Notes under the pieces: generated by a model
What the model was told of the DNA's origin: nothing
What the model saw: only the letters and a program-made list of their open reading frames with translations
Database searches by the model: none
Made by a program: the position numbers and the translations under genes
In this document: positions 1-64,000 of the stretch, piece after piece
Layout: each line of letters starts with the position of its first letter
How positions within the stretch are numbered: the first letter of the stretch is position 1
Source: an uncultured virus (IMG/VR IMGVR_UViG_3300034102_000864)
Lineage: Duplodnaviria; Heunggongvirae; Uroviricota; Caudoviricetes
Reading direction: 5' to 3' (one strand)
Virus record (IMG/VR): IMGVR_UViG_3300034102_000864
Location: 1-64,000 of that record
Length of the DNA stretch: 64,000 nt

Positions 1-1344
1 AATCAGTCACCTTATATTCAAAACTGCACTAACTTTATTCCAAACAGCATTGGAATGAAGATTGACGGTAAGCATTCGATTGGACCAACCAAGTCAATGG
101 TTCTTGACTCTTATACTCAATACAATCAAGGTGGTATAGGAGTTTCAATTACCAACGAAGGATATGCTCAGTTGGTTTCACTCTTCACAATTTGCCCAGA
201 TACTGCAGTCTTTTGTGGAAGTGGTGCTGCTTGTGATCTTACAAACTCTAATGCTTCTTTTGGCAACTATGGTCTTGTAGCAGATGGTGTAGGACCAAGA
301 AAGTATACGGGTATTGTAACAGTTGCGGCAGATGCAAATAGTGATAGATTTGTTTTAGATTTAAATACGACAACTTATAATGTATCAAATGCTGTTTATG
401 ATAACGTAAGTGGTGTTACGACAATCACTACTTCTGGTAATCATAACTTTTCTGTTGGAATGGGAGTCACGATTGCTGGACTTGGTTTTACTTGCCCATC
501 TGGACCAGGAATTGTTACATACCCAAGTGGTAATTATGGTTATGTTTTTGAAATTCAATCGGTTCCTGCCGCAAATCAATTAGTAGTTAATGTTGGTACT
601 TCAACTCTACCTCATACATATGTTTCTGGTGGAGCAGTAGCAATTAATGTTGTAAGACCTTTCGATGGGCAGGTTGTTTATTTTGATAACTTATATTATA
701 CGGTGAATAAAATTAGAGTGAGTGATGGTGGATCTGGATATGATTCGAGTCCAGTTGTTACAATTTCTGCACCTTCAAGTTCTTGGGGAGTTCAGGCAAC
801 AGCAGTCGCAGAAGTGACGAATGGAAATGTGACTGCAATTGAGATTGTTTCAAGTGGAAGAGGTTATACAACGGCACCAACAATTACAATTGCTGGTCCC
901 AATGTTGGGATAAATACAGCAACAGCAACTTTAGAATTACTACCTACTTATTATTCTATTCTAAGTTCAACTCCAGTTTCTGCTGGTATTTGTACAATTA
1001 CCGTAAGTGATAATGTTCCTTATGCAGTTGGTGTTGGTTCGACTGTTCCATTCTTTAAGCAAAGCAGAGTATTAGCATCTGGACATTCTTTTGAATATAT
1101 TGGTTCTGGTACAAATATTAATGGTGCTCTTCCAGCACAAGGTGGTGTTCCAATTCAAGATAATGAGGTTGATATGAGAAATGGTGGTCTAGTTGTTTAT
1201 ACCAGTACCGATCAATCTGGAAATTTCAGAATTGGTGAGGGTGTTGCAATTAACCAATTGACAGGAACTATTTCTGGTCGTTTTTATTCGAAGAGTTTGT
1301 TCTCTACAATGACACCATTTATTCTAGCATTAGGAGGAGAATAA
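1..1344 (+). CDS. Large virion structural / tail-fibre-like protein, 5'-truncated by the window edge
   Basis: Frame is open from position 1 (NQSPYIQNCTNF...). G/S/T/V-rich, with GSGYxxxPxVTI motifs typical of cyanomyovirus structural proteins. Confidence 0.75.
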   Translation, partial: NQSPYIQNCTNFIPNSIGMKIDGKHSIGPTKSMVLDSYTQYNQGGIGVSITNEGYAQLVSLFTICPDTAVFCGSGAACDLTNSNASFGNYGLVADGVGPRKYTGIVTVAADANSDRFVLDLNTTTYNVSNAVYDNVSGVTTITTSGNHNFSVGMGVTIAGLGFTCPSGPGIVTYPSGNYGYVFEIQSVPAANQLVVNVGTSTLPHTYVSGGAVAINVVRPFDGQVVYFDNLYYTVNKIRVSDGGSGYDSSPVVTISAPSSSWGVQATAVAEVTNGNVTAIEIVSSGRGYTTAPTITIAGPNVGINTATATLELLPTYYSILSSTPVSAGICTITVSDNVPYAVGVGSTVPFFKQSRVLASGHSFEYIGSGTNINGALPAQGGVPIQDNEVDMRNGGLVVYTSTDQSGNFRIGEGVAINQLTGTISGRFYSKSLFSTMTPFILALGGE

Positions 1345-1348
1345 AAGA

Positions 1349-1690
1349 ATGGCATTACCATTAAATGTATTTAAAACAGTTACAAAAGTTGCAACAACAA
1401 ATCCAGTAGGAATTTATACGGCACCGGTTGGATATACAGGGGTTGTTCTTTTAGCACAGGCAGCAAATGTTGGTGGTGGAACTCAAACAGTTTCTTTTTC
1501 ACATCAAAGAACAACTGCTGGAATTGCAGTTACTACAGAAATATTAAAGAGTTTTCCAATTTCTTCAAGTGATACTGCAAATCTTCTTGTAGGAAAACTT
1601 GTTCTTGAATCTGGTGATGTTCTTGTTTTGTCCGCAAGTAATGGAACTGATGTTAAATTTCTTGGCAGCATCTTAGAAACACTTAACTAA
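1349..1690 (+). CDS. Small beta-sandwich virion or fibre-associated protein
   Basis: 113 aa, GGAGA SD. The IYTAP...KLVLESGDVL pattern resembles 7524..7886 and domains of 24397..26013. Confidence 0.65.
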   Translation: MALPLNVFKTVTKVATTNPVGIYTAPVGYTGVVLLAQAANVGGGTQTVSFSHQRTTAGIAVTTEILKSFPISSSDTANLLVGKLVLESGDVLVLSASNGTDVKFLGSILETLN

Positions 1691-1705
1691 TAAAGTATCA
1701 ATCAA

Positions 1706-4700
1706 ATGGCAAAGTACACCAGTGGTAGACAGAAGAATCTAAAAGTTGGTATCGTATCATATAGTGAAAATCTTACTTCACTTGAGGTAGTTGGTAAGGT
1801 TGGTATTGGTACAACTAATGCTGGTGGGGGAAGTTTATATGTTGTTGGTGATAGTTATATAACTGGAATTTTAACTGCAAATAGAATTTTTAGTAATGTT
1901 TATGGTGAGGCAATTGGTGGTAATACTATTGTAGGTACTTCATTAAGTATTTCTGGTATAAGCACTCTTGGAGTCACTAGTGCTACTAACCTAACAGCAC
2001 AACAACTTAATGTTTCTGGTATTAGTACTTTAGGTGTTACTAGTGCTACTAACCTAACAGCACAACAACTTAATGTTTCTGGTATTACAACGACCAACAA
2101 CCTGAATGTAACTGGTGTTGGAACCTTCTTATCTGGAAATTTAAATATAAGAAACCCAGCAAATACTTTTGGTTATACGATTGCTGGTGGTGCAATTACT
2201 GCTGATAGAATTCTTACATTACCAGTCGTCACATCAAATACTGGTATTGCAGTAACTGGTTTAAACCAAACATTCACTGGAACTCAAACATTTTCGGGTC
2301 TTACTGTAACTGGTACATTTAACCATACTGGAGGAACTGGAACTCTTGCTAATAATGGGGCCGCAGCAGCAACAGCAAATATTGCTACTGGAGCACTTGC
2401 ATCTGGAATATCAAAAACAATCAACTTTGGTACTGGTGGTGCTTCTGGTTCCTTTACTCAAATCAATATTGGACCAATTTCTGGTGTTGGTACTGTTTTA
2501 GTTAATACTGGAACCAATTTGGGTATTGGTTCTGCAACACCAACATCAAAACTTGATGTAGTTGGTGATGCAAGAGTTTCTGGTATCGTTACAGCAACTA
2601 CTTTTGTTGGTGCTCTAACTGGAATAGCAGCATCTGCAACTCAACTTGTAACACCAAGAACTTTTGAAATCACTGGTGACGTTGTTGCTTCCGCCATTAG
2701 TTTTGATGGAACTGGTAGTGTATCATTAGCAGCTACCATTCAACCTAATAGTGTTGGTTTAGGAACTGATACTACTGGAGATTATGTTCAGACAGTTTCC
2801 GGAACCTCTAATCAAATCACCGTAACTGGTGGAACAGGTGAAAGTTCAACACCAACATTAAGTCTTCCCACAAACTTAATTGCTCCTGAAGATTTAACGG
2901 TTACAAGAGATCTTCAAGTTAATCGTAATTTAAATGTAAATGGAAATATTACGATTGGTGGATCAACAGCGTTTGTCAATGTTCAAGAATTAGTTGTTAC
3001 TGACCCTGATATTATTCTTGGATATAGAACTGATGCATTTGGTAATGATGTTTCTAACGATAATACTGCGAATCATGGTGGTGTTGCTCTTGCTTCAACA
3101 GAAGGAAATCCATTAGTTAATCTTGTTGTTGCTGGTATTGAAACAGCACCTGCCACATATAAGAAAATTATGTGGTTTAAGGAAGGCACCTTTGCCGGAC
3201 TTGGTACTGATGCTTGGTTAATTAACTATGCGGTTGGCATTGGATCAACACAGTTCCCTAATGGAACAAGACTTGCTGCTGGTAATGTTCAATTTACTCA
3301 AAATGATTTAGCAGTTGTAAGAAACATTAATGCGAGTGGTGTTGGTACTATTGCAAGACTGAATAGTACCAATGCCACTTTAACAAATATTAATTCAACT
3401 GGTGTCTCAACACTTGGAATTACTACATTCACAGGTGCCGTAAGTTTTGGAACTTCTGCTTACTTTGGTGATGGTAATAGATTATATTTTGGAAACACTC
3501 CATCTTTGGATATTTATCATTCATCTGGTGAATCTTACATTAGGGATATTGGTGCTGGTAATTTAAGATTAGAAACTAATGGTGCTGCAGTTGTTATTGC
3601 GACCACTTCAGGTGAATCTATGGGTTCGTTCATAAGGAATGGATCAGTAGAACTCTATTACGACAATGTAAAAGAATTTGAAACCACTGGATATGGTGCA
3701 ACGGTCTTTGGTATTCTTCAATCACAAGGACTTCAAGTTTCTGGTGTTTCAACATTAGGTATTACAACTACTACTAATCTAACAACCCAAAACATTAATA
3801 ACTCTGGTGTTACAACTACCAACTCTTTGAACATTGGTGCTACACAAGTCATTAGTTCTTCAAGAGAACTTCAAAATATTATTTCACTTGATGCCACAAC
3901 AACATCGACAATTGAAGCAGCAATTGCTAATGGACCTAATACTTTTACTGATTTAAGTGTTACTGGTGTTTCAACACTTGGAGTTACCAGTGCTACTAAT
4001 TTAACAGCACAAACTTTAAATGTTTCTGGTGTTTCTACACTTGGAATAACTACATTTACTGATTCTGTAAATTTTGGTTCTAATGCATTTTTTGGTGATA
4101 ATGATAATTTAAATTTTGGTGATGGTAATGATTTACAAATTTACCACAATGGGGATAATAGTTATATTGATGATGTTGGAACAGGTAATTTATACATAAG
4201 ATCTAATCAAACTGAAATACAAAAATATACTGGAGAAACAATAGCCCAATTCATAGCAGATGGTGCAGTAGGACTTTATTATGATAATGTAAAAGAATTT
4301 GAAACTACTGGGTATGGTGCTACTGTTTATGGAGTTTTACAATCTCAGGGACTTCAAGTTTCTGGTATCTCAACACTTGGAGTTACATCAACCACTAACT
4401 TAATAACACAACAACTGAATGTATCTGGTGTTGGAACCTTCCAATCTTCTGGATTAAAGATAGTTGGACAATCAACTTCTTTCCAATATTCCATTGTTGG
4501 TTCTGCGATTGCTGCAAACAGAAACCTTACATTACCTTTAATTACTAGTGATGATACTGTTGCGGTTCTTGGTACATCTCAATCATTTACTGCAGCACAA
4601 ACATTCTCTGCAGGAATAACTGCCACTTCTACTCTTACATTAAGTGGTTCAACTACAGGAACTCATGTATTTGGTAGCAACCAGACATCAGGAACTATAA

Positions 4701-7522
4701 CATTAGGTGGAACTGGTGGTACTGGTACAATTACTTTTGGTCGTTCTACTGCTTCCCAGACTACTAACATTCAATCAGGTGCATCTGGTGTAGGAACAAC
4801 CAAGACAATCAACTTTGGTACTGGTGGTGCTTCTGGTTCCTTTACTCAAATAAATATTGGACCAACTGCTGGAGTTGGTACTGTTGTTATTAACTCAGGA
4901 ACTAGACTTGGTATTGGATCTGCAATTCCAACAGCAGCACTTGATATTGCAGGAGACGCAAGAGTTTCTGGTGTTACAACTACCAACTCTCTGAACATTG
5001 GTGCTACTCAAGTCATTAGTTCTGCAAGACAACTTCAGAACATTTCTTCACTTGATGCTACAACAACGGCAACAATTGAATCTGCAATTGCTAATGCTCC
5101 TAATACCTTTACAGACCTTCGAGTAACTGGAATCTCAACCTTTACTAATGGACCTGTATTAATAGGAACCGCAACAACAACAGGCACTGCATCACAACCA
5201 CTTCAAGTAACTGGTGGTGCTTATATTTCTGGTAATACCGGTATAGGAACCACAACACCAACATCAACACTTACAGTTCAGGGTGATGCAAGAGTTTCTG
5301 GTGTTACAACTACCAACTCTCTGAACATTGGTGCTACTCAAGTTATTAGTTCAGCAAGACAACTTCAGAATATTGCTTCACTTGATGCTACGACAACGGC
5401 AACAATTGAATCTGCAATCGCTAATGCTCCTAATACTTTTGCCGATCTAAATGTTACAGGCATCACTACTCTTGGAATCACTAGTGCCACTAACTTAACA
5501 GCACAACAACTGAATGTTTCTGGTGTTTCGACAATATCAGTCAATAGTTCTATTGACGCATTAAGAATTACTCAACTTGGAACTGGAAATGCTCTGGTAG
5601 TTGAAGATTCTACAAATCCTGATGTAACTCCTTTTGTTGTAACTAGCTCTGGTTCTGTTGGCATTGGAACTACAGATCCAACTGATAAGTTAGAGGTGGT
5701 TGGTAGGGTTAAAATTGGTGCAGTTGGACTAAACAACGCATTTAATATAAGAAGACCAACTGATGGTGCAGATGGGATAACAATTGGATTTGCTGCGACT
5801 GATAGTAGTAGTGAGGCAAGTTTTAAACACGGTAGTGGAAGTGGTTATTATACTATTCAGTTAAATGGAACTGGTGGAGAACAAGGTAATGGATTTAATG
5901 AGAAGTTTAGATTTACAAGTGCCGCACGACTGGGTATTGGTAAATCAAATCCTTCTGCTGAACTTGATGTTTTTGGTGGTGCTAATTTTACCAACAGAGT
6001 ATTAATAGGTTCTGCAACCTCTACTGGAACTGCATCACAAGCACTTCAAGTTACTGGTGGTGCTTATGTTTCTGGTAATCTTGGAGTTGGTGTTACAAAT
6101 CCAGCATCAAATACACAAGTTGCAATTGCTGGAACATTAGGTATTAGTGAAGTCGGAGTTAATGGAACCAGAACATTATTCACATCAAGTGGTGGTGGAT
6201 TTGTATTAAATCATAACGATAATAGCAATATTAATATTCAATCACAAGGTTCAAATAGACTTGCTTATCAATTCTCAAATAATAGTTGGACTATTCCTGC
6301 TAATGGAACTGCATTGCTTATAGGAGCAGGTGCCACAACAGGAACAGCAAACCAATTACTTCGTGTAGAAGGTGGTGCTTATGTTTCTGGTAATCTTGGA
6401 GTAGGATCTACAAATCCAACATCAGCACTTACAGTTCAGGGTGATATAAGAGTTTCTGGTGTCATAACTGCATCGCAGTTCATTAGATCTGGTGGAACCT
6501 CATCACAATTCCTTAAAGCTGATGGTTCTGTTGATTCCTCGACATATTTAACTGCAGAGTCTGACACTTTAAATACCGTTACAAACAGAGGTAATAGTAC
6601 TACTAATGGTATTTCCGTTGGAGTATTGACTGCAACTGGTATTCAAGGTATTGGAATTTATTCTGGGGGGAATCTAGTAACATCTGGTGTTATTACGGCA
6701 CTGAATTTTGTTGGAACAGGTAATACGTTTGCAGTTGTTGGAAACAGAATTGATATCAGCATTTCTAGCAGTAATGCTACGAGTGGATATGCTTCAACTG
6801 CTGGTATAGCAACCTATGCAACATCAGCAGGTGTTTCAACAAATCTCAAGGGTGGTCTTGCTGGTAATATTCCTTATCAGTCTGCAGCAGATACCACAGT
6901 ATTCTTAACAAACGGTGCTTCTGGAACAATACTTCAATCTAATGGAGTTGGTAATGCTCCTACTTGGGTTCCTGCTGCTCCTGCTAATGCTATTACTGGA
7001 TTGACAATAAGAGATGAAGGAACTCTTGTTGGAGGTGCAAACAGTGTTTCTCAATTAAACTTTGTTGGTAATATTGTTTCTGTTGCATCTACGGCAGGTA
7101 TTGCTACAATTACATTTGTTTCACCTGGAGTTACAAGAAATGTAAGTACACACACAGCAACCGCAGGTCAAACATCATTCTCTGCAACTTATGAAGTTGG
7201 TTATGTTGATGTTTATCTTAATGGTGCTAAACTCAGTGGAACACAATATACTGCAACAAATGGAACAACAATTGAGTTAATTGAAAGTGCTTCATTAGAT
7301 GATATTGTAGAAATTATTGGATTAAGTAATATTAATATTGTTGGACCTGGAGTTGGAATAGCAACAGCAGGTGGAACTGTAGGAACTGGAGTAACTTTAT
7401 TTGATTTCAGAGGATCAGGAATTTCTACAGTTGCAGTTACTTCAGGTGTAGCAACAATAAATATAACAGGTGGAAGTTCTACTCCAGATATAAGTCCAGT
7501 AATGATGTCTATGATTTTCTAA
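1706..7522 (+). CDS. Long tail-fibre-like protein with internal repeats
   Basis: 1938 aa, G/T/S-rich, with recurring VGIGTTNP, LQVTGGAYVSG and VSGISTLGVTSATNL motifs. Confidence 0.75.
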   Translation: MAKYTSGRQKNLKVGIVSYSENLTSLEVVGKVGIGTTNAGGGSLYVVGDSYITGILTANRIFSNVYGEAIGGNTIVGTSLSISGISTLGVTSATNLTAQQLNVSGISTLGVTSATNLTAQQLNVSGITTTNNLNVTGVGTFLSGNLNIRNPANTFGYTIAGGAITADRILTLPVVTSNTGIAVTGLNQTFTGTQTFSGLTVTGTFNHTGGTGTLANNGAAAATANIATGALASGISKTINFGTGGASGSFTQINIGPISGVGTVLVNTGTNLGIGSATPTSKLDVVGDARVSGIVTATTFVGALTGIAASATQLVTPRTFEITGDVVASAISFDGTGSVSLAATIQPNSVGLGTDTTGDYVQTVSGTSNQITVTGGTGESSTPTLSLPTNLIAPEDLTVTRDLQVNRNLNVNGNITIGGSTAFVNVQELVVTDPDIILGYRTDAFGNDVSNDNTANHGGVALASTEGNPLVNLVVAGIETAPATYKKIMWFKEGTFAGLGTDAWLINYAVGIGSTQFPNGTRLAAGNVQFTQNDLAVVRNINASGVGTIARLNSTNATLTNINSTGVSTLGITTFTGAVSFGTSAYFGDGNRLYFGNTPSLDIYHSSGESYIRDIGAGNLRLETNGAAVVIATTSGESMGSFIRNGSVELYYDNVKEFETTGYGATVFGILQSQGLQVSGVSTLGITTTTNLTTQNINNSGVTTTNSLNIGATQVISSSRELQNIISLDATTTSTIEAAIANGPNTFTDLSVTGVSTLGVTSATNLTAQTLNVSGVSTLGITTFTDSVNFGSNAFFGDNDNLNFGDGNDLQIYHNGDNSYIDDVGTGNLYIRSNQTEIQKYTGETIAQFIADGAVGLYYDNVKEFETTGYGATVYGVLQSQGLQVSGISTLGVTSTTNLITQQLNVSGVGTFQSSGLKIVGQSTSFQYSIVGSAIAANRNLTLPLITSDDTVAVLGTSQSFTAAQTFSAGITATSTLTLSGSTTGTHVFGSNQTSGTITLGGTGGTGTITFGRSTASQTTNIQSGASGVGTTKTINFGTGGASGSFTQINIGPTAGVGTVVINSGTRLGIGSAIPTAALDIAGDARVSGVTTTNSLNIGATQVISSARQLQNISSLDATTTATIESAIANAPNTFTDLRVTGISTFTNGPVLIGTATTTGTASQPLQVTGGAYISGNTGIGTTTPTSTLTVQGDARVSGVTTTNSLNIGATQVISSARQLQNIASLDATTTATIESAIANAPNTFADLNVTGITTLGITSATNLTAQQLNVSGVSTISVNSSIDALRITQLGTGNALVVEDSTNPDVTPFVVTSSGSVGIGTTDPTDKLEVVGRVKIGAVGLNNAFNIRRPTDGADGITIGFAATDSSSEASFKHGSGSGYYTIQLNGTGGEQGNGFNEKFRFTSAARLGIGKSNPSAELDVFGGANFTNRVLIGSATSTGTASQALQVTGGAYVSGNLGVGVTNPASNTQVAIAGTLGISEVGVNGTRTLFTSSGGGFVLNHNDNSNINIQSQGSNRLAYQFSNNSWTIPANGTALLIGAGATTGTANQLLRVEGGAYVSGNLGVGSTNPTSALTVQGDIRVSGVITASQFIRSGGTSSQFLKADGSVDSSTYLTAESDTLNTVTNRGNSTTNGISVGVLTATGIQGIGIYSGGNLVTSGVITALNFVGTGNTFAVVGNRIDISISSSNATSGYASTAGIATYATSAGVSTNLKGGLAGNIPYQSAADTTVFLTNGASGTILQSNGVGNAPTWVPAAPANAITGLTIRDEGTLVGGANSVSQLNFVGNIVSVASTAGIATITFVSPGVTRNVSTHTATAGQTSFSATYEVGYVDVYLNGAKLSGTQYTATNGTTIELIESASLDDIVEIIGLSNINIVGPGVGIATAGGTVGTGVTLFDFRGSGISTVAVTSGVATINITGGSSTPDISPVMMSMIF
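4958..5436 (+). repeat. Near-identical ~150 bp internal duplication (4958-5106 and 5288-5436; third copy ~3803-3950)
   Basis: Each copy encodes SGVTTTNSLNIGATQVISSxRxLQNIxSLDATTTxTIExAIANxPNTF. Confidence 0.85.
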
Positions 7523-7523
7523 A

Positions 7524-7886
7524 ATGGCAGCACCAAATCTTAAAAATCCAAATACAATCACCGGTATTACTTCAAGTGTAAGTATTAATACTGCATCAAT
7601 TACTGGTATTCTCACTAATACTGCGAATAGTAATAAAGTCTTCAAAATTAATACTATTTTTGCCGCAAATGTAGGGACGACAACTGCTACTAATGTAAGT
7701 ATCAGTGTTTTGAGAGGTGGAACTGATGTGTATCTTGCAAAATCAATATCAGTCCCTGTCGGAACAACTCAAATAATATCAACGAAAGAGACATATTTTT
7801 ATCTTGAAGAAAACGTTGGAATTAGGGGGCAGGCATCTTCTGCTAATACCATTGATGTGACAATTTCTTATGAGGAGATTTCATAA
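7524..7886 (+). CDS. Small beta-sandwich virion or fibre-associated protein
   Basis: 120 aa, MAAPN...YLAKSISVP...YLEE...ISYEEIS; same general family as 1349..1690. Confidence 0.65.
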   Translation: MAAPNLKNPNTITGITSSVSINTASITGILTNTANSNKVFKINTIFAANVGTTTATNVSISVLRGGTDVYLAKSISVPVGTTQIISTKETYFYLEENVGIRGQASSANTIDVTISYEEIS

Positions 7887-10800
7887 TGGTTAGAAAACTG
7901 ATAGGAAATGCTAATCAAATATCAGGTATCTATGAACTTGATGATAGTGCTTCTTTATCCAATAAATTAGATAATTTAAGTAGGTATGTTTATGATAACA
8001 AATCAACTCCTCTTATTCCGGGAAACATAGGTAATATTACTGATTTATACATTTCACCAGACGAAACAAAACTTTATGTAATAGATTCATCTGCTGATAC
8101 AATTTATCAAAATTCTCTTTCTGATGGTTATATATTTTCAGATTATAATAATCTAAAATCATTTTTGTTGTCTGGTCAAGACGGATCACCACAAGGGGTC
8201 TATATTGGTGCTGCTGGAACGGCAATGTATATCGTTGGAAACACAAATGATACAATCTATCAGTACACCTTAAGTACTGCATATGATGTTTCTACGATAT
8301 CTTATTCGGGCATATCATCACTTATATCGGCAAGAGAAACGAATCCAACAGATATAACTTTTAGTGATGATGGCACTAAGGTTTATGTTGTAGGTCAAAC
8401 TGCTGCTGGCGCTGGATTGATTTCTTTGGGAGAATATGTTCATCAATTTAACTTAACCACTGCCTGGAATGTTGGTACTGCTGGATACTCTACAAGTTTT
8501 TATGTAAATCCCCAAACTTCTACAGCACCAAATGGTCTTACTATTGGTGCTGGTGGTACTGCAATGTACGTGAATAACTCCACCACTGTGTACCAATATA
8601 CCTTAGGAACTGCTTGGCAAGTCAATACTGCTTCTTATACGAATAAGTCTCTTCTTGTAAGTGGTCAAGACACAACCCAGTCATCAATTTATTTTAAAGA
8701 TGATGGTACTAAGCTTTATACTGTAGGTGCAATTAATGACAACGTATATGAATATTCTCTAGGTATTCCGTGGGACATTAGTACCGCATCTTATGATACT
8801 GAGTTCTTTTATGTCGGTGCTCAGGATGCAACATCAACAGGACTTTATATTGCCCCCGATGGAAAAAACGTTTATGTTACGGGATCTACTAGCAGTAGAG
8901 TTAATCAATATCCTTTGAGAACTGCGTGGGATCTTAAAACGGTTGATGTTACACCATCTCTTTTTATAGGATTTTTGGAAGGTACTGCACAATCACTTTA
9001 TTTCAAACCTGATGGCACTTCAGTTTATATTTTAGGATCCGTTGGAGATAGAATTTATCAAATTCCATTAAATACTCCTTGGGACCTTAGAACTTCTGGA
9101 ATATCATCTATAAGTGCCTATCCTGTTGCTGCTCAAGACATAACATCAGTAGGAGTTTACATTGGTGCTGCTGGAACTGCTATGTATATCGTTGGATCCA
9201 CAAGTGACACGATTTATCAATATACCTTAGGAACTGCATATGATGTTTCTACAGCATCTTATTCTGGTATATCATCTGTTATATCTGCAAGAGAAACGGA
9301 TCCAACAGATATAACTTTTAGTGATGATGGCACTAAGGTTTATGTTGTGGGTCAAACTGGTGTTGGTTTACCCGTTGCTTCAGGAGAATATGTTCACCAA
9401 TTTAACTTAAGCACTGCCTGGAATGTTGGTACTGCAGGTTACTCAACAAGTTTTAATGTCAGTCAAGAATCAGCACCAACAGGAGTTTATATTGGTGCTG
9501 CGGGCACAGCAATGTATGTAGTTGGAACCGCAAATGATACAGTATATCAATACACATTGGGGACTGCCTGGCAAGTCAATACTGCTTCTTATACAAATGT
9601 AAGTTTTTCTATAAATACTCAAGATGCTGGCCCACAATCAATTTATTTTAAAGATGATGGGACCAAGATGTATATGTTGGGATCTACCAATGATGCCATA
9701 CATCAATATTCTCTAAGCACTGCTTGGAATGTTAGCACTGCATCTTATGAGAATAAGAGTCTTTATGTTGGAGCACACGAAGGAACATCAAATGGACTTT
9801 ATTTCAGTCCTGATGGTACAAGTATTTATATAGTTGGATCTGGCAATGATAGGGTTGTTAGATATCCACTTTCTACTGCTTGGGATATTTCTACTTGGGT
9901 TCAATCGTTTTATGTTGGAACTCAAGAAACAGTACCAAATGCAATTTACTTTAAACCTGATGGAACTATAGTTTATATATTGGGAACTTCTCAAGATACA
10001 ATTTTTCAATATTCTTTAACCACACCTTGGGATCTTACTACAGCATCTTATACTAACAAGAGTTTTTCTATCACACTTTTTGAGGTAACACCAACAGGTC
10101 TTCATTTTAGCAGTGATGGAACTAGAGTTTATGTTGTGGGTAATACTAATGATAGAGTTCATTTATTTAAATTAGCAACTGCGTGGGATATTAGTACTGC
10201 ATTTAATCCTTACAATATTAAGAGTTTTTCTGTTAATTCTCAAGACACTTCACCACAAGGGGTCTATATTGGTGCTGATGGCACGGCAATGTACATAATG
10301 GGAGATACTAATAATACAATCTATCAGTACACCTTAGGTACTGCATATGATGTTTCTACAGCATCTTATTCGGGAATATCTTCTAATATAACCACAAGAG
10401 AAACTGTTCCACAAGATCTAACTTTTAGTGATGATGGCACTAAGGTTTATGTTGTAGGTCAAGCTGCTGCTGGCGCTGGACTAATTGCGGGTGCCGAATA
10501 TGTTCATCAATTTAATTTAACCACTGCCTGGAATGTTGGTACTGCTGGATACTCTACAAGTTTTTATGTGACTACTCAAACTAGTTCAACACCAGCTGGT
10601 CTTACTATTGGTGCTGGTGGTACTGCAATGTATGTCAATAATAGCTCTAACGTTTATCAATATACCTTAGGAACTGCTTGGGAAGTCAATACTTCTTCTT
10701 ATACAAGTAAGACTTTTGTTATAAGTACTCAAGATGCTGGCCCACAATCAATTTATTTTAAAGATAATGGAACCAAGATGTATATGTTGGGATCTATCAA

Positions 10801-11131
10801 TGATGCTATATATCAATATTCTCTAAGTACTCCGTGGGACATTAGTACCACATCTTCTGATACTAAATTATTTAATGTCGGAGGTCAAGAGACAAATGCA
10901 AATGGACTTTATTTCAAACCCGATGGCAAAACTGTTTATATAGTTGGATCTACTGGTGATGCTGTGGTTTCTTATGACTTAGATATTCCTTGGGAGATAT
11001 CATCTTTTAGTAAGTCTTTGAATGTTGCTACACAAGAGGTTGGTTCTACAGGAGTTAGGTTAACTGAGGATCTATCAAAATTATACATTGTTGGATCTGC
11101 AAGATTGAATTCTTATGATTTTCTTACTTAA
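7886..11131 (+). CDS. Multi-beta-propeller repeat protein, probably virion surface
   Basis: About 20 repeats of ~50 aa with consensus G(L/I)YFxxDGTKxYxVG...xYQYxLxTAWDxSTASY. Confidence 0.75.
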   Translation: MVRKLIGNANQISGIYELDDSASLSNKLDNLSRYVYDNKSTPLIPGNIGNITDLYISPDETKLYVIDSSADTIYQNSLSDGYIFSDYNNLKSFLLSGQDGSPQGVYIGAAGTAMYIVGNTNDTIYQYTLSTAYDVSTISYSGISSLISARETNPTDITFSDDGTKVYVVGQTAAGAGLISLGEYVHQFNLTTAWNVGTAGYSTSFYVNPQTSTAPNGLTIGAGGTAMYVNNSTTVYQYTLGTAWQVNTASYTNKSLLVSGQDTTQSSIYFKDDGTKLYTVGAINDNVYEYSLGIPWDISTASYDTEFFYVGAQDATSTGLYIAPDGKNVYVTGSTSSRVNQYPLRTAWDLKTVDVTPSLFIGFLEGTAQSLYFKPDGTSVYILGSVGDRIYQIPLNTPWDLRTSGISSISAYPVAAQDITSVGVYIGAAGTAMYIVGSTSDTIYQYTLGTAYDVSTASYSGISSVISARETDPTDITFSDDGTKVYVVGQTGVGLPVASGEYVHQFNLSTAWNVGTAGYSTSFNVSQESAPTGVYIGAAGTAMYVVGTANDTVYQYTLGTAWQVNTASYTNVSFSINTQDAGPQSIYFKDDGTKMYMLGSTNDAIHQYSLSTAWNVSTASYENKSLYVGAHEGTSNGLYFSPDGTSIYIVGSGNDRVVRYPLSTAWDISTWVQSFYVGTQETVPNAIYFKPDGTIVYILGTSQDTIFQYSLTTPWDLTTASYTNKSFSITLFEVTPTGLHFSSDGTRVYVVGNTNDRVHLFKLATAWDISTAFNPYNIKSFSVNSQDTSPQGVYIGADGTAMYIMGDTNNTIYQYTLGTAYDVSTASYSGISSNITTRETVPQDLTFSDDGTKVYVVGQAAAGAGLIAGAEYVHQFNLTTAWNVGTAGYSTSFYVTTQTSSTPAGLTIGAGGTAMYVNNSSNVYQYTLGTAWEVNTSSYTSKTFVISTQDAGPQSIYFKDNGTKMYMLGSINDAIYQYSLSTPWDISTTSSDTKLFNVGGQETNANGLYFKPDGKTVYIVGSTGDAVVSYDLDIPWEISSFSKSLNVATQEVGSTGVRLTEDLSKLYIVGSARLNSYDFLT

Positions 11132-11140
11132 TCGTAATCA

Positions 11141-11148
11141 AATAAATA
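11141..11148 (+). promoter_or_regulatory. T4-type late promoter (NATAAATA)
   Basis: AATAAATA in the short intergenic gap before the 11163 gene. Similar TAAATA motifs precede several other late genes. Confidence 0.55.
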
Positions 11149-11162
11149 TTTAAAAAATACCA

Positions 11163-14100
11163 ATGGCAGACAGAACAAGATATACTGCTAACTTAGTTTC
11201 TGATAATAATCTGTATGTAGATCCAACTACAGATAGGGTTGGTATAGGAACCACAAATCCAACATCAAAACTCTATGTTGTTGGTGATACTTATGTAACT
11301 GGAATTTTAACAGCAAATAGAATTTTCAGTAACGTTTATGGTGAATTTACGGGTGGATCAATAAGTGGTGCTGATATTGTTGGAACAGCATTAAGTATTT
11401 CAGGAATCTCCACCTTTACTAATGGACCTGTGTTCATTGGTTCTGGAACATCAACAGGAACAGCATCACAAAGACTTCAAGTAACTGGTGGTGCTTATGT
11501 TTCTGGTAATCTTGGTATAGGTCTTACAAATCCATCGCAATCTCTACACGTTCAAGGTAACGCCAGAGTTACTGGTGCGGTTTATGATTCTACAAATTCT
11601 GCAGGAACATCGGGTCAGGTTCTTCAATCAACTGTAACTGGGACACAGTGGGTTTCTGCCGCTCCTGCTGGTGCTGTTACTGGTTTAGTAATTAGAGATT
11701 CTAACAATAATATTGTTGGATCATCTGGTAGTATAACTCAATTAACTTTTGGTAGTGGATTTGGTGTAACTGGAACTACAGGTCCTGCTGGTATTGCTAC
11801 CGTTACACTATCCAGTAATCTTGTAGGAACATCATTATCTATTTCTGGTATAAGTACTCTTGGTGTTACTAGTACCACTAACTTAACAGCACAGCAACTG
11901 AATGTTTCTGGTGTTGTTACTGCTACTTCATTCTATGGATCTGGTGCTAATTTAACAGGATTAATTGCGAATACCGTAGCAACATCTTCTACAACGACAC
12001 CGCAATTTATTGGATTCTTAACCACTAACTCTGGAATTAGTACTTCTATTTTAGCAAGTTCCACTTTAACTTATATTCCTTCATCTGGAAATTTGGGTAT
12101 AGGGACCACTGCACCAACATCAAAACTTGACGTAGTTGGTAATGTAAGAGTTTCTGGTATTTCTACCCTCGGTATTACTTCCACTACTAATCTAACAGCA
12201 CAGCAACTTAATGTTTCTGGAATTTCTACATTCCAATCAAGTAACTTAAAGGTAAGAAACCCAACAAACACTTTTGAGTATTCTATTGTTGGTTCTGCAA
12301 TTGCAGCAAATAGAAATCTTACGATACCTTTACTTACTGGTGATGATACTATTGCAACTCTTGGTTTAGATCAAACTTTTACTGGTAATCAAACTTTCGG
12401 TGGAACATTATCTGCAACAGCAACAATTAGCTTAAGTGGTGCTGGTGCAGGCGCTCACTTGTTCGGTAGCAACCAAACAACAGGAAGTTTAACATTTGGT
12501 GGGACTTCTGGTACTGGCAATATTACTTTTGGTCGCGCTACAACATCTCAAACAACTAATATTCAAGCAGGTGTTACTGCTTCTGGAAACCAAAAAACAA
12601 TCAACCTTGGTACTAGTGGTGCTTCTGGATCCTTTACTCAAATCAATATTGGTCCAGGTCCTTCTGCTGGTGTTGGTACTGTTTTAATTAATACCGGCAC
12701 TAGACTCGGTATTGGTTCTGCAATTCCAAGAGCAGCACTTGATGTTGCAGGAGATGTAAGAGTTTCTGGTGTCGTCACAGCAACTACTTTTGTTGGTGCA
12801 TTAACAGGTACTGCTACCACAGCAACAAAACTTGAAACCGCAAGAACGTTCCAAATCACTGGTGACGTTGTTGCTTCTGCTATTTCCTTTGATGGTACCG
12901 GTAATGTATCATTAGCAGCTACCATTCAACCCAATAGTGTTGGTTTAGGAACAGATACGACTGGTGATTATGTAACAAACATTACAGGAACTTCAAACCA
13001 AATCACAGTTACTTCTGGAACTGGAGAAGGTTCGACACCTACATTAAGTATTCCAAGTCAATTTACAGCACCACAAGATGTAACAGTTACTAGAGATCTA
13101 CAAGTCAATCGTAACTTAAATGTCAATGGCAATATTACAATTGGTGGAACATCTGCAGCATTATTTTCACAAACATTAAGTATATTTGACCCAGACATTG
13201 TTCTTGGTTATAGGACTGATGCATTTGGGAATGATGTTTCGAATGATAGTACTGCAAATCACGGTGGTGTTGCTCTTGCATCTACTGAAGGAACTCCACT
13301 GGTTGATCTTTTTATTGCTGGTATTGAAACTAATCCTTCCACATATAAGAAAATTATGTGGTTCAAGTCTGGTACTTTTAGTGGACTTGGAACTGATGCT
13401 TGGTTAATTAACTATGCTGTTGGTATTGGTTCCACTCAAGTACCCAATGAAGTAAGACTTGCTGCTGGTAATGTCCAATTCACCCAAAATGATTTAGCAG
13501 TCGTAAGAAACATTAATGCAAGTGGTGTTGTAACCGCAATATCATTTAGTGGTAATGCTTCAAGTGCTACTTACGCCACAACAGCAGGAGTATCTACATC
13601 AGTTATTGGTGGTATTGGTTCCATAACTCAATTAAGTGTTTCTGGTGTCTCAACAGTCGGTTTCTTAACGGCAACTGGTATTTGGAATGCTGGTATTACA
13701 ACCTCTTCAAGAATTACCCTCAACGGAGCAAACAACACCGCAGACGGTGGAGGACAAATATATCTCAACGGAGCAACAGGAAATCGTATTGACTTTAATA
13801 CAAATGGTATTGCTACTCCTACGTTTACAACAAGAAGTGCAGGAACCAAGATAGTTTTATATCCAACTAGTACTCCTAGTACTTCTGTTGATTATGCATT
13901 TGGTATTGCTAGTAATATTTTATGGTCTTCTGTTAATGATTCCGGAGCATCATTTAGATGGTATGCAGGAACCACACAACTCGCAGACCTCAAAGGAACT
14001 GGTGAGTTAGTTATTGGTTCTACAAGTCTCACTGGAACCGCATCACAAAGACTTCAAGTGACTGGTGGTGCTTATGTCAGTGGTTCTGTTGGAATTGCAA

Positions 14101-15248
14101 CTACAAACCCAGTAGCATCTCTCCAAGTCAAAGATGCACTGGCATTTGAGACCACAAACACCACAACCACAACTACCTCGCAAGTCGCAGTAGATACTTT
14201 CGCAACGGCAACATTCCGTTCTGCAAAATATCAGGCACAAATCACCTGTCCTGGTCAAATCTCAGTCTTGGGTGGCATCACAACTGGTGGAAGAGGATAC
14301 ACTGCTGGAACATTCAATGTGACCTTCACAACCTCTTCTGGTAATGGTTCAGCAGCACAAGGAACTCTAGTAGTTTCAAATGGAACTGTAGGACAAATTA
14401 GTGTTTCTTCTGGTGGTTCTGGTTATACTGCTGGTGATGTTCTCACAGCATCAGGTGGTTCAGGACTTCAAGTTTCTGTCGGCACAACTTCAGGAACAGG
14501 TGCTATTCTCACTCTTGGTTCAATTACAAGTGCTGGTATTGGTTACACTGCTGGCGTTGGAGTTGGAACTACATCTCTTACATTCTTGGGTGGAACTGGA
14601 ACTGGTGCCGTAGGACTTGCAACGATCTTTGATGGTGTAATTACAAGTTCTACATTACTCCAACAACCAACTACAGGAACTGGTGGAACCACTTACTATT
14701 CTGGTTCTAACTATTCAACAGCATCAGTTCTTTCAGTCACTAGATCTGATTTGACAAATACCATCACAACAATCACTGGTTCTGTCGGTGTTTCTACATT
14801 TACATCACTTACAACACACGGATTATTTGTAAATGATATTATTCGTTCTTCAAGTACATCTAATGGATTAACTGCTGGTACTGATTATTATGTTGTGACC
14901 ACTCCAACTACAACAACATTTACACTTGGAACTTCTCTTGGTGTTGGAATTACATTCACTGCAGGAACTTCACTTTCAATTGGTTTCTTCCGCAATAGTG
15001 CAAATGCTGGTGGACAAGTTGCTTATACAAATGCAATCACTGGAGTTTCGACAAATCATCAGGTCAGTGATTTGATGGTTCTTCAAAATGGAACTAATGC
15101 TGACTTTATTGAATATGCAACGATTGCAAATGATGATGTTCTTGGAACGTTTGCTGCTGATATTTCTGGTGCGAATGCAAGATTATTATTCACGCCAACC
15201 TATCCAAACAATACCATTAAAGTCGCAAGACAGGCAATTACGGTATGA
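11163..15248 (+). CDS. Tail-fibre-like protein
   Basis: 1361 aa; shares long near-identical modules with 1706..7522. C-terminal FRSAKY...EYATI...ARLLFTP domain is split by a Gly-rich insertion. Confidence 0.75.
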   Translation: MADRTRYTANLVSDNNLYVDPTTDRVGIGTTNPTSKLYVVGDTYVTGILTANRIFSNVYGEFTGGSISGADIVGTALSISGISTFTNGPVFIGSGTSTGTASQRLQVTGGAYVSGNLGIGLTNPSQSLHVQGNARVTGAVYDSTNSAGTSGQVLQSTVTGTQWVSAAPAGAVTGLVIRDSNNNIVGSSGSITQLTFGSGFGVTGTTGPAGIATVTLSSNLVGTSLSISGISTLGVTSTTNLTAQQLNVSGVVTATSFYGSGANLTGLIANTVATSSTTTPQFIGFLTTNSGISTSILASSTLTYIPSSGNLGIGTTAPTSKLDVVGNVRVSGISTLGITSTTNLTAQQLNVSGISTFQSSNLKVRNPTNTFEYSIVGSAIAANRNLTIPLLTGDDTIATLGLDQTFTGNQTFGGTLSATATISLSGAGAGAHLFGSNQTTGSLTFGGTSGTGNITFGRATTSQTTNIQAGVTASGNQKTINLGTSGASGSFTQINIGPGPSAGVGTVLINTGTRLGIGSAIPRAALDVAGDVRVSGVVTATTFVGALTGTATTATKLETARTFQITGDVVASAISFDGTGNVSLAATIQPNSVGLGTDTTGDYVTNITGTSNQITVTSGTGEGSTPTLSIPSQFTAPQDVTVTRDLQVNRNLNVNGNITIGGTSAALFSQTLSIFDPDIVLGYRTDAFGNDVSNDSTANHGGVALASTEGTPLVDLFIAGIETNPSTYKKIMWFKSGTFSGLGTDAWLINYAVGIGSTQVPNEVRLAAGNVQFTQNDLAVVRNINASGVVTAISFSGNASSATYATTAGVSTSVIGGIGSITQLSVSGVSTVGFLTATGIWNAGITTSSRITLNGANNTADGGGQIYLNGATGNRIDFNTNGIATPTFTTRSAGTKIVLYPTSTPSTSVDYAFGIASNILWSSVNDSGASFRWYAGTTQLADLKGTGELVIGSTSLTGTASQRLQVTGGAYVSGSVGIATTNPVASLQVKDALAFETTNTTTTTTSQVAVDTFATATFRSAKYQAQITCPGQISVLGGITTGGRGYTAGTFNVTFTTSSGNGSAAQGTLVVSNGTVGQISVSSGGSGYTAGDVLTASGGSGLQVSVGTTSGTGAILTLGSITSAGIGYTAGVGVGTTSLTFLGGTGTGAVGLATIFDGVITSSTLLQQPTTGTGGTTYYSGSNYSTASVLSVTRSDLTNTITTITGSVGVSTFTSLTTHGLFVNDIIRSSSTSNGLTAGTDYYVVTTPTTTTFTLGTSLGVGITFTAGTSLSIGFFRNSANAGGQVAYTNAITGVSTNHQVSDLMVLQNGTNADFIEYATIANDDVLGTFAADISGANARLLFTPTYPNNTIKVARQAITV

Positions 15249-16666
15249 GTATTATAAGAAACGGAATATTAAGTGCTGATTTAGACGCACCTATAACAGC
15301 ACCGACACTTAATTTAGACTTTGCAAACTCACAAAGTTTAGACCCACGTATTACATTCACTCGGGGTTCGATTGGAACTCGTGTGAATAAGAATGGATTG
15401 ATTGAGATAGTACCAGCAAATCAACCAAGATTTGATTATGACCCTATCAGTGGTGAGTGTAAGGGTTTATTGATTGAGGAACAGAGAACTAATTTAGTTA
15501 CGAACAGTACAAGTGCAACCTTTACTGGTCTTACTGGACTTTCAACCACAACTGATGGTTCATTAGCACCAGATGGAAATCCTGCAATTGTTTATATTCC
15601 AACAACATCTGCAACTTATCACGCGAGTAATAGTGACTTTTGTACTCTCAATTTAGATACTGTTGGAATTGCAACAGGTTCTAGTTTGGATGTAACTTAC
15701 TCTATGTGGATTAAAGATTATAATAGTAGTGATTTGGGAGTTTATTTTGTAACACAGGCAGATATTTCTGGAACATCTCCTTCTTATGCACTAAGAATTG
15801 CAAAACCAAAAGCACCAACTTGGATTGGTGGTACTTTAAATACTGGTTGGACAAGAAATTATGAAAAAATAGTACCATATCAAAATGGTTGGTATAGATT
15901 TATTCAGTCATACAGATATACAAGGCAGACAAGTTATAACAGATTGGCATTTTATATACAGATTTATAATAATCGTAACGTACAAACTTATCGTGGTGAT
16001 GGGACTTCTGGAATTTATATCTGGGGACCACAAGTAGAAACAGCAGTCTCACCATCACAAGCACCCTTTGAGACTTCTTATATTCCAACATCAGGTTCTC
16101 AAGTTACAAGAAGTCCAGATTTGGCACGACTTCAAGAACCTTATTTTTCTCCAATCTTTAATAAGTATGAGGGAAGTGTATCAGTTAATTACAATATTGA
16201 TAATCCTGTGGATACTGGAACTGTCTATGGATTGCAAAGGACCCAAACTTTATTTTACATTGGAGATAAAAATGATGTCACATATCAAGGATATGGAGTG
16301 AATATTAGTAGGTCAACTGCATTTGTGCATAGATTATCTGGTCAGGCATTTACTCAAACTGCTAATGCTTCAACTGGAAGTGTTTATGCATTAAATTCTC
16401 CAATCAATAATGGAAAATTTTGTTTTACATACGACCAAAATAAACTTAAAGTTTCTTGCGATGCTCTTAGTAATATAACTTCTTTAAATCGTTTAGGAAC
16501 TTATAATCAACAACAATCTATTACTACACAAGTTTTCAATGAACTTACAATTGGGTGGGGAAATAATTCTGGTTTTGGTAATAGATATATTACTGGAACC
16601 ATCAAATCTCTTCAATATTATCCAAAAGCATTAAATGATGCTGAGATGTTATATCTAACGAGGTAA
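15245..16666 (+). CDS. Fibre/spike-like protein, paralog 1 (conserved N-terminus, variable middle, ConA/LamG-like C-terminus)
   Basis: LNLDF...ITFTRGSIGT...PRFDYDP...GLLIEE N-terminus; WGPQVE...TSYIPT hinge. Confidence 0.65.
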   Translation: MSIIRNGILSADLDAPITAPTLNLDFANSQSLDPRITFTRGSIGTRVNKNGLIEIVPANQPRFDYDPISGECKGLLIEEQRTNLVTNSTSATFTGLTGLSTTTDGSLAPDGNPAIVYIPTTSATYHASNSDFCTLNLDTVGIATGSSLDVTYSMWIKDYNSSDLGVYFVTQADISGTSPSYALRIAKPKAPTWIGGTLNTGWTRNYEKIVPYQNGWYRFIQSYRYTRQTSYNRLAFYIQIYNNRNVQTYRGDGTSGIYIWGPQVETAVSPSQAPFETSYIPTSGSQVTRSPDLARLQEPYFSPIFNKYEGSVSVNYNIDNPVDTGTVYGLQRTQTLFYIGDKNDVTYQGYGVNISRSTAFVHRLSGQAFTQTANASTGSVYALNSPINNGKFCFTYDQNKLKVSCDALSNITSLNRLGTYNQQQSITTQVFNELTIGWGNNSGFGNRYITGTIKSLQYYPKALNDAEMLYLTR

Positions 16667-16667
16667 T

Positions 16668-17969
16668 ATGTCTAAAATACTCATAGGTCGTGGTGATACT
16701 GATTTAAATTATCCAATCTGTCGTCCAAGTTTAGACTTGGATTTCACACAAGAAGAGTTAGATCCTCGCATTACATTCACCAGAGGAAGTATTGGAACTC
16801 GTGTCAATCGTAATCGTTTGATTGAAACTGTTGATGCAAATCAACCAAGATTTGATTATGACCCTGTGACTGGTGAGTGTAAGGGTTTATTGATTGAGGA
16901 GAGTAGGCAGAACTTATTTACAAATAGTAACGACTTTACAGTTTGGACTAAACAAACAACAGGAACTGGTGTAGTTGGCATTACAACAAATTATACTACT
17001 TCTCCTGATGGAACAACAAATGCAACCAGATATTTTATTCAAAATGGTGGAGGAACATTTTATTCCATTTTTAGAGGAGTATCTCCAATATCTGCAAATA
17101 CTTCATATTCATATTCAATTTTTGTAAAAGCAAGCACAACTGTTCCAGTTCCAGCATCTTCATTTACTTTGGTTGTCTTTGATGGATCTATTGCAAGTTT
17201 TGTTACTTATAATTTAAATACGGGAACTATTCAATCAACATTTGCGAATACCAATCTAACAATCGGTTCTGGTTCCACCATTACAAATTATGGAAATGGT
17301 TGGTACAGATGTGTATTTGTGTTTTCGCATTCTGTTGGTGGAAGTGGATTTCAATTTAAAGCAGATATAGGTTCAACAAGACACAATCAAGAATTGTTTA
17401 TTTACGGAGCACAATTAGAAGCAGGAGCATTTCCAACATCTTATATACCCACAACAGCATCCACAGTCACTCGTTCTGCTGATACTGCTTCTATGACTGG
17501 AACTAACTTCTCAAGTTGGTATAATCAAAATGAAGGAACGATATATGTTAATAATAAGATACCTTATACACCATCATCAGTTTCTTTATATTTTTTAATT
17601 TTTGGAATTAATGCTGGAAATAGACATAGTATTGAACAAACAACAGCAAATGGATTGACTTATATTACTCAAAATAGTGGTGGAATACAATACTGGAGCA
17701 CTTCTGGTTCTGGAGTATTACCCGCAAATACAAACAGAAAAACCACATATGCATATAGTTCTTCTAATATTAAAACTTTATTATCGGGAACTTCCAATCA
17801 AACTTATACATTTAGTGTGAAATCAACTACCGATGTTTATAAATCTATGACGACTATGTATATTGGAAGATTTAGTGATAGTTTATATTTTTTAAACGGA
17901 ACCATAAGTCGTCTCACTTATTACCCAAGAGCACTCAAACCAAATCAACTTCAACTCTTAACACAGTAA
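16668..17969 (+). CDS. Fibre/spike-like protein, paralog 2
   Basis: Same N-terminal motif; GAQLEAGAFPTSYIPT hinge; ISRLTYYP C-terminus. Confidence 0.65.
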   Translation: MSKILIGRGDTDLNYPICRPSLDLDFTQEELDPRITFTRGSIGTRVNRNRLIETVDANQPRFDYDPVTGECKGLLIEESRQNLFTNSNDFTVWTKQTTGTGVVGITTNYTTSPDGTTNATRYFIQNGGGTFYSIFRGVSPISANTSYSYSIFVKASTTVPVPASSFTLVVFDGSIASFVTYNLNTGTIQSTFANTNLTIGSGSTITNYGNGWYRCVFVFSHSVGGSGFQFKADIGSTRHNQELFIYGAQLEAGAFPTSYIPTTASTVTRSADTASMTGTNFSSWYNQNEGTIYVNNKIPYTPSSVSLYFLIFGINAGNRHSIEQTTANGLTYITQNSGGIQYWSTSGSGVLPANTNRKTTYAYSSSNIKTLLSGTSNQTYTFSVKSTTDVYKSMTTMYIGRFSDSLYFLNGTISRLTYYPRALKPNQLQLLTQ

Positions 17970-17970
17970 G

Positions 17971-19182
17971 ATGTCTATACTTTCTCTTCAAAAACAATCA
18001 CAAAACACAGACTTTCCAAATGTTCGCCCATCTTTGGATTTGAGATTTGCTCTTGCGAAAAAGTTAGACCCACGCATTACATTCACTCGTGGAAGCACTG
18101 GAACTTATTTTGGTCCTGATGGTCTTATGAGAACTGCTGATGTGAATGAACCAAGATTCGACCACGATCCAATTTCAGGGCAAAGTTTGGGATTGTTGAT
18201 TGAGGAGAGTAGAATTAATCAATTAGTAAGAGGTGATATTGAAGGAACTGTTGGAGCACAACCAACTGGGATGCAACTTTTTGGTCCAAGTAATGGGCAA
18301 ACTGCTGTTGTATCAACTGATGTATTTTTAGGACCAAACGGACAATCTTGTAAACATACAAGAGGTACTTGGTCAGATAGTAATATTGGATACTTTGGTA
18401 GTGGAACAGTGACTGCTGGTTCCACTTATGTTTTTTCTGCTTATGTTTATATTCCTTCTTCGCAAGCAAAAAACTTTGAAGGGAAAACTGTAAGATTTTC
18501 TATGGAAAGTCCAAATACAGGTTCAACTCTTGCTTCTGCTGATGTAACAATTGTAGACAGATGGCAGAGAGTATGGGGAACTTGTGTTCCTTCTACGACT
18601 TCTGCTACTTGGGTTTTAAGAACAACTGCAAATACTGGTAGTTTCTTTTATACTGATTGCTGGCAATTAGAACTTGGTAGTCTTCCAACATCCTATATGC
18701 CTGCTTCTGGAGGTTCTCAATTCACAAGAAGTGCTGATACTGCTTCTATGACTGGAACTAATTTCTCAAGTTGGTATAATCAAAGTGAAGGAACTATTTC
18801 TGTAGATTGTGCAAGTCCTACACTATCTATTATTCCTGTTGCAATTTCTGATGGAACTGTAAGTAACAGATTTCAATTAGAGGTAGGTACAAATGCAAGA
18901 GGTGTTCGTGTTGTATTTAATGGAATACTTCAAACATCATATATTTCTTATACTTATAACACAAAACAAAAAATGATAATGAGTTATAGTTCAAGTTCTG
19001 TTAATTTTGTAAATGCTGGTGTTGTAGCAACTCTTATTAGACCACAAGGAATACCTAATGTAAATATTTTGAGAATAGGAGCAAATGTTGCTAATGCTGG
19101 TCAAAATAATTTACCAATAAGTCGTCTCACATACTATCCAATCCAACTCACCAATCAACAACTTATAAATTTAACCAACTAA
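17971..19182 (+). CDS. Fibre/spike-like protein, paralog 3
   Basis: Same N-terminal motif; WQLELGSLPTSYMP hinge; ISRLTYYP C-terminus. Confidence 0.65.
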   Translation: MSILSLQKQSQNTDFPNVRPSLDLRFALAKKLDPRITFTRGSTGTYFGPDGLMRTADVNEPRFDHDPISGQSLGLLIEESRINQLVRGDIEGTVGAQPTGMQLFGPSNGQTAVVSTDVFLGPNGQSCKHTRGTWSDSNIGYFGSGTVTAGSTYVFSAYVYIPSSQAKNFEGKTVRFSMESPNTGSTLASADVTIVDRWQRVWGTCVPSTTSATWVLRTTANTGSFFYTDCWQLELGSLPTSYMPASGGSQFTRSADTASMTGTNFSSWYNQSEGTISVDCASPTLSIIPVAISDGTVSNRFQLEVGTNARGVRVVFNGILQTSYISYTYNTKQKMIMSYSSSSVNFVNAGVVATLIRPQGIPNVNILRIGANVANAGQNNLPISRLTYYPIQLTNQQLINLTN

Positions 19183-19200
19183 ATACTAATAAAACTCATT

Positions 19201-19521
19201 ATGATAGATTACTACCTAAAATTTACCACAGAAGAAGAAGCATTCCAAGCATTCAAGGAAGCAGGTTATACTTCACAAGATGAAGAAGGAAAAGAGTTTA
19301 TCATTTCAGCAACTCACCAGTATTGTGTCGATGAGGTTGGAACCATTTACAAAGGTGGTAAGTGGGAACCAAATGAATCTGGTGAGATTGTACTGATTGA
19401 AGAACCTGTGAGACTTGATGGTTGGCATATTAATGTAAGAATATTAAGTGGTGATATTGCTGAAAACTTGAAGGACTTTGTGATTGATAATCCCAAGACA
19501 CCTTATCGCATTTTCGGATAA
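19201..19521 (+). CDS. Small acidic protein, possible fibre assembly partner
   Basis: 106 aa, MIDYYLKF...DGWHINVR...PKTPYRIF, directly after the three paralogs. Confidence 0.55.
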   Translation: MIDYYLKFTTEEEAFQAFKEAGYTSQDEEGKEFIISATHQYCVDEVGTIYKGGKWEPNESGEIVLIEEPVRLDGWHINVRILSGDIAENLKDFVIDNPKTPYRIFG

Positions 19522-19528
19522 TAAGTAG

Positions 19529-21043
19529 ATGGCAAACCTATTTGGCACAGGCATAAACCAAATTCCAACAAATGGAATGTTGGGGAACCTTGCGTTCCAG
19601 GATAAGGCATATGTAAGTGTTGATAAGGTTGGTATAGGTTCTACATTTGTTGATAGTGGAACAGTAGGGCAGATATTACAGGTTTATGGTGGTGGTGCTT
19701 ATATTGATGGTAGTGTTGGAGTAGGAACCACAAATCCAACAGTAAAATTGGATGTAGTTGGTGGTGCTAAGTTTACTGGTGTTGTAACAGCATCAAGTTT
19801 TATCGGTAATGCTTCAAGTGCATCATATGCTACAACCGCTGGTATAGCAACTTACTCCACTACAGCAGGGATATCTACTTATGCAACCACTGCTGGTATT
19901 GCAACTTATGCAACCTCAAGTGGAATAGCAACTTATGCTACAACAGCAGGAGTATCCACAAGTGTCATAGGTGGTATAGGTTCAATTACACAACTTCAAG
20001 TAACTGGAATCTCAACCTTTACTAACGGACCAGTATTAATTGGAACGGCAACCTCAACAGGAACAGCATCACAAAGACTTCAAGTTACTGGTGGTGCTTA
20101 TGTTTCTGATAATGTTGGTATAGGAACCACAAATCCACAAACAAAACTTGAAGTTAATGGTATTATTGGATTTACTGGAATTACTGATCCATTTTCTGAA
20201 TTTAGAAATAATATAAGAATAGGTGATAGTAGTACAGGTTCTAATTTAACTCCAGGATCTCCATCGAATTTCAGTGGTCTTGATAATATCCTTATTGGTC
20301 GTTCTGCTGGTACTGCTACTACTTCTGGATCTAAAAATATTTTTATAGGTCGTCTTGCTGGTCTTAGTAATACTAATGGGGACGTAAATATTTTTATTGG
20401 AGACGGTGCTGGACAATACAATACATCTGGAGTTGGTAATATTTTCCTAGGACAAACATCTGGTTCTAGTAATACTTCTGGAGGTATAAATAATTTTATT
20501 GGATATGATGCAGGTCTAGGAAATATAAGTGGAAGTGAAAATAACTTCTTTGGTAGAGGTGCTGGATATTATAATACCACAGGAGATTATAATAATTTTA
20601 TTGGTCAATATTCTGCAGAAAATAATACTACTGGTTCTCAAAATAATTTCTTTGGAAGGTTTTCCGGATTTAATAATATTAGTGGATCCAAAAATACCTT
20701 TATAGGAAATTATACTGGCATATCAACAGCAGCGTCCAACAAAGTTATTATTGGTTTAGGTTTTAATTATTCATATCCTTTTGATTCCCCAAGTACCACT
20801 AAAGATACTCAATTTGCTGTAGGTGTAAGAACAGATTCTAATGCATCTAGATACTGGTTAGTTGGTGATGAGAACTTTAATGTTGGTATAGGAACTATAT
20901 CACCATCATTCAAGGCAGACATTGCAGGTGACGCAAGAGTAACTTCCACAAACAAAATGAGATTCGGTGGAACCGCAGGAACCACAAACTTCTATATACA
21001 GTACAACTCAACTACAAATAGTTTGGATTTTGTAGCAGGATAA
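19529..21043 (+). CDS. Fibre-like protein with YATTAG repeats and a 14-aa NxFxG beta-helix repeat region
   Basis: (YATTAGI)n at ~19820-19960; NIFIG/NNFFG repeats at ~20280-20750. Confidence 0.7.
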   Translation: MANLFGTGINQIPTNGMLGNLAFQDKAYVSVDKVGIGSTFVDSGTVGQILQVYGGGAYIDGSVGVGTTNPTVKLDVVGGAKFTGVVTASSFIGNASSASYATTAGIATYSTTAGISTYATTAGIATYATSSGIATYATTAGVSTSVIGGIGSITQLQVTGISTFTNGPVLIGTATSTGTASQRLQVTGGAYVSDNVGIGTTNPQTKLEVNGIIGFTGITDPFSEFRNNIRIGDSSTGSNLTPGSPSNFSGLDNILIGRSAGTATTSGSKNIFIGRLAGLSNTNGDVNIFIGDGAGQYNTSGVGNIFLGQTSGSSNTSGGINNFIGYDAGLGNISGSENNFFGRGAGYYNTTGDYNNFIGQYSAENNTTGSQNNFFGRFSGFNNISGSKNTFIGNYTGISTAASNKVIIGLGFNYSYPFDSPSTTKDTQFAVGVRTDSNASRYWLVGDENFNVGIGTISPSFKADIAGDARVTSTNKMRFGGTAGTTNFYIQYNSTTNSLDFVAG

Positions 21044-21047
21044 GATT

Positions 21048-21344
21048 ATGGGTGTTGTAGGAAGATTAGATCAATATGCATCGATGCTTGCTGGTGAGTT
21101 TGATGAGACCACAGCAAACAATCCAAGTATCACTGGACTTGGAACTTATTATGCTTCAGAGTTTTCTGAGAATGTTGGAATAACTACCACACTATCAGCA
21201 AATGTCTTTGCTCCTTATGACCCTGTATATGATGAGTTTGGTGGAACTCTATTTGGTGCAGGACAAGGAAGGTATATGAGACATAATACTGATAAGACGG
21301 TGATTGTTTATAATGAAATTGATGAAGTCACAACTATTTACTAA
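21048..21344 (+). CDS. Hypothetical protein in the structural region
   Basis: 98 aa ORF filling the gap between structural genes. Confidence 0.6.
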   Translation: MGVVGRLDQYASMLAGEFDETTANNPSITGLGTYYASEFSENVGITTTLSANVFAPYDPVYDEFGGTLFGAGQGRYMRHNTDKTVIVYNEIDEVTTIY

Positions 21345-21346
21345 CA

Positions 21347-21354
21347 CATAAATA
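21347..21354 (+). promoter_or_regulatory. T4-type late promoter
   Basis: CATAAATA about 20 nt upstream of the 21376 ATG. Confidence 0.5.
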
Positions 21355-21375
21355 TAACAAAGGTATTCATTAATT

Positions 21376-24300
21376 ATGGCAAGAAAGGCAATACTGGAAA
21401 CTGGATATACATTCACTCCTTCCACAAATACTATCGTCATTCCTCGTGTCATACCGAGAGAACGATTAATTCTGATTACCAATGTAACGACGAACACAGT
21501 AATTTATAATTTCTCTGACTCAAATCTAAAAGCAACTTCTTATACTGTTTCAACTTCTGGTGGTACGAATACAACCACAGTCGTATTGAATTATAGTACT
21601 GCTTCGATGAGTAGTACTGATAAACTTCAAATCATTGTAGATGAATATGATGAGAAGTTTACACCTTCAGAAGCATATGTAGACCCTGTAAATAAATTTA
21701 GAGTTTCAACTCCACAAGCACTGATTGATACTGACTTTGAATATGGTAGTCAGATTACAAAGTGGGAAAATCTTGCGATGATTAATAATCGTCCTTTTGC
21801 TTATCCTTCTTCAGTTGGCATAACTGGAATCGGCACAATTACATTACCTACTAACTCAAGAACAGTCACAGTTGTAGTTTCTGGTGGAGCTCCACCTGGA
21901 ATTGGAACAGCAATTACGGTTCAAGATACTTATCTGAATATTGCGAATGGAAACTTTATTGTAGAATCTGTTGGTGCTGGTAATACAAACTTTACTTATA
22001 CTGCAAGAGCAACAAATACAACAACAGTTACAAATATTTTTGACTCCAATAAGACTGGTATATTTTCTGGAACCACATATACAAATGCTCAGATTGGTGG
22101 AACACCAACATTCTCTTGGACTTCTGGAACTGCAATTCCTGTAACAACTACAGTTCCTCATGGTCTTGCCATTGGTAATGAGGTTTCGGTTGTCGGAACA
22201 TCGCAGGTAAATGCAAATGGTTCTTTTGTGGTTGCTACAATTACCAGTTCAACTGCATTTACTTATTATTCAACTACTGCACCAGCAGCAAACCCAACTG
22301 GTGGAAGAATCTTCGTAAGACCTCAAGGACAATTTTTGCACAGACCATTCGATGGTGGAATTATTTTCACATCAAACTCAAATGGAAACTTTGAGCAAGC
22401 AATTCGCCAAACCAGAAGATATTTTCGTTATCAATCTGGTAAAGGTATTCAAGTCAGTTCTGGTACTATTTTAAAACCAAGTTTGCAGATTGATAGTTTA
22501 ACTTCAACTGGATTGAGTATTGGAAGTACAATTAGAGTACAAACAAAAGAACAGCATAATATTCAGGCAGCAACACCAGGAACTCAAATTACACTTTCTG
22601 GTGTAAATGAATCTGGATATAATGGAACTTATACTGTAACTTCCGTAACTGGATATAATAGTTTTAATGTTACATCAACTTCTGGAATTGGTTCAACGGT
22701 TGCGTCTGGAACTTATAACTGTTCTGTTTCAAGTTGGTATGGATGTTCCAATCGTCTTGGAAGTTTTGATGCTCAAAATGGAATATTCTTTGAGTTTGAT
22801 GGGCAAACACTTTCTGCGGTTCGTAGAAGTTCTACCTATCAACTTGCAGGAAAAGTTACTGCAACAAATGGTTCAAATACTATTACTCAAACAAATGCAA
22901 CATTCCCAACAGTATTTGCAAAACAACTAAACATTGGAGATTTTATTGTTCTTCGTGGTCAGTCATATCGTGTTGTTGATATTGCAAGTGATACTTCTAT
23001 GACGATTTCTCCTTCGTATAGAGGAGCAACTGCCGATTATGTAATCATCTCAAAAACACAAGATACAAAATATCCACAATCATCTTGGAACATTGACAAG
23101 TGTGATGGTACGGGTCCTTCTGGATATAATATTGATCTTACCAAGATGCAGATGTTCTATATGGACTACTCTTGGTATGGTGCTGGATTCATTCGTTGGG
23201 GATTCAGAGGTCCAGATGGCAATGTAATTTACTGCCATAAAATACCAAATAATAATGTCAATACAGAAGCATATATGCGTTCTGGAAACTTACCAGCACG
23301 ATATGAATCTGAAAGTCTTCCACCAACAACCAAAATTACTAGAAGTGTGGGAGCATCCGATACATTTGTTGGTATTGCAAGCACTGCAGGATTCCCAACT
23401 GCTGGTACAATCGTTGTTCGTAATGCAAATACTTATGAGTATATGAATTATGCTGGTATTGGAACAACTGCATTTACTGGGGTCACAAGAGCAAGGTCTG
23501 GCAGTACTTCTCTTGCACTTACGGTTGCCTCTGGATCTAATGTGGCAACTGCAACCACCACAAACCTACAAGTAGGTCAGAGAGTGATTGGTGGATTCCC
23601 AGAAGGAACCTACGTCAGTGCAATTGGTGTTGGAAATATTACATTAAGTCAGGCAGCAACCACAGCAAACCCAACAGTAATTATTCCCCCAATGGGAGCA
23701 TCATCGGGTCAATCATTTACTTTCTCTGCTACGGACCCAGTTGCTGTTGAACTTGCATTCCCAACTTATGGACCTTCTATTTCTCACTGGGGAACTAGTG
23801 TGATTATGGATGGTCGTTATGATGATGATAAATCTTTGGTCTTTACTTACGGTCAAAGAACTGCTACTACTATTTCTCCTGGTGCAACACGGGCACTACT
23901 TGCAATTCGTGTTGCACCATCAGTAGACAATGGAGTTGCCGCAGCATTTGGACAAAGAGAATTAATCAATAGAATGCAATTAGTTCTTCGAAATCTGGGA
24001 ATCTCAATTCGTGGTAGTACAACATCAAACATTCTTGTACAAGCACTCTTAAATGCGACTCCATCAACCACAAATACTTGGACGAATGCTATTGGTAATG
24101 CTACGGGACAACAAAATTCCAGTTTGGCACAAATTGTCGATTATGCTGGTGGTTCAACTACAGTAACAGGTGGTGAAGTTACTGCAGGTCTATTCTCTTC
24201 TGGTACTAGCACACTTGATTTAAGTTCTGTAAGAGACTTGGGTAATTGTATTCTTGGTGGAGGTGGTGCTACTTCAAATAGTGGAATATATCCAGACGGT

Positions 24301-24393
24301 CCAGATACATTAACAATTACTGTAACTAATATTGCTGCCACTGGTGATGTCAATGTAACTGCAAGAATTTCTTGGACGGAGGCACAAGCATAA
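21376..24393 (+). CDS. Large virion structural protein
   Basis: 1005 aa; RVSTPQALIDTDFEYG, QTRRYFRYQSGKG, DYSWYGAG and YMRSGNLPARYE motifs resemble large-phage structural proteins. Confidence 0.7.
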   Translation: MARKAILETGYTFTPSTNTIVIPRVIPRERLILITNVTTNTVIYNFSDSNLKATSYTVSTSGGTNTTTVVLNYSTASMSSTDKLQIIVDEYDEKFTPSEAYVDPVNKFRVSTPQALIDTDFEYGSQITKWENLAMINNRPFAYPSSVGITGIGTITLPTNSRTVTVVVSGGAPPGIGTAITVQDTYLNIANGNFIVESVGAGNTNFTYTARATNTTTVTNIFDSNKTGIFSGTTYTNAQIGGTPTFSWTSGTAIPVTTTVPHGLAIGNEVSVVGTSQVNANGSFVVATITSSTAFTYYSTTAPAANPTGGRIFVRPQGQFLHRPFDGGIIFTSNSNGNFEQAIRQTRRYFRYQSGKGIQVSSGTILKPSLQIDSLTSTGLSIGSTIRVQTKEQHNIQAATPGTQITLSGVNESGYNGTYTVTSVTGYNSFNVTSTSGIGSTVASGTYNCSVSSWYGCSNRLGSFDAQNGIFFEFDGQTLSAVRRSSTYQLAGKVTATNGSNTITQTNATFPTVFAKQLNIGDFIVLRGQSYRVVDIASDTSMTISPSYRGATADYVIISKTQDTKYPQSSWNIDKCDGTGPSGYNIDLTKMQMFYMDYSWYGAGFIRWGFRGPDGNVIYCHKIPNNNVNTEAYMRSGNLPARYESESLPPTTKITRSVGASDTFVGIASTAGFPTAGTIVVRNANTYEYMNYAGIGTTAFTGVTRARSGSTSLALTVASGSNVATATTTNLQVGQRVIGGFPEGTYVSAIGVGNITLSQAATTANPTVIIPPMGASSGQSFTFSATDPVAVELAFPTYGPSISHWGTSVIMDGRYDDDKSLVFTYGQRTATTISPGATRALLAIRVAPSVDNGVAAAFGQRELINRMQLVLRNLGISIRGSTTSNILVQALLNATPSTTNTWTNAIGNATGQQNSSLAQIVDYAGGSTTVTGGEVTAGLFSSGTSTLDLSSVRDLGNCILGGGGATSNSGIYPDGPDTLTITVTNIAATGDVNVTARISWTEAQA

Positions 24394-24396
24394 GAA

Positions 24397-26013
24397 ATGG
24401 CTAAACTTAAATCTGGTACAAGGATTTACGGAACAGCGACAATTGATACTAGTGTTGTAGTAGGTTCTGCCGTAACATTAAGTTCTTCCGGAATTTTGAT
24501 TGGTTCTGCAACATCAACGGGAACCGCATCACAACCATTACAAGTTACTGGTGGTGCTTATGTTTCTGGTAATCTTGGTATAGGAATCACAAATCCATCA
24601 CAATCTTTACACGTTCAAGGTAATGCTAGAGTTACTGGTGCTGTTTATGATTCAACAAACTCACCAGGAACATCAGGTCAGGTCCTCCAATCAACAGTAA
24701 CGGGAACCCAATGGACTACTGCAGCAGCAGGTGGTGGTGGATCTGGTAAGTTTGATACATCAATTGATAATGTTGTTTACGTTCAACCAACAGGAACATT
24801 GGATATTGTTGGAGTTGGTACAACAACCACACAAATCACAACACTTCCTGCTGGTTCGAATAAGTATTTGGTCCATTCAATTCACGTTACTAATATATCC
24901 AACGGTGATGCTGAAATTACTTCTGGGTTTGTAATGAATGCAAGAAAAGTTCCCGCAACAATTGTTTCTGGTGGTGGAATTGGAGTTGCAGCTGCTGGTA
25001 TTCATACCATTAGAGTTAGTGTGGCAAGCAGTATTAGAATTGGTATGGCTGTAACTGGACAAGGAAATATTGGAGAGACAATAGGTATTGGTTCAACTGC
25101 AGGATTCCAGTATAACACATATGTAACAAGTGTAGATGGAAACCTAATTACATTAAGTAAACCAATTGCAGGTGCTGCTGTATCTGGTACTGCTTGGTTT
25201 TCACCAGTTTCTAAAGTTTCATCTCGTCTTCCAGTTCCTGTTGGTTCTGCAGTTGAACTTTTAAAACAACCGATGGTTTTGGATGCATTGGATAGTATTG
25301 TGCTACAATCTACTGGTGCTGGCACTGGTGTCGGTACAACTTCAACTGCTGTATTCACACAAACAGCAAACTCAAATATTGTATCTTGCACTGTTGGTTC
25401 TGCGATTACAAACTTCATTTATGCAGGTCAATTAGTTCAAGGTATAGGAACCAATACTGGCATTCAAACAAATACATTTATTGGTGTTGGTTATACTCCA
25501 GGATCAAACTTAGTTCCACTTACAAGACCAGCAACATCTACATTAGCATCACAAACACTTTCATTCACTGATGTTATAACACCACAAGATGGTGCATTAC
25601 AAGCAACAATTGTCTATCAATCTTCTACAGACACTTCATATTTAAATGGAACTGGTACTGTTGTTGGTATTGTAACATTAGCATCACAGGCAGTTTCAGG
25701 AGTTACTTCAACAACTCCATTCCCTTATTATGGAACTGGAAACCTTTATCCTTCTACTGTTCAGTCTATTCGAGTTTCAAATATATCTGATGGTTCTATC
25801 TATCCTGGTGGAGATTATCCTGTCTCTGTAGGTATTGGTAATAGTGATACAGTATTCTCCTGGTTGGCATATAATATGGTGATTCCAAGAAACTCTTCAA
25901 TTGAACTTTGTGAGGCACCAAAGAGATTGGGGATTGGACAGTCAATCTTTGCATTATCAAACACAGTTGGAGTTATCGAAATACAGGTCGCAGGAAAACA
26001 AAAAACAACATAA
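24397..26013 (+). CDS. Fibre-associated structural protein
   Basis: N-terminal module shared with 11163..15248; two beta-sandwich-like units (VPVGSAVELLKQP and VIPRNSSIELCEAP). Confidence 0.65.
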   Translation: MAKLKSGTRIYGTATIDTSVVVGSAVTLSSSGILIGSATSTGTASQPLQVTGGAYVSGNLGIGITNPSQSLHVQGNARVTGAVYDSTNSPGTSGQVLQSTVTGTQWTTAAAGGGGSGKFDTSIDNVVYVQPTGTLDIVGVGTTTTQITTLPAGSNKYLVHSIHVTNISNGDAEITSGFVMNARKVPATIVSGGGIGVAAAGIHTIRVSVASSIRIGMAVTGQGNIGETIGIGSTAGFQYNTYVTSVDGNLITLSKPIAGAAVSGTAWFSPVSKVSSRLPVPVGSAVELLKQPMVLDALDSIVLQSTGAGTGVGTTSTAVFTQTANSNIVSCTVGSAITNFIYAGQLVQGIGTNTGIQTNTFIGVGYTPGSNLVPLTRPATSTLASQTLSFTDVITPQDGALQATIVYQSSTDTSYLNGTGTVVGIVTLASQAVSGVTSTTPFPYYGTGNLYPSTVQSIRVSNISDGSIYPGGDYPVSVGIGNSDTVFSWLAYNMVIPRNSSIELCEAPKRLGIGQSIFALSNTVGVIEIQVAGKQKTT

Positions 26014-26016
26014 TTT

Positions 26017-26670
26017 ATGAGTATTCTTATATCATTACCTTGTTATGGTGGATTAGTGAATGAAAAAACCACAACATCACTGTTTAATCTTGGTAAACTT
26101 TTAGTTCGCAATAATATAGATCACGGCATAATGACTGTCGCAAATGAGTCTTTGATTACTCACGGACGGTCAAGAATTGCTAATTTCTTTATGAATAATA
26201 CTGAGTTTGAGTATCTGTTCTGTCTGGATGCTGATGTTGCCTTTTCGCCAGAAGATATGTTGAAGTTATATTCGTATCAAAAACCAATCGTGTCTGCATC
26301 ATATCCTATGAAGACACTACCAATACGACACTGTTATGAACTTTATAATCCTGTAAAGTTATGTGGAAATCTTGTGAAGATTGGTGGAATTGGTATGGGA
26401 TTTGTATTAATTCATAGAAGTGTCTTTGAGAAACTAAATAATCATTATAGTGAATTAAAGTATTTTCCGGGATTGAATAATTCAAACTATCCAATTACTG
26501 AAAAAGAATATCATAATTCATATCACTACTTTGCAGAAATGAATAAGGAAGGAAAATACTTGGGAGAAGATATGAGTTTCTTTCATCGTGTCAGTGATAT
26601 TGGTTATGATGTTTGGTTGGATACAAGTATAGAATTACAGCACATCGGTTCTCACGTATTCGGTAAGTAA
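26017..26670 (+). CDS. GT-A fold glycosyltransferase
   Basis: YLFCLDADV (DxD), GMGFVLIHRSVF, GEDMSFF and C-terminal HIG. Confidence 0.75.
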   Translation: MSILISLPCYGGLVNEKTTTSLFNLGKLLVRNNIDHGIMTVANESLITHGRSRIANFFMNNTEFEYLFCLDADVAFSPEDMLKLYSYQKPIVSASYPMKTLPIRHCYELYNPVKLCGNLVKIGGIGMGFVLIHRSVFEKLNNHYSELKYFPGLNNSNYPITEKEYHNSYHYFAEMNKEGKYLGEDMSFFHRVSDIGYDVWLDTSIELQHIGSHVFGK

Positions 26671-26671
26671 A

Positions 26672-28546
26672 ATGGCAATTGGAGTATTTGGTCTACAAGT
26701 TGCTTACAGATTAAAGAGACTTGAGGTGATGAGTGTTGATGATACTCACGGATGGTTTGGTGGTGGTTTTCCAGCACTATTAACAGTAGACCGTATAGAT
26801 TTTTCTAATGATACTGGAACTACAAACATTAGAGGTTCATTAAGTGTAGGAAGAAGTGCTGCGGGAGCAACAGGAAACTCTAACTATGGTTGGTTTGGTG
26901 GTGGTAATTCTCCAGGAGTATTATCATCAGTAGATAGAGTAGATTTTTCCAATGATTCTCCAGCAGTATCAGTAAGAGGTCCATTAAGTTTAGCAAGAGA
27001 TGGAGTATCAGCAACAGGAAACTCTAACTATGGTTGGTTTGGTGGTGGATTTGGTGTAAGTAGTAGATCAATTGTAGACCGTATAGATTTCTCTAATGAT
27101 TCTTCCACGGCATCACCAAGAGGTCCATTAAGTTCATCAAGATATAGTGGAGCGTCAACAGGAAACTCTAACTATGGTTGGATTTCTGGTGGGCAAAATC
27201 CAACACTATTTTCAACAGTAGACCGTATAGATTTTGCAAATGATTCTTCAACGGCATCACCAAGAAGTCCATTGAGTTCAGCAAGAAGTTCTTTATCAGC
27301 AACAGGAAACTCTAATTATGGTTGGTTTGGCGGTGGTACTACTCCAGGACCAGTAGTAGCAACAGTAGACCGTATAGATTTCTCAAATGATTCTGTATCA
27401 GTATCAGTAAGGGGTTCATTATTTACGGCAAGATATGGTTTAGCAGCAACAGGAAACTCTAACTATGGTTGGTTCGGTGGTGGTTCTATTAGTGGACCAG
27501 GAGTATCAACAGTAGACCGTATAGATTTCTCTAATGATTCAGTATCAGCATCACCAAGAGGACCATTAAGTTTAGCAAGACAAGGTTTAGCATCAACATC
27601 GGGACAAGCAAAAGGACCAGCAATCAAACTGCAAAAAGCAGGGAATTATGGTTGGTTTGGTGGTGGTGGACCATCACTTGCGGGGGGTGCAACTGCAACA
27701 GTAGATCGTATAGATTTTTCTAATGATTTGGCAACAGCATCACCAAGAGGTTCATTAAGTAAAACAAAATCTCAAATATCAGCAACAGGAAATTCTAACT
27801 ATGGTTGGTTTGGTAGTGGTATTACTACACCACCAACACCAGCAACAGTATCAACAGTAGACCGTATAGATTTTTCTAATGATTTGGCAACAGCATCAGT
27901 TAGAGGTATATTAAGTTCAACAAGATATGCTTTAGCAGCAACAGGAAACTCTAACTATGGTTGGTTTGGTGGTGGTGGTCTTAATCCGCCAATAACATCA
28001 ATAGTGGACCGTATCAATTTTTCAAATGATTTAGAAACAGCATCACCTAGAGGTTCATTAACTCAAACAAGATTTAGATTAGCAGCAACAGGAAATTCTA
28101 ACTATGGTTGGTTTGGTGGTGGTAGAGGTGGTTCTCCAATATCAACAGTAGCAACAGTAGACCGTATAGATTTTTCCAATGATTCTGCAACAGCATCACC
28201 AAGAGGTCCATTAAGTGCTGCAAGATATTCTTTAGCAGCAACAGGAAACTCTAACTATGGTTGGTTTGGTGGTGGTGCTTTTCCAGCAAAAGCAACAGTG
28301 GACCGTATAGATTTCTCTAATGATTCCACAACGACATCAGTTAGAGGTCCATTAAGTTCGGCAAGATATCATTTATCGGCAACAGGAAACTCTAATTATG
28401 GTTGGTTTGGTGCAGGTCTTTCACCAGCACAAGTATCAACAGCAGATCGTATAAACTTTTCAAATGATTCTGTGTCAGCATCAATTAGAGGATTACTTGG
28501 GACAAAAACCTTCTTCTATGGAGCAACCTCCAACAGCACCAAATAA
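26672..28546 (+). CDS. Double Kelch-like beta-propeller protein 1 (2 x 6 repeats)
   Basis: 12 repeats of GNSNYGWFGGG-[variable]-TVDRIDFSND...RGxLS..R..LAAT. Confidence 0.8.
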   Translation: MAIGVFGLQVAYRLKRLEVMSVDDTHGWFGGGFPALLTVDRIDFSNDTGTTNIRGSLSVGRSAAGATGNSNYGWFGGGNSPGVLSSVDRVDFSNDSPAVSVRGPLSLARDGVSATGNSNYGWFGGGFGVSSRSIVDRIDFSNDSSTASPRGPLSSSRYSGASTGNSNYGWISGGQNPTLFSTVDRIDFANDSSTASPRSPLSSARSSLSATGNSNYGWFGGGTTPGPVVATVDRIDFSNDSVSVSVRGSLFTARYGLAATGNSNYGWFGGGSISGPGVSTVDRIDFSNDSVSASPRGPLSLARQGLASTSGQAKGPAIKLQKAGNYGWFGGGGPSLAGGATATVDRIDFSNDLATASPRGSLSKTKSQISATGNSNYGWFGSGITTPPTPATVSTVDRIDFSNDLATASVRGILSSTRYALAATGNSNYGWFGGGGLNPPITSIVDRINFSNDLETASPRGSLTQTRFRLAATGNSNYGWFGGGRGGSPISTVATVDRIDFSNDSATASPRGPLSAARYSLAATGNSNYGWFGGGAFPAKATVDRIDFSNDSTTTSVRGPLSSARYHLSATGNSNYGWFGAGLSPAQVSTADRINFSNDSVSASIRGLLGTKTFFYGATSNSTK

Positions 28547-28566
28547 ATAACTCAAACTACATCATT
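28542..28566 (+). promoter_or_regulatory. Late promoter plus leader shared with 35878-35902
   Basis: AATAAATAACTCAAACTACATCAT here versus GATAAATACCTCAAACTACATTAT at the second site. Confidence 0.55.
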
Positions 28567-28570
28567 TCTT

Positions 28571-29182
28571 ATGAAGCAGAATATTATTATTGTTGATAAT
28601 TTCTATGAGAATCCATATGAAGTTCGTCAATACGCATTAAATCTGGAGTATCCACAACCACAAGACGGATATACCTATCCAGGTAGAAACTCAAAAGGAA
28701 CTTTTTATAATCAAGAGATTCACGATAAGTTTGAGAATTTAATTGGAAGACATTTAGTTCCTGCTGATTGTGGTAATCATGGAGATTTTAGATTATCATT
28801 AGAAGCAGATACATTCCAACAAGACATTCATATTGACCCAATCTGGGAATGGGGTTGTGTTCTTTACATGAATCTACCGCATCAGTGTATTGATGAGGCA
28901 GGAACATCATTCTGGAAACATAAGAAACTGGGGTGGGAAAGAGTTCCAGAACAACAAGAAGCAGGTTGGTTTGGTTATACTTCTTATGATGAAATCCGTG
29001 ATGGTATTGTGTATGGTGATGGACTTGACCGTTCTAAGTGGGAGAGATACTGTTTGGCAAATATGAAGTATAATAGAGCAGTCATCTTTGACCCAAAACT
29101 CTGGCACTCACACGGAGCAAACTTTGGAGATAGTTTAGAAAATGGTAGATTAGTTCAATTGTTCTTCTTTAATAATGCATAA
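28571..29182 (+). CDS. 2OG-Fe(II) oxygenase-like protein (DUF6445-like)
   Basis: IIVDNFY...YPG; HID (HxD); GTSF; KYNRAVIF..LWHS (distal His); RLVQLFF. Confidence 0.7.
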   Translation: MKQNIIIVDNFYENPYEVRQYALNLEYPQPQDGYTYPGRNSKGTFYNQEIHDKFENLIGRHLVPADCGNHGDFRLSLEADTFQQDIHIDPIWEWGCVLYMNLPHQCIDEAGTSFWKHKKLGWERVPEQQEAGWFGYTSYDEIRDGIVYGDGLDRSKWERYCLANMKYNRAVIFDPKLWHSHGANFGDSLENGRLVQLFFFNNA

Positions 29183-30005
29183 GACTTATTTTTTTGAGAG
29201 TGGATTGCCACGTTCTGGTTCTACATTACTTTCTGCAATTCTAAATCAAAATCCAGATATTCACTGCGGTGCAATTTCTCCTGTGCTGGAGATTATGTAT
29301 TATACAGAGCAATACTTTGAAGGGTCGGAGCAGGCACTTGCATATCCAAAACCAGAGCAACATCATAAGATTATTTCAAGTGTGATTGATAATTATTATG
29401 ATGATATTGATAAACCAATCGTAGTGGATAAATGCCGTGCCTGGACTAATAACACCGATAGAATACAAGAATACATTACAAAGACTCCAAAGATTCTGTG
29501 CCCTGTGAGAGATGTTGTAGAGATTCTTGCATCGTTTATTCAAATGATTCATCGCAATTCCAATCAAGTATCTTTTGTAGATAAGGCACTCACAGAACAA
29601 GGATATGAACTGACTGATGATAATCGGTGCGACCATCTAATGTCTCCCGTAGGTATTGTAGACCAGTCCTTATATGCCTTTGGAGAGGGGTTCAGAAAGG
29701 GTTGTGAGAGGTATATGCATATGATTGAGTATAATGACTTGGTAAATTGTCCAGAAGAAACGATGCACAAGGTTTATAAGTTCTTAGAGATTCCCGAATA
29801 CAAACACGACTTTGGTAATGTCAGTCATAAATACCGTGAGAGAGATAATGATATTTACGGACTAAGTGATATGCACGAAGTTCGTAAGCAAGTAAAAAGA
29901 ACTTCTAAAAGACCTGAAGAAGTTTTAAGTGATTATGTATTGAATAAGTATTCTGGTATGGAATTTTGGAGAAAGGCAAAACCACCAATTAGTTTGTTCA
30001 TATAA
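29175..30005 (+). CDS. Sulfotransferase family protein
   Basis: GLPRSGSTLL (5'-PAPS-binding loop), VRD...ILAS (3'-PB motif), YNDLV..P. Confidence 0.85.
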   Translation: MHKTYFFESGLPRSGSTLLSAILNQNPDIHCGAISPVLEIMYYTEQYFEGSEQALAYPKPEQHHKIISSVIDNYYDDIDKPIVVDKCRAWTNNTDRIQEYITKTPKILCPVRDVVEILASFIQMIHRNSNQVSFVDKALTEQGYELTDDNRCDHLMSPVGIVDQSLYAFGEGFRKGCERYMHMIEYNDLVNCPEETMHKVYKFLEIPEYKHDFGNVSHKYRERDNDIYGLSDMHEVRKQVKRTSKRPEEVLSDYVLNKYSGMEFWRKAKPPISLFI

Positions 30006-30009
30006 GTAA

Positions 30010-31893
30010 ATGACAATCAATAATAACAATATATTTGGAGCATTTACACTTGGAGAAGTTCGTAGTGGACGACTGACTGGTGAATGGTTAAATAAAGAAT
30101 CCGTTGCGAATTATGGTTGGTTTGGTGGTGGTTATAATAGTATTGCAACAGTAGATCGTATAGATTTCTCCAATGATTCTTCCACGGCATCACCAAGAGG
30201 TTCATTAAGTTCGGGAAGACATGGTTTAGCAGCAACAGGAAACTCTAACTACGGTTGGTTTGGTGGTGGTGTTATTCCTGCAAGATCACTTTCTACAGTA
30301 GATCGTATAGACTTTTCTAATGATTCTCCAACTGCATCAATTAGAGGTTCATTAAGTTCAGCAAGATATTACTTAGCAGCAACAGGAAACTCTAACTATG
30401 GTTGGTTTGGTGGTGGTTTCCCTGGTCCAAGATCAATAGTAGACCGTATAGATTTCTCTAATGATGCAGCAACAGCATCACCTAGAGGATCATTAAGTTT
30501 AGCAAGATATAATTTAGCAGCAACAGGAAACTCCAATTATGGTTGGTTTGGTGGTGGAAATCCAGGGTTTACATCAACAGTAGACCGTATAGATCTTTCT
30601 AATGATTCTGGAACAGCATCACCAAGAGGTCCATTAAGTTCGGCAAGATATAGTTTAGCAGCAACAGGAAACTCTAACTATGGTTGGTTCGGTGGTGGTG
30701 GACCTAGTTCTACACCAGGACCATTATCAAGAGTAGATCGTATTGATTTCTCTAATGATTCTTCAACAGCATCAGTAAGAGGTCCATTAACTTTAGAAAG
30801 AACTCGATTGGCGGCAACAGGAAACTCTAATTATGGTTGGTTTGGTGGTGGTTATAATACAGTTACTAGGAGTACAGTAGACCGTATAGATTTTTCTAAT
30901 GATTCTGTATCAGCATCATTAAGGGGTTCATTAAATCCTGCAGGAAAAACAACACACACAGCAACCTCAGGAGTTCTCAATATTCGCAGACAAAAAGCAG
31001 GGAATTATGGTTGGTTTGGTGGTGGTTTTCCATCAGCAGACAGAGTAGACCGTATAGATTTTTCTAATGATTCCGCAACAGCATCAGTTAGAGGTCCATT
31101 AAGTTCAGCAAGATATAGATTAGCAGCAACAGGAAACTCTAACTACGGTTGGTTTGGTGGTGGTAGAGCAGGATCTCCAATAGCAAATACATCAAGAGTA
31201 GACCGTATTAATTTCGCAAATGATTCTCCATCAGCATCAGTAAGAGGACCATTAAGTTTAGCAAGATCTAGTATGGGTGCAACAGGAAATTCTAACTATG
31301 GTTGGTTCGGTGGTGGTGGTACTCCATCAGTAGTAGCAACGGTACATCGCATAGATTTCTCAAATGATTCTTCAACCGCATCAACAAAAGGTCCATTAAG
31401 TTCCGGAAGATATACTCCAGGAGCAACAGGAAACTCTAACTACGGTTGGTTTGGTGGTGGATTTGTTTCATCTCCGACACCATCTTATGTAACAACAGTA
31501 GACCGTATAGATTTCTCTAATGATTCTTCAACCGCATCACCAAGAGGTCCATTAAGTTCAGCAAGATATGGTTTAGCAGCAACAGGAAACTCTAACTATG
31601 GTTGGTTTGGTGGTGGTTATGCTCCTACAACAGTTAGATCAACAGTAGACCGTATAGATTTCTCCAATGATTCCTCAACAACATCAGTAAGAGGTCCATT
31701 AAGTTCAGCAAGATATAGATTAGCAGCAACAGGAAACTCTAACTACGGTTGGTTTGGTGGTGGTGATCCTGGACCATTATCAACAGTAGACCGTATCAAT
31801 TTTGCAAATGATTCTGCAACAGCATCACCAAGAGGTTCATTATTTACAACAAAATATTCTTCAGCAGCAACCTCCAACACCCCAATAGGATAA
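30010..31893 (+). CDS. Double Kelch-like beta-propeller protein 2 (2 x 6 repeats)
   Basis: 12 repeats as in 26672..28546. Confidence 0.8.
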   Translation: MTINNNNIFGAFTLGEVRSGRLTGEWLNKESVANYGWFGGGYNSIATVDRIDFSNDSSTASPRGSLSSGRHGLAATGNSNYGWFGGGVIPARSLSTVDRIDFSNDSPTASIRGSLSSARYYLAATGNSNYGWFGGGFPGPRSIVDRIDFSNDAATASPRGSLSLARYNLAATGNSNYGWFGGGNPGFTSTVDRIDLSNDSGTASPRGPLSSARYSLAATGNSNYGWFGGGGPSSTPGPLSRVDRIDFSNDSSTASVRGPLTLERTRLAATGNSNYGWFGGGYNTVTRSTVDRIDFSNDSVSASLRGSLNPAGKTTHTATSGVLNIRRQKAGNYGWFGGGFPSADRVDRIDFSNDSATASVRGPLSSARYRLAATGNSNYGWFGGGRAGSPIANTSRVDRINFANDSPSASVRGPLSLARSSMGATGNSNYGWFGGGGTPSVVATVHRIDFSNDSSTASTKGPLSSGRYTPGATGNSNYGWFGGGFVSSPTPSYVTTVDRIDFSNDSSTASPRGPLSSARYGLAATGNSNYGWFGGGYAPTTVRSTVDRIDFSNDSSTTSVRGPLSSARYRLAATGNSNYGWFGGGDPGPLSTVDRINFANDSATASPRGSLFTTKYSSAATSNTPIG

Positions 31894-31896
31894 AAT

Positions 31897-33630
31897 ATGA
31901 AATCAGGAGCAAGTGAAAGTTCTTATTTTTTTCTTGAAGAATATTATAAGTTTCCAGAAAACATTATAGTTTCTCATTTACCACAAGAACTTCAACAATC
32001 AAATAAACCAATCAAAGTATTATGGTCGCAACATTCTTACGACCAACCAGTTTATCTTAACTTTGATTTTTCAATTTGTGATTTAATTGTCTCTCCATCC
32101 AACTGGTGTAGAGAACAATTCATTAAGTATCATCATATCCCAGAGAATAAAATTGTCACAATTCCAACAGGAGTATCAAAGCAATTTACATACTCATCAA
32201 GAAAATCAAAGACATTTATCTATACTTCCATACCATATAAAGGTCTTGAGGTATTAGCACAAATCATTCCTCATATTCCAGAGGCAACATTCAAGATTTT
32301 CTCTGCGATGAATCTTTATGATATTCAAGAAGACCCATACACAGAACTTTATGAATATCTTAAATCACTTCCAAATGTCGTCTACTCACCAGCAGTAGAC
32401 CAAGCAGAACTCATAGAGCACTTACAGGATGCTGCATTCTTTATTCATCCAAATATTTGGGAGGAAACATTCTGTGTTTCATTAGCAGAAGCAATGTCTT
32501 GTGGATGCTTTCCAATTCTTACAGATATTGGAGCACTTCCAGAAGTATCAAATGAGATTGCAAATATTGTTCCTATGGAAGGTATAAGAACCACCAAAGG
32601 ATATGAAGTCACAGACAACTTCCTAAATAACTTTATAGATGCCTGTAAATCTGCAGTATATTTCTTTGATAATGACAGGCAGTACTACGACCAAATTTCA
32701 CAATCTGTTTCACATTATGCTACTGAAACTTATGATTGGAAAAAAATTGCAAACGTTTGGAAACAAACATTAGAACCATTTAGTAAACAAACTATGACTG
32801 AAAATTGTAACCAACTGCAAATTATTTCCCCAGAGGAAGCAGTAAGTAACGAAGAGTATTTACAACAGGCATTTCAAGAAGTGCTTCGTTGGGAAGAAGC
32901 AGACAAAGAACTGGCACAAGGAAGAACTAATTTTCAGATTGAGAAGTTCTTTCTGTTAGAGCAATATACAGTTCCTGCAGCATTTCAGGCAGCAATTAAG
33001 AATCGTCGTATTCTTGCCGAAGGTTATATGCAGAAACTGATTGAGATGAAAGAAAAGGTTCGTGAGTTTGAGTATCGTTGGAAAGGTAAGAATACTGATG
33101 AACCCGTAGAGTGGCATACTTCTGGACCGAATGGTGGTTCCACAAAACTCTATTGGTATGATTTGGATTCAATCTCAACTCAAAACTATTTGAAGTCTTG
33201 TGAGTTGGAAATTCGTGACCGCATTCAGCAGATGAATTTCTTTGATAAGATTATTAATCGTCTGATTGAACTAAATGGTGGTAAGACAGTTACTAGAGAA
33301 CAGTTTGAAGCAGAAGATCACGTTTATTGGGAACGTCGTTTTGCAGAGCAATCTCTGGATGAAATGGTAAGTTCCAAGACTGGTATTAGTATTGGTAATC
33401 TCCACTCAATGAGAAGAGGAACTGCACCTACTCTTGTAAGTGATGATACAAATAGAATCAAGAATGGTTATGGTTCACTTGCCGATGCAATTAATGACCC
33501 TGATAGATTCTTGAATACTCTGCAAGAGAAAGTTCTTCGTGGTATTGAAGAAGTGACGAATACTGATTTAGGTTTGCTTGCACCTGGAACAGAACAACAT
33601 CAACAACTTTTAGAATCCAGAAACTCATAA
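31897..33630 (+). CDS. GT-B (GT4-like) glycosyltransferase fused to an uncharacterised helical C-terminal domain
   Basis: YTSIPYKGL, ETFCVSLAEAMSCG and GALPEV motifs. Residues ~300-577 are unrelated and charged. Confidence 0.75.
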   Translation: MKSGASESSYFFLEEYYKFPENIIVSHLPQELQQSNKPIKVLWSQHSYDQPVYLNFDFSICDLIVSPSNWCREQFIKYHHIPENKIVTIPTGVSKQFTYSSRKSKTFIYTSIPYKGLEVLAQIIPHIPEATFKIFSAMNLYDIQEDPYTELYEYLKSLPNVVYSPAVDQAELIEHLQDAAFFIHPNIWEETFCVSLAEAMSCGCFPILTDIGALPEVSNEIANIVPMEGIRTTKGYEVTDNFLNNFIDACKSAVYFFDNDRQYYDQISQSVSHYATETYDWKKIANVWKQTLEPFSKQTMTENCNQLQIISPEEAVSNEEYLQQAFQEVLRWEEADKELAQGRTNFQIEKFFLLEQYTVPAAFQAAIKNRRILAEGYMQKLIEMKEKVREFEYRWKGKNTDEPVEWHTSGPNGGSTKLYWYDLDSISTQNYLKSCELEIRDRIQQMNFFDKIINRLIELNGGKTVTREQFEAEDHVYWERRFAEQSLDEMVSSKTGISIGNLHSMRRGTAPTLVSDDTNRIKNGYGSLADAINDPDRFLNTLQEKVLRGIEEVTNTDLGLLAPGTEQHQQLLESRNS

Positions 33631-33641
33631 GGAGAAAGTAG

Positions 33642-35882
33642 ATGCCAGCAGGAGACGTATTTGGTCTTGATGGATTTTTTCTAAACGTATCAAATCCCAT
33701 TACGGTTTCTGCTGTAGATATTAACTCTACTGCTGCTGGTGCCGGTATTACTGTAACTGCTGGTTCTTTTAGTTCTGGAACAGTCACTCTTACACTTTCA
33801 ACTGCTGCTGGTCTTTCTACAACACCTTTTTATACTGGTGCAAAGATAGCAGTTTCTGGTCTCGCAATCGCATCAGGAGTAGCACATACTGGATATAATG
33901 GAAATTTTGTAGTCACAGGATTTGCAGGAACCACAACAGTTTCTTATGCGACTACTGGTTATGTTGGTCCTGTGACTGCTGGTATTACCACAACTGGTTT
34001 GGTAATGTTAGTGACTGATACTGCAGTTACGAATACCACTTGGAGTAGTTCTCAAACTCACGGTTGGTTCGGTGGTGGACAATCTCCATCAACAGGATTT
34101 TCAACAGTAGACCGCATAGATTTCTCCAATGATACTGGAACTGCAAATATTAGAGGTTCATTAAGTTCAGCAAGAAATGAGTTAGCAGCAACAGGAAACT
34201 CTAACTATGGTTGGTTTGGTGGTGGATATGTTCCAGTAGCATATTCAACAGTAGACCGTATAGATTTCTCTAATGATTCTTCAACGGCATCACCTAGAGG
34301 TCCATTGAGTCGTACTAGATATCGTTTAGCAGCAACAAGTAACAGTTCTTATGGTTGGTTTGGTGGTGGTGAATTCTCACCATTTGTATTATCAACAGTA
34401 GACCGTATAGATTTCTCTAATGATTCTGGAACAGCATCAGTCAGAGGTCCATTAAGTTTTGCTGCGAATATATTAGCAGCAACAGGAAACTCTAACTATG
34501 GTTGGTTTGGTGGTGGTAATACTCCAGGAGTATTATCATCAGTAGGTCGTATAGATTATGCTAATGATGCAGCAACAGCATCACCTAGAGGTCCATTAAG
34601 TTCAGCAAGAAGAGATTTAGCAGCAACAAGTAACAGTTCTTATGGTTGGTTTGGTGGTGGTTTTCCTGGTCCAGGAGTATTATCAAGAGTAGACCGTATA
34701 GATTTTTCTAATGATTCTTCAACGGCATCAGTAAGAGGTTCATTAAGTTCAGCAAGAAATCTTTTAGCAGCAACAGGAAACTCTAATTATGGTTGGTTTG
34801 GTGGTGGTACTGGTGGTTCTGGTGCAATATCAAGAGTAGACCGCATAGATTTTTCTAATGATTCCACAACAACATCACCAAGAGGTCCATTAAGTTCATC
34901 AAGATATCGTTTAGCAGCAACATCAGGGCAGGCAAGGTCTTCAAGTATTCGTCTACAAAAAGCAGGGAATTATGGTTGGTTTGGTGGTGGAAGTTCTGGG
35001 GGAGCACCATTTACTGGATACTCAACAGTAGATCGTATAGATTTCTCAAATGATTCCTCAACAGCATCACCAAGAGGTTCATTGATTGCAACAAAATATA
35101 TAAAAGCAGCAACAGGAAACTCTAACTATGGTTGGTTTGGTGGACAATTCATCACTCCTACACCAGGAAGAGCATCAACAGTAGACCGTATAAATTTCTC
35201 CAATGATTCTGCAACACCACTAATTAGAGGTTCATTGAGTTCAGCAAAAAATAATGTAGCAGCAACAGGAAATTATAATTATGGGTGGTTTGGTGGTGGA
35301 TATCCGGGATCTGTTGGAACAGCAGCAGTAGACCGTATAAATTTTTCTAATGATGAATTAACAGCATCATCAAGAGGACCATTGAGTTCAGCAAAATATA
35401 ATTCTGCAGCAACAGGAAATTATAATTATGGGTGGTTTTCTGGTGGAACTATTCAACCATCACCTGCACTTCCACCGGTTAATTTATCATCAACAGACCG
35501 TATAGATTTCTCTAATGATTCTGCAACAGCATCACCAAGAGGTCTATTAAGTTTAGCAAGAGGAGGTTTAGCAGCAACAGGAAACTCTAACTATGGTTGG
35601 TTTGGTGGTGGTAGTGGACCAATATCAACAGTAGACCGTATAGATTTTTCAAATGATTCTGCAACAGCAACTGTTAGAGGTCCATTAAATGGAGTAAGAT
35701 CTCTTCTAGCAGCAACAGGAAACTCTAACTATGGATGGTTTGGTGGTGGTATTTCTCCTGGAGGAACATCAACAGTGCATCGATTAGATTTCTCTAACGA
35801 TTCTGTATCAGCATCACCAAGGGGTCTATTAAGTCAGGCAAGATCATTATTAGCAGCAACAGCCAATACACCAATAGGATAA
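33642..35882 (+). CDS. Double Kelch-like beta-propeller protein 3 with an extra N-terminal beta domain
   Basis: About 140 aa T/G-rich N-terminus followed by 12 repeats; GGAGA SD. Confidence 0.8.
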   Translation: MPAGDVFGLDGFFLNVSNPITVSAVDINSTAAGAGITVTAGSFSSGTVTLTLSTAAGLSTTPFYTGAKIAVSGLAIASGVAHTGYNGNFVVTGFAGTTTVSYATTGYVGPVTAGITTTGLVMLVTDTAVTNTTWSSSQTHGWFGGGQSPSTGFSTVDRIDFSNDTGTANIRGSLSSARNELAATGNSNYGWFGGGYVPVAYSTVDRIDFSNDSSTASPRGPLSRTRYRLAATSNSSYGWFGGGEFSPFVLSTVDRIDFSNDSGTASVRGPLSFAANILAATGNSNYGWFGGGNTPGVLSSVGRIDYANDAATASPRGPLSSARRDLAATSNSSYGWFGGGFPGPGVLSRVDRIDFSNDSSTASVRGSLSSARNLLAATGNSNYGWFGGGTGGSGAISRVDRIDFSNDSTTTSPRGPLSSSRYRLAATSGQARSSSIRLQKAGNYGWFGGGSSGGAPFTGYSTVDRIDFSNDSSTASPRGSLIATKYIKAATGNSNYGWFGGQFITPTPGRASTVDRINFSNDSATPLIRGSLSSAKNNVAATGNYNYGWFGGGYPGSVGTAAVDRINFSNDELTASSRGPLSSAKYNSAATGNYNYGWFSGGTIQPSPALPPVNLSSTDRIDFSNDSATASPRGLLSLARGGLAATGNSNYGWFGGGSGPISTVDRIDFSNDSATATVRGPLNGVRSLLAATGNSNYGWFGGGISPGGTSTVHRLDFSNDSVSASPRGLLSQARSLLAATANTPIG

Positions 35883-35906
35883 ATACCTCAAACTACATTA
35901 TAAGCA

Positions 35907-36557
35907 ATGAATTTATTATCCAAAGTTTTGATTGCACCAAAAGTCATCAATCAGGAAGGTATTGATGCACTGGTAAATCATATGAAAACTTCAAAAACAG
36001 AAGACCTTTCAGTATTTGATCCAGACAAATCCAATCAGACACGAGGAACTGAATGGATTACAGATAAGAAAACAAGAGATACTCAAATTGCTCCAATTGA
36101 ACCTGTATTTCCACAGGTTAACGAATTGATGCATCATATTGTAAAGCAAGTTATCAATCCTTTTTATCAGTTTGAAGTTGATAGTTCAGAAGTTCCACAA
36201 CTACTCTGCTATGGTGTAGGAGGACACTACCAACCTCATATTGATGGTGAAGGTATATGGACTGCACCAGATCAGACACAACTTTGGAGAAAGACAGTAG
36301 ATCGTGATTTGTCTATGGTCTTATATTTGAATGATGGATTTGAAGGTGGAGATTTTGTATTTCCAGACCTTCATATTCATATTCGTCCTGAACCTGGACT
36401 TCTTGTATGTTTTCCTTCTAATAGGTATTATCGTCACGGTGTTGAACCAGTCACCAAAGGAAACCGATATTCAATGGTAACTTGGATGACAGTCAAAGGA
36501 TTTGAGAGTATGGAGACACAATGCAATAATCTCAAATCTAAATATGGGGTGTGTTGA
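35907..36557 (+). CDS. Prolyl 4-hydroxylase-like 2OG-Fe(II) oxygenase
   Basis: YGVGGHYQPHID, SMVLYLND.FEGGDF, FPS...HGVEPVTKGNRYSMVTW. Confidence 0.85.
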   Translation: MNLLSKVLIAPKVINQEGIDALVNHMKTSKTEDLSVFDPDKSNQTRGTEWITDKKTRDTQIAPIEPVFPQVNELMHHIVKQVINPFYQFEVDSSEVPQLLCYGVGGHYQPHIDGEGIWTAPDQTQLWRKTVDRDLSMVLYLNDGFEGGDFVFPDLHIHIRPEPGLLVCFPSNRYYRHGVEPVTKGNRYSMVTWMTVKGFESMETQCNNLKSKYGVC

Positions 36558-36582
36558 CAAAAACTTTTAATTACCCTATAAT
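36554..36582 (+). promoter_or_regulatory. Sigma70-type promoter
   Basis: Perfect TTGACA-N17-TATAAT. Confidence 0.9.
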
Positions 36583-36584
36583 AT

Positions 36585-36686
36585 CCAAGTCTTCAACATC
36601 CTTGTAACTTTGGGAATGAAGACCCTCTCTGTGGTGGGAGAGGTGAGTTGGTGGTTACTAAGGAGGGTTTATATCCTCCTTTTTTT
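36585..36686 (+). ncRNA. Putative structured small RNA or leader RNA
   Basis: Lies between a perfect promoter and an intrinsic terminator; stems GTCTTCA/TGAAGAC and CCTCTCT/GGAGAGG; no plausible protein ORF. Confidence 0.6.
36660..36686 (+). terminator. Rho-independent terminator
   Basis: AAGGAGG-loop-CCTCCTT followed by a T run. Confidence 0.8.
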
Positions 36687-36720
36687 CTATTATAAATTAT
36701 AATAAAAATAGATAACAATT

Positions 36721-36963
36721 ATGAATTTCACAGTATACTCAAAAGAAGATTGCCCATATTGCTATAAAGTTAAACAAGTTCTTGAATTGACAGGAAGTAA
36801 CTTTGTGGTTTATAATTTAGGGGAACATTTTACCAGAGATGAGTTTTATGCTGAGTTTGGTGAAGGATCTACCTTTCCACAGGTTATTTGTAATGACAAG
36901 AAATTAGGAGGATCAGTTGACACAATCAAATTCCTCAAGGAACAACAAATCATCAAATCCTGA
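36721..36963 (+). CDS. nrdC: Glutaredoxin
   Basis: CPYC active site, TFPQV, GGSVD. Confidence 0.9.
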   Translation: MNFTVYSKEDCPYCYKVKQVLELTGSNFVVYNLGEHFTRDEFYAEFGEGSTFPQVICNDKKLGGSVDTIKFLKEQQIIKS

Positions 36964-37168
36964 CCTAAATAAAAAAGAAGACCACAGAAATCGTGGTATT
37001 GAACTCATTCTTTATGGGGGTAAAAGAAAGCAAACTCAACCATTTCACATCATTTTTGAGAAGATAGTTTGCTTTCTAAATCGGGAAGTCACTATCTATT
37101 TCGAATTTTCCTTTAAGTCAAGGAAGAAAAAAGTAGTTTCCCGAGGTAAAAGAAATGTTAGCAGTTAG
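36917..37168 (+). CDS. Hypothetical protein (start uncertain)
   Basis: Fills the gap between glutaredoxin and the next ORF; TTG start overlaps glutaredoxin. Confidence 0.45.
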   Translation: MTQSNSSRNNKSSNPDLNKKEDHRNRGIELILYGGKRKQTQPFHIIFEKIVCFLNREVTIYFEFSFKSRKKKVVSRGKRNVSS

Positions 37169-37385
37169 TTTAGTATTTGGTTCCTTTCTAACAGTATTGT
37201 TTCTTATAGTGGGAGTAATGGTAGGTTGGGTAGCAAGAGAATATATGATGAACTATCGGGAAATTCCAAGACCTCACCCCGAAATGTTTGATAATCAGGG
37301 AAACTTGATTCCAGATGAGGTGATCGCATTTAATTTTGAGAACTATCATGACTACGACGACACAGAAGAAGACAACGACGACTAA
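37155..37385 (+). CDS. Small membrane protein
   Basis: N-terminal TM helix, HPEMFDxxGN motif, acidic tail; GAGG SD. Confidence 0.7.
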   Translation: MLAVSLVFGSFLTVLFLIVGVMVGWVAREYMMNYREIPRPHPEMFDNQGNLIPDEVIAFNFENYHDYDDTEEDNDD

Positions 37386-37956
37386 AACAACTAAACCAAA
37401 GGTAGTTAAAGAAACTCCTATTGTGGAACTTCCTAACAATCCTCTTGCTTTTGAAGTCTTTGATTTAATTTCTAAGCAAAGATCTAACCAAAAGAAGGTA
37501 GAACTGTTGCAAAAGTATAATCATGATTCAATACGGGCTCTTTTGATTTGGAACTTTGATGAATCAGTAATTACAATGCTTCCTGATGGGCCAGTTCCTT
37601 ATTCGAGTTATGGTGATCAAACTGTAAATAGTGGAACTCTTTCTAATAAACTTACGGAAGAAATTCGAGCTATGTATGAGACTGGTTCATTCTCTTTAGG
37701 TGTATCGGATGTTCAAGGAAGAACAACAATTCGTAAAGAGTATAAACATTTTTATCATTTTATTAAGGGCGGTAATGATGCTATAAGCTCCATTCGTCGT
37801 GAGACAATGTTTATCAATCTTTTGCAGGGACTTCACCCACTTGAAGCAGAAATTATTTGTTTCGTTAAAGATAAAAAACTTCAAGAAAAATATAAAATTA
37901 GCAAAGAAATTGTATCTGAAGCTTTTCCTCAGATTACTTGGGGAGGACGTTCGTGA
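37348..37956 (+). CDS. Conserved T4-like phage hypothetical protein
   Basis: LIWNFD...LPDGPVPY...RRETMFINLLQGLHPLEA; ATG at 37348. Confidence 0.7.
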   Translation: MTTTTQKKTTTTKTTKPKVVKETPIVELPNNPLAFEVFDLISKQRSNQKKVELLQKYNHDSIRALLIWNFDESVITMLPDGPVPYSSYGDQTVNSGTLSNKLTEEIRAMYETGSFSLGVSDVQGRTTIRKEYKHFYHFIKGGNDAISSIRRETMFINLLQGLHPLEAEIICFVKDKKLQEKYKISKEIVSEAFPQITWGGRS

Positions 37957-38291
37957 ACCAAGTTATTAATAAAACTACGGAAAAGCATATGGACCATTGG
38001 ACATCAGCAGAAAAGGAAACCTGTAAGTCACGATACGGTTGTGACATTTTGATTGAAAATTGTTCGTATGCTGATGTCTGTACTAAAGAAGCACCGAATG
38101 ATGCACATATCATTAAATATATGGTCGATGATAAACTTTGCTTTGATTTAACAAGGGGAACTAAAATTCGTTTATTCGATATGTATTGGGATAAGTTTCG
38201 TGAAAATTTAAAGTCAATTGATTGGGGATACGGCAAATACAATCCAAAGACCTGGGGTTACCAGGCACCTAAAACCAAAAAGCGGAAGTGA
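37953..38291 (+). CDS. Conserved cyanophage hypothetical protein
   Basis: GTG start overlaps the previous stop, GGAGG SD; FDMYWDKF...GYGKYNPKTWG. Confidence 0.65.
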   Translation: MNQVINKTTEKHMDHWTSAEKETCKSRYGCDILIENCSYADVCTKEAPNDAHIIKYMVDDKLCFDLTRGTKIRLFDMYWDKFRENLKSIDWGYGKYNPKTWGYQAPKTKKRK

Positions 38292-38351
38292 TTCCCCAGA
38301 TCGGGGGAAAAAATCCCGGCAAAATTTTTGTCTATTAAGATTTTATAAAAT

Positions 38352-38367
38352 TGTAACATTTTATACA
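38352..38367. promoter_or_regulatory. NtcA binding site
   Basis: TGTA-ACATTTTA-TACA matches the GTA-N8-TAC consensus with T/A flanks. Confidence 0.65.
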
Positions 38368-38375
38368 ATCAATTG

Positions 38376-38405
38376 TTGCTAAATATCCCCGAAAGGGAGT
38401 ATAAT
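38376..38405 (+). promoter_or_regulatory. Sigma70-type promoter for the riboswitch transcript
   Basis: TTGCTA-N18-TATAAT, ending 6 nt before the first aptamer. Confidence 0.65.
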
Positions 38406-38411
38406 ACTCTC

Positions 38412-38456
38412 ATCGTTCATCTGGAAATCCAGACGGAAGTAAGACAACTCGGAACG
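38412..38456 (+). ncRNA. glnA-type glutamine riboswitch aptamer 1
   Basis: ATCGTTCA-TCTGG/CCAGA-CGGAAGTAA...GGAACG matches the glnA RNA P1/P2/E-loop pattern. Confidence 0.7.
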
Positions 38457-38458
38457 GG

Positions 38459-38629
38459 TCGTTCATCTATGGAGACACTCATTCTTACATGCCTACAAGC
38501 ACAATTGATTGCTGGGAGAGTTAATAAACAAGACATTCCCAGACAATATAAGAATGATTTGATATGGGAGATTAAACAAATTTCTCCAAAAGAGTGTAAA
38601 ATAGACGCAAAAGTTGACTGAAGGAACGC
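38459..38629 (+). ncRNA. glnA-type aptamer 2 with a ~130 nt coding insertion in the P2 loop
   Basis: TCGTTCA-TCTAT...ATAGA-CGCAAAAGTTGACT-GAAGGAACGC. Confidence 0.6.
38469..38621 (+). CDS. 50-aa ORF embedded in riboswitch aptamer 2
   Basis: METLILTCLQAQLIAGRV...CKIDAKVD. The ATG lies in the 5' strand of P2 and the stop in the 3' part of the aptamer. Confidence 0.55.
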   Translation: METLILTCLQAQLIAGRVNKQDIPRQYKNDLIWEIKQISPKECKIDAKVD

Positions 38630-38660
38630 TACCTAACCTAACAGTAAAGGAGCAAACCTA

Positions 38661-38792
38661 ATGACAACAGCAACCTATCGTGGTGTTAAATACAACGTAG
38701 AAGATCGTAAGATCAATGTTCTTCAATTGATTAAAGAACAAATTGAAAAAGAACAACGTCGTAAAGAAGCACAATTAGCAGCAATTAAATAA
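38661..38792 (+). CDS. DUF4278-like small protein (YRGVxY motif)
   Basis: Not in the ORF track. MTTATYRGVKYNVEDRKINVLQLIKEQIEKEQRRKEAQLAAIK with AAGGAG SD. Confidence 0.75.
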   Translation: MTTATYRGVKYNVEDRKINVLQLIKEQIEKEQRRKEAQLAAIK

Positions 38793-38796
38793 TATG

Positions 38797-38823
38797 AAGG
38801 AGGGTTGATTCCCTCCTTTTTTT
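38797..38823 (+). terminator. Rho-independent terminator overlapping a sigma70 promoter
   Basis: AAGGAGGG-TTGATT-CCCTCCTT plus T run. The loop TTGATT is 17 nt from TAAAAT at 38828, with an extended TG. Confidence 0.8.
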
Positions 38824-38854
38824 ATGCTAAAATGTCTTGAGAGAATGGTATCTT

Positions 38855-39010
38855 ATGGACACAGATAAACTAAAACTTATTGTCCGTAATTTAGAACTCT
38901 TAGTTGATTCTCTAAAAGCAGAAATATATTCTGATGTTAGGGCATATAATTTTGATGATATCAAACCAAAGGAGTTAGATTACGACGAAATTTTTGAGGA
39001 TTCTGAATGA
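38855..39010 (+). CDS. Small hypothetical protein (51 aa)
   Basis: MDTDKLKLIVRNLELLVDSLKAEIYSD...; not in the ORF track. Confidence 0.65.
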   Translation: MDTDKLKLIVRNLELLVDSLKAEIYSDVRAYNFDDIKPKELDYDEIFEDSE

Positions 39011-39162
39011 GAAGTAAAAAAGTAATTCAATTAATTAAAGAAGCACTAAAGCAAGACTATTTGTATTCTAGTGAAGAACTTCATTTTATGAGAGAACAAC
39101 TTTCTATGCTACAATTAGAAAAGCAAAATTTAAAAGAATATCGAGGATTTGGAAAGAAATGA
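39007..39162 (+). CDS. Small hypothetical protein (51 aa)
   Basis: MRSKKVIQLIKEALKQDYLYSSEEL...RGFGKK; ATGA overlaps with both neighbours. Confidence 0.65.
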   Translation: MRSKKVIQLIKEALKQDYLYSSEELHFMREQLSMLQLEKQNLKEYRGFGKK

Positions 39163-39794
39163 CAGTTAAACTTATTTCGGTAACTCCCGATGCAGAAAAA
39201 ACAATGGCATTTATTGCACGAGTTAGCAATCCTGCGAATCAAGACAACGAAAACTATGCCAAGTTGCTTGCTTATTGCATTAAGCATAATCATTGGTCTG
39301 TTTTTGAACAGTCTTCTATGACTCTTGAGATTGAGACCAATCGTGGCATTGCGGCTCAGATTTTGCGTCATAGGTCCTTTACATATCAGGAATTTTCACA
39401 ACGATATGCAGATACAAATCTGATCACCGAGAATATTCCTATTCCAGAACTTCGCAAGCAAGATACCAAGAATCGTCAGAATTCTACGGATGATCTTGGT
39501 GACTATGTGAAGTTAAAGTTCCAATCAGAAATTGCTGAACTGTTTACCAATGCTAATAACCTCTACAAGAGGATGTTAGAAGCAGGTGTGGCAAAGGAGT
39601 GTGCAAGGTTTGTACTGCCCTTAGCGACTCCCACACGTATCTATATGACCGGTTCTTGCAGGTCATGGATACATTATATCAATCTCCGTTCGGCAAACGG
39701 AACTCAGAAAGAACATATGGACATTGCTCTGGAATGTAAGAAGGTATTCACCGAACAATTTCCAACGGTTGCAGAAGCTCTTGAGTGGATCTAA
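39159..39794 (+). CDS. thyX: Flavin-dependent thymidylate synthase
   Basis: HWSVFE and the RHRSFTYQEFSQRY signature. Confidence 0.95.
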   Translation: MTVKLISVTPDAEKTMAFIARVSNPANQDNENYAKLLAYCIKHNHWSVFEQSSMTLEIETNRGIAAQILRHRSFTYQEFSQRYADTNLITENIPIPELRKQDTKNRQNSTDDLGDYVKLKFQSEIAELFTNANNLYKRMLEAGVAKECARFVLPLATPTRIYMTGSCRSWIHYINLRSANGTQKEHMDIALECKKVFTEQFPTVAEALEWI

Positions 39795-39820
39795 ATAAAT
39801 TATCTTGAATTCGTAACTTT

Positions 39821-40069
39821 ATGGCGACTTATCCTGTTATTAACAATATCACTGGTGAACAGAAAGAAGTGGAAATGAGTGTTCACGACTGGGATCAGTG
39901 GAAAAAAGACAATCCAGACTGGGCTCGCGACTGGTCTGATCCATCTACTTGCCCTTCTCCTGGAGAAGTTGGTGAGTGGAGAGATAAACTTGTAAATAAG
40001 CATCCTGGATGGAACGAAGTTCTTTCTAAGGCAAGTAAAGCACCAGGTTCCCGTGTAAAAAAAATCTAA
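39821..40069 (+). CDS. Conserved hypothetical protein
   Basis: MATYPVIN..TGEQKE...GWNEVLSK, immediately upstream of phoH. Confidence 0.7.
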   Translation: MATYPVINNITGEQKEVEMSVHDWDQWKKDNPDWARDWSDPSTCPSPGEVGEWRDKLVNKHPGWNEVLSKASKAPGSRVKKI

Positions 40070-40827
40070 TGGCAAGAAGAAAAAGAAGTAACGAGATCCA
40101 ACCAATTGGAGTTGGTTTAACTGCAAAACAAATGAAGAGGAGAAAACCTCTCAGTGCTGAATATTTGGTCGATATTGATCCACTGACAGAAAACCAAAAA
40201 CGTCTATTTGAATCTTATGCCGAAGGCAAACATCTTGTTGCCTATGGGTGTGCTGGAACTGGTAAGACCTTTATTTCTCTTTATAATGCCCTACAGGATG
40301 TTCTAGATGAATCAACTCCTTATGAGAAAATTTATCTTGTTCGTTCTCTAGTAGCTACAAGAGAAATTGGTTTTCTTCCTGGAACACACGATGATAAGGC
40401 AGATATTTACCAGATTCCTTATAAGAATATGGTGAAGTATATGTTCCAACTTTCAAGTGATGCTGAATTTGAGATGCTTTATGGTAACTTAAAGTCACAG
40501 GAAACTATCAAGTTTTGGAGCACATCTTTCCTTCGTGGAACAACTCTTGATAATGCAATCATCATTGTGGATGAGTTTCAGAATCTTAATTTCCACGAAC
40601 TAGATTCTATTATTACTCGTGTAGGTGAGAATACAAAAATCTGTTTCTGTGGTGATGCTTCTCAATCAGACTTGCAGAAAACAAATGAGCGCAATGGTAT
40701 TGTGGACTTTATGACAGTCTTGCGTAAAATGCCATCATTTGATATAATTGAATTTGGTGTAGACGATATTGTTCGTTCTGGACTTGTTAAGGAGTACATT
40801 ATTGCTAAAATGGATGCTGGTTTTTAA
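40069..40827 (+). CDS. phoH: PhoH family ATPase
   Basis: GCAGTGKT, GFLPG, LRGTTL, DEFQN, GDASQSD, IVRSGLV. Confidence 0.95.
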   Translation: MARRKRSNEIQPIGVGLTAKQMKRRKPLSAEYLVDIDPLTENQKRLFESYAEGKHLVAYGCAGTGKTFISLYNALQDVLDESTPYEKIYLVRSLVATREIGFLPGTHDDKADIYQIPYKNMVKYMFQLSSDAEFEMLYGNLKSQETIKFWSTSFLRGTTLDNAIIIVDEFQNLNFHELDSIITRVGENTKICFCGDASQSDLQKTNERNGIVDFMTVLRKMPSFDIIEFGVDDIVRSGLVKEYIIAKMDAGF

Positions 40828-41507
40828 TGTTTAATCATATTGATATTGAACTCCCTCAGTTGGAGCGTGAAACCATTGATGGTGTAAGGTACTACAAAGT
40901 TCCTGATGAAGAAGAACTTATTCGACTGGTCTCCATCACTTCGGTGACCAGTCATTTTAATAAAGAAATCTTTGTTAACTGGCGTAAAAAAGTTGGTGAA
41001 GAGGAGGCAGATAAAATTACACGACAAGCAACAAGTCGTGGAACGGATATGCACTCTCTTACAGAGCATTACCTTAAAAATCAAAAACTACCAGAAGTTC
41101 AACCTTTATCCGATTTTCTGTTTAAGATTGCAAAAACAGAAATTAATCGTATAAATAATATCTATGCCCTTGAAGGGTCCCTATATAGTAGGCAACTGGG
41201 TATTGCTGGGACAGTTGATTGTATTGCCGAATATAATGGCGAGTTATCAATAATCGACTTTAAGACTTCTAAAAAACCAAAACCACGTGAGTGGATCGAA
41301 CATTATTTCGTTCAGGCAGCAGCATATGCTTGTATGTTTTATGAACTGACTGAAATCCCTGTGAAAAAACTTGTAATTTTAATGGCTTGTGAAAATGGAG
41401 AATGCGTCGTCTATGAAGAATATGATAAAGCAAAATACATCAAACTACTCAGCAAATACATTAGAAAGTTTGTTGGAGATAAACTGGAACTCTATGGAAC
41501 CAAATAA
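40827..41507 (+). CDS. PD-(D/E)XK exonuclease
   Basis: RGTDMH, AGTVDCI, IIDFKTS, QAAAY. Confidence 0.85.
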   Translation: MFNHIDIELPQLERETIDGVRYYKVPDEEELIRLVSITSVTSHFNKEIFVNWRKKVGEEEADKITRQATSRGTDMHSLTEHYLKNQKLPEVQPLSDFLFKIAKTEINRINNIYALEGSLYSRQLGIAGTVDCIAEYNGELSIIDFKTSKKPKPREWIEHYFVQAAAYACMFYELTEIPVKKLVILMACENGECVVYEEYDKAKYIKLLSKYIRKFVGDKLELYGTK

Positions 41508-41754
41508 AGAACTAGAACAGGCAATAGAAAATAAGTTTTTAACTCCTTCCAAGTTTGCTCTTGAGATTGAAAAGATTGTAGCAGAAGAAAATTTTAACTA
41601 TATTGATGCAATTTGTCACTATTGCGAAATCAATTGTCTTGAGGTAGAATCTGTTACAAAACTCATTTCAAAACCTTTGAAAGAGAAATTAAAGTGGGAC
41701 GCAACCCGTCTTAACTTTATGAAACGAACTTCGAGAGCAAAACTTCCGTTATGA
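41494..41754 (+). CDS. 33: Late promoter transcription co-activator gp33
   Basis: FALEIEKIV...YIDAI..YCE...LISKPLKEKL; located before g59. Confidence 0.85.
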   Translation: MEPNKELEQAIENKFLTPSKFALEIEKIVAEENFNYIDAICHYCEINCLEVESVTKLISKPLKEKLKWDATRLNFMKRTSRAKLPL

Positions 41755-42341
41755 GTCCCTTTGAGACGTATCAAACTTATCTTTCTATGAAAAGTCATTT
41801 TACTAACAGTAAATATGACTTTTTTAAGTATGGAGGCAAATCGAGAGCAACTGTCACTTCGTTCAATAAACGTAAAGACAAATACTGGTTTGAAAAAAGT
41901 TCAAGGAAATATTCAGATAAAGAAATAGTAGACTTTTTACTAGCAAATTTTGTATCTACAGACAACCCACAAAACTTATGGATTGGAGAAATTATCAATT
42001 CTGGAGAAAGGACTTACGCAGATTGGATGCGGAGACAACAGAGTTTGACTTACTTGTTCAAAGAACAGTCAACGGAATTGTTCTCAGAGAACGAATTAGA
42101 AACTGTGTTCAATTGTTCCAAAGGTCACCCGATAGTTCTCAAAAGGTTTCTAAGCGGGAAATTATCGCCAGAAACATTCGTAATCTACGACAAAATATTT
42201 TCAATCGTCAAAGATTTTGATAAAAAACTTCTGGATCCAGTGTGGGAAACCGTAAGTTTGAAAATCAAGAAGTACAATCCATTTCTAAATATTGATGTAT
42301 TCCAGTACAAGAAGATTTTAAGGGCAATCATAGATGAGTAA
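41751..42341 (+). CDS. 59: Helicase loader gp59
   Basis: YLSMKSHF...YDFFKY.GK...F.KRKDKYWF; g33-g59-g32 synteny. Confidence 0.9.
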   Translation: MSPFETYQTYLSMKSHFTNSKYDFFKYGGKSRATVTSFNKRKDKYWFEKSSRKYSDKEIVDFLLANFVSTDNPQNLWIGEIINSGERTYADWMRRQQSLTYLFKEQSTELFSENELETVFNCSKGHPIVLKRFLSGKLSPETFVIYDKIFSIVKDFDKKLLDPVWETVSLKIKKYNPFLNIDVFQYKKILRAIIDE

Positions 42342-42666
42342 CTTTTTTGACTCCGATATTATTCAAGACGAACTGAAAGAAATCAATAAGTTACAAGAGG
42401 AGATTTACGGAAGTATTCTCACTTTTGGTATGATGACCCGTGAAGATAAACTGGAACATATTGAAAAACTACAAGTACTCCTTGAAAAGCAACGTGTAAT
42501 GTACACACGTTTGTCTCTTTCCGATGACCCAGAAGCGGTTGAAATGAAAGAGAATCTTCGTAAATCAGTTGCTTTGATGGGTTTCCCACCAGAGACTGAT
42601 ATGAGTATCTTGTTTAAGAGTATGGACAAAACAATCGAATCTTTAAAGCAGTTTGTTGACCGATGA
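42334..42666 (+). CDS. Conserved cyanophage protein (DUF1825-like)
   Basis: FFDSDIIQ.E...QRVMYTRLSLSDDPEA. Confidence 0.7.
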   Translation: MSNFFDSDIIQDELKEINKLQEEIYGSILTFGMMTREDKLEHIEKLQVLLEKQRVMYTRLSLSDDPEAVEMKENLRKSVALMGFPPETDMSILFKSMDKTIESLKQFVDR

Positions 42667-42684
42667 GGTCATTCCTGCTATAAT
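42656..42684 (+). promoter_or_regulatory. Sigma70-type promoter for g32
   Basis: TTGACC-N17-TATAAT with extended TG. Confidence 0.85.
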
Positions 42685-42727
42685 ATCCGAGTAATCCCCC
42701 GAATCCAATTAATCCGAGGTAATCCAA

Positions 42728-43651
42728 ATGTCTTTTGCTGACCTTAAGAAGCAATCTAAACTTGGCAATCTTACTGCCAAATTGGTTAAAGAAGTTGAAA
42801 AAATGAATACAAGCAGCGGTTCTTCTGATGACCGTCTGTGGAAACTGGATGTAGATAAGAGTGGCAATGGTTATGCCGTCATCCGTTTCCTCCCTGCTCC
42901 GAACGGTGAGGACCTTCCGTTCGTGAAACTCTACAGTCACGCATTCCAAGGTCCTGGTGGTTGGTATATTGAGAATTCTCTGACTACTCTCAATCAGAAA
43001 GATCCCGTGTCGGAACTGAACTCTGAACTGTGGAACAATGGTACTGATGCTGGCAAAGAACTGGCACGTAAGCAAAAACGTAAACTGACTTACGTTTCCA
43101 ACATCTACGTTGTGAAGGATCCTGCTAACCCTTCCAACGAAGGTAAGGTCTTCCTGTACAAGTTTGGTAAGAAGATCTTCGACAAACTGACTGCTGCGAT
43201 GCAACCTGAGTTTGAAGATGAAGAAGCAATCGATCCGTTTGACTTCTGGCAAGGTGCCAACTTTAAACTGAAGGCAAAGAACGTTGCTGGTTATCGCAAC
43301 TATGATTCCAGTGAGTTTGCCGCACAAGGTGCTCTGCTGGACGATGATGATGCAATGGAAGCAATCTGGAAGAAGCAATATTCTCTTGCTGAACTGGTTG
43401 CTGCTGATCAGTTCAAGTCTTATGATGAACTGAAGAAGCGTCTTGACTATGTGCTGGGTTCCAAAGGTTCCCGCCGTGTGGATGAAGAAGTTGCTGAAGA
43501 GGAAGAGTATTCCCGTGGTCCTGCGAAAGAATTGACTGAAGATCTTCGCAGTGAACTCAACAATCTTCAACCCACCCGTCGTGCTGTTGCGGTTGAAGAA
43601 GATGAGGATGATGATGCCCTGTCCTACTTTGCCCGTCTTGCCGAAGAGTGA
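42728..43651 (+). CDS. 32: Single-stranded DNA-binding protein gp32
   Basis: GNGYAVIRFLPA, WYIENSLTT, FGKKIFDK, acidic tail ending ALSYFARLAEE. Confidence 0.95.
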   Translation: MSFADLKKQSKLGNLTAKLVKEVEKMNTSSGSSDDRLWKLDVDKSGNGYAVIRFLPAPNGEDLPFVKLYSHAFQGPGGWYIENSLTTLNQKDPVSELNSELWNNGTDAGKELARKQKRKLTYVSNIYVVKDPANPSNEGKVFLYKFGKKIFDKLTAAMQPEFEDEEAIDPFDFWQGANFKLKAKNVAGYRNYDSSEFAAQGALLDDDDAMEAIWKKQYSLAELVAADQFKSYDELKKRLDYVLGSKGSRRVDEEVAEEEEYSRGPAKELTEDLRSELNNLQPTRRAVAVEEDEDDDALSYFARLAEE

Positions 43652-44265
43652 AGTCAGATTACACTATTAACCGTGTAAATAAGTCCGAAGCCGCAGAGTT
43701 ACTTCTGCGGTTTCATTATCTTAAGGACTTTTCAAAAGGTTTTAAATCTGGGTATAACTACGGTCTTTATAAAAATAATGACTTCTGCCCATTGAATATT
43801 GGTGGTATTCAGGGAGTCTGTGTGTTTACAGGACTCCCTGTTCCTGAAATTGCTCAAGGTGCTTTTGGATTAGAAAGAAATGAACAACAAGGACTTTTTG
43901 AACTTTCCAGATTATGCATCCACCCAGACACACAATCTGGCGAACATAATATCACTTCTTGGTTTGTTTCAAGATCGATTAGACAGTTACGGAAGGATAC
44001 TGAAGTTAAAGCAATCATCTCTTACGCTGATAGTGATTTCCATAATGGTACAATCTATCGTGCTTGTAACTTTAAATATTGCGGACTCACAGACCCAAAG
44101 AAAGATTTCTACTATGCAGACGGAACTAAACACTCTAGAGGCAAAATTAAAGGTGCTGCAGGAGAATGGAAAGAACGCTCCCGCAAGCACCGATATGTGA
44201 TGATGTTTGATAAGAGTTTAGAACTCTTATGGCATAGTGATCCTGGTATTTTCAGTTCGGATTAA
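43648..44265 (+). CDS. Mom-like (GNAT fold) DNA modification protein
   Basis: HYL, ELSRLC, SWFVSRSIRQL, ISYAD, H.GTIYRACNF.Y.G, KHRY pattern of the Mu Mom family. Confidence 0.7.
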   Translation: MKSDYTINRVNKSEAAELLLRFHYLKDFSKGFKSGYNYGLYKNNDFCPLNIGGIQGVCVFTGLPVPEIAQGAFGLERNEQQGLFELSRLCIHPDTQSGEHNITSWFVSRSIRQLRKDTEVKAIISYADSDFHNGTIYRACNFKYCGLTDPKKDFYYADGTKHSRGKIKGAAGEWKERSRKHRYVMMFDKSLELLWHSDPGIFSSD

Positions 44266-44916
44266 AGATTCATCAACATATTGAGAAGAACGATCATAAA
44301 TCATAATTTCTCTCATATCATTCAAGAATTGTTGTAGATATGATGGTTTAAGCAAATAAATTGAAGATTTTTCATCATTTTTTATAGATTCATATTCATA
44401 ATTGCTTACACCAATAATTGGATTTGGTATTTTTATAACATTTGCACCTAAAATCGTACTATCATTTGTATAGTATTCATTATTATAATAATACTGAATC
44501 TTAAAATCTAGAGGAACAACTTTTTTTGCTGGCAAAATTAATTTTCCATCTGGATCTTTTACCTCAACAGTTTCATAGTGGTGGATATCATTGAGTGCAG
44601 TTCCATACAGATTTTCTGCATACTTATAAAGTTGATAATTAGACAAAGGCCATTCATTACGAACATTAATAATACCAGCAGTCATCAAAACTACCCAATC
44701 GAGTTCTGCATCCCCATAAAATTCTTCTGCAACAGTATCTGGTCTTGCACCGTCAACAATTTCATATTTGTTAAAGATAGTAAAAACACCTTTTAAGTCG
44801 TCACGTAATTTATTTCTTCTGAATAAATTTTTAACCCTCAAATAACTTTGCGATGAAGTTTTATCAGAAAGAAAGGATTGATAATCTAATTCTGGAAGTT
44901 CTCTAAAGTATCCCAT
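44227..44916 (-). CDS. 53: Baseplate wedge subunit gp53
   Basis: YFRELP...KNLFRR, RPDTVAEEFYG..ELDWVVL, EWP, HHYET, SNYEYE. Confidence 0.85.
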   Translation of the reverse strand: MGYFRELPELDYQSFLSDKTSSQSYLRVKNLFRRNKLRDDLKGVFTIFNKYEIVDGARPDTVAEEFYGDAELDWVVLMTAGIINVRNEWPLSNYQLYKYAENLYGTALNDIHHYETVEVKDPDGKLILPAKKVVPLDFKIQYYYNNEYYTNDSTILGANVIKIPNPIIGVSNYEYESIKNDEKSSIYLLKPSYLQQFLNDMREIMIYDRSSQYVDESLIRTENTRITMP

Positions 44917-44917
44917 T

Positions 44918-45757
44918 TTAGAATCCTACTCCATTTGCTGCCGAAGTATAGTCTCTATCATAAATTGGTTCAATTTCCTTAAATCCTAAGTCCATATTGT
45001 AAGATATTGGGGATCCATCACTATATGTTGCATAAACACCCTCACCAGTATAATTGACAGACATATCTGTTAAGAATGTTTGTTTAAACAAATGTAGATA
45101 TGGGTGAATCTCATTTCCTTTTTTATAGGTTAATTGGAAAATATCTGGTGTTTTTAAAAATTTTTCAGAGGTTCCTGTTTTTGGTGCCATTGATTTTTTC
45201 AACGTATTTATTATTTCTCTAATATTCTTTGCTTCATCTGGATCTCTAGGAGTCATCTTAAAAGAAAATTTAAAAGATCTCAAAGTGACACCATTGAAGA
45301 GAAGTTCCATATTTGGGTTTATAATCTGTCCATCTTCTCTTGCAACAATTTGACCAAGACTTAGGTTTCCACCAAAAGGAATATTTGCTGCTTGTGCTGC
45401 TATAGATTGACCATATCTTTTTGCAACTTCTGGATCTGTAAACACATTAGTCAAGTTTGATAGTGTTTTACTAAGTTCTTCCCCTGCAGAAACACTATTG
45501 GGTCCATTACCTATATCGGGACTGATAGCATTATAGACTCCAGCAGTAAAACCATCTAAACTATCATCAGAATAGGAGACACTATTACCATCCTGAATAT
45601 TTGATGGTATGGGAAGTATGATCGTACCTATAATATTCTTTGCAACACTTTGAGCATTCCCAGTAATAGTTCCTTTCGGACGACTATAATCCAGAATTTG
45701 AATCTGCAAATAATCTGTAGTTCCTGATATAATTTCTGCAGGATATCTAAGTGCCAT
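44918..45757 (-). CDS. 48: Baseplate tail-tube cap gp48
   Basis: LRYP, LPIPSNIQD, NPNMELLFNG..LRSF.FSFKMTPR; adjacent to g53. Confidence 0.8.
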   Translation of the reverse strand: MALRYPAEIISGTTDYLQIQILDYSRPKGTITGNAQSVAKNIIGTIILPIPSNIQDGNSVSYSDDSLDGFTAGVYNAISPDIGNGPNSVSAGEELSKTLSNLTNVFTDPEVAKRYGQSIAAQAANIPFGGNLSLGQIVAREDGQIINPNMELLFNGVTLRSFKFSFKMTPRDPDEAKNIREIINTLKKSMAPKTGTSEKFLKTPDIFQLTYKKGNEIHPYLHLFKQTFLTDMSVNYTGEGVYATYSDGSPISYNMDLGFKEIEPIYDRDYTSAANGVGF

Positions 45758-45771
45758 TTATCCTTTTCTAA

Positions 45772-46182
45772 CTATTTAGAAGGATTTTCCGAAAGATCTG
45801 CATATGGAAGTCTCTGTATATCCGTTAATTCTTCTTTTTGAACTTCATAAAGATCTCCGACTATTTCTTCCCAAGTATATTGTCGAGATTCTCCCCAATG
45901 AAAATTAATTCCTGTAAATCCCCAATTAAAAACTTTGGTGACACCAACTAATGGATACATATCATAACTTAAACCAGGTGTTTTAGCGATGTAAGTAAAT
46001 GTATAAATGCTGTTTGGTTGTACCTGAACTTTTTTAATAACTGGTAAAATATTTTTAATTTCATTCATTAAATTATCTGGTTTTTCAATACCAATTAAAC
46101 TATCAACCAATTCACGGAGTTGATTAGTCTTATCATCGGTTGGATTTTGCTCTCTTCTTTCTTTAAGAGTTTTTCTTGGCAT
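45772..46182 (-). CDS. DNA end protector gp2-like protein
   Basis: YTFTY.AKT...YDMYPLV...GFTGINFH; adjacent to g4. Confidence 0.6.
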   Translation of the reverse strand: MPRKTLKERREQNPTDDKTNQLRELVDSLIGIEKPDNLMNEIKNILPVIKKVQVQPNSIYTFTYIAKTPGLSYDMYPLVGVTKVFNWGFTGINFHWGESRQYTWEEIVGDLYEVQKEELTDIQRLPYADLSENPSK

Positions 46183-46619
46183 TACTTAATACCTAATTCG
46201 TTTTCTGTTAGGATTTTAAATTCATAACCACGATCAAGACACCATTCTTTTGCTGCTTTCCATTTTGCCTGATTTTTAGCATATTCAACCACTTCGTAGA
46301 TGTAACCCTTAGTTTTTCTTTTTGGAACTTTTGGCTCTATTGTTTGTCTTTGTGGTTTGATCTCAATAATATATTTTTTAACTTGACCAGTAGATTCCTT
46401 TACTTTGATATAAAAGTCTGGAAAATATCTGTGAATGCGATTATCTACTGGTGAACGGTAGGGTAATGCTAATTCTTCACTTCCCCATTCAATGATATTT
46501 TCATTGAGATCACAATAGACCATAAACTTTCTTTCCCACAATGATCTATAAATGATGTTTGTTGGGTCACCTTTGTATTTTTTAGGATAAGAAGGTTGGA
46601 ATCTTCCTTTATATGACAT
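46182..46619 (-). CDS. 4: Head completion nuclease gp4
   Basis: KYKGD...IYRSLWE...W.SEE...RYFPDF...EIKP...NQAKW.AA. Confidence 0.9.
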   Translation of the reverse strand: MSYKGRFQPSYPKKYKGDPTNIIYRSLWERKFMVYCDLNENIIEWGSEELALPYRSPVDNRIHRYFPDFYIKVKESTGQVKKYIIEIKPQRQTIEPKVPKRKTKGYIYEVVEYAKNQAKWKAAKEWCLDRGYEFKILTENELGIK

Positions 46620-46660
46620 CTAAATACTTAATAATATAAGTCTCGTATAAGGTATTTAGA
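46619..46660. promoter_or_regulatory. Pair of opposite-strand late promoters in an inverted repeat
   Basis: TCTAAATAC (46619-46627) and GTATTTAGA (46652-46660) between divergent genes. Confidence 0.6.
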
Positions 46661-47560
46661 GTGGCAAATTCTCTTGTCCAGAAACTTACAATGTCCGAGA
46701 TGAAAGAACGGATAGGTAATCTCGCTCAAACTAATTATTACTATGTTGAACTTGGTATATCTAACGAATTACAAAATCATTTCAAGACCAGTTATGGTGG
46801 CGAACTAACTGATATTGGTAGATTCGTGAATAGATTGGGTTATTTGTGCTCAGAAGCTTCTCTACCAACAACTTCATATGCAACCGCAGAAGTTAAAGAT
46901 AATTTTATGGGAGTAACGCAAGAATTTGCTCATACTAGATTATATACTGATATTGATTTAACTTTTTATGTGGATGCTGAATATAATGTTTTAAGATTTT
47001 TTGAGGGGTGGATGGATTATATTGCTGGTGGAAATAAACCAAAAGAAGAACCTGCTGCTTCTTCTTATCCCAGTGGTCTTAGTGGAAGCATTTATAGAAG
47101 ATTTAATTATCCAAAATTTTACAAAATGAATACAATGAAAATTTATAAATTTGAGAGAGATTATAAAAAACAATTAGAATATACTTTTATAAATGCATTT
47201 CCAAAGTCACTTTCAACTGTTGCAGTTTCTTATGGTCCAGCAGATATATTAAAAGCCACAGTTACCTTTAATTTTGATAGATATCTTGTTCAAAGATCTG
47301 ATATGTATCAAGAACCTGAAGATACTAGTAAAATTCAAAATCCAACTTCAGGAAATTCTGCATCAAATGCAGGTTTACCAGCAGATCCAAAACTACAACT
47401 TCAATTGAGTCAGTCTTCTGGATCAAGAAGTAGTTTGAGACAAGATATTTTTGAAATACAACAATCAACATTAGCTTCAATTTTAAGGCAGCAGGGATAT
47501 AATGCAGTATCTGGAGGTCCGACAGGAGTAACTGTAAACGGCCTTCCATTATATCAATAA
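46661..47560 (+). CDS. Tail-tube-fold baseplate protein (gp54/gp19-like)
   Basis: LCSEASLP, IDLTFYVD..Y..LRFFEGWMDYI, Y.FINAFP. Confidence 0.7.
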   Translation: MANSLVQKLTMSEMKERIGNLAQTNYYYVELGISNELQNHFKTSYGGELTDIGRFVNRLGYLCSEASLPTTSYATAEVKDNFMGVTQEFAHTRLYTDIDLTFYVDAEYNVLRFFEGWMDYIAGGNKPKEEPAASSYPSGLSGSIYRRFNYPKFYKMNTMKIYKFERDYKKQLEYTFINAFPKSLSTVAVSYGPADILKATVTFNFDRYLVQRSDMYQEPEDTSKIQNPTSGNSASNAGLPADPKLQLQLSQSSGSRSSLRQDIFEIQQSTLASILRQQGYNAVSGGPTGVTVNGLPLYQ

Positions 47561-47590
47561 ATAATTAAAACTGAATTGTATTAAGGGATT

Positions 47591-48313
47591 ATGCCTTTAC
47601 CAAAAATTAATACTCCAGCTTATGAGTTGGAACTACCTTCGACTGGTAAAAAAATTAAATATCGTCCTTTCCTAGTCCGAGAAGAAAAAATCTTACTGAT
47701 GGCACTAGAATCTGAAGATATGAAGCAGATTACTGATGCAGTAGTTCAAATTTTATCAGATTGTCTACTTACAAAAACAGTTAAGGTTTCAGACCTTTCT
47801 ACATTTGATATTGAATATTTGTTCTTAAATGTTCGTTCCAGATCAGTTGGAGAAACTGTTGAAGTAAATGTTACTTGTCCTGATGATGGTGAAACTCAGG
47901 TCACGATGGAAATTGATTTAGATACAATTAAAGTTCAAAAAAATAAAGACCATAATAGCATTATTAAATTAGATGATAATCTTTCAATGAAACTCAAGTA
48001 TCCATCTCTTGAGCAATTTATTGATAATAACTTTGAGACTAGTGAAGATATGAGCAACGTCGATAAGTCTCTTGAGTTAGTAACTTCTTGTATTGATATT
48101 ATCTATGATTCTGAAGAAAGTTGGCGTGCTGCAGATTGCACAAAGAAAGAACTTGAAGAATTTCTTGAGCAATTGAATACAAAGCAGTTTAAAGAAATTG
48201 AAACTTTCTTTACGACAATGCCAAAATTGAGTCATACAATTAAGGTTAAGAATCCAAATACAAAAGTCGAATCTGAGGTTGTCCTGGAGGGCCTAGCAAG
48301 TTTTTTCAGTTGA
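47591..48313 (+). CDS. 26: Baseplate hub protein gp26
   Basis: MPLPKI.TP.YELELPS...YRPFLVREEKILL, DIEYLFL..R..SVGE, LEGLASFF. Confidence 0.85.
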   Translation: MPLPKINTPAYELELPSTGKKIKYRPFLVREEKILLMALESEDMKQITDAVVQILSDCLLTKTVKVSDLSTFDIEYLFLNVRSRSVGETVEVNVTCPDDGETQVTMEIDLDTIKVQKNKDHNSIIKLDDNLSMKLKYPSLEQFIDNNFETSEDMSNVDKSLELVTSCIDIIYDSEESWRAADCTKKELEEFLEQLNTKQFKEIETFFTTMPKLSHTIKVKNPNTKVESEVVLEGLASFFS

Positions 48314-48315
48314 GT

Positions 48316-48495
48316 ATGGCTCATACTAATCTTGAGTCATACTACAAGATTAATTTTGCTTTGATGCAGCACCATAAATATTCACTAACAGAGCTTGAAA
48401 ATATGATTCCCTGGGAAAGGGATATTTATATTGCTTTATTAGAACAATTTATTGAAGCAGAAAATCTAAAGGCACAACAACGTAGTGGAATTTAA
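48316..48495 (+). CDS. 51: Baseplate hub assembly catalyst gp51
   Basis: YY.INFALMQHHKYSLTELENMIPWERDIY. Confidence 0.85.
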   Translation: MAHTNLESYYKINFALMQHHKYSLTELENMIPWERDIYIALLEQFIEAENLKAQQRSGI

Positions 48496-50656
48496 TCAGA
48501 GTTTTAAAGCACCATCGATACCAAAATTGAGTAAGAAGAATATTTCTTCTTCGGTTCTTCGTGTGTCTTCTGCGGCCTCTTCTTCTTCCAACACATTAGA
48601 ATCAAAATCAAAAATTACAAAATTTTCTTTTAGACCATTTTCGTCAAAGTTAAATGAAAAAATTGAAACTATAAATCAACCAATATCTGAAGCACTTAAA
48701 CCTACTGAGCAAAGTAAAAATAATAATTCTGATGTACAAGGAGCACTTGTAGAGACAAATAGAATTCTTGTTGAGATACAGAAACAACTTGCTCTTGATT
48801 TTGCAATGCGAATTGCAGAAGAAAAGCAATCTCTTAAAAAAATAAAAGCATCAGAGGCAAAAAGAAAAGTCTTTGATAAAGAAAAATTTGTAGAAGGTGG
48901 AAAAAAATTAGTAGATACTGGAAAAAATATAGTTAATAAACTTACTCAACCAGTAAAGAGTATTTTTGATAAAATTAAAGAATTTTTTGGATTAATTTTA
49001 ACTAAAGTACTTTTAGGAGAAGCATTTAAGTGGTTACGAGATCCTAATAATAGAAAATTATTAGATGGAATTTTTTATTGGATAGGAAAAGCATTTATTC
49101 CTGCCGTCATTGCAATTATTGGTTACAAAGTTTTTAAGTGGGTAAAAAGACTTTGGATGATTGGAAAATTCCTTTGGAAACTTCCTGGAAGATTAATAGG
49201 AGTTATAGGAAAATTACTTACTGCTTTGGGTTTAAAAGGTGCTCCAGCAGCAACTTCTGCAGCTAGTGCAGCAACGTCTGCAGCAGTAAAGGCAAGTACC
49301 TCATCAGCATATGCAGCAACAAAGGCAGGAAAAGCATATGCTGGAATGCAGGCACAAAGAAACTTACCTAAATGGGCACAAAAGGCAGCAGGTGGAAGTG
49401 CTAGTAGATTTGCAGCATCTAATGAAAGAATTATTCAGGGCACAGCAAATCTAGGAGATAAATTAAGAGTTGGCTCTAGAATGAAGGGGATGCCTGGCAT
49501 TGGTCAGATTGCAGAAGGTTTTAGTGGTGGTGTAAAGGGAATTTTTGGTAAAGCTGGTGGTGCAATAAGTGGATTTGGTGATTCAATAACTACAAAATTT
49601 GTTTCACCAATTATTGATGTTGTACTACCAAAAGTTCCACCTAAAGTTAGACAAAAAGTTGCTGGTGCAGTGGCATCAAAAGGATTAAAAAGATTTCTTC
49701 CTTTTGTCAATACATTATTTGGAACTGTAGAAGGTGCCTCACGATTATTTAAGGGAGATATTGAAGGTGCATTAATATCATTTGCTTCTGCTATTCCAGT
49801 TGTTGGATGGGGTGCCCTGGCATTAGACATTTATAGGTCTGTTGATCCGGAGGGATATAAAAAGAATATAAGAATGGGAATGACCACAGAAGATATGAAT
49901 GCTGCTATTTCTCAGGGATTTGGTAGTATCGGTACAGGTATGTCTGCTGCAGGAATGGCAACAGGTGGTACAGTTCCTGGATCTGGATCTGGAAAGGTTG
50001 ATAGTGTAAAAACTATGCTTGCCCCTGGAGAAGAAGTTATTAATACGTCTTCTGCAATGTTATTCAGACCCTTGCTAAAAGATATTAATGACAATTCTGG
50101 AAGATTGTGGACTACCTTTAGTAAGGCAGTTCGTAAATTATCTGCAACTTCAGAATATCAAAAAGATGTATCTGAAGAGTATTCTAAGGTTATTGATGAA
50201 TTTAATGAAAATATTAAAAAGTCAATTGATAAAAAGAAGAAACCAAGACCAAATCCAAACCCAAGTCCACCAGTAACGACAACTCCCCCTCCTACCCCAT
50301 CTTTACCTCCACCAGCAACTCCAACTACATCTATTCCAGAAAAAGATAAAGAAAAGAAAGATGATAAACCAGCAGCTTTATCTGGTGGATCAATAACACC
50401 AGTGCAACCAAAGGATCAACCTGGGGCAAGTGTGACACCTGGTGGAGGATCTTCAATGTCTGGTGTCATACCACCAGATACATCTGGTGCTGGTGGTATG
50501 AATTTCTTACAAATGAATTTACCTGATGCTGGTGGAGTTCCTAGAATTCCTCAACCACCATCACAAGCAACTGATGTTTCTGTTATAGCACCATTTAATC
50601 CTATAAATCCATATATGAATGTTACTCCTGGATGGTATGGAATTCATATGAGATAA
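48485..50656 (+). CDS. Tape-measure-like / baseplate hub protein
   Basis: Helical Ala/Gly-rich body, hydrophobic segments, MATGGTVPG..G..DSV..ML.PGE.VI motif, Pro-rich tail. Confidence 0.55.
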   Translation: MEFNQSFKAPSIPKLSKKNISSSVLRVSSAASSSSNTLESKSKITKFSFRPFSSKLNEKIETINQPISEALKPTEQSKNNNSDVQGALVETNRILVEIQKQLALDFAMRIAEEKQSLKKIKASEAKRKVFDKEKFVEGGKKLVDTGKNIVNKLTQPVKSIFDKIKEFFGLILTKVLLGEAFKWLRDPNNRKLLDGIFYWIGKAFIPAVIAIIGYKVFKWVKRLWMIGKFLWKLPGRLIGVIGKLLTALGLKGAPAATSAASAATSAAVKASTSSAYAATKAGKAYAGMQAQRNLPKWAQKAAGGSASRFAASNERIIQGTANLGDKLRVGSRMKGMPGIGQIAEGFSGGVKGIFGKAGGAISGFGDSITTKFVSPIIDVVLPKVPPKVRQKVAGAVASKGLKRFLPFVNTLFGTVEGASRLFKGDIEGALISFASAIPVVGWGALALDIYRSVDPEGYKKNIRMGMTTEDMNAAISQGFGSIGTGMSAAGMATGGTVPGSGSGKVDSVKTMLAPGEEVINTSSAMLFRPLLKDINDNSGRLWTTFSKAVRKLSATSEYQKDVSEEYSKVIDEFNENIKKSIDKKKKPRPNPNPSPPVTTTPPPTPSLPPPATPTTSIPEKDKEKKDDKPAALSGGSITPVQPKDQPGASVTPGGGSSMSGVIPPDTSGAGGMNFLQMNLPDAGGVPRIPQPPSQATDVSVIAPFNPINPYMNVTPGWYGIHMR

Positions 50657-50657
50657 T

Positions 50658-52799
50658 ATGGAAAAAGAAATAACAAAGTTAAAATTAAATGCTACGAATA
50701 TTAAAAGTTCTTTGGTCTTTTCTAATAAAGAACTGAGAAAACTTAGAATTCAAAAAAATGATTTATTCGTGAGATTAGAAAAGCAAAAAGAATTAAGAAC
50801 AAAAGAACAAGCATTAGAAACACCTAAAATAGGTGCGGCATTTCAGAGACTAACATCTATTGTAACAACACCCGTCAAGAGTATTTTTGATCGTATACTT
50901 GAATTTTTTGGTTTAATTGCTCTTAAGGTTTTGATAGGTGAATTACCAAAACTTATCGATCAAGTTAATTCCTTTTTTAACAGTGGATTTGTAAAATCTG
51001 TTGGCAGTATCTTATCAATAATTGGAACTGGTCTTCAAAAAGTTGGTGAATTGATTGGTTTGATTCCAAAACAAGAACAAGATCAAATTATGAGTGATTT
51101 GAAAGAGATAGAGAAAAATGTAGATGATGATTTAAAATTAGCAGATCAATCTGATAAAGATATTGCTACATTGCAAAGGCAATTAAATCTCGCCGAAAAA
51201 CCAGAGAAACCAGAAAAACCACCAAAGCCAGAAAAACCATTACCATCTCCACCACCTACAAGAGAAGCAGTACAATCTCAAAAAGATAATTCTAAAACTG
51301 CTCAGTCTGGGGCATTCTCGGTTTCTACTCAAAATAGAGAAATACCAGCACCAAAACTAACACCAATGAGGGAAAATGTTCAAAAATTTGCTCAGGGTGG
51401 AACAGTTAAATCAGAAAACGAAAAAGGAAAACCAACATATCAACCAAAGAAAAGTATAGCACTAAAAACATCTCAACGTTCACTTACTGATGGATTTACT
51501 CAATTTTCTTCTGCTGTAAATAACATTTCAGATTCTGCAGAACGAGATGAAGAAAATATGCTTGCACTTGCCGAAGTATCAAAGAATTTTAATAAGTGGG
51601 ATTCAATGTTAAAATTCTTTGGTGGTGGAGATGGAGGTGATGGTGGAGATGGAGGTGATGGGGGTGGAGATGGAGGTGATGGTGGAGATGGAGGTGGATT
51701 AACTGTTGGTAAATGGGGTCCAATGCTTGATTTAATTGCTTCTGGTGAAGGTGGATATGATTCTGTTAATCCTGGTTTAGTGAGACCAGAAATTAGAGAT
51801 ATGAATCTGGGGCAATTACTTGATTTCATGGCAGAATCTAAACGTAAAAAGGGTGGTTCTGCAGCACTTGGGAGATATCAATTCATTAATCCACAATTAG
51901 CATATCAATTATCTGGATTGAATCCTAGTGAAAAATTTACTCCTGCAAACCAAGACAAAATGGCTGTTGCTTATCTTGAGAAAAAACGTCCTGGTAAAGA
52001 ATGGTTGGCGGGGAAAATATCAACTAGAGATTATATTGAAGAACTTTCTAATGAGTGGGGTGCTTTTAGAAGTTATAGTGGTAATGTTTTACCTGGAAAT
52101 AGTGGAAAAATAGGACCAGAAAAAATTGAAGCAGCATTAAAAAAAGTTAAAAAAGGTGGTTATTCTGCAGAAGAACTTTCTAGATCCATCGAACAAGTAC
52201 CACCAGGAAATACAAAAGTAGTTGTTTCAAGTAGATATGGTGTTCAAAGAGGTAGTAGAATGCATGGTGGAACTGATCTTTCCACCAAGCATGGCACTCC
52301 TCTTAGAGCAGTTGCAGATGGTAAAATTGTTGAAACTGGATTTGATGGGAAAGGATGGGGATACTTTTTAGTTTATAAAGATACTTCTGGTCTTTATCAT
52401 CTCTATGGGCATATGCCAAAAGGATCTTTCAAAACTAGTGGGACAGTTAAAAAAGGTGAAGTGATTGGTAAAGTTGGCTCAACTGGCAGATCTACTGGAC
52501 CACACCTTCACTGGGAAATTGGGAAAAGTTGGAACGGAACTATTGGTGGAAAATTTGATCCTTTGAAAATTTATAGCCCAAATGCACCATTTAATACTCC
52601 ATTACAAAGTGTTGCATCTAAACAAAATAAAACTTTAGTTACACCAAACCAACCACAAACTCCAGAACAAGCAGCAATGGTTATTTTTGCCAGACAACCC
52701 AGAACACAATATATTCCAGTTCCATTCCAACAACCATCGCCAGCAAGAAATTCATTGGCAGCACCCACACCGTCATTATCACCATTATGGGGAGGTTAA
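50658..52799 (+). CDS. Virion-associated muralytic protein (lysozyme-like plus M23 peptidase)
   Basis: E-GGYDSVN...A.GRYQF lysozyme-like motifs; HGGTD and STGPHLHWE M23 motifs. Confidence 0.8.
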   Translation: MEKEITKLKLNATNIKSSLVFSNKELRKLRIQKNDLFVRLEKQKELRTKEQALETPKIGAAFQRLTSIVTTPVKSIFDRILEFFGLIALKVLIGELPKLIDQVNSFFNSGFVKSVGSILSIIGTGLQKVGELIGLIPKQEQDQIMSDLKEIEKNVDDDLKLADQSDKDIATLQRQLNLAEKPEKPEKPPKPEKPLPSPPPTREAVQSQKDNSKTAQSGAFSVSTQNREIPAPKLTPMRENVQKFAQGGTVKSENEKGKPTYQPKKSIALKTSQRSLTDGFTQFSSAVNNISDSAERDEENMLALAEVSKNFNKWDSMLKFFGGGDGGDGGDGGDGGGDGGDGGDGGGLTVGKWGPMLDLIASGEGGYDSVNPGLVRPEIRDMNLGQLLDFMAESKRKKGGSAALGRYQFINPQLAYQLSGLNPSEKFTPANQDKMAVAYLEKKRPGKEWLAGKISTRDYIEELSNEWGAFRSYSGNVLPGNSGKIGPEKIEAALKKVKKGGYSAEELSRSIEQVPPGNTKVVVSSRYGVQRGSRMHGGTDLSTKHGTPLRAVADGKIVETGFDGKGWGYFLVYKDTSGLYHLYGHMPKGSFKTSGTVKKGEVIGKVGSTGRSTGPHLHWEIGKSWNGTIGGKFDPLKIYSPNAPFNTPLQSVASKQNKTLVTPNQPQTPEQAAMVIFARQPRTQYIPVPFQQPSPARNSLAAPTPSLSPLWGG
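51621..51698 (+). repeat. (GGD)n coding low-complexity repeat
   Basis: GGW GGW GAT tandem units. Confidence 0.9.
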
Positions 52800-52802
52800 T
52801 AA

Positions 52803-54083
52803 ATGTCTAGTGCATCACAAGCATCTACATACGAGATTTTCAAAATTCAAAAAAAGGGAAGACCTGCGATAGACATTACGGGTCAGGAAAAAATAGGACC
52901 AAAGACGGTTGGATTTAATTATTATGAAAGTTTATTTTCTCCAAGTGTAACTGCTACATTGAGTGTCATTGAAACTGGATCATCAGTTAATTATGATCCA
53001 AAATACGATAGTCAGTCAAGAATTGGAACACTTAGTTCTGCATTACCATTATCTGGAGATGTTTCTGTTGCTTTTAAAATCAGAAGTAAGTATGGAATTT
53101 TAGATTTTACAAAAAATTCACTTCTTTTTGATAAGATTATATCTCCAGGATCTGAATCTAACCGTGAAGCAATTATAATGAATTTGGTTTCTAAAAACTT
53201 TAAATTAAATGAAGAAGCAACGGTTTATAAAAAATATTCTGGAAATATAGGAAACAGTGTTCGTGGTTTGATAGAGGAGTATTTAAAAACTAATGTTGCC
53301 GTAGATCAAACTAAAAACTCATATTCATTCATTGGGAATGGAAAGTCTCCTTTTGAAATAATTTGCAAATTAGCATCTAAATCAATACCTGGGAAGGGAA
53401 ATCCTGGATATTTTTTCTATGAAACAAGATCTGGTTTAAATTTTAAATCAATCGATGAATTAATTCGTCAACAACCTGTCGCAAGTTACTACCGAACTGA
53501 TGTTTTAAGATCAAACATTGATAATGATGAAAACGATTTCAAAATTCTCTTTAAAACTGATGTTAGAAAAAGTGATCTTGCCAATCTCTTAAGATCGGGT
53601 GCCATTTATAGTAAGAATGTATTTTTTGATCCACAATCTTTTAAATATGAAGAAAAAATTGAAAATCTTTCTGAGAATCTTTCAACATCTTTAGGTAAAG
53701 ATCCTGTTTTACCTACAGTAAGTTCTTTTACGAGAACTCATTTTCATATAAAAGATATTGGTGCTTTGAGTCAAAAAATTCTAGATGATGTTAATAATGA
53801 TCCCAAAGAATGGCAAGCAAGATCGACAATGAGATATAATATGTTATTTTCTCAAGCAATTCAAATTCAGGTTCCTTGTAATATCAAATTAAAAGCTGGA
53901 GATATAATTATTTGCAATTTTGAGGCAGTTACTTCGGACAGTAAGATTCAAGGACCAGATCCAGTGATGAGTGGAAAATATTTAATTGTTAATTTATGTC
54001 ATCATTTTGATCCCTTAAGATCTTTTACTTCATTAACTCTTGCTCGTGATAGTTATGGTCTATATACTAATAAAAGCAAATAA
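52803..54083 (+). CDS. Baseplate hub protein (gp27-like)
   Basis: YYESLFSP, YFFYET..G.NFKSID.L, L.AGDII, SGKYLI..LCHHF...T.LTL.RDS. Confidence 0.65.
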   Translation: MSSASQASTYEIFKIQKKGRPAIDITGQEKIGPKTVGFNYYESLFSPSVTATLSVIETGSSVNYDPKYDSQSRIGTLSSALPLSGDVSVAFKIRSKYGILDFTKNSLLFDKIISPGSESNREAIIMNLVSKNFKLNEEATVYKKYSGNIGNSVRGLIEEYLKTNVAVDQTKNSYSFIGNGKSPFEIICKLASKSIPGKGNPGYFFYETRSGLNFKSIDELIRQQPVASYYRTDVLRSNIDNDENDFKILFKTDVRKSDLANLLRSGAIYSKNVFFDPQSFKYEEKIENLSENLSTSLGKDPVLPTVSSFTRTHFHIKDIGALSQKILDDVNNDPKEWQARSTMRYNMLFSQAIQIQVPCNIKLKAGDIIICNFEAVTSDSKIQGPDPVMSGKYLIVNLCHHFDPLRSFTSLTLARDSYGLYTNKSK

Positions 54084-54571
54084 TGGCTGATAGTTTAGCT
54101 CAAGTATATCTTTCAAAACCTTTTCTTGCTCAAGTTGCACCTGGTCAAAATCAATATCTCAAAGGTGCAAAATGGGATGAGGCTCATGGTGATAGAGTTA
54201 GAATAAGAATACCTGGAAAACATCCAAGCACTAATGAACTCAATGATGATGATTTACCCTGGGCTATTATAGCAAAACCAACATCACAAGGAAATCGTAA
54301 TGGTGGGTCTGTAGGTATATGGGGTGGTGAGTGGGTTTTGGCTTGTTATTTGGATGAAAGTGAGCAAGTTCCTATTATCACTCACGTTCTTGGAAATAAT
54401 TTATCCGATTATGATCTAAGAGAATCTAAAAATGGAACAACGGAATTTAAAAGAGTAGATCGATTTAATTATGGGTTATTACCAGCAAATCATCAAGTAA
54501 TTGGTGATGCAAAAAAACCATTTGGTCCTGCACAACCAACTAGAGATGAATTTAAAAATGCAATGAAATGA
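54083..54571 (+). CDS. gp5 N-terminal OB-fold-like baseplate protein
   Basis: RVRIRIPG.H...LPWA...GEWV...LD...QVPII. Confidence 0.7.
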   Translation: MADSLAQVYLSKPFLAQVAPGQNQYLKGAKWDEAHGDRVRIRIPGKHPSTNELNDDDLPWAIIAKPTSQGNRNGGSVGIWGGEWVLACYLDESEQVPIITHVLGNNLSDYDLRESKNGTTEFKRVDRFNYGLLPANHQVIGDAKKPFGPAQPTRDEFKNAMK

Positions 54572-54605
54572 GAAATAAATATCAACACAAGGAGGTGAAG
54601 TATTA

Positions 54606-56636
54606 ATGGCAGATCAGATTGGATCACAAAGTCAACCAGCAAGGGTTCCAGATCCTGTTGAAACACAACCAATACCTGTTTTAACAACATTAAGTACTGA
54701 AGACTTAAACAATATAGAAGCAACAAATCGTAATGTCATTACAGATTTGAATCAAATTCAATCTGATAGTTGGACTGATGAAGAGTGGAAATTATATACT
54801 GCCGCTGCTGGAAATATAAAAGCAGTTCAAGACGCTAAAACTGCAAAAACTTCTGATGATTGCAATACAAAGCAAACTGATAAAGGATATACATTATCTG
54901 ATTCAAAAAAATGTGAGGCATTTGTCAATTCTACGGCATATAAACAAGCAAGACAGACGCAACAAGAACAAATATCTTTACCAGATCCTTGTGGAACTTC
55001 TGAATTAGCAGGTATTAATACAGAATTACTTAAATTCTTTCAAAGACTTAAGGCAATTAAACAGTGGGGTCAACTTTATGTTAATGGCACCATTAATAAG
55101 GTTGGCAAAATATCAAGTTTAATAAGAAATAGTGCTAGTATCATTGGAGCAATTCTTAAAATTTTAATTCAAAGACTACGAGATTATCTAATAGGTAAAA
55201 TAAGAGCAGGTATACAAGATTTAATCGATTTACTTTTACCTACCGTTGCAAAAGCAATTAAAAATACAATCATTCAAAAAGTTGTAGATGCTATTTTCTG
55301 TAAGTTTAAAGATATCGCAGCTGGAATCGCAAATATGGTTGCTGATTTCTTATTTGAATTGATTGGAAAAATTGTTAATGTTCCATTTTGTGCAGCACTG
55401 CAATGGACAAATGCATTAGTTAATAAGTTGGCTTCACAAATTGACAAATCAATTGGTCCAATATTAGATCAAATTAATGATGTATTGGGTGGAGTTACTA
55501 AAATTGTTGGTAGTGTATTCCAAGCATTAGATTTTATTCTTGGATTTGAATCTTTCTTGTGTGCAAAACCAAATTGTCCAGAAATAAAAGATTTTAAAGC
55601 AGACCCTTTTTGGGGTGGACCAACACAAAAAGACATTGATAACTTTAATAATTTCTTACCTGTTCCTAGTGATTCTGATCTTATTGAAGGTGCCACTGGA
55701 TGGACAAAGGATCTTCCAATTTTTGGGGGTAAATTGGGACAATATGATGGAACATTACCTTCCAGTGTAATTCAGTGTGATACCACACCTTTCCGTTGCG
55801 GTCCACCATCTGTAGTAATTTTTGGTGGTGGTGGATTTGGTGCTGCAGCTAATGCTGTTGTTGATACAATGGGTCAAATTGTTGGTGTCGATTTAGCATC
55901 TCGTGGTTCTGGATATACAACTCCACCTTTTATTAGCATTGTAGATAATTGTCAAAATGGAAGTTATGCATCAGCATATGCGGAAATTAACGATGATGGT
56001 GAAGTTTCGGATATTGTTATCGTTAATCCTGGAAATGGTTATTTACCAGAACCCAATGGACTAGATGAGTTTGGTCAACCTATTGATTCTTCTACTAATA
56101 CTAATTTAAATTCCACACAAAATAATATAATTAATGACTATGTTATTTGTCTCTCTGGATTTAAAGTTCTTTCTACTGGAATAGGTTATAAAGCATCCGA
56201 TAGTATTAAAATCGCACCAAATATACCAGGACTGAACGCCACTGTAAGACTGACAGAATCTGGTCAAATTTTTGATATTAAACTCACGAATAAAGTATGT
56301 GGATTAACTGAAATACCAGAAATACAAATAAATAGTGAAATAGGTGCTGGTTGTGAAATCAAACCCATATTTGATATTATTAAAGTTAGTGAAACAAATC
56401 CTTTAGATTCTAGATCAATAGATGTCAATAATTCTGGACAATCTCAACTTTTAGATAGTCAACAAGTGGCTGATATTTCTATTGATTCAATCAGTAAAGA
56501 AGTTTTAGATTCAAATACACGTAGAGCTTTGGTTCAGGGTGAAATTGCAGATGAAACACAACTTTTTGCAACGATTCGATCTGGGTCTAGAGTAGGAAAA
56601 ACAAACATTGTAAGAGTTATTGATTGTGTGAGATAA
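54606..56636 (+). CDS. Baseplate hub/spike-associated protein
   Basis: Helical N-terminal half; Cys-rich CGPP..FGGGG.GA and GSGY..PP motifs; follows the gp5-OB ORF. Confidence 0.55.
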   Translation: MADQIGSQSQPARVPDPVETQPIPVLTTLSTEDLNNIEATNRNVITDLNQIQSDSWTDEEWKLYTAAAGNIKAVQDAKTAKTSDDCNTKQTDKGYTLSDSKKCEAFVNSTAYKQARQTQQEQISLPDPCGTSELAGINTELLKFFQRLKAIKQWGQLYVNGTINKVGKISSLIRNSASIIGAILKILIQRLRDYLIGKIRAGIQDLIDLLLPTVAKAIKNTIIQKVVDAIFCKFKDIAAGIANMVADFLFELIGKIVNVPFCAALQWTNALVNKLASQIDKSIGPILDQINDVLGGVTKIVGSVFQALDFILGFESFLCAKPNCPEIKDFKADPFWGGPTQKDIDNFNNFLPVPSDSDLIEGATGWTKDLPIFGGKLGQYDGTLPSSVIQCDTTPFRCGPPSVVIFGGGGFGAAANAVVDTMGQIVGVDLASRGSGYTTPPFISIVDNCQNGSYASAYAEINDDGEVSDIVIVNPGNGYLPEPNGLDEFGQPIDSSTNTNLNSTQNNIINDYVICLSGFKVLSTGIGYKASDSIKIAPNIPGLNATVRLTESGQIFDIKLTNKVCGLTEIPEIQINSEIGAGCEIKPIFDIIKVSETNPLDSRSIDVNNSGQSQLLDSQQVADISIDSISKEVLDSNTRRALVQGEIADETQLFATIRSGSRVGKTNIVRVIDCVR

Positions 56637-56637
56637 A

Positions 56638-57228
56638 ATGACACTTAAACCAGAACATACGCTAACAGATAATACCTATGGAACCATTTTTATGGGTCCT
56701 TCCGGTGACGAGAAGAATAATCCTGGAACACATTATGTGAGATCTTTGGCCAATGGAAACATTGAAATGCATACAAAACCAGGAAATAAATCTGAAATTA
56801 TTCAAGGAACAAATCATGAAGTTGTCGTTGGTTCAGTTCCTGGAGATGATCGAAAGAAAAAAGAAAAAGAAACTGTAGCAAGATCTATTACTGTTAAAGA
56901 TGGTGATATTGCTATCATTGCAGAAAATGGTAATATTAAATTAAAAGCTAAAAATATTTTTATTGAAACTGTTGGTGATGGTAATGATGGATCATTTATG
57001 GTAAAGGCAAACGAAGCCATTACAATGGTTGCTGGTGAACAAATGACTTTAGGTGGTGCAAAAATTTGTTTGTCAAGTGCAGACTCTATAACATTAAATG
57101 GTCAGGGTTTGCTTTACATTTTATGCAAAGATATTAGTGAGGGTTCCCCATTATCTGGATTATTAAGTAATTTTGTTCCTGGAGCAGTTTCAAAATTAAT
57201 CGATGCAATTGCGTTAAGTTGCAAATAA
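56638..57228 (+). CDS. gp5 C-terminal beta-helix-like spike protein
   Basis: GDIAIIAENGNIKLKAKNIFIE alternating beta-strand pattern. Confidence 0.55.
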   Translation: MTLKPEHTLTDNTYGTIFMGPSGDEKNNPGTHYVRSLANGNIEMHTKPGNKSEIIQGTNHEVVVGSVPGDDRKKKEKETVARSITVKDGDIAIIAENGNIKLKAKNIFIETVGDGNDGSFMVKANEAITMVAGEQMTLGGAKICLSSADSITLNGQGLLYILCKDISEGSPLSGLLSNFVPGAVSKLIDAIALSCK

Positions 57229-57237
57229 GGAGAAAAT

Positions 57238-58059
57238 ATGGCATTTACTAAACTTGAGAGTGGTACTTTAGACGTTTTTAGTCCTTTAGCCGGTGGAGCT
57301 CTTCTTTTTCCAAAAGGATTTTGGGAACCTGGAACTGCATCAATACATAAACTACATTGTGGTCAGGGAGCATCTGCAGTACCATTTTCTGCATCACTGG
57401 TTGTAGGACCATCTATAACTTCACCACTTTCAATTAACACTGTTGGAATGGAAGTTCTCACTGGAGTGAGAAATTTATTTGGTGTTGATACTACAGTTGG
57501 GCAAGATATTAGTCTTGGTGCATTGAATGTTGAATGGTCTTCTCTAGGGAATCATTTTACTGGTGCAGAATTTATAGTAAGTCCACTTGCAGAATCTGTA
57601 TCTCCACGAATACCTTTAAGTGCTTTAAGTGGTGATTTAAATGGTTTTTGGAAAGTCAATGGTCTTCCAGTATCTGGAGAACCTGATTTAACATCTGATG
57701 TAAGATTGAAGAAAAATATTGAGACCTTTAGTAATGGGCTAGAAATCATTCTTCAGTTAAATCCCGTTCGATTTGATTGGAGAGAAGATTTATGTCCTGA
57801 TTCTTTCTTAAATGAATATAGAGAACCAGAAGATGAATATGGTTACCCTGGAGAAATTAAAAGACAGTATGGTTTAATTGCACAAGAAGTAGAAACAATT
57901 GCACCAGATTTAATTGGTGAAAGAAAAATGTATGATGAAACATACAAGTTGATTAGATATGAAAAGATTGTTCCGATTTTAATTTCTGCCGTCAAAGATC
58001 AACAAGATCAAATAGATGAATTGAAGAGAGAAATACAATCTTTAAAAGAAAATAAATAG
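57238..58059 (+). CDS. Protein with C-terminal intramolecular chaperone (peptidase S74) domain
   Basis: TSDVRLKKNI, LNPVRFDW, GLIAQEVE, C-terminal coiled coil. Confidence 0.85.
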   Translation: MAFTKLESGTLDVFSPLAGGALLFPKGFWEPGTASIHKLHCGQGASAVPFSASLVVGPSITSPLSINTVGMEVLTGVRNLFGVDTTVGQDISLGALNVEWSSLGNHFTGAEFIVSPLAESVSPRIPLSALSGDLNGFWKVNGLPVSGEPDLTSDVRLKKNIETFSNGLEIILQLNPVRFDWREDLCPDSFLNEYREPEDEYGYPGEIKRQYGLIAQEVETIAPDLIGERKMYDETYKLIRYEKIVPILISAVKDQQDQIDELKREIQSLKENK

Positions 58060-58078
58060 ACAAAAAGTGAATTGAAAG

Positions 58079-59725
58079 ATGGATCAAAGTTTAAAAAATA
58101 GCATCATTAATATTTTTAAAGAAGAGCAAGATCAAATGGATGGTGCTCTAGATAATAAGAGTGACGTAAAAGCACCTGATACAATTACTGAATATACTGT
58201 CACACAAAATTCTGATGGTACTTGGTCTAAAAATGAAAGAACAAAAAAACCTGATTTTTATGATGGTAGTGTAGATAAGAAAAATAGAGATAAAGTTAAA
58301 AAAAAGGCAAAAGACTTACAAGCATTTTGCAGAGAAATTGATAATAAAATTTTAGATTTCAATTCTCAAATTGATGCCAAAAAACAACAATTGGTCAGTC
58401 TAACAGCACAGGCAAAAACTGCAAATTGTTGGGTAGGTACTGCTCATAGTTTACCTGTTGGTGGAATATCCAAATATTATGGAACAGATATTGCATTTAA
58501 TGGTGAAGTTGAAAATATTAAAATTTATCCCAAAATGGCAGGTCCTCAACAGGATAATAATGCAAAAAATGTATTTGATCCAGATACAATATATACACTA
58601 AATGATACTTACTCTGGATATGGTTATAAGAATCTACCAGAGAGAGTAGTTTATGAAAATACAGACGGTGTTGGAACTGGTTCTAGTATCGATGGTAGTG
58701 GTAGTTCTCTAGGTGCTGTAAAGTTCGATATTTCAAAAATACAGTCTGATCACAATGCACGTTCATTCAGTTCAGTTGGTGTTGGCACTAATGCAATTTG
58801 GACTTGGTACTATGACGGAGCAACTTCACCAGCAACTTGTGTTTCTATTGCAAATAGCATAGACAGCATTTACGACGAAATTATATCCTTAAGAAAAGAA
58901 AGAAATGCTTTAAGACGTGATTTGAACGTAATAAAAGATAAAAAGATGGAAAAAGAACTTGCTTCTTGGGGACTAAACAGAGTCGCATCGGAAGTAAAGG
59001 AAAGAAAGACGGTTCATACATCTGTGATTAATGCAATTAATAGTTTTAATGATGATATTACTGTCAATGATAAGTCTCTTGTTCTTTATCTTGATGCCGG
59101 AGACAATGATTCTTATTCTGGAGTCGGAACTTCTTGGTATGATTTGAATGGTAGTGGTAAAGTTGCAACTCTTGTCAATGGTCCTACTTATGATTATGCA
59201 AATGGTGGATCGATTGTATTTGTTGAAATTCCAAATCTACAGTATGCAACAGTATCTACTTCAACAGTTACTGCACATTCTAATAATCCATTTACGTTAG
59301 AATCGTGGGCAAAAAATACATTAAGTGGTGATTATAATACTGTTTTAACTGCAGTTGGACCAGATAGAGAAATTGGATTTCATAATGGACAATTTCTTTA
59401 TGGTGGAAATGGTGGTGCTGGAAATACATTAAGATTTGCTGGGACAAATACAATAGGAAATTGGTATCATTTAGTGATGACTTTTGAAGGTTTAGGAGAC
59501 AAGATAGCAAAATTTTATGTAAATGGAGTTTTAATTGATGCAAACTCAATTGGTGATAATGGAGCAACTTCAACTTCTACTATAAGGATTGGTTCTTACT
59601 CTACTTCTGGATCTGAATTTTTAACTGGAAATGTTGCAATTGCACGAATTTATAATAAGTGTTTATCGGCAGCAGAAGTAACACAAAACTTTAATGATAC
59701 TAAGGGAAGATTTAACATCTCATAA
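58079..59725 (+). CDS. Coiled-coil protein with C-terminal LamG/ConA domain
   Basis: LVLYLDAG...SYSG.G..WYDL, WYHLV.T, FYVNG, RIYNK.LSAAEV.QNF. Confidence 0.75.
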   Translation: MDQSLKNSIINIFKEEQDQMDGALDNKSDVKAPDTITEYTVTQNSDGTWSKNERTKKPDFYDGSVDKKNRDKVKKKAKDLQAFCREIDNKILDFNSQIDAKKQQLVSLTAQAKTANCWVGTAHSLPVGGISKYYGTDIAFNGEVENIKIYPKMAGPQQDNNAKNVFDPDTIYTLNDTYSGYGYKNLPERVVYENTDGVGTGSSIDGSGSSLGAVKFDISKIQSDHNARSFSSVGVGTNAIWTWYYDGATSPATCVSIANSIDSIYDEIISLRKERNALRRDLNVIKDKKMEKELASWGLNRVASEVKERKTVHTSVINAINSFNDDITVNDKSLVLYLDAGDNDSYSGVGTSWYDLNGSGKVATLVNGPTYDYANGGSIVFVEIPNLQYATVSTSTVTAHSNNPFTLESWAKNTLSGDYNTVLTAVGPDREIGFHNGQFLYGGNGGAGNTLRFAGTNTIGNWYHLVMTFEGLGDKIAKFYVNGVLIDANSIGDNGATSTSTIRIGSYSTSGSEFLTGNVAIARIYNKCLSAAEVTQNFNDTKGRFNIS

Positions 59726-59775
59726 CCAGTTTTCCAACTGGCACACTTGACACCAACCCCCATTTACCCTATAAT
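59726..59775 (+). promoter_or_regulatory. Sigma70 promoter with an upstream palindromic motif
   Basis: CCAGTT-TTCC-AACTGG-CACAC, then TTGACA(59747)-N17-TATAAT(59770). Confidence 0.85.
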
Positions 59776-59800
59776 ATGGGGGTAATCAACGGAACACCAA

Positions 59801-60001
59801 ATGAGCACCGCACAAGAGACCGTCCAAGGCATTGTGATTGATGTATGCAGCAAGTCTTTTCTTCTTCTGAGTGATCAGGGAAACACCAAGACTGTACAGT
59901 GCGACAATACCGAAGAGTTTATGAACGTGTTGGAAGTTGTTACTGCTCAACTTGATCCTGAGCAGATTGAGTATGCTGACCTTGCCATTTACGGTGAGTG
60001 A
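59801..60001 (+). CDS. Small hypothetical protein
   Basis: 66 aa, directly downstream of a strong promoter. Confidence 0.7.
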   Translation: MSTAQETVQGIVIDVCSKSFLLLSDQGNTKTVQCDNTEEFMNVLEVVTAQLDPEQIEYADLAIYGE

Positions 60002-60009
60002 TGCTATAA

Positions 60010-60017
60010 TATAAATA
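60010..60017 (+). promoter_or_regulatory. T4 late promoter
   Basis: Perfect TATAAATA. Confidence 0.65.
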
Positions 60018-60032
60018 CCGAAAAAGAAACGA

Positions 60033-60206
60033 ATGGAAGTTTTCACAGTGGAAGAGTTTCAAGAGAGGTTTGACGAACTCATTGAGAGAGTGGAAAACGG
60101 AGAGCAATTAGGTATAATTAATGAGAATGGGCAGGCAGCAGTTATGATGCCTGCAGATGATGACTTTGTACGAATACACACTGTGTGTAATAACGAAGCA
60201 TCATAA
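60033..60206 (+). CDS. Phd/YefM antitoxin-like small protein (57 aa)
   Basis: MEVFTVEEFQERFDELIERVENGEQLGIINENGQAAVMMP follows the Phd N-terminal pattern; not in the ORF track. Confidence 0.55.
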   Translation: MEVFTVEEFQERFDELIERVENGEQLGIINENGQAAVMMPADDDFVRIHTVCNNEAS

Positions 60207-60214
60207 ACGCAGAA

Positions 60215-60302
60215 GCGAGTGAGACTTGGTAGTCAGAGGAGTCTTATAAACTCTTTCCGCCAGATTAGCGGCTTTGACCTGGTTCGAATCCAGGCACTCG
60301 TA
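60215..60302 (+). tRNA. Atypical tRNA-Ile(UAU) with long variable arm
   Basis: Acceptor GCGAGTG/CACTCGT, anticodon arm GGAGT-CTTATAA-ACTCT, T arm CCTGG-TTCGAAT-CCAGG. Confidence 0.7.
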
Positions 60303-60323
60303 TCACTCTAAACTACATTAGAG

Positions 60324-60331
60324 TATAAATA
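60324..60331 (+). promoter_or_regulatory. T4 late promoter for the HNH gene
   Basis: TATAAATA flanked by a CACTCTA/TAGAGTG inverted repeat. Confidence 0.65.
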
Positions 60332-60355
60332 AAAGTGTAGAGTGGTCTAACTTCT

Positions 60356-60775
60356 ATGGTAGGAACTTGTAAAAAATGCGAGAAAACTTTTAAATATTCT
60401 CCATCCCAATCAAACGGCATCTATTGTTCCAATAAATGTCAGCAAGAATACCTTTATGAACAAAATATTACTGATTGGTTGTCCAAAAAAATAACTGGAA
60501 AAGTTAGGGATGGAAGGCCAAGTGATTTTGTTAGAAGGTATATGCTTGAAGAAGCAGGACATAAATGTTCTGAATGTGGTTGGGGAAAAGCAAATCCAGT
60601 AAATGGTATTATCTACCTTGAAATAGACCACATAGATGGTTCGAGAGAAAATGGATACAAAGAAAACTTACGAGTTTTGTGTCCAAACTGTCATACTTTG
60701 ACTGATACTTATAAAACTTTAAACAAAAAAGTTGGGTATCATAAAAAAAGAAAGCAGTTAAACGAGCTGGTTTAG
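60356..60775 (+). mobile_element. HNH endonuclease (putative free-standing homing endonuclease)
   Basis: CxxC...YCSNKC, CSECG, LEIDHIDG...N...NLRVLCPNCH; located between two tRNAs. Confidence 0.8.
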
Positions 60776-60838
60776 CAATCTGGCGAATGCAATCGACTCA
60801 TAATCGATGGGAGGCGAGTTCGATCCTCGCAACCAGCA
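60766..60838 (+). tRNA. tRNA with CAU anticodon (elongator Met or Ile2)
   Basis: GCTGGTT/AACCAGC acceptor, ATCGA-CTCATAA-TCGAT anticodon arm, GCGAG-TTCGATC-CTCGC T arm. Confidence 0.9.
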
Positions 60839-60839
60839 C

Positions 60840-60868
60840 TTGACCACTACAACTCTATGAGTTATAAT
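60840..60868 (+). promoter_or_regulatory. Sigma70 promoter for tRNA-Leu
   Basis: TTGACC-N17-TATAAT. Confidence 0.8.
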
Positions 60869-60880
60869 GGTCTCATACAA

Positions 60881-60963
60881 GCGAGTATGGTGGAATCGGT
60901 AGACACACCAGACTTAAAATCTGTTGGGCATTGCTCGTGGGAGTTCAAGTCTCCCTACTCGCA
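60881..60963 (+). tRNA. tRNA-Leu(UAA)
   Basis: GCGAGTA/TACTCGC acceptor, CAGA-CTTAAAA-TCTG anticodon arm, variable arm, GGGAG-TTCAAGT-CTCCC T arm. Confidence 0.92.
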
Positions 60964-60995
60964 CTAAAAATAAATACAAGATATGGGAATTTCCT

Positions 60996-61301
60996 ATGTC
61001 TTATCGTATCGATCACGCATACTGCTGGTACAATAATGGCAGTATGATTGTGAAGATGTACTTTATCAATCATATTCCTTTTACATTTGACGAACTTCCC
61101 GATGGACACTTATATGATCTAGATCTTTGTAGATTGGCAGACAAAGAAAGATCTTTTGAGCCAGAAGACTTGTACAGAAATTCTTTCTATCTGATAGATG
61201 AAGAGGTACATCCTTGCTTCTTTCCAGTTGAGTTAGAGAATCCTGAAGATATGCCTGACGATATAGAATTTGAATATGATGGGGAAGATTTGACTAACTA
61301 A
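60996..61301 (+). CDS. Conserved hypothetical protein
   Basis: ATG at 60996 (MSYRIDHAYCWY...KMYFINHIPFTFDE), preceded by ATAAATA. Confidence 0.7.
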   Translation: MSYRIDHAYCWYNNGSMIVKMYFINHIPFTFDELPDGHLYDLDLCRLADKERSFEPEDLYRNSFYLIDEEVHPCFFPVELENPEDMPDDIEFEYDGEDLTN

Positions 61302-61336
61302 ATAAAACATAGAAATCTTCTGGTTGTTATAATCCG

Positions 61337-64000
61337 ATGCCTCTTAATAAGTTAGATAATTTTATCAAGAATACTGAAGGTCGTATTCTTTATGTAAGTC
61401 CAAGTGATCTTGATTCAACAGACAGTATTGATAATCAGGGTAATTCTCTTGCCAGACCCTTTAAAACAGTTCAGAGAGCACTTTTAGAGGCTGCAAGATT
61501 TTCATATGTGAAGGGTGATGATAATGATATTACAGAAAAAACAACAATTTTACTTCTTCCTGGTGAGCACATAATTGATAATAGACCAGGTTTTAGACTT
61601 TACAATGATGCAGGGACTGCTAAAGTCGTATCACCAGATTCGAGTATTGGTGTAACAAATCCAACTGCAACTGCAGCTTTAAGTTTATCACTTTCTTCTA
61701 ATTTTGATTTAACTCAACTTGATAATATCCTATACAAGTTTAATAGTATTTACGGTGGTGTTATCGTACCTAGAGGTGTATCGATAGTTGGTTTAGACCT
61801 TAGAAAGACAAAGATTCGTCCTAAGTATGTACCAAACCCAACAGACTCATCAGCATCTAAAACTGCTATTTTTAGACTCACCGGTGCTTGTTACTTATGG
61901 CAGTTTTCTTTCTTTGATGCTAGAGAAAGTGAATTAGCATATACAAATCCAACAGATTTTACTGATACAGCAAAACCAACATTTTCCCACCACAAAGTAA
62001 CGTGTTTTGAATATTGTGATGGTGTAAACAAATATGCTAATACTGGTCTTACAGACCTTGATATGTATTATGCAAAATTATCTCACGCATATGGCACTAG
62101 TGCTGGTACGAGAGAAATTGATCAAAAATATCCAACTGATGCTGGTGGGTTTGCAAAACAACGTCCAGAATGGGAAATTGTTGGTGCTTTTGATAGTGAT
62201 GTAATTCCTGTTTCTGCAATTAGTATTAGCTCTTCTGGTAGCAATTTAGTTACAGTCACAACATCAGTTCCTCACGAATTTAATGAAGGAACTCCAATCA
62301 AGGTTAGAAATGTAATTCCAGTAGATTACAATATTTCCACAAAAGTTCAAACAGTTTTAAGTGATACTAAATTTACTTATTTGATTCCTAATGCAAGACG
62401 AGATCTTGACTTAAATGGCAATGCTTCTTCTGCAACTGTAGTTATTGAAACTGATACTGTTTCTGGTGCTTCTCCTTATATCTTCAACATCTCTATGCGT
62501 TCTGTATGGGGTATGAACGGAATGCACGCTGATGGTGCAAAGGCTTCTGGTTTCCGTTCAATGGTTGTTGCCCAATTTACGGGTGTTTCTCTGCAAAAAG
62601 ATGATCGTGCTTTTGTAAAATACTTCCAAGATTCTAGAAAGTATATTGGAATTGATGTAACTAAAGTAACAGGATCGGAATTATCTGGTCGATCTTCATC
62701 TACAGATCCTGGGACTGCATTCCACCTAGATCCTGCAGCAATTTACCGAAATGGTTGGGAGTCTTCTCACATTAAGGCATCGAATGATTCATTTATTCAG
62801 GTCGTATCTGTATTCGCAATTGGATTTACTAAACATTTTGATGGAGAATCTGGTGCAGACTACAGTATTACAAACTCTAACTCTAACTTTGGACAAATTT
62901 CTCTAAATGGTGATGGTTTTAAAGCAGAAGCATTTGATAAAGATAATAATTTATTCCTGACAAATATTGTTACACCCAAATCTATTGTAGGAACGCCAAA
63001 AACCGTTGACTGGATTTCACTTGATGTTGGAGTTACAACTACTGTCGGTGTATCAACTCGACTCTATCTGTTTGGATTTAAATCTCAAGATGATATTCCA
63101 CCAGTTTTAACTCAAGGATATCGCATTGGTGGCGCAGTAAATGATAAGTTGTATGTGACAATAAACAATGTCGAATATTCGGCAGACATTGTGATGTCTG
63201 ATGGAGTGACTAGTAGTGTAAAAGATTACACAGTATCAACTGTCAATAATAATAGATTTACACTAAGTAGTGCTCATACTCTAGAGAATACAGAAAAAGT
63301 TACATTACAGAGTTTAAGTGGAGATCTTCCTGAAAATATTACCGAGCACACTGTTTATTATGCAATTACTTCTAGCATTAATGCTACTCGAACAGATGGT
63401 ATAACGTTATCATCAACTCAGATTCAACTTGCAACTTCTCAGGCAGATGCAAGTCTTGGTATTCCCGTTACAATTTATGGTGGTAAAGATCTTAAACTTT
63501 TAAGTAGAGTTCACGATAAACAAGCTGGAGATATTGGGCATTCTGTTCAGTTTGATTCTACGAATAAGCAATGGTTTATTACTGTAAAATCAACAAACAA
63601 TACAATCTATAGTCAACTTGCTGCTTTAGGTGTCGGTGGATATCAAGCTAGAACTGATCCATCGTATATTAAGAGGATTCCAGATACAAGAAGTTTGGAT
63701 GAAAAATTATATAAACTTAGAGTTGTCATTCCAAAAGAACTTTTGGGTGCAAAAGCTCCAGAACCTGGATTTATTATTCAAGAGAGTAGTACAACTGGTG
63801 CAAGAAATGATTCCGATTTCCTTCTTCCAACTACCAGGAATCTAAATTATTTTGACTACAATTATAGTAAAAATCCAAGATTAATTGCAAGTTGCTCAAG
63901 ATCTACTGCAGTTAATGGAGTTTATACTGTAACAGTTGTAAGTGAAACCCCTCACGATCTCCAAGTTGGCAATAGCATTAAAATTTATAATGTAAAAGAT
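61337..64000 (+). CDS. Large virion structural / fibre protein, 3'-truncated by the window edge
   Basis: Not in the ORF track. MPLNKLDNFIKNTEGRILYVSP...PFKTVQRAL; the frames read at the start and at the window end agree (888 codons). Shares SPYI and SNxxFG motifs with 1..1344. Confidence 0.8.
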   Translation, partial: MPLNKLDNFIKNTEGRILYVSPSDLDSTDSIDNQGNSLARPFKTVQRALLEAARFSYVKGDDNDITEKTTILLLPGEHIIDNRPGFRLYNDAGTAKVVSPDSSIGVTNPTATAALSLSLSSNFDLTQLDNILYKFNSIYGGVIVPRGVSIVGLDLRKTKIRPKYVPNPTDSSASKTAIFRLTGACYLWQFSFFDARESELAYTNPTDFTDTAKPTFSHHKVTCFEYCDGVNKYANTGLTDLDMYYAKLSHAYGTSAGTREIDQKYPTDAGGFAKQRPEWEIVGAFDSDVIPVSAISISSSGSNLVTVTTSVPHEFNEGTPIKVRNVIPVDYNISTKVQTVLSDTKFTYLIPNARRDLDLNGNASSATVVIETDTVSGASPYIFNISMRSVWGMNGMHADGAKASGFRSMVVAQFTGVSLQKDDRAFVKYFQDSRKYIGIDVTKVTGSELSGRSSSTDPGTAFHLDPAAIYRNGWESSHIKASNDSFIQVVSVFAIGFTKHFDGESGADYSITNSNSNFGQISLNGDGFKAEAFDKDNNLFLTNIVTPKSIVGTPKTVDWISLDVGVTTTVGVSTRLYLFGFKSQDDIPPVLTQGYRIGGAVNDKLYVTINNVEYSADIVMSDGVTSSVKDYTVSTVNNNRFTLSSAHTLENTEKVTLQSLSGDLPENITEHTVYYAITSSINATRTDGITLSSTQIQLATSQADASLGIPVTIYGGKDLKLLSRVHDKQAGDIGHSVQFDSTNKQWFITVKSTNNTIYSQLAALGVGGYQARTDPSYIKRIPDTRSLDEKLYKLRVVIPKELLGAKAPEPGFIIQESSTTGARNDSDFLLPTTRNLNYFDYNYSKNPRLIASCSRSTAVNGVYTVTVVSETPHDLQVGNSIKIYNVKD

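Follow-up and report, generated by a model that had tools for sequence, protein, structure and literature searches.

The type 1 glutamine riboswitch (Rfam RF01739) of the Synechocystis gifB/IF17 leader is modeled, in excerpts of PMC6212724, as a switch in which a linchpin C is captured on glutamine binding and the ribosome-binding site becomes accessible. The solved aptamer has a ligand-dependent Watson-Crick pair between G23 of J2/3 and C60, which lies just 3′ of P1, as stated in parts of two structural reports (PMC11477058, PMC5393176). Glutamine riboswitches of phages and tandem arrangements are likewise already known from excerpts of four papers (PMC2864571, PMC9481103, PMC9964418, PMC9004378). 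The available portion of the tandem (pseudo-cooperative) account describes two cores in series before one gene, present as separate units, and that portion makes no mention of a nested ORF (PMC9481103). A literature search for an ORF or gene nested in a glutamine aptamer returned no description, with mention in Ames and Breaker 2011 or Ren et al. 2015 being possible.

The window analyzed here (the whole stretch of 64,000 nucleotides) is part of a 76.6-kb viral record, estimated to be 37% complete, of a freshwater T4-like cyanophage whose nearest isolate is Synechococcus phage S-SRM01. Its leader resembles the gifB leader, as excerpted in PMC6212724, in P1 (CGUUC/GAACG), J2/3 (CGGAAGUA) and J3/1 (GAAG), in a linchpin directly 3′ of P1, in a small, putatively DUF4278- or IF17-like gene downstream, and in a stretch, starting at the linchpin C, that can pair with the ribosome-binding site. 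It differs from that leader in being phage-borne, in having two apparently interlocked cores that are each incomplete alone, and in a P2 that closes over a 153-nt gene using sensor nucleotides for its start codon and last codons. It shares with the tandem riboswitches of PMC9481103 two cores in series before one gene, but where the units excerpted there are separate, here positions 23a and 60b, 23b and 60a, and the P3 segments appear to pair across units. An earlier note on this DNA had proposed that a protein-coding ORF (here ORF-B) is nested inside the second aptamer, and its coordinates for the P2 strands (TCTAT 38466-38470, ATAGA 38601-38605), the ATG (38469-38471) and the TGA (38619-38621), together with the length of 50 aa, were all correct.

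Homing-endonuclease ORFs sit in the loops of group I and group II introns, and intron copies with and without the ORF occur. The present ORF is comparable in occupying a peripheral loop of a functional RNA fold; here, however, the RNA is a ligand sensor and not a ribozyme, and the ORF overlaps both a stem and the ligand-binding core. In leader-peptide control and translational coupling, an upstream ORF ends beside a hairpin that hides the Shine-Dalgarno (SD) sequence of the next gene. The difference here is that the upstream ORF lies inside a metabolite sensor and has its own start codon in a sensor helix.

Table 1. Coordinates of the features of the leader and its small transcription unit (positions are those of the window).
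Feature	Position	Strand	Remarks
GTA-N8-TAC motif	38353..38366	+	10 nt upstream of the -35; treated as a motif only
Promoter, sigma70-type, TTGCTA-18-TATAAT	38376..38405	+	10/12 consensus matches
Aptamer 1 (outer core, 5′ part)	38412..38460	+	Rfam RF01739, 42 bits against a cut-off of 35
P1a, 5′ strand	38414-38418		aptamer 1
P2a	38420-38424/38429-38433		aptamer 1
J2/3a, CGGAAGUA	38434-38441		canonical; G23a = 38436
P3 segment a	38442-38449		aptamer 1
GAACG	38452-38456		aptamer 1
G60a	38457		aptamer 1
Aptamer 2 (inner core), 5′ half, CGTTCA-TCTAT	38460..38470	+	invariant in 46/46 unique relatives
CGUUC	38460-38464		aptamer 2, 5′ half
A	38465		aptamer 2, 5′ half
P2b, 5′ strand, UCUAU	38466-38470		holds the A and U of the ORF-B AUG
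ORF-B, 50 aa (METLILTCLQ...KECKIDAKVD), phrog_504 member	38469..38621	+	ATG 38469-38471, TGA 38619-38621
P2b extension, 5′ strand, ACACUC	38475..38480	+	pairs with GAGUGU 38592-38597
P2b extension, 3′ strand, GAGUGU	38592..38597	+	pairs with ACACUC 38475-38480
Aptamer 2, 3′ half, ATAGA-CGCAAAAGTTGACTGAAGGAACGC	38601..38629	+	
P2b, 3′ strand, AUAGA	38601-38605		aptamer 2, 3′ half
J2/3b, CGCAAA	38606-38611		C23b = 38608
P3 segment b	38612-38619		aptamer 2, 3′ half
GAAGGAACG	38620-38628	+	within aptamer 2, 3′ half
J3/1b, GAAG	38620-38623		aptamer 2, 3′ half
GAACG	38624-38628		aptamer 2, 3′ half
C60b	38629		aptamer 2, 3′ half
Anti-SD, GCUACCU	38628..38634	+	RNAfold pairs it with 38648-38653
SD of the downstream peptide, AGGAGC	38648..38653	+	
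Downstream 43-aa peptide (MTTATYRGVKY...), IF17-like or DUF4278-like	38661..38792	+	Pfam, PHROG matches
Intrinsic terminator-like hairpin (38796-38819), then T run	38796..38826	+	closes the small transcription unit

The transcription start was placed near 38412 from the spacing of the promoter. In 89 of 111 unique related upstream regions, a GTA-N8-TAC motif, a possible NtcA-type box, is present no more than 90 nt ahead of aptamer 1. An alternative in-frame ORF beginning at TTG 38373 (82 aa) was rejected because its start would precede the -10 element of the promoter. Beyond the terminator lie two micro-protein ORFs (38855-39010 and 39007-39162, matching phrog_878 and phrog_9772) and a region, 39159-39794, that matches the annotated thymidylate synthase of other cyanophages; this gene order is also that of P-SSM2. 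Two tRNA genes occur elsewhere in the window (60766-60838 and 60881-60963; Rfam 55 and 58 bits). In the RNA libraries of two lake metatranscriptomes, the matching contigs come only from relatives, 90-95% alike; they cover 38432-38578 and 38643-38779 and extend upstream into an ORF-A tail (see below). Their strand and level are not readable and DNA carry-over is possible, and they were not counted as expression.

Core numbers were assigned by visual comparison with the 61-nt crystal construct excerpted from PMC5393176. The window's own aptamer 1 is compact, with no nested ORF, whereas the halves of aptamer 2 are separated by the ORF. Rfam returned no match to aptamer 2 even at E ≤ 10, as is expected because a 130-nt insert is beyond the reach of the model. 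The pattern CGTTCA-N(135-160)-GAAGGAACG has a single match in the window and none in 100 shuffles. For comparison, a protein-based scan of viral contigs gave 340 relatives, and the best 80 of 340 were fetched. The 5′ half (CGTTCA..ATGGA) is kept in 82 of 83 related loci, the exception (L054) being cut at its end, and GGAACG is kept in 45 of 46 unique sequences. P1b (38460-38464 with 38624-38628) was paired in 98.3% of cells over these 46 sequences, a figure that is uninformative for covariation because the strands are near-invariant. The P2b extension was paired in 93.5% of cells (46 unique sequences); DSL-LC03 has GCAUUC/GAAUGU at this place, with one compensatory change, and the pairing is broken in KTCK and KNCP variants. 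RNAalifold (46 unique relatives) predicted P1, P2 and the P2 extension, closing across the ORF, and the single-sequence fold (z = -2.2) also joined the halves, its minimum-free-energy structure containing P1 and its centroid containing P2. A 5-bp match in P2 alone would be due to chance, so weight was placed on conservation.

Within the subfamily of the window P2 is nearly invariant: two pairs have two-sided changes, a count reached by 124 of 500 shuffles, and the 5′ strand is also pinned by the ATG. Because this subfamily is too conserved for covariation, the set was widened by a DNA pattern scan for the 3′ half, which gave at least 120 loci and, pooled with the earlier loci, at least 145 unique sequences of the core. 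Of these, 17 have the compact form, in which P2 is a small hairpin of the usual kind, and the other 128 have an insert of 138-195 nt. P2 has at least five consecutive pairs in 123 of the 128 unique insert-bearing copies among the matches listed, and its positions 3 to 5 covary. Counted over the same 128 sequences among the matches listed, position 3 is UA in 73, CG in 51 and UG in 4; position 4 is AU in 72, CG in 24, UA in 17, UG in 13 and unpaired in 2; and position 5 is UA in 79, AU in 30, UG in 11, CG in 4 and unpaired in 4. The mean paired run is 6.02, versus 4.03 (sd 0.14) with partners shuffled, and 0 of 1000 shuffles reached the observed value; the pairing of the two halves on which the earlier note depended is thus upheld by covariation. 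Conservation and pairing together indicate that the split halves (38460-38470 and 38601-38629) are a core of the glutamine-riboswitch type.

The insert is also conserved as an ORF, as the earlier note had supposed. Among the 82 loci from the best 80 of 340 relatives plus the window, ORF-B is 50 aa long in 81 of 83 copies, 51 in one and 55 in one. Among the 44 unique copies of 50 codons, 27 first, 9 second and 41 third codon positions out of 50 are variable, and the Nei-Gojobori dN/dS over codons 5-41 is 0.085 (pS 0.587, pN 0.092; 49 unique copies). In the ORF-B codons that overlap the aptamer, pS falls from 0.587 to 0.265, and third-position entropy is 0 at codons 45-47 and 50 (44 unique copies). 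The low dN/dS and the frozen ends imply that selection acts at two levels, on the protein over the central part of the ORF and on the RNA toward the ends. By BLASTP linkage, 122 of 124 unique nested proteins join one family, which is alignable and has two invariant Cys and an invariant D-A-K that is encoded by the aptamer. The phrog_504 profile matches ORF-B of the window (E 4.7e-4; residues 6-48 align with profile positions 10-52 out of 53) and matches 33 of 36 diverse relatives, the best at 5.7e-26. An AlphaFold2 model of ORF-B is a two-helix hairpin with pLDDT 84.

These data bear on whether the ORF might be conserved for its RNA structure only and go untranslated. Such a reading is consistent with the lack of a strong SD and with the lack of annotation in DSL-LC03 and in the RefSeq record of P-SSM2; note that the SD-like match of ORF-B is weak (median -4.1 kcal/mol) and that the higher value for the downstream peptide arises partly by construction. 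We nevertheless consider it extremely improbable given the dN/dS with its strong third-position variation, lengths of 49-66 codons with the same end, an alignable family with two invariant Cys, and a confident fold prediction. The substitution pattern instead indicates that ORF-B is a real protein-coding gene. As to its function, no Pfam family matched (0 families), comparison with PDB sequences gave nothing better than E 0.5, Foldseek with the model gave no PDB entry at E ≤ 0.001, and the ESM Atlas gave no usable match. The phrog_504 entry carries no function and is silent on placement in a riboswitch.

Gene and sensor overlap in the same manner across relatives. Among the matches listed, the phrog_504 family occupies the P2b insert position in 128 of 145 unique sequences, with ORFs of 49-66 codons; in 124 of 128 the paired run of P2 takes in the A of the AUG, and 125 of 128 have their stop codon at a single fixed position of the core (TGA in 110, TAA in 15). 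The earlier note had placed the start codon in the 5′ strand of P2 and the end of the ORF in the aptamer core, and both placements hold at these frequencies among the matches listed. In the window, the 3′ half of aptamer 2 holds codons 45-50 of ORF-B and the stop, so that the last six codons (I-D-A-K-V-D) and the UGA are at the same time the 3′ strand of P2, J2/3, P3 and J3/1. The ORF-B layout also occurs in S-SRM01 and DSL-LC02, where the ORF is annotated as a hypothetical protein, in DSL-LC03, where it has no annotation, and in the Prochlorococcus phages P-SSM2 and P-SSM5. The P-SSM2 nested ORF (MDILLATILTCEE...; L211 701-850, NC_006883.2 245216-245365), unannotated in RefSeq, is flanked on one side by a glutamine aptamer of 35.1 bits and on the other by PSSM2_320, a small protein of the peptive type with a YRG motif. 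The comparison thus indicates that the nested layout is common to many related cyanophages. A search of 185,579 species genomes with the 3′-half pattern found 7 matches, all on MAG or single-cell contigs, one of them a 189,106-bp contig equal in length to viral contig L140; these 7 were taken as phage DNA, and no cellular version of the nested core was found among those genomes. In marine relatives, the manA RNA motif (RF01745) was seen directly downstream of the cassette (L130 1-122, minus strand, 101 bits; L183 1-60, minus strand).

Aptamer 1 is occupied as well in some relatives. In 21 of 110 unique relatives it carries a different nested ORF (ORF-A) of 62-69 aa and of other families, with its ATG again in P2. 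ORF-A (for example MTKALLLLAWVPLLS...KC) is located between CGTTCATCCTATG and ATAGGACGGAAGTA, and five copies use the UAA of CGCAAGUAAG as their stop. Carriers include L022, L026, L029, L039, L050, L055 and L067, in which ORF-A is upstream of their own ORF-B, and the marine examples L096, L113, L114 and L123; marine ORF-A terminates in ...IGRK, its stop being the UAA within CGCAAGUAAG. Leaders with ORF-A have three successive ORFs, separated by gaps of 30-40 nt. One ORF family is found in either aptamer slot (L170 versus aptamer-1 ORFs).

The 17 of 145 unique sequences among the matches listed that have no ORF keep the same cores, so the sensor should work without it. All 7 compact homologues tested reached the Rfam Glutamine threshold (35 bits), at 35.0-39.4 bits, whereas the insert-bearing relatives L022, L096 and L105 gave no Rfam match at all. 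Since covariance-model scans miss split cores in this way, censuses of phage riboswitches would under-count. An ATG is present in the P2 loop of just 1 of the 17 compact copies among the matches listed; in this copy (P2 = TCCC-TTAT-GGGA; TCCCTTATGGGA) the loop has TTATG and resembles a precise deletion of the ORF. At L014 1490-1665 the ORF is kept (stop TAA), the 3′ P1 strand is lost (AGAAAC replaces GGAACG) and the downstream region is different; here the nested protein has evidently been retained without a complete sensor.

It is possible to read these observations as a passenger gene, that is, a mobile ORF cassette in a free P2 loop, with the overlap reflecting genome compaction and no regulatory link. 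The compact copies with the same cores, the different cassette families with one family in either aptamer, the apparent deletion relic, and L014, with its ORF but without a 3′ P1 strand, all fit such a history. We regard it as unlikely, since among the matches listed the AUG is in the P2 stem and not in its loop in 124 of 128 copies, and 125 of 128 share one core position for the stop; the ATG is in the P2 stem in all 21 aptamer-1 cases too. Moreover, the overlap entails physical exclusion whether or not it was selected.

The relation of the two cores to each other was judged from the linchpins, the E-loop strands and P3. In the window, the pairs in cis are mismatched (G38436/G38457 and C38608/C38629), while those in trans are Watson-Crick (G38436-C38629 and C38608-G38457). 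As C38608 is unable to pair with C38629, aptamer 2 cannot close its own ligand-dependent linchpin. Across 193 loci with both halves, positions 23a, 60a, 23b and 60b read GGCC in 103, CGCG in 88 and GACC in 2, such that 23a-60b is Watson-Crick in 193 of 193 and the cis pairs are mismatched in 105 of 193. The J2/3 of aptamer 1 is the canonical CGGAAGUA (38434-38441). That sequence, with G22 and G23, is the one in excerpts of PMC11477058 and PMC5393176, but the J2/3 of aptamer 2, CGCAAA, has no GU and carries a C at position 23. Aptamer 1 is without the GAA of J3/1 and aptamer 2 without the GU of J2/3, so that J2/3a with J3/1b is the only combination that gives a canonical core with both E-loop strands (GAAGUA, GAAG).

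The P3 stems in cis have 2 bp. In trans, 142 of 146 unique tandems can form 6-7 of the 8 pairs between P3 segments a and b; in the window, AGACAACU pairs with AGUUGACU at 7 of 8 (38442-38449 with 38612-38619), and P3 of S-SRM01 (CGCCGACU, AGCCGACG) compensates in trans only. Over 16 distinct combinations, the mean trans pairing is 6.25 versus 5.92 when shuffled, and 1 of 2000 shuffles was as high. The stretch between the cores (60a plus linker) is 3-5 nt in 190 of 193 loci, which fits a hairpin loop. A tree built from ORF interiors places 5 changes at 23a and 5 at 60b, always together; all of these co-switches agree in direction, with 3 independent pairs on supported branches (5 on all) and a sign-test p of 0.25. 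Note that cassette swapping between two backbones could yield the same 23a/60b pattern, and that the P1 strands are identical in both cores, so that sequence cannot separate a cis from a swapped P1.

The two cores are, by these nucleotide comparisons, most likely interlocked and not side by side. In such an arrangement the outer P1 would be 38414-38418 with 38624-38628 and the inner hairpin 38452-38456 with 38460-38464, with a shared P3 duplex and the two trans linchpins closing in the pairings just given. Were the tandem instead two autonomous aptamers, like the tandems in the excerpt of PMC9481103, each binding glutamine, a steeper dose response would be expected. Both halves are RF01739-like, compact versions of each come near the threshold, and in the C23/G60 class, which takes in 88 of 193 loci and is made up mostly of marine-looking contigs, each linchpin would be Watson-Crick in cis. 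This arrangement is nonetheless improbable: the window and 105 of 193 loci have cis mismatches (G-G or G-A, and C-C) where trans is always Watson-Crick, each aptamer lacks an E-loop strand (J3/1 GAA in aptamer 1, J2/3 GU in aptamer 2) with only the outer combination canonical, and P3 in cis is just 2 bp. What the earlier note called aptamer 2 therefore stands as two pairing halves of a glutamine-type core; as an autonomous aptamer it does not, given its CGCAAA J2/3 and the C38608/C38629 mismatch, and the interlocked reading fits better.

The downstream peptide scored E 0.054 (14.3 bits, below the cut-off of 25.3) against Pfam DUF4278 and matched phrog_545 (E 7e-7) and phrog_5049 (E 4e-6). Two nucleotides, G38628 (the last P1 pair) and C38629 (the linchpin), are common to the sensor and the predicted anti-SD, which abuts C60 as does that of the gifB model in the excerpt of PMC6212724. 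In 51 unique downstream leaders with C at 60b, the commonest versions are CUCUUUA paired to UAAGGAG. From the stop of ORF-B it is 7 nt to the anti-SD and 40 nt to the AUG of the peptide. A ribosome that terminates 7 nt from the anti-SD should unmask the SD of the peptide, a positive coupling that would blur a reciprocal output. Taken further, ORF-B could act as a leader ORF, in which a ribosome terminating at 38619-38621 unwinds the anti-SD (38628-38634) and turns the peptide on, with the two proteins co-varying and the sensor gating both. The short distances to the anti-SD and the peptide AUG, and the three successive ORFs with 30-40 nt gaps where ORF-A is present, are as such coupling would have them. 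ORF-less compact copies use the same platform, though, and capture of C60 by glutamine would expose the SD and conceal the ORF-B AUG, which points to opposite outputs; we hold this explanation to be quite unlikely.

The explanation that we favor, with moderate confidence in it as a whole, is an interlocked double glutamine core around a real gene, in which folding of the sensor and translation of ORF-B are mutually exclusive. A short early phage transcript would run from the promoter to the terminator of Table 1 and open with a double glutamine core of the glnA-RNA type (Rfam RF01739). The double core would control the IF17-like peptide via the anti-SD/SD hairpin that starts at linchpin C38629, while P2 of the second core (38466-38470 with 38601-38605) would close around the 50-codon gene. 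A ribosome on ORF-B, above all at the end of the ORF, would block P2b, P3 and the outer P1; the folded, glutamine-bound sensor would hide the ORF-B AUG and free the SD of the peptide. High glutamine would then give the peptide and low glutamine the nested protein. Because the ends of the ORF are sensor nucleotides and C38629 starts the anti-SD, sensor folding and ORF translation should exclude each other, and this exclusion is probably relevant biologically. On this mechanism the reciprocal control suggested in the earlier note is plausible, and that the output is truly reciprocal we put at slightly short of an even chance.

A wider proposal is doubtful, though conceivable: the leader may be one interlocked, pseudo-symmetric double glutamine sensor whose P2 loops are exchangeable gene slots, which can be reset by ribosomes and whose cores also serve as recombination sites. 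If so, the slots would be that of ORF-B here and that of ORF-A in aptamer 1 of relatives, and each ribosome would open the sensor and end beside the next start. A ribosome-resettable RNA would thereby issue two or three micro-proteins according to the glutamine level of the host, and the invariant cores would serve the shuffling of cassettes between co-infecting phages.

Riboswitch aptamers are treated as non-coding, and here ligand-binding nucleotides double as codons: the start codon is part of a sensor helix and the stop codon is part of an E-loop strand. Genes nested in this way are often unannotated, with DSL-LC03 and the RefSeq entry of P-SSM2 as examples. Models of tandem glutamine riboswitches would have to change if the interlocked reading is true. 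If the coupling is functional, one metabolite acting on one mRNA would make a compact choice between two proteins, and abundant viruses of the main primary producers of oceans and lakes would be reading the nitrogen status of their hosts.
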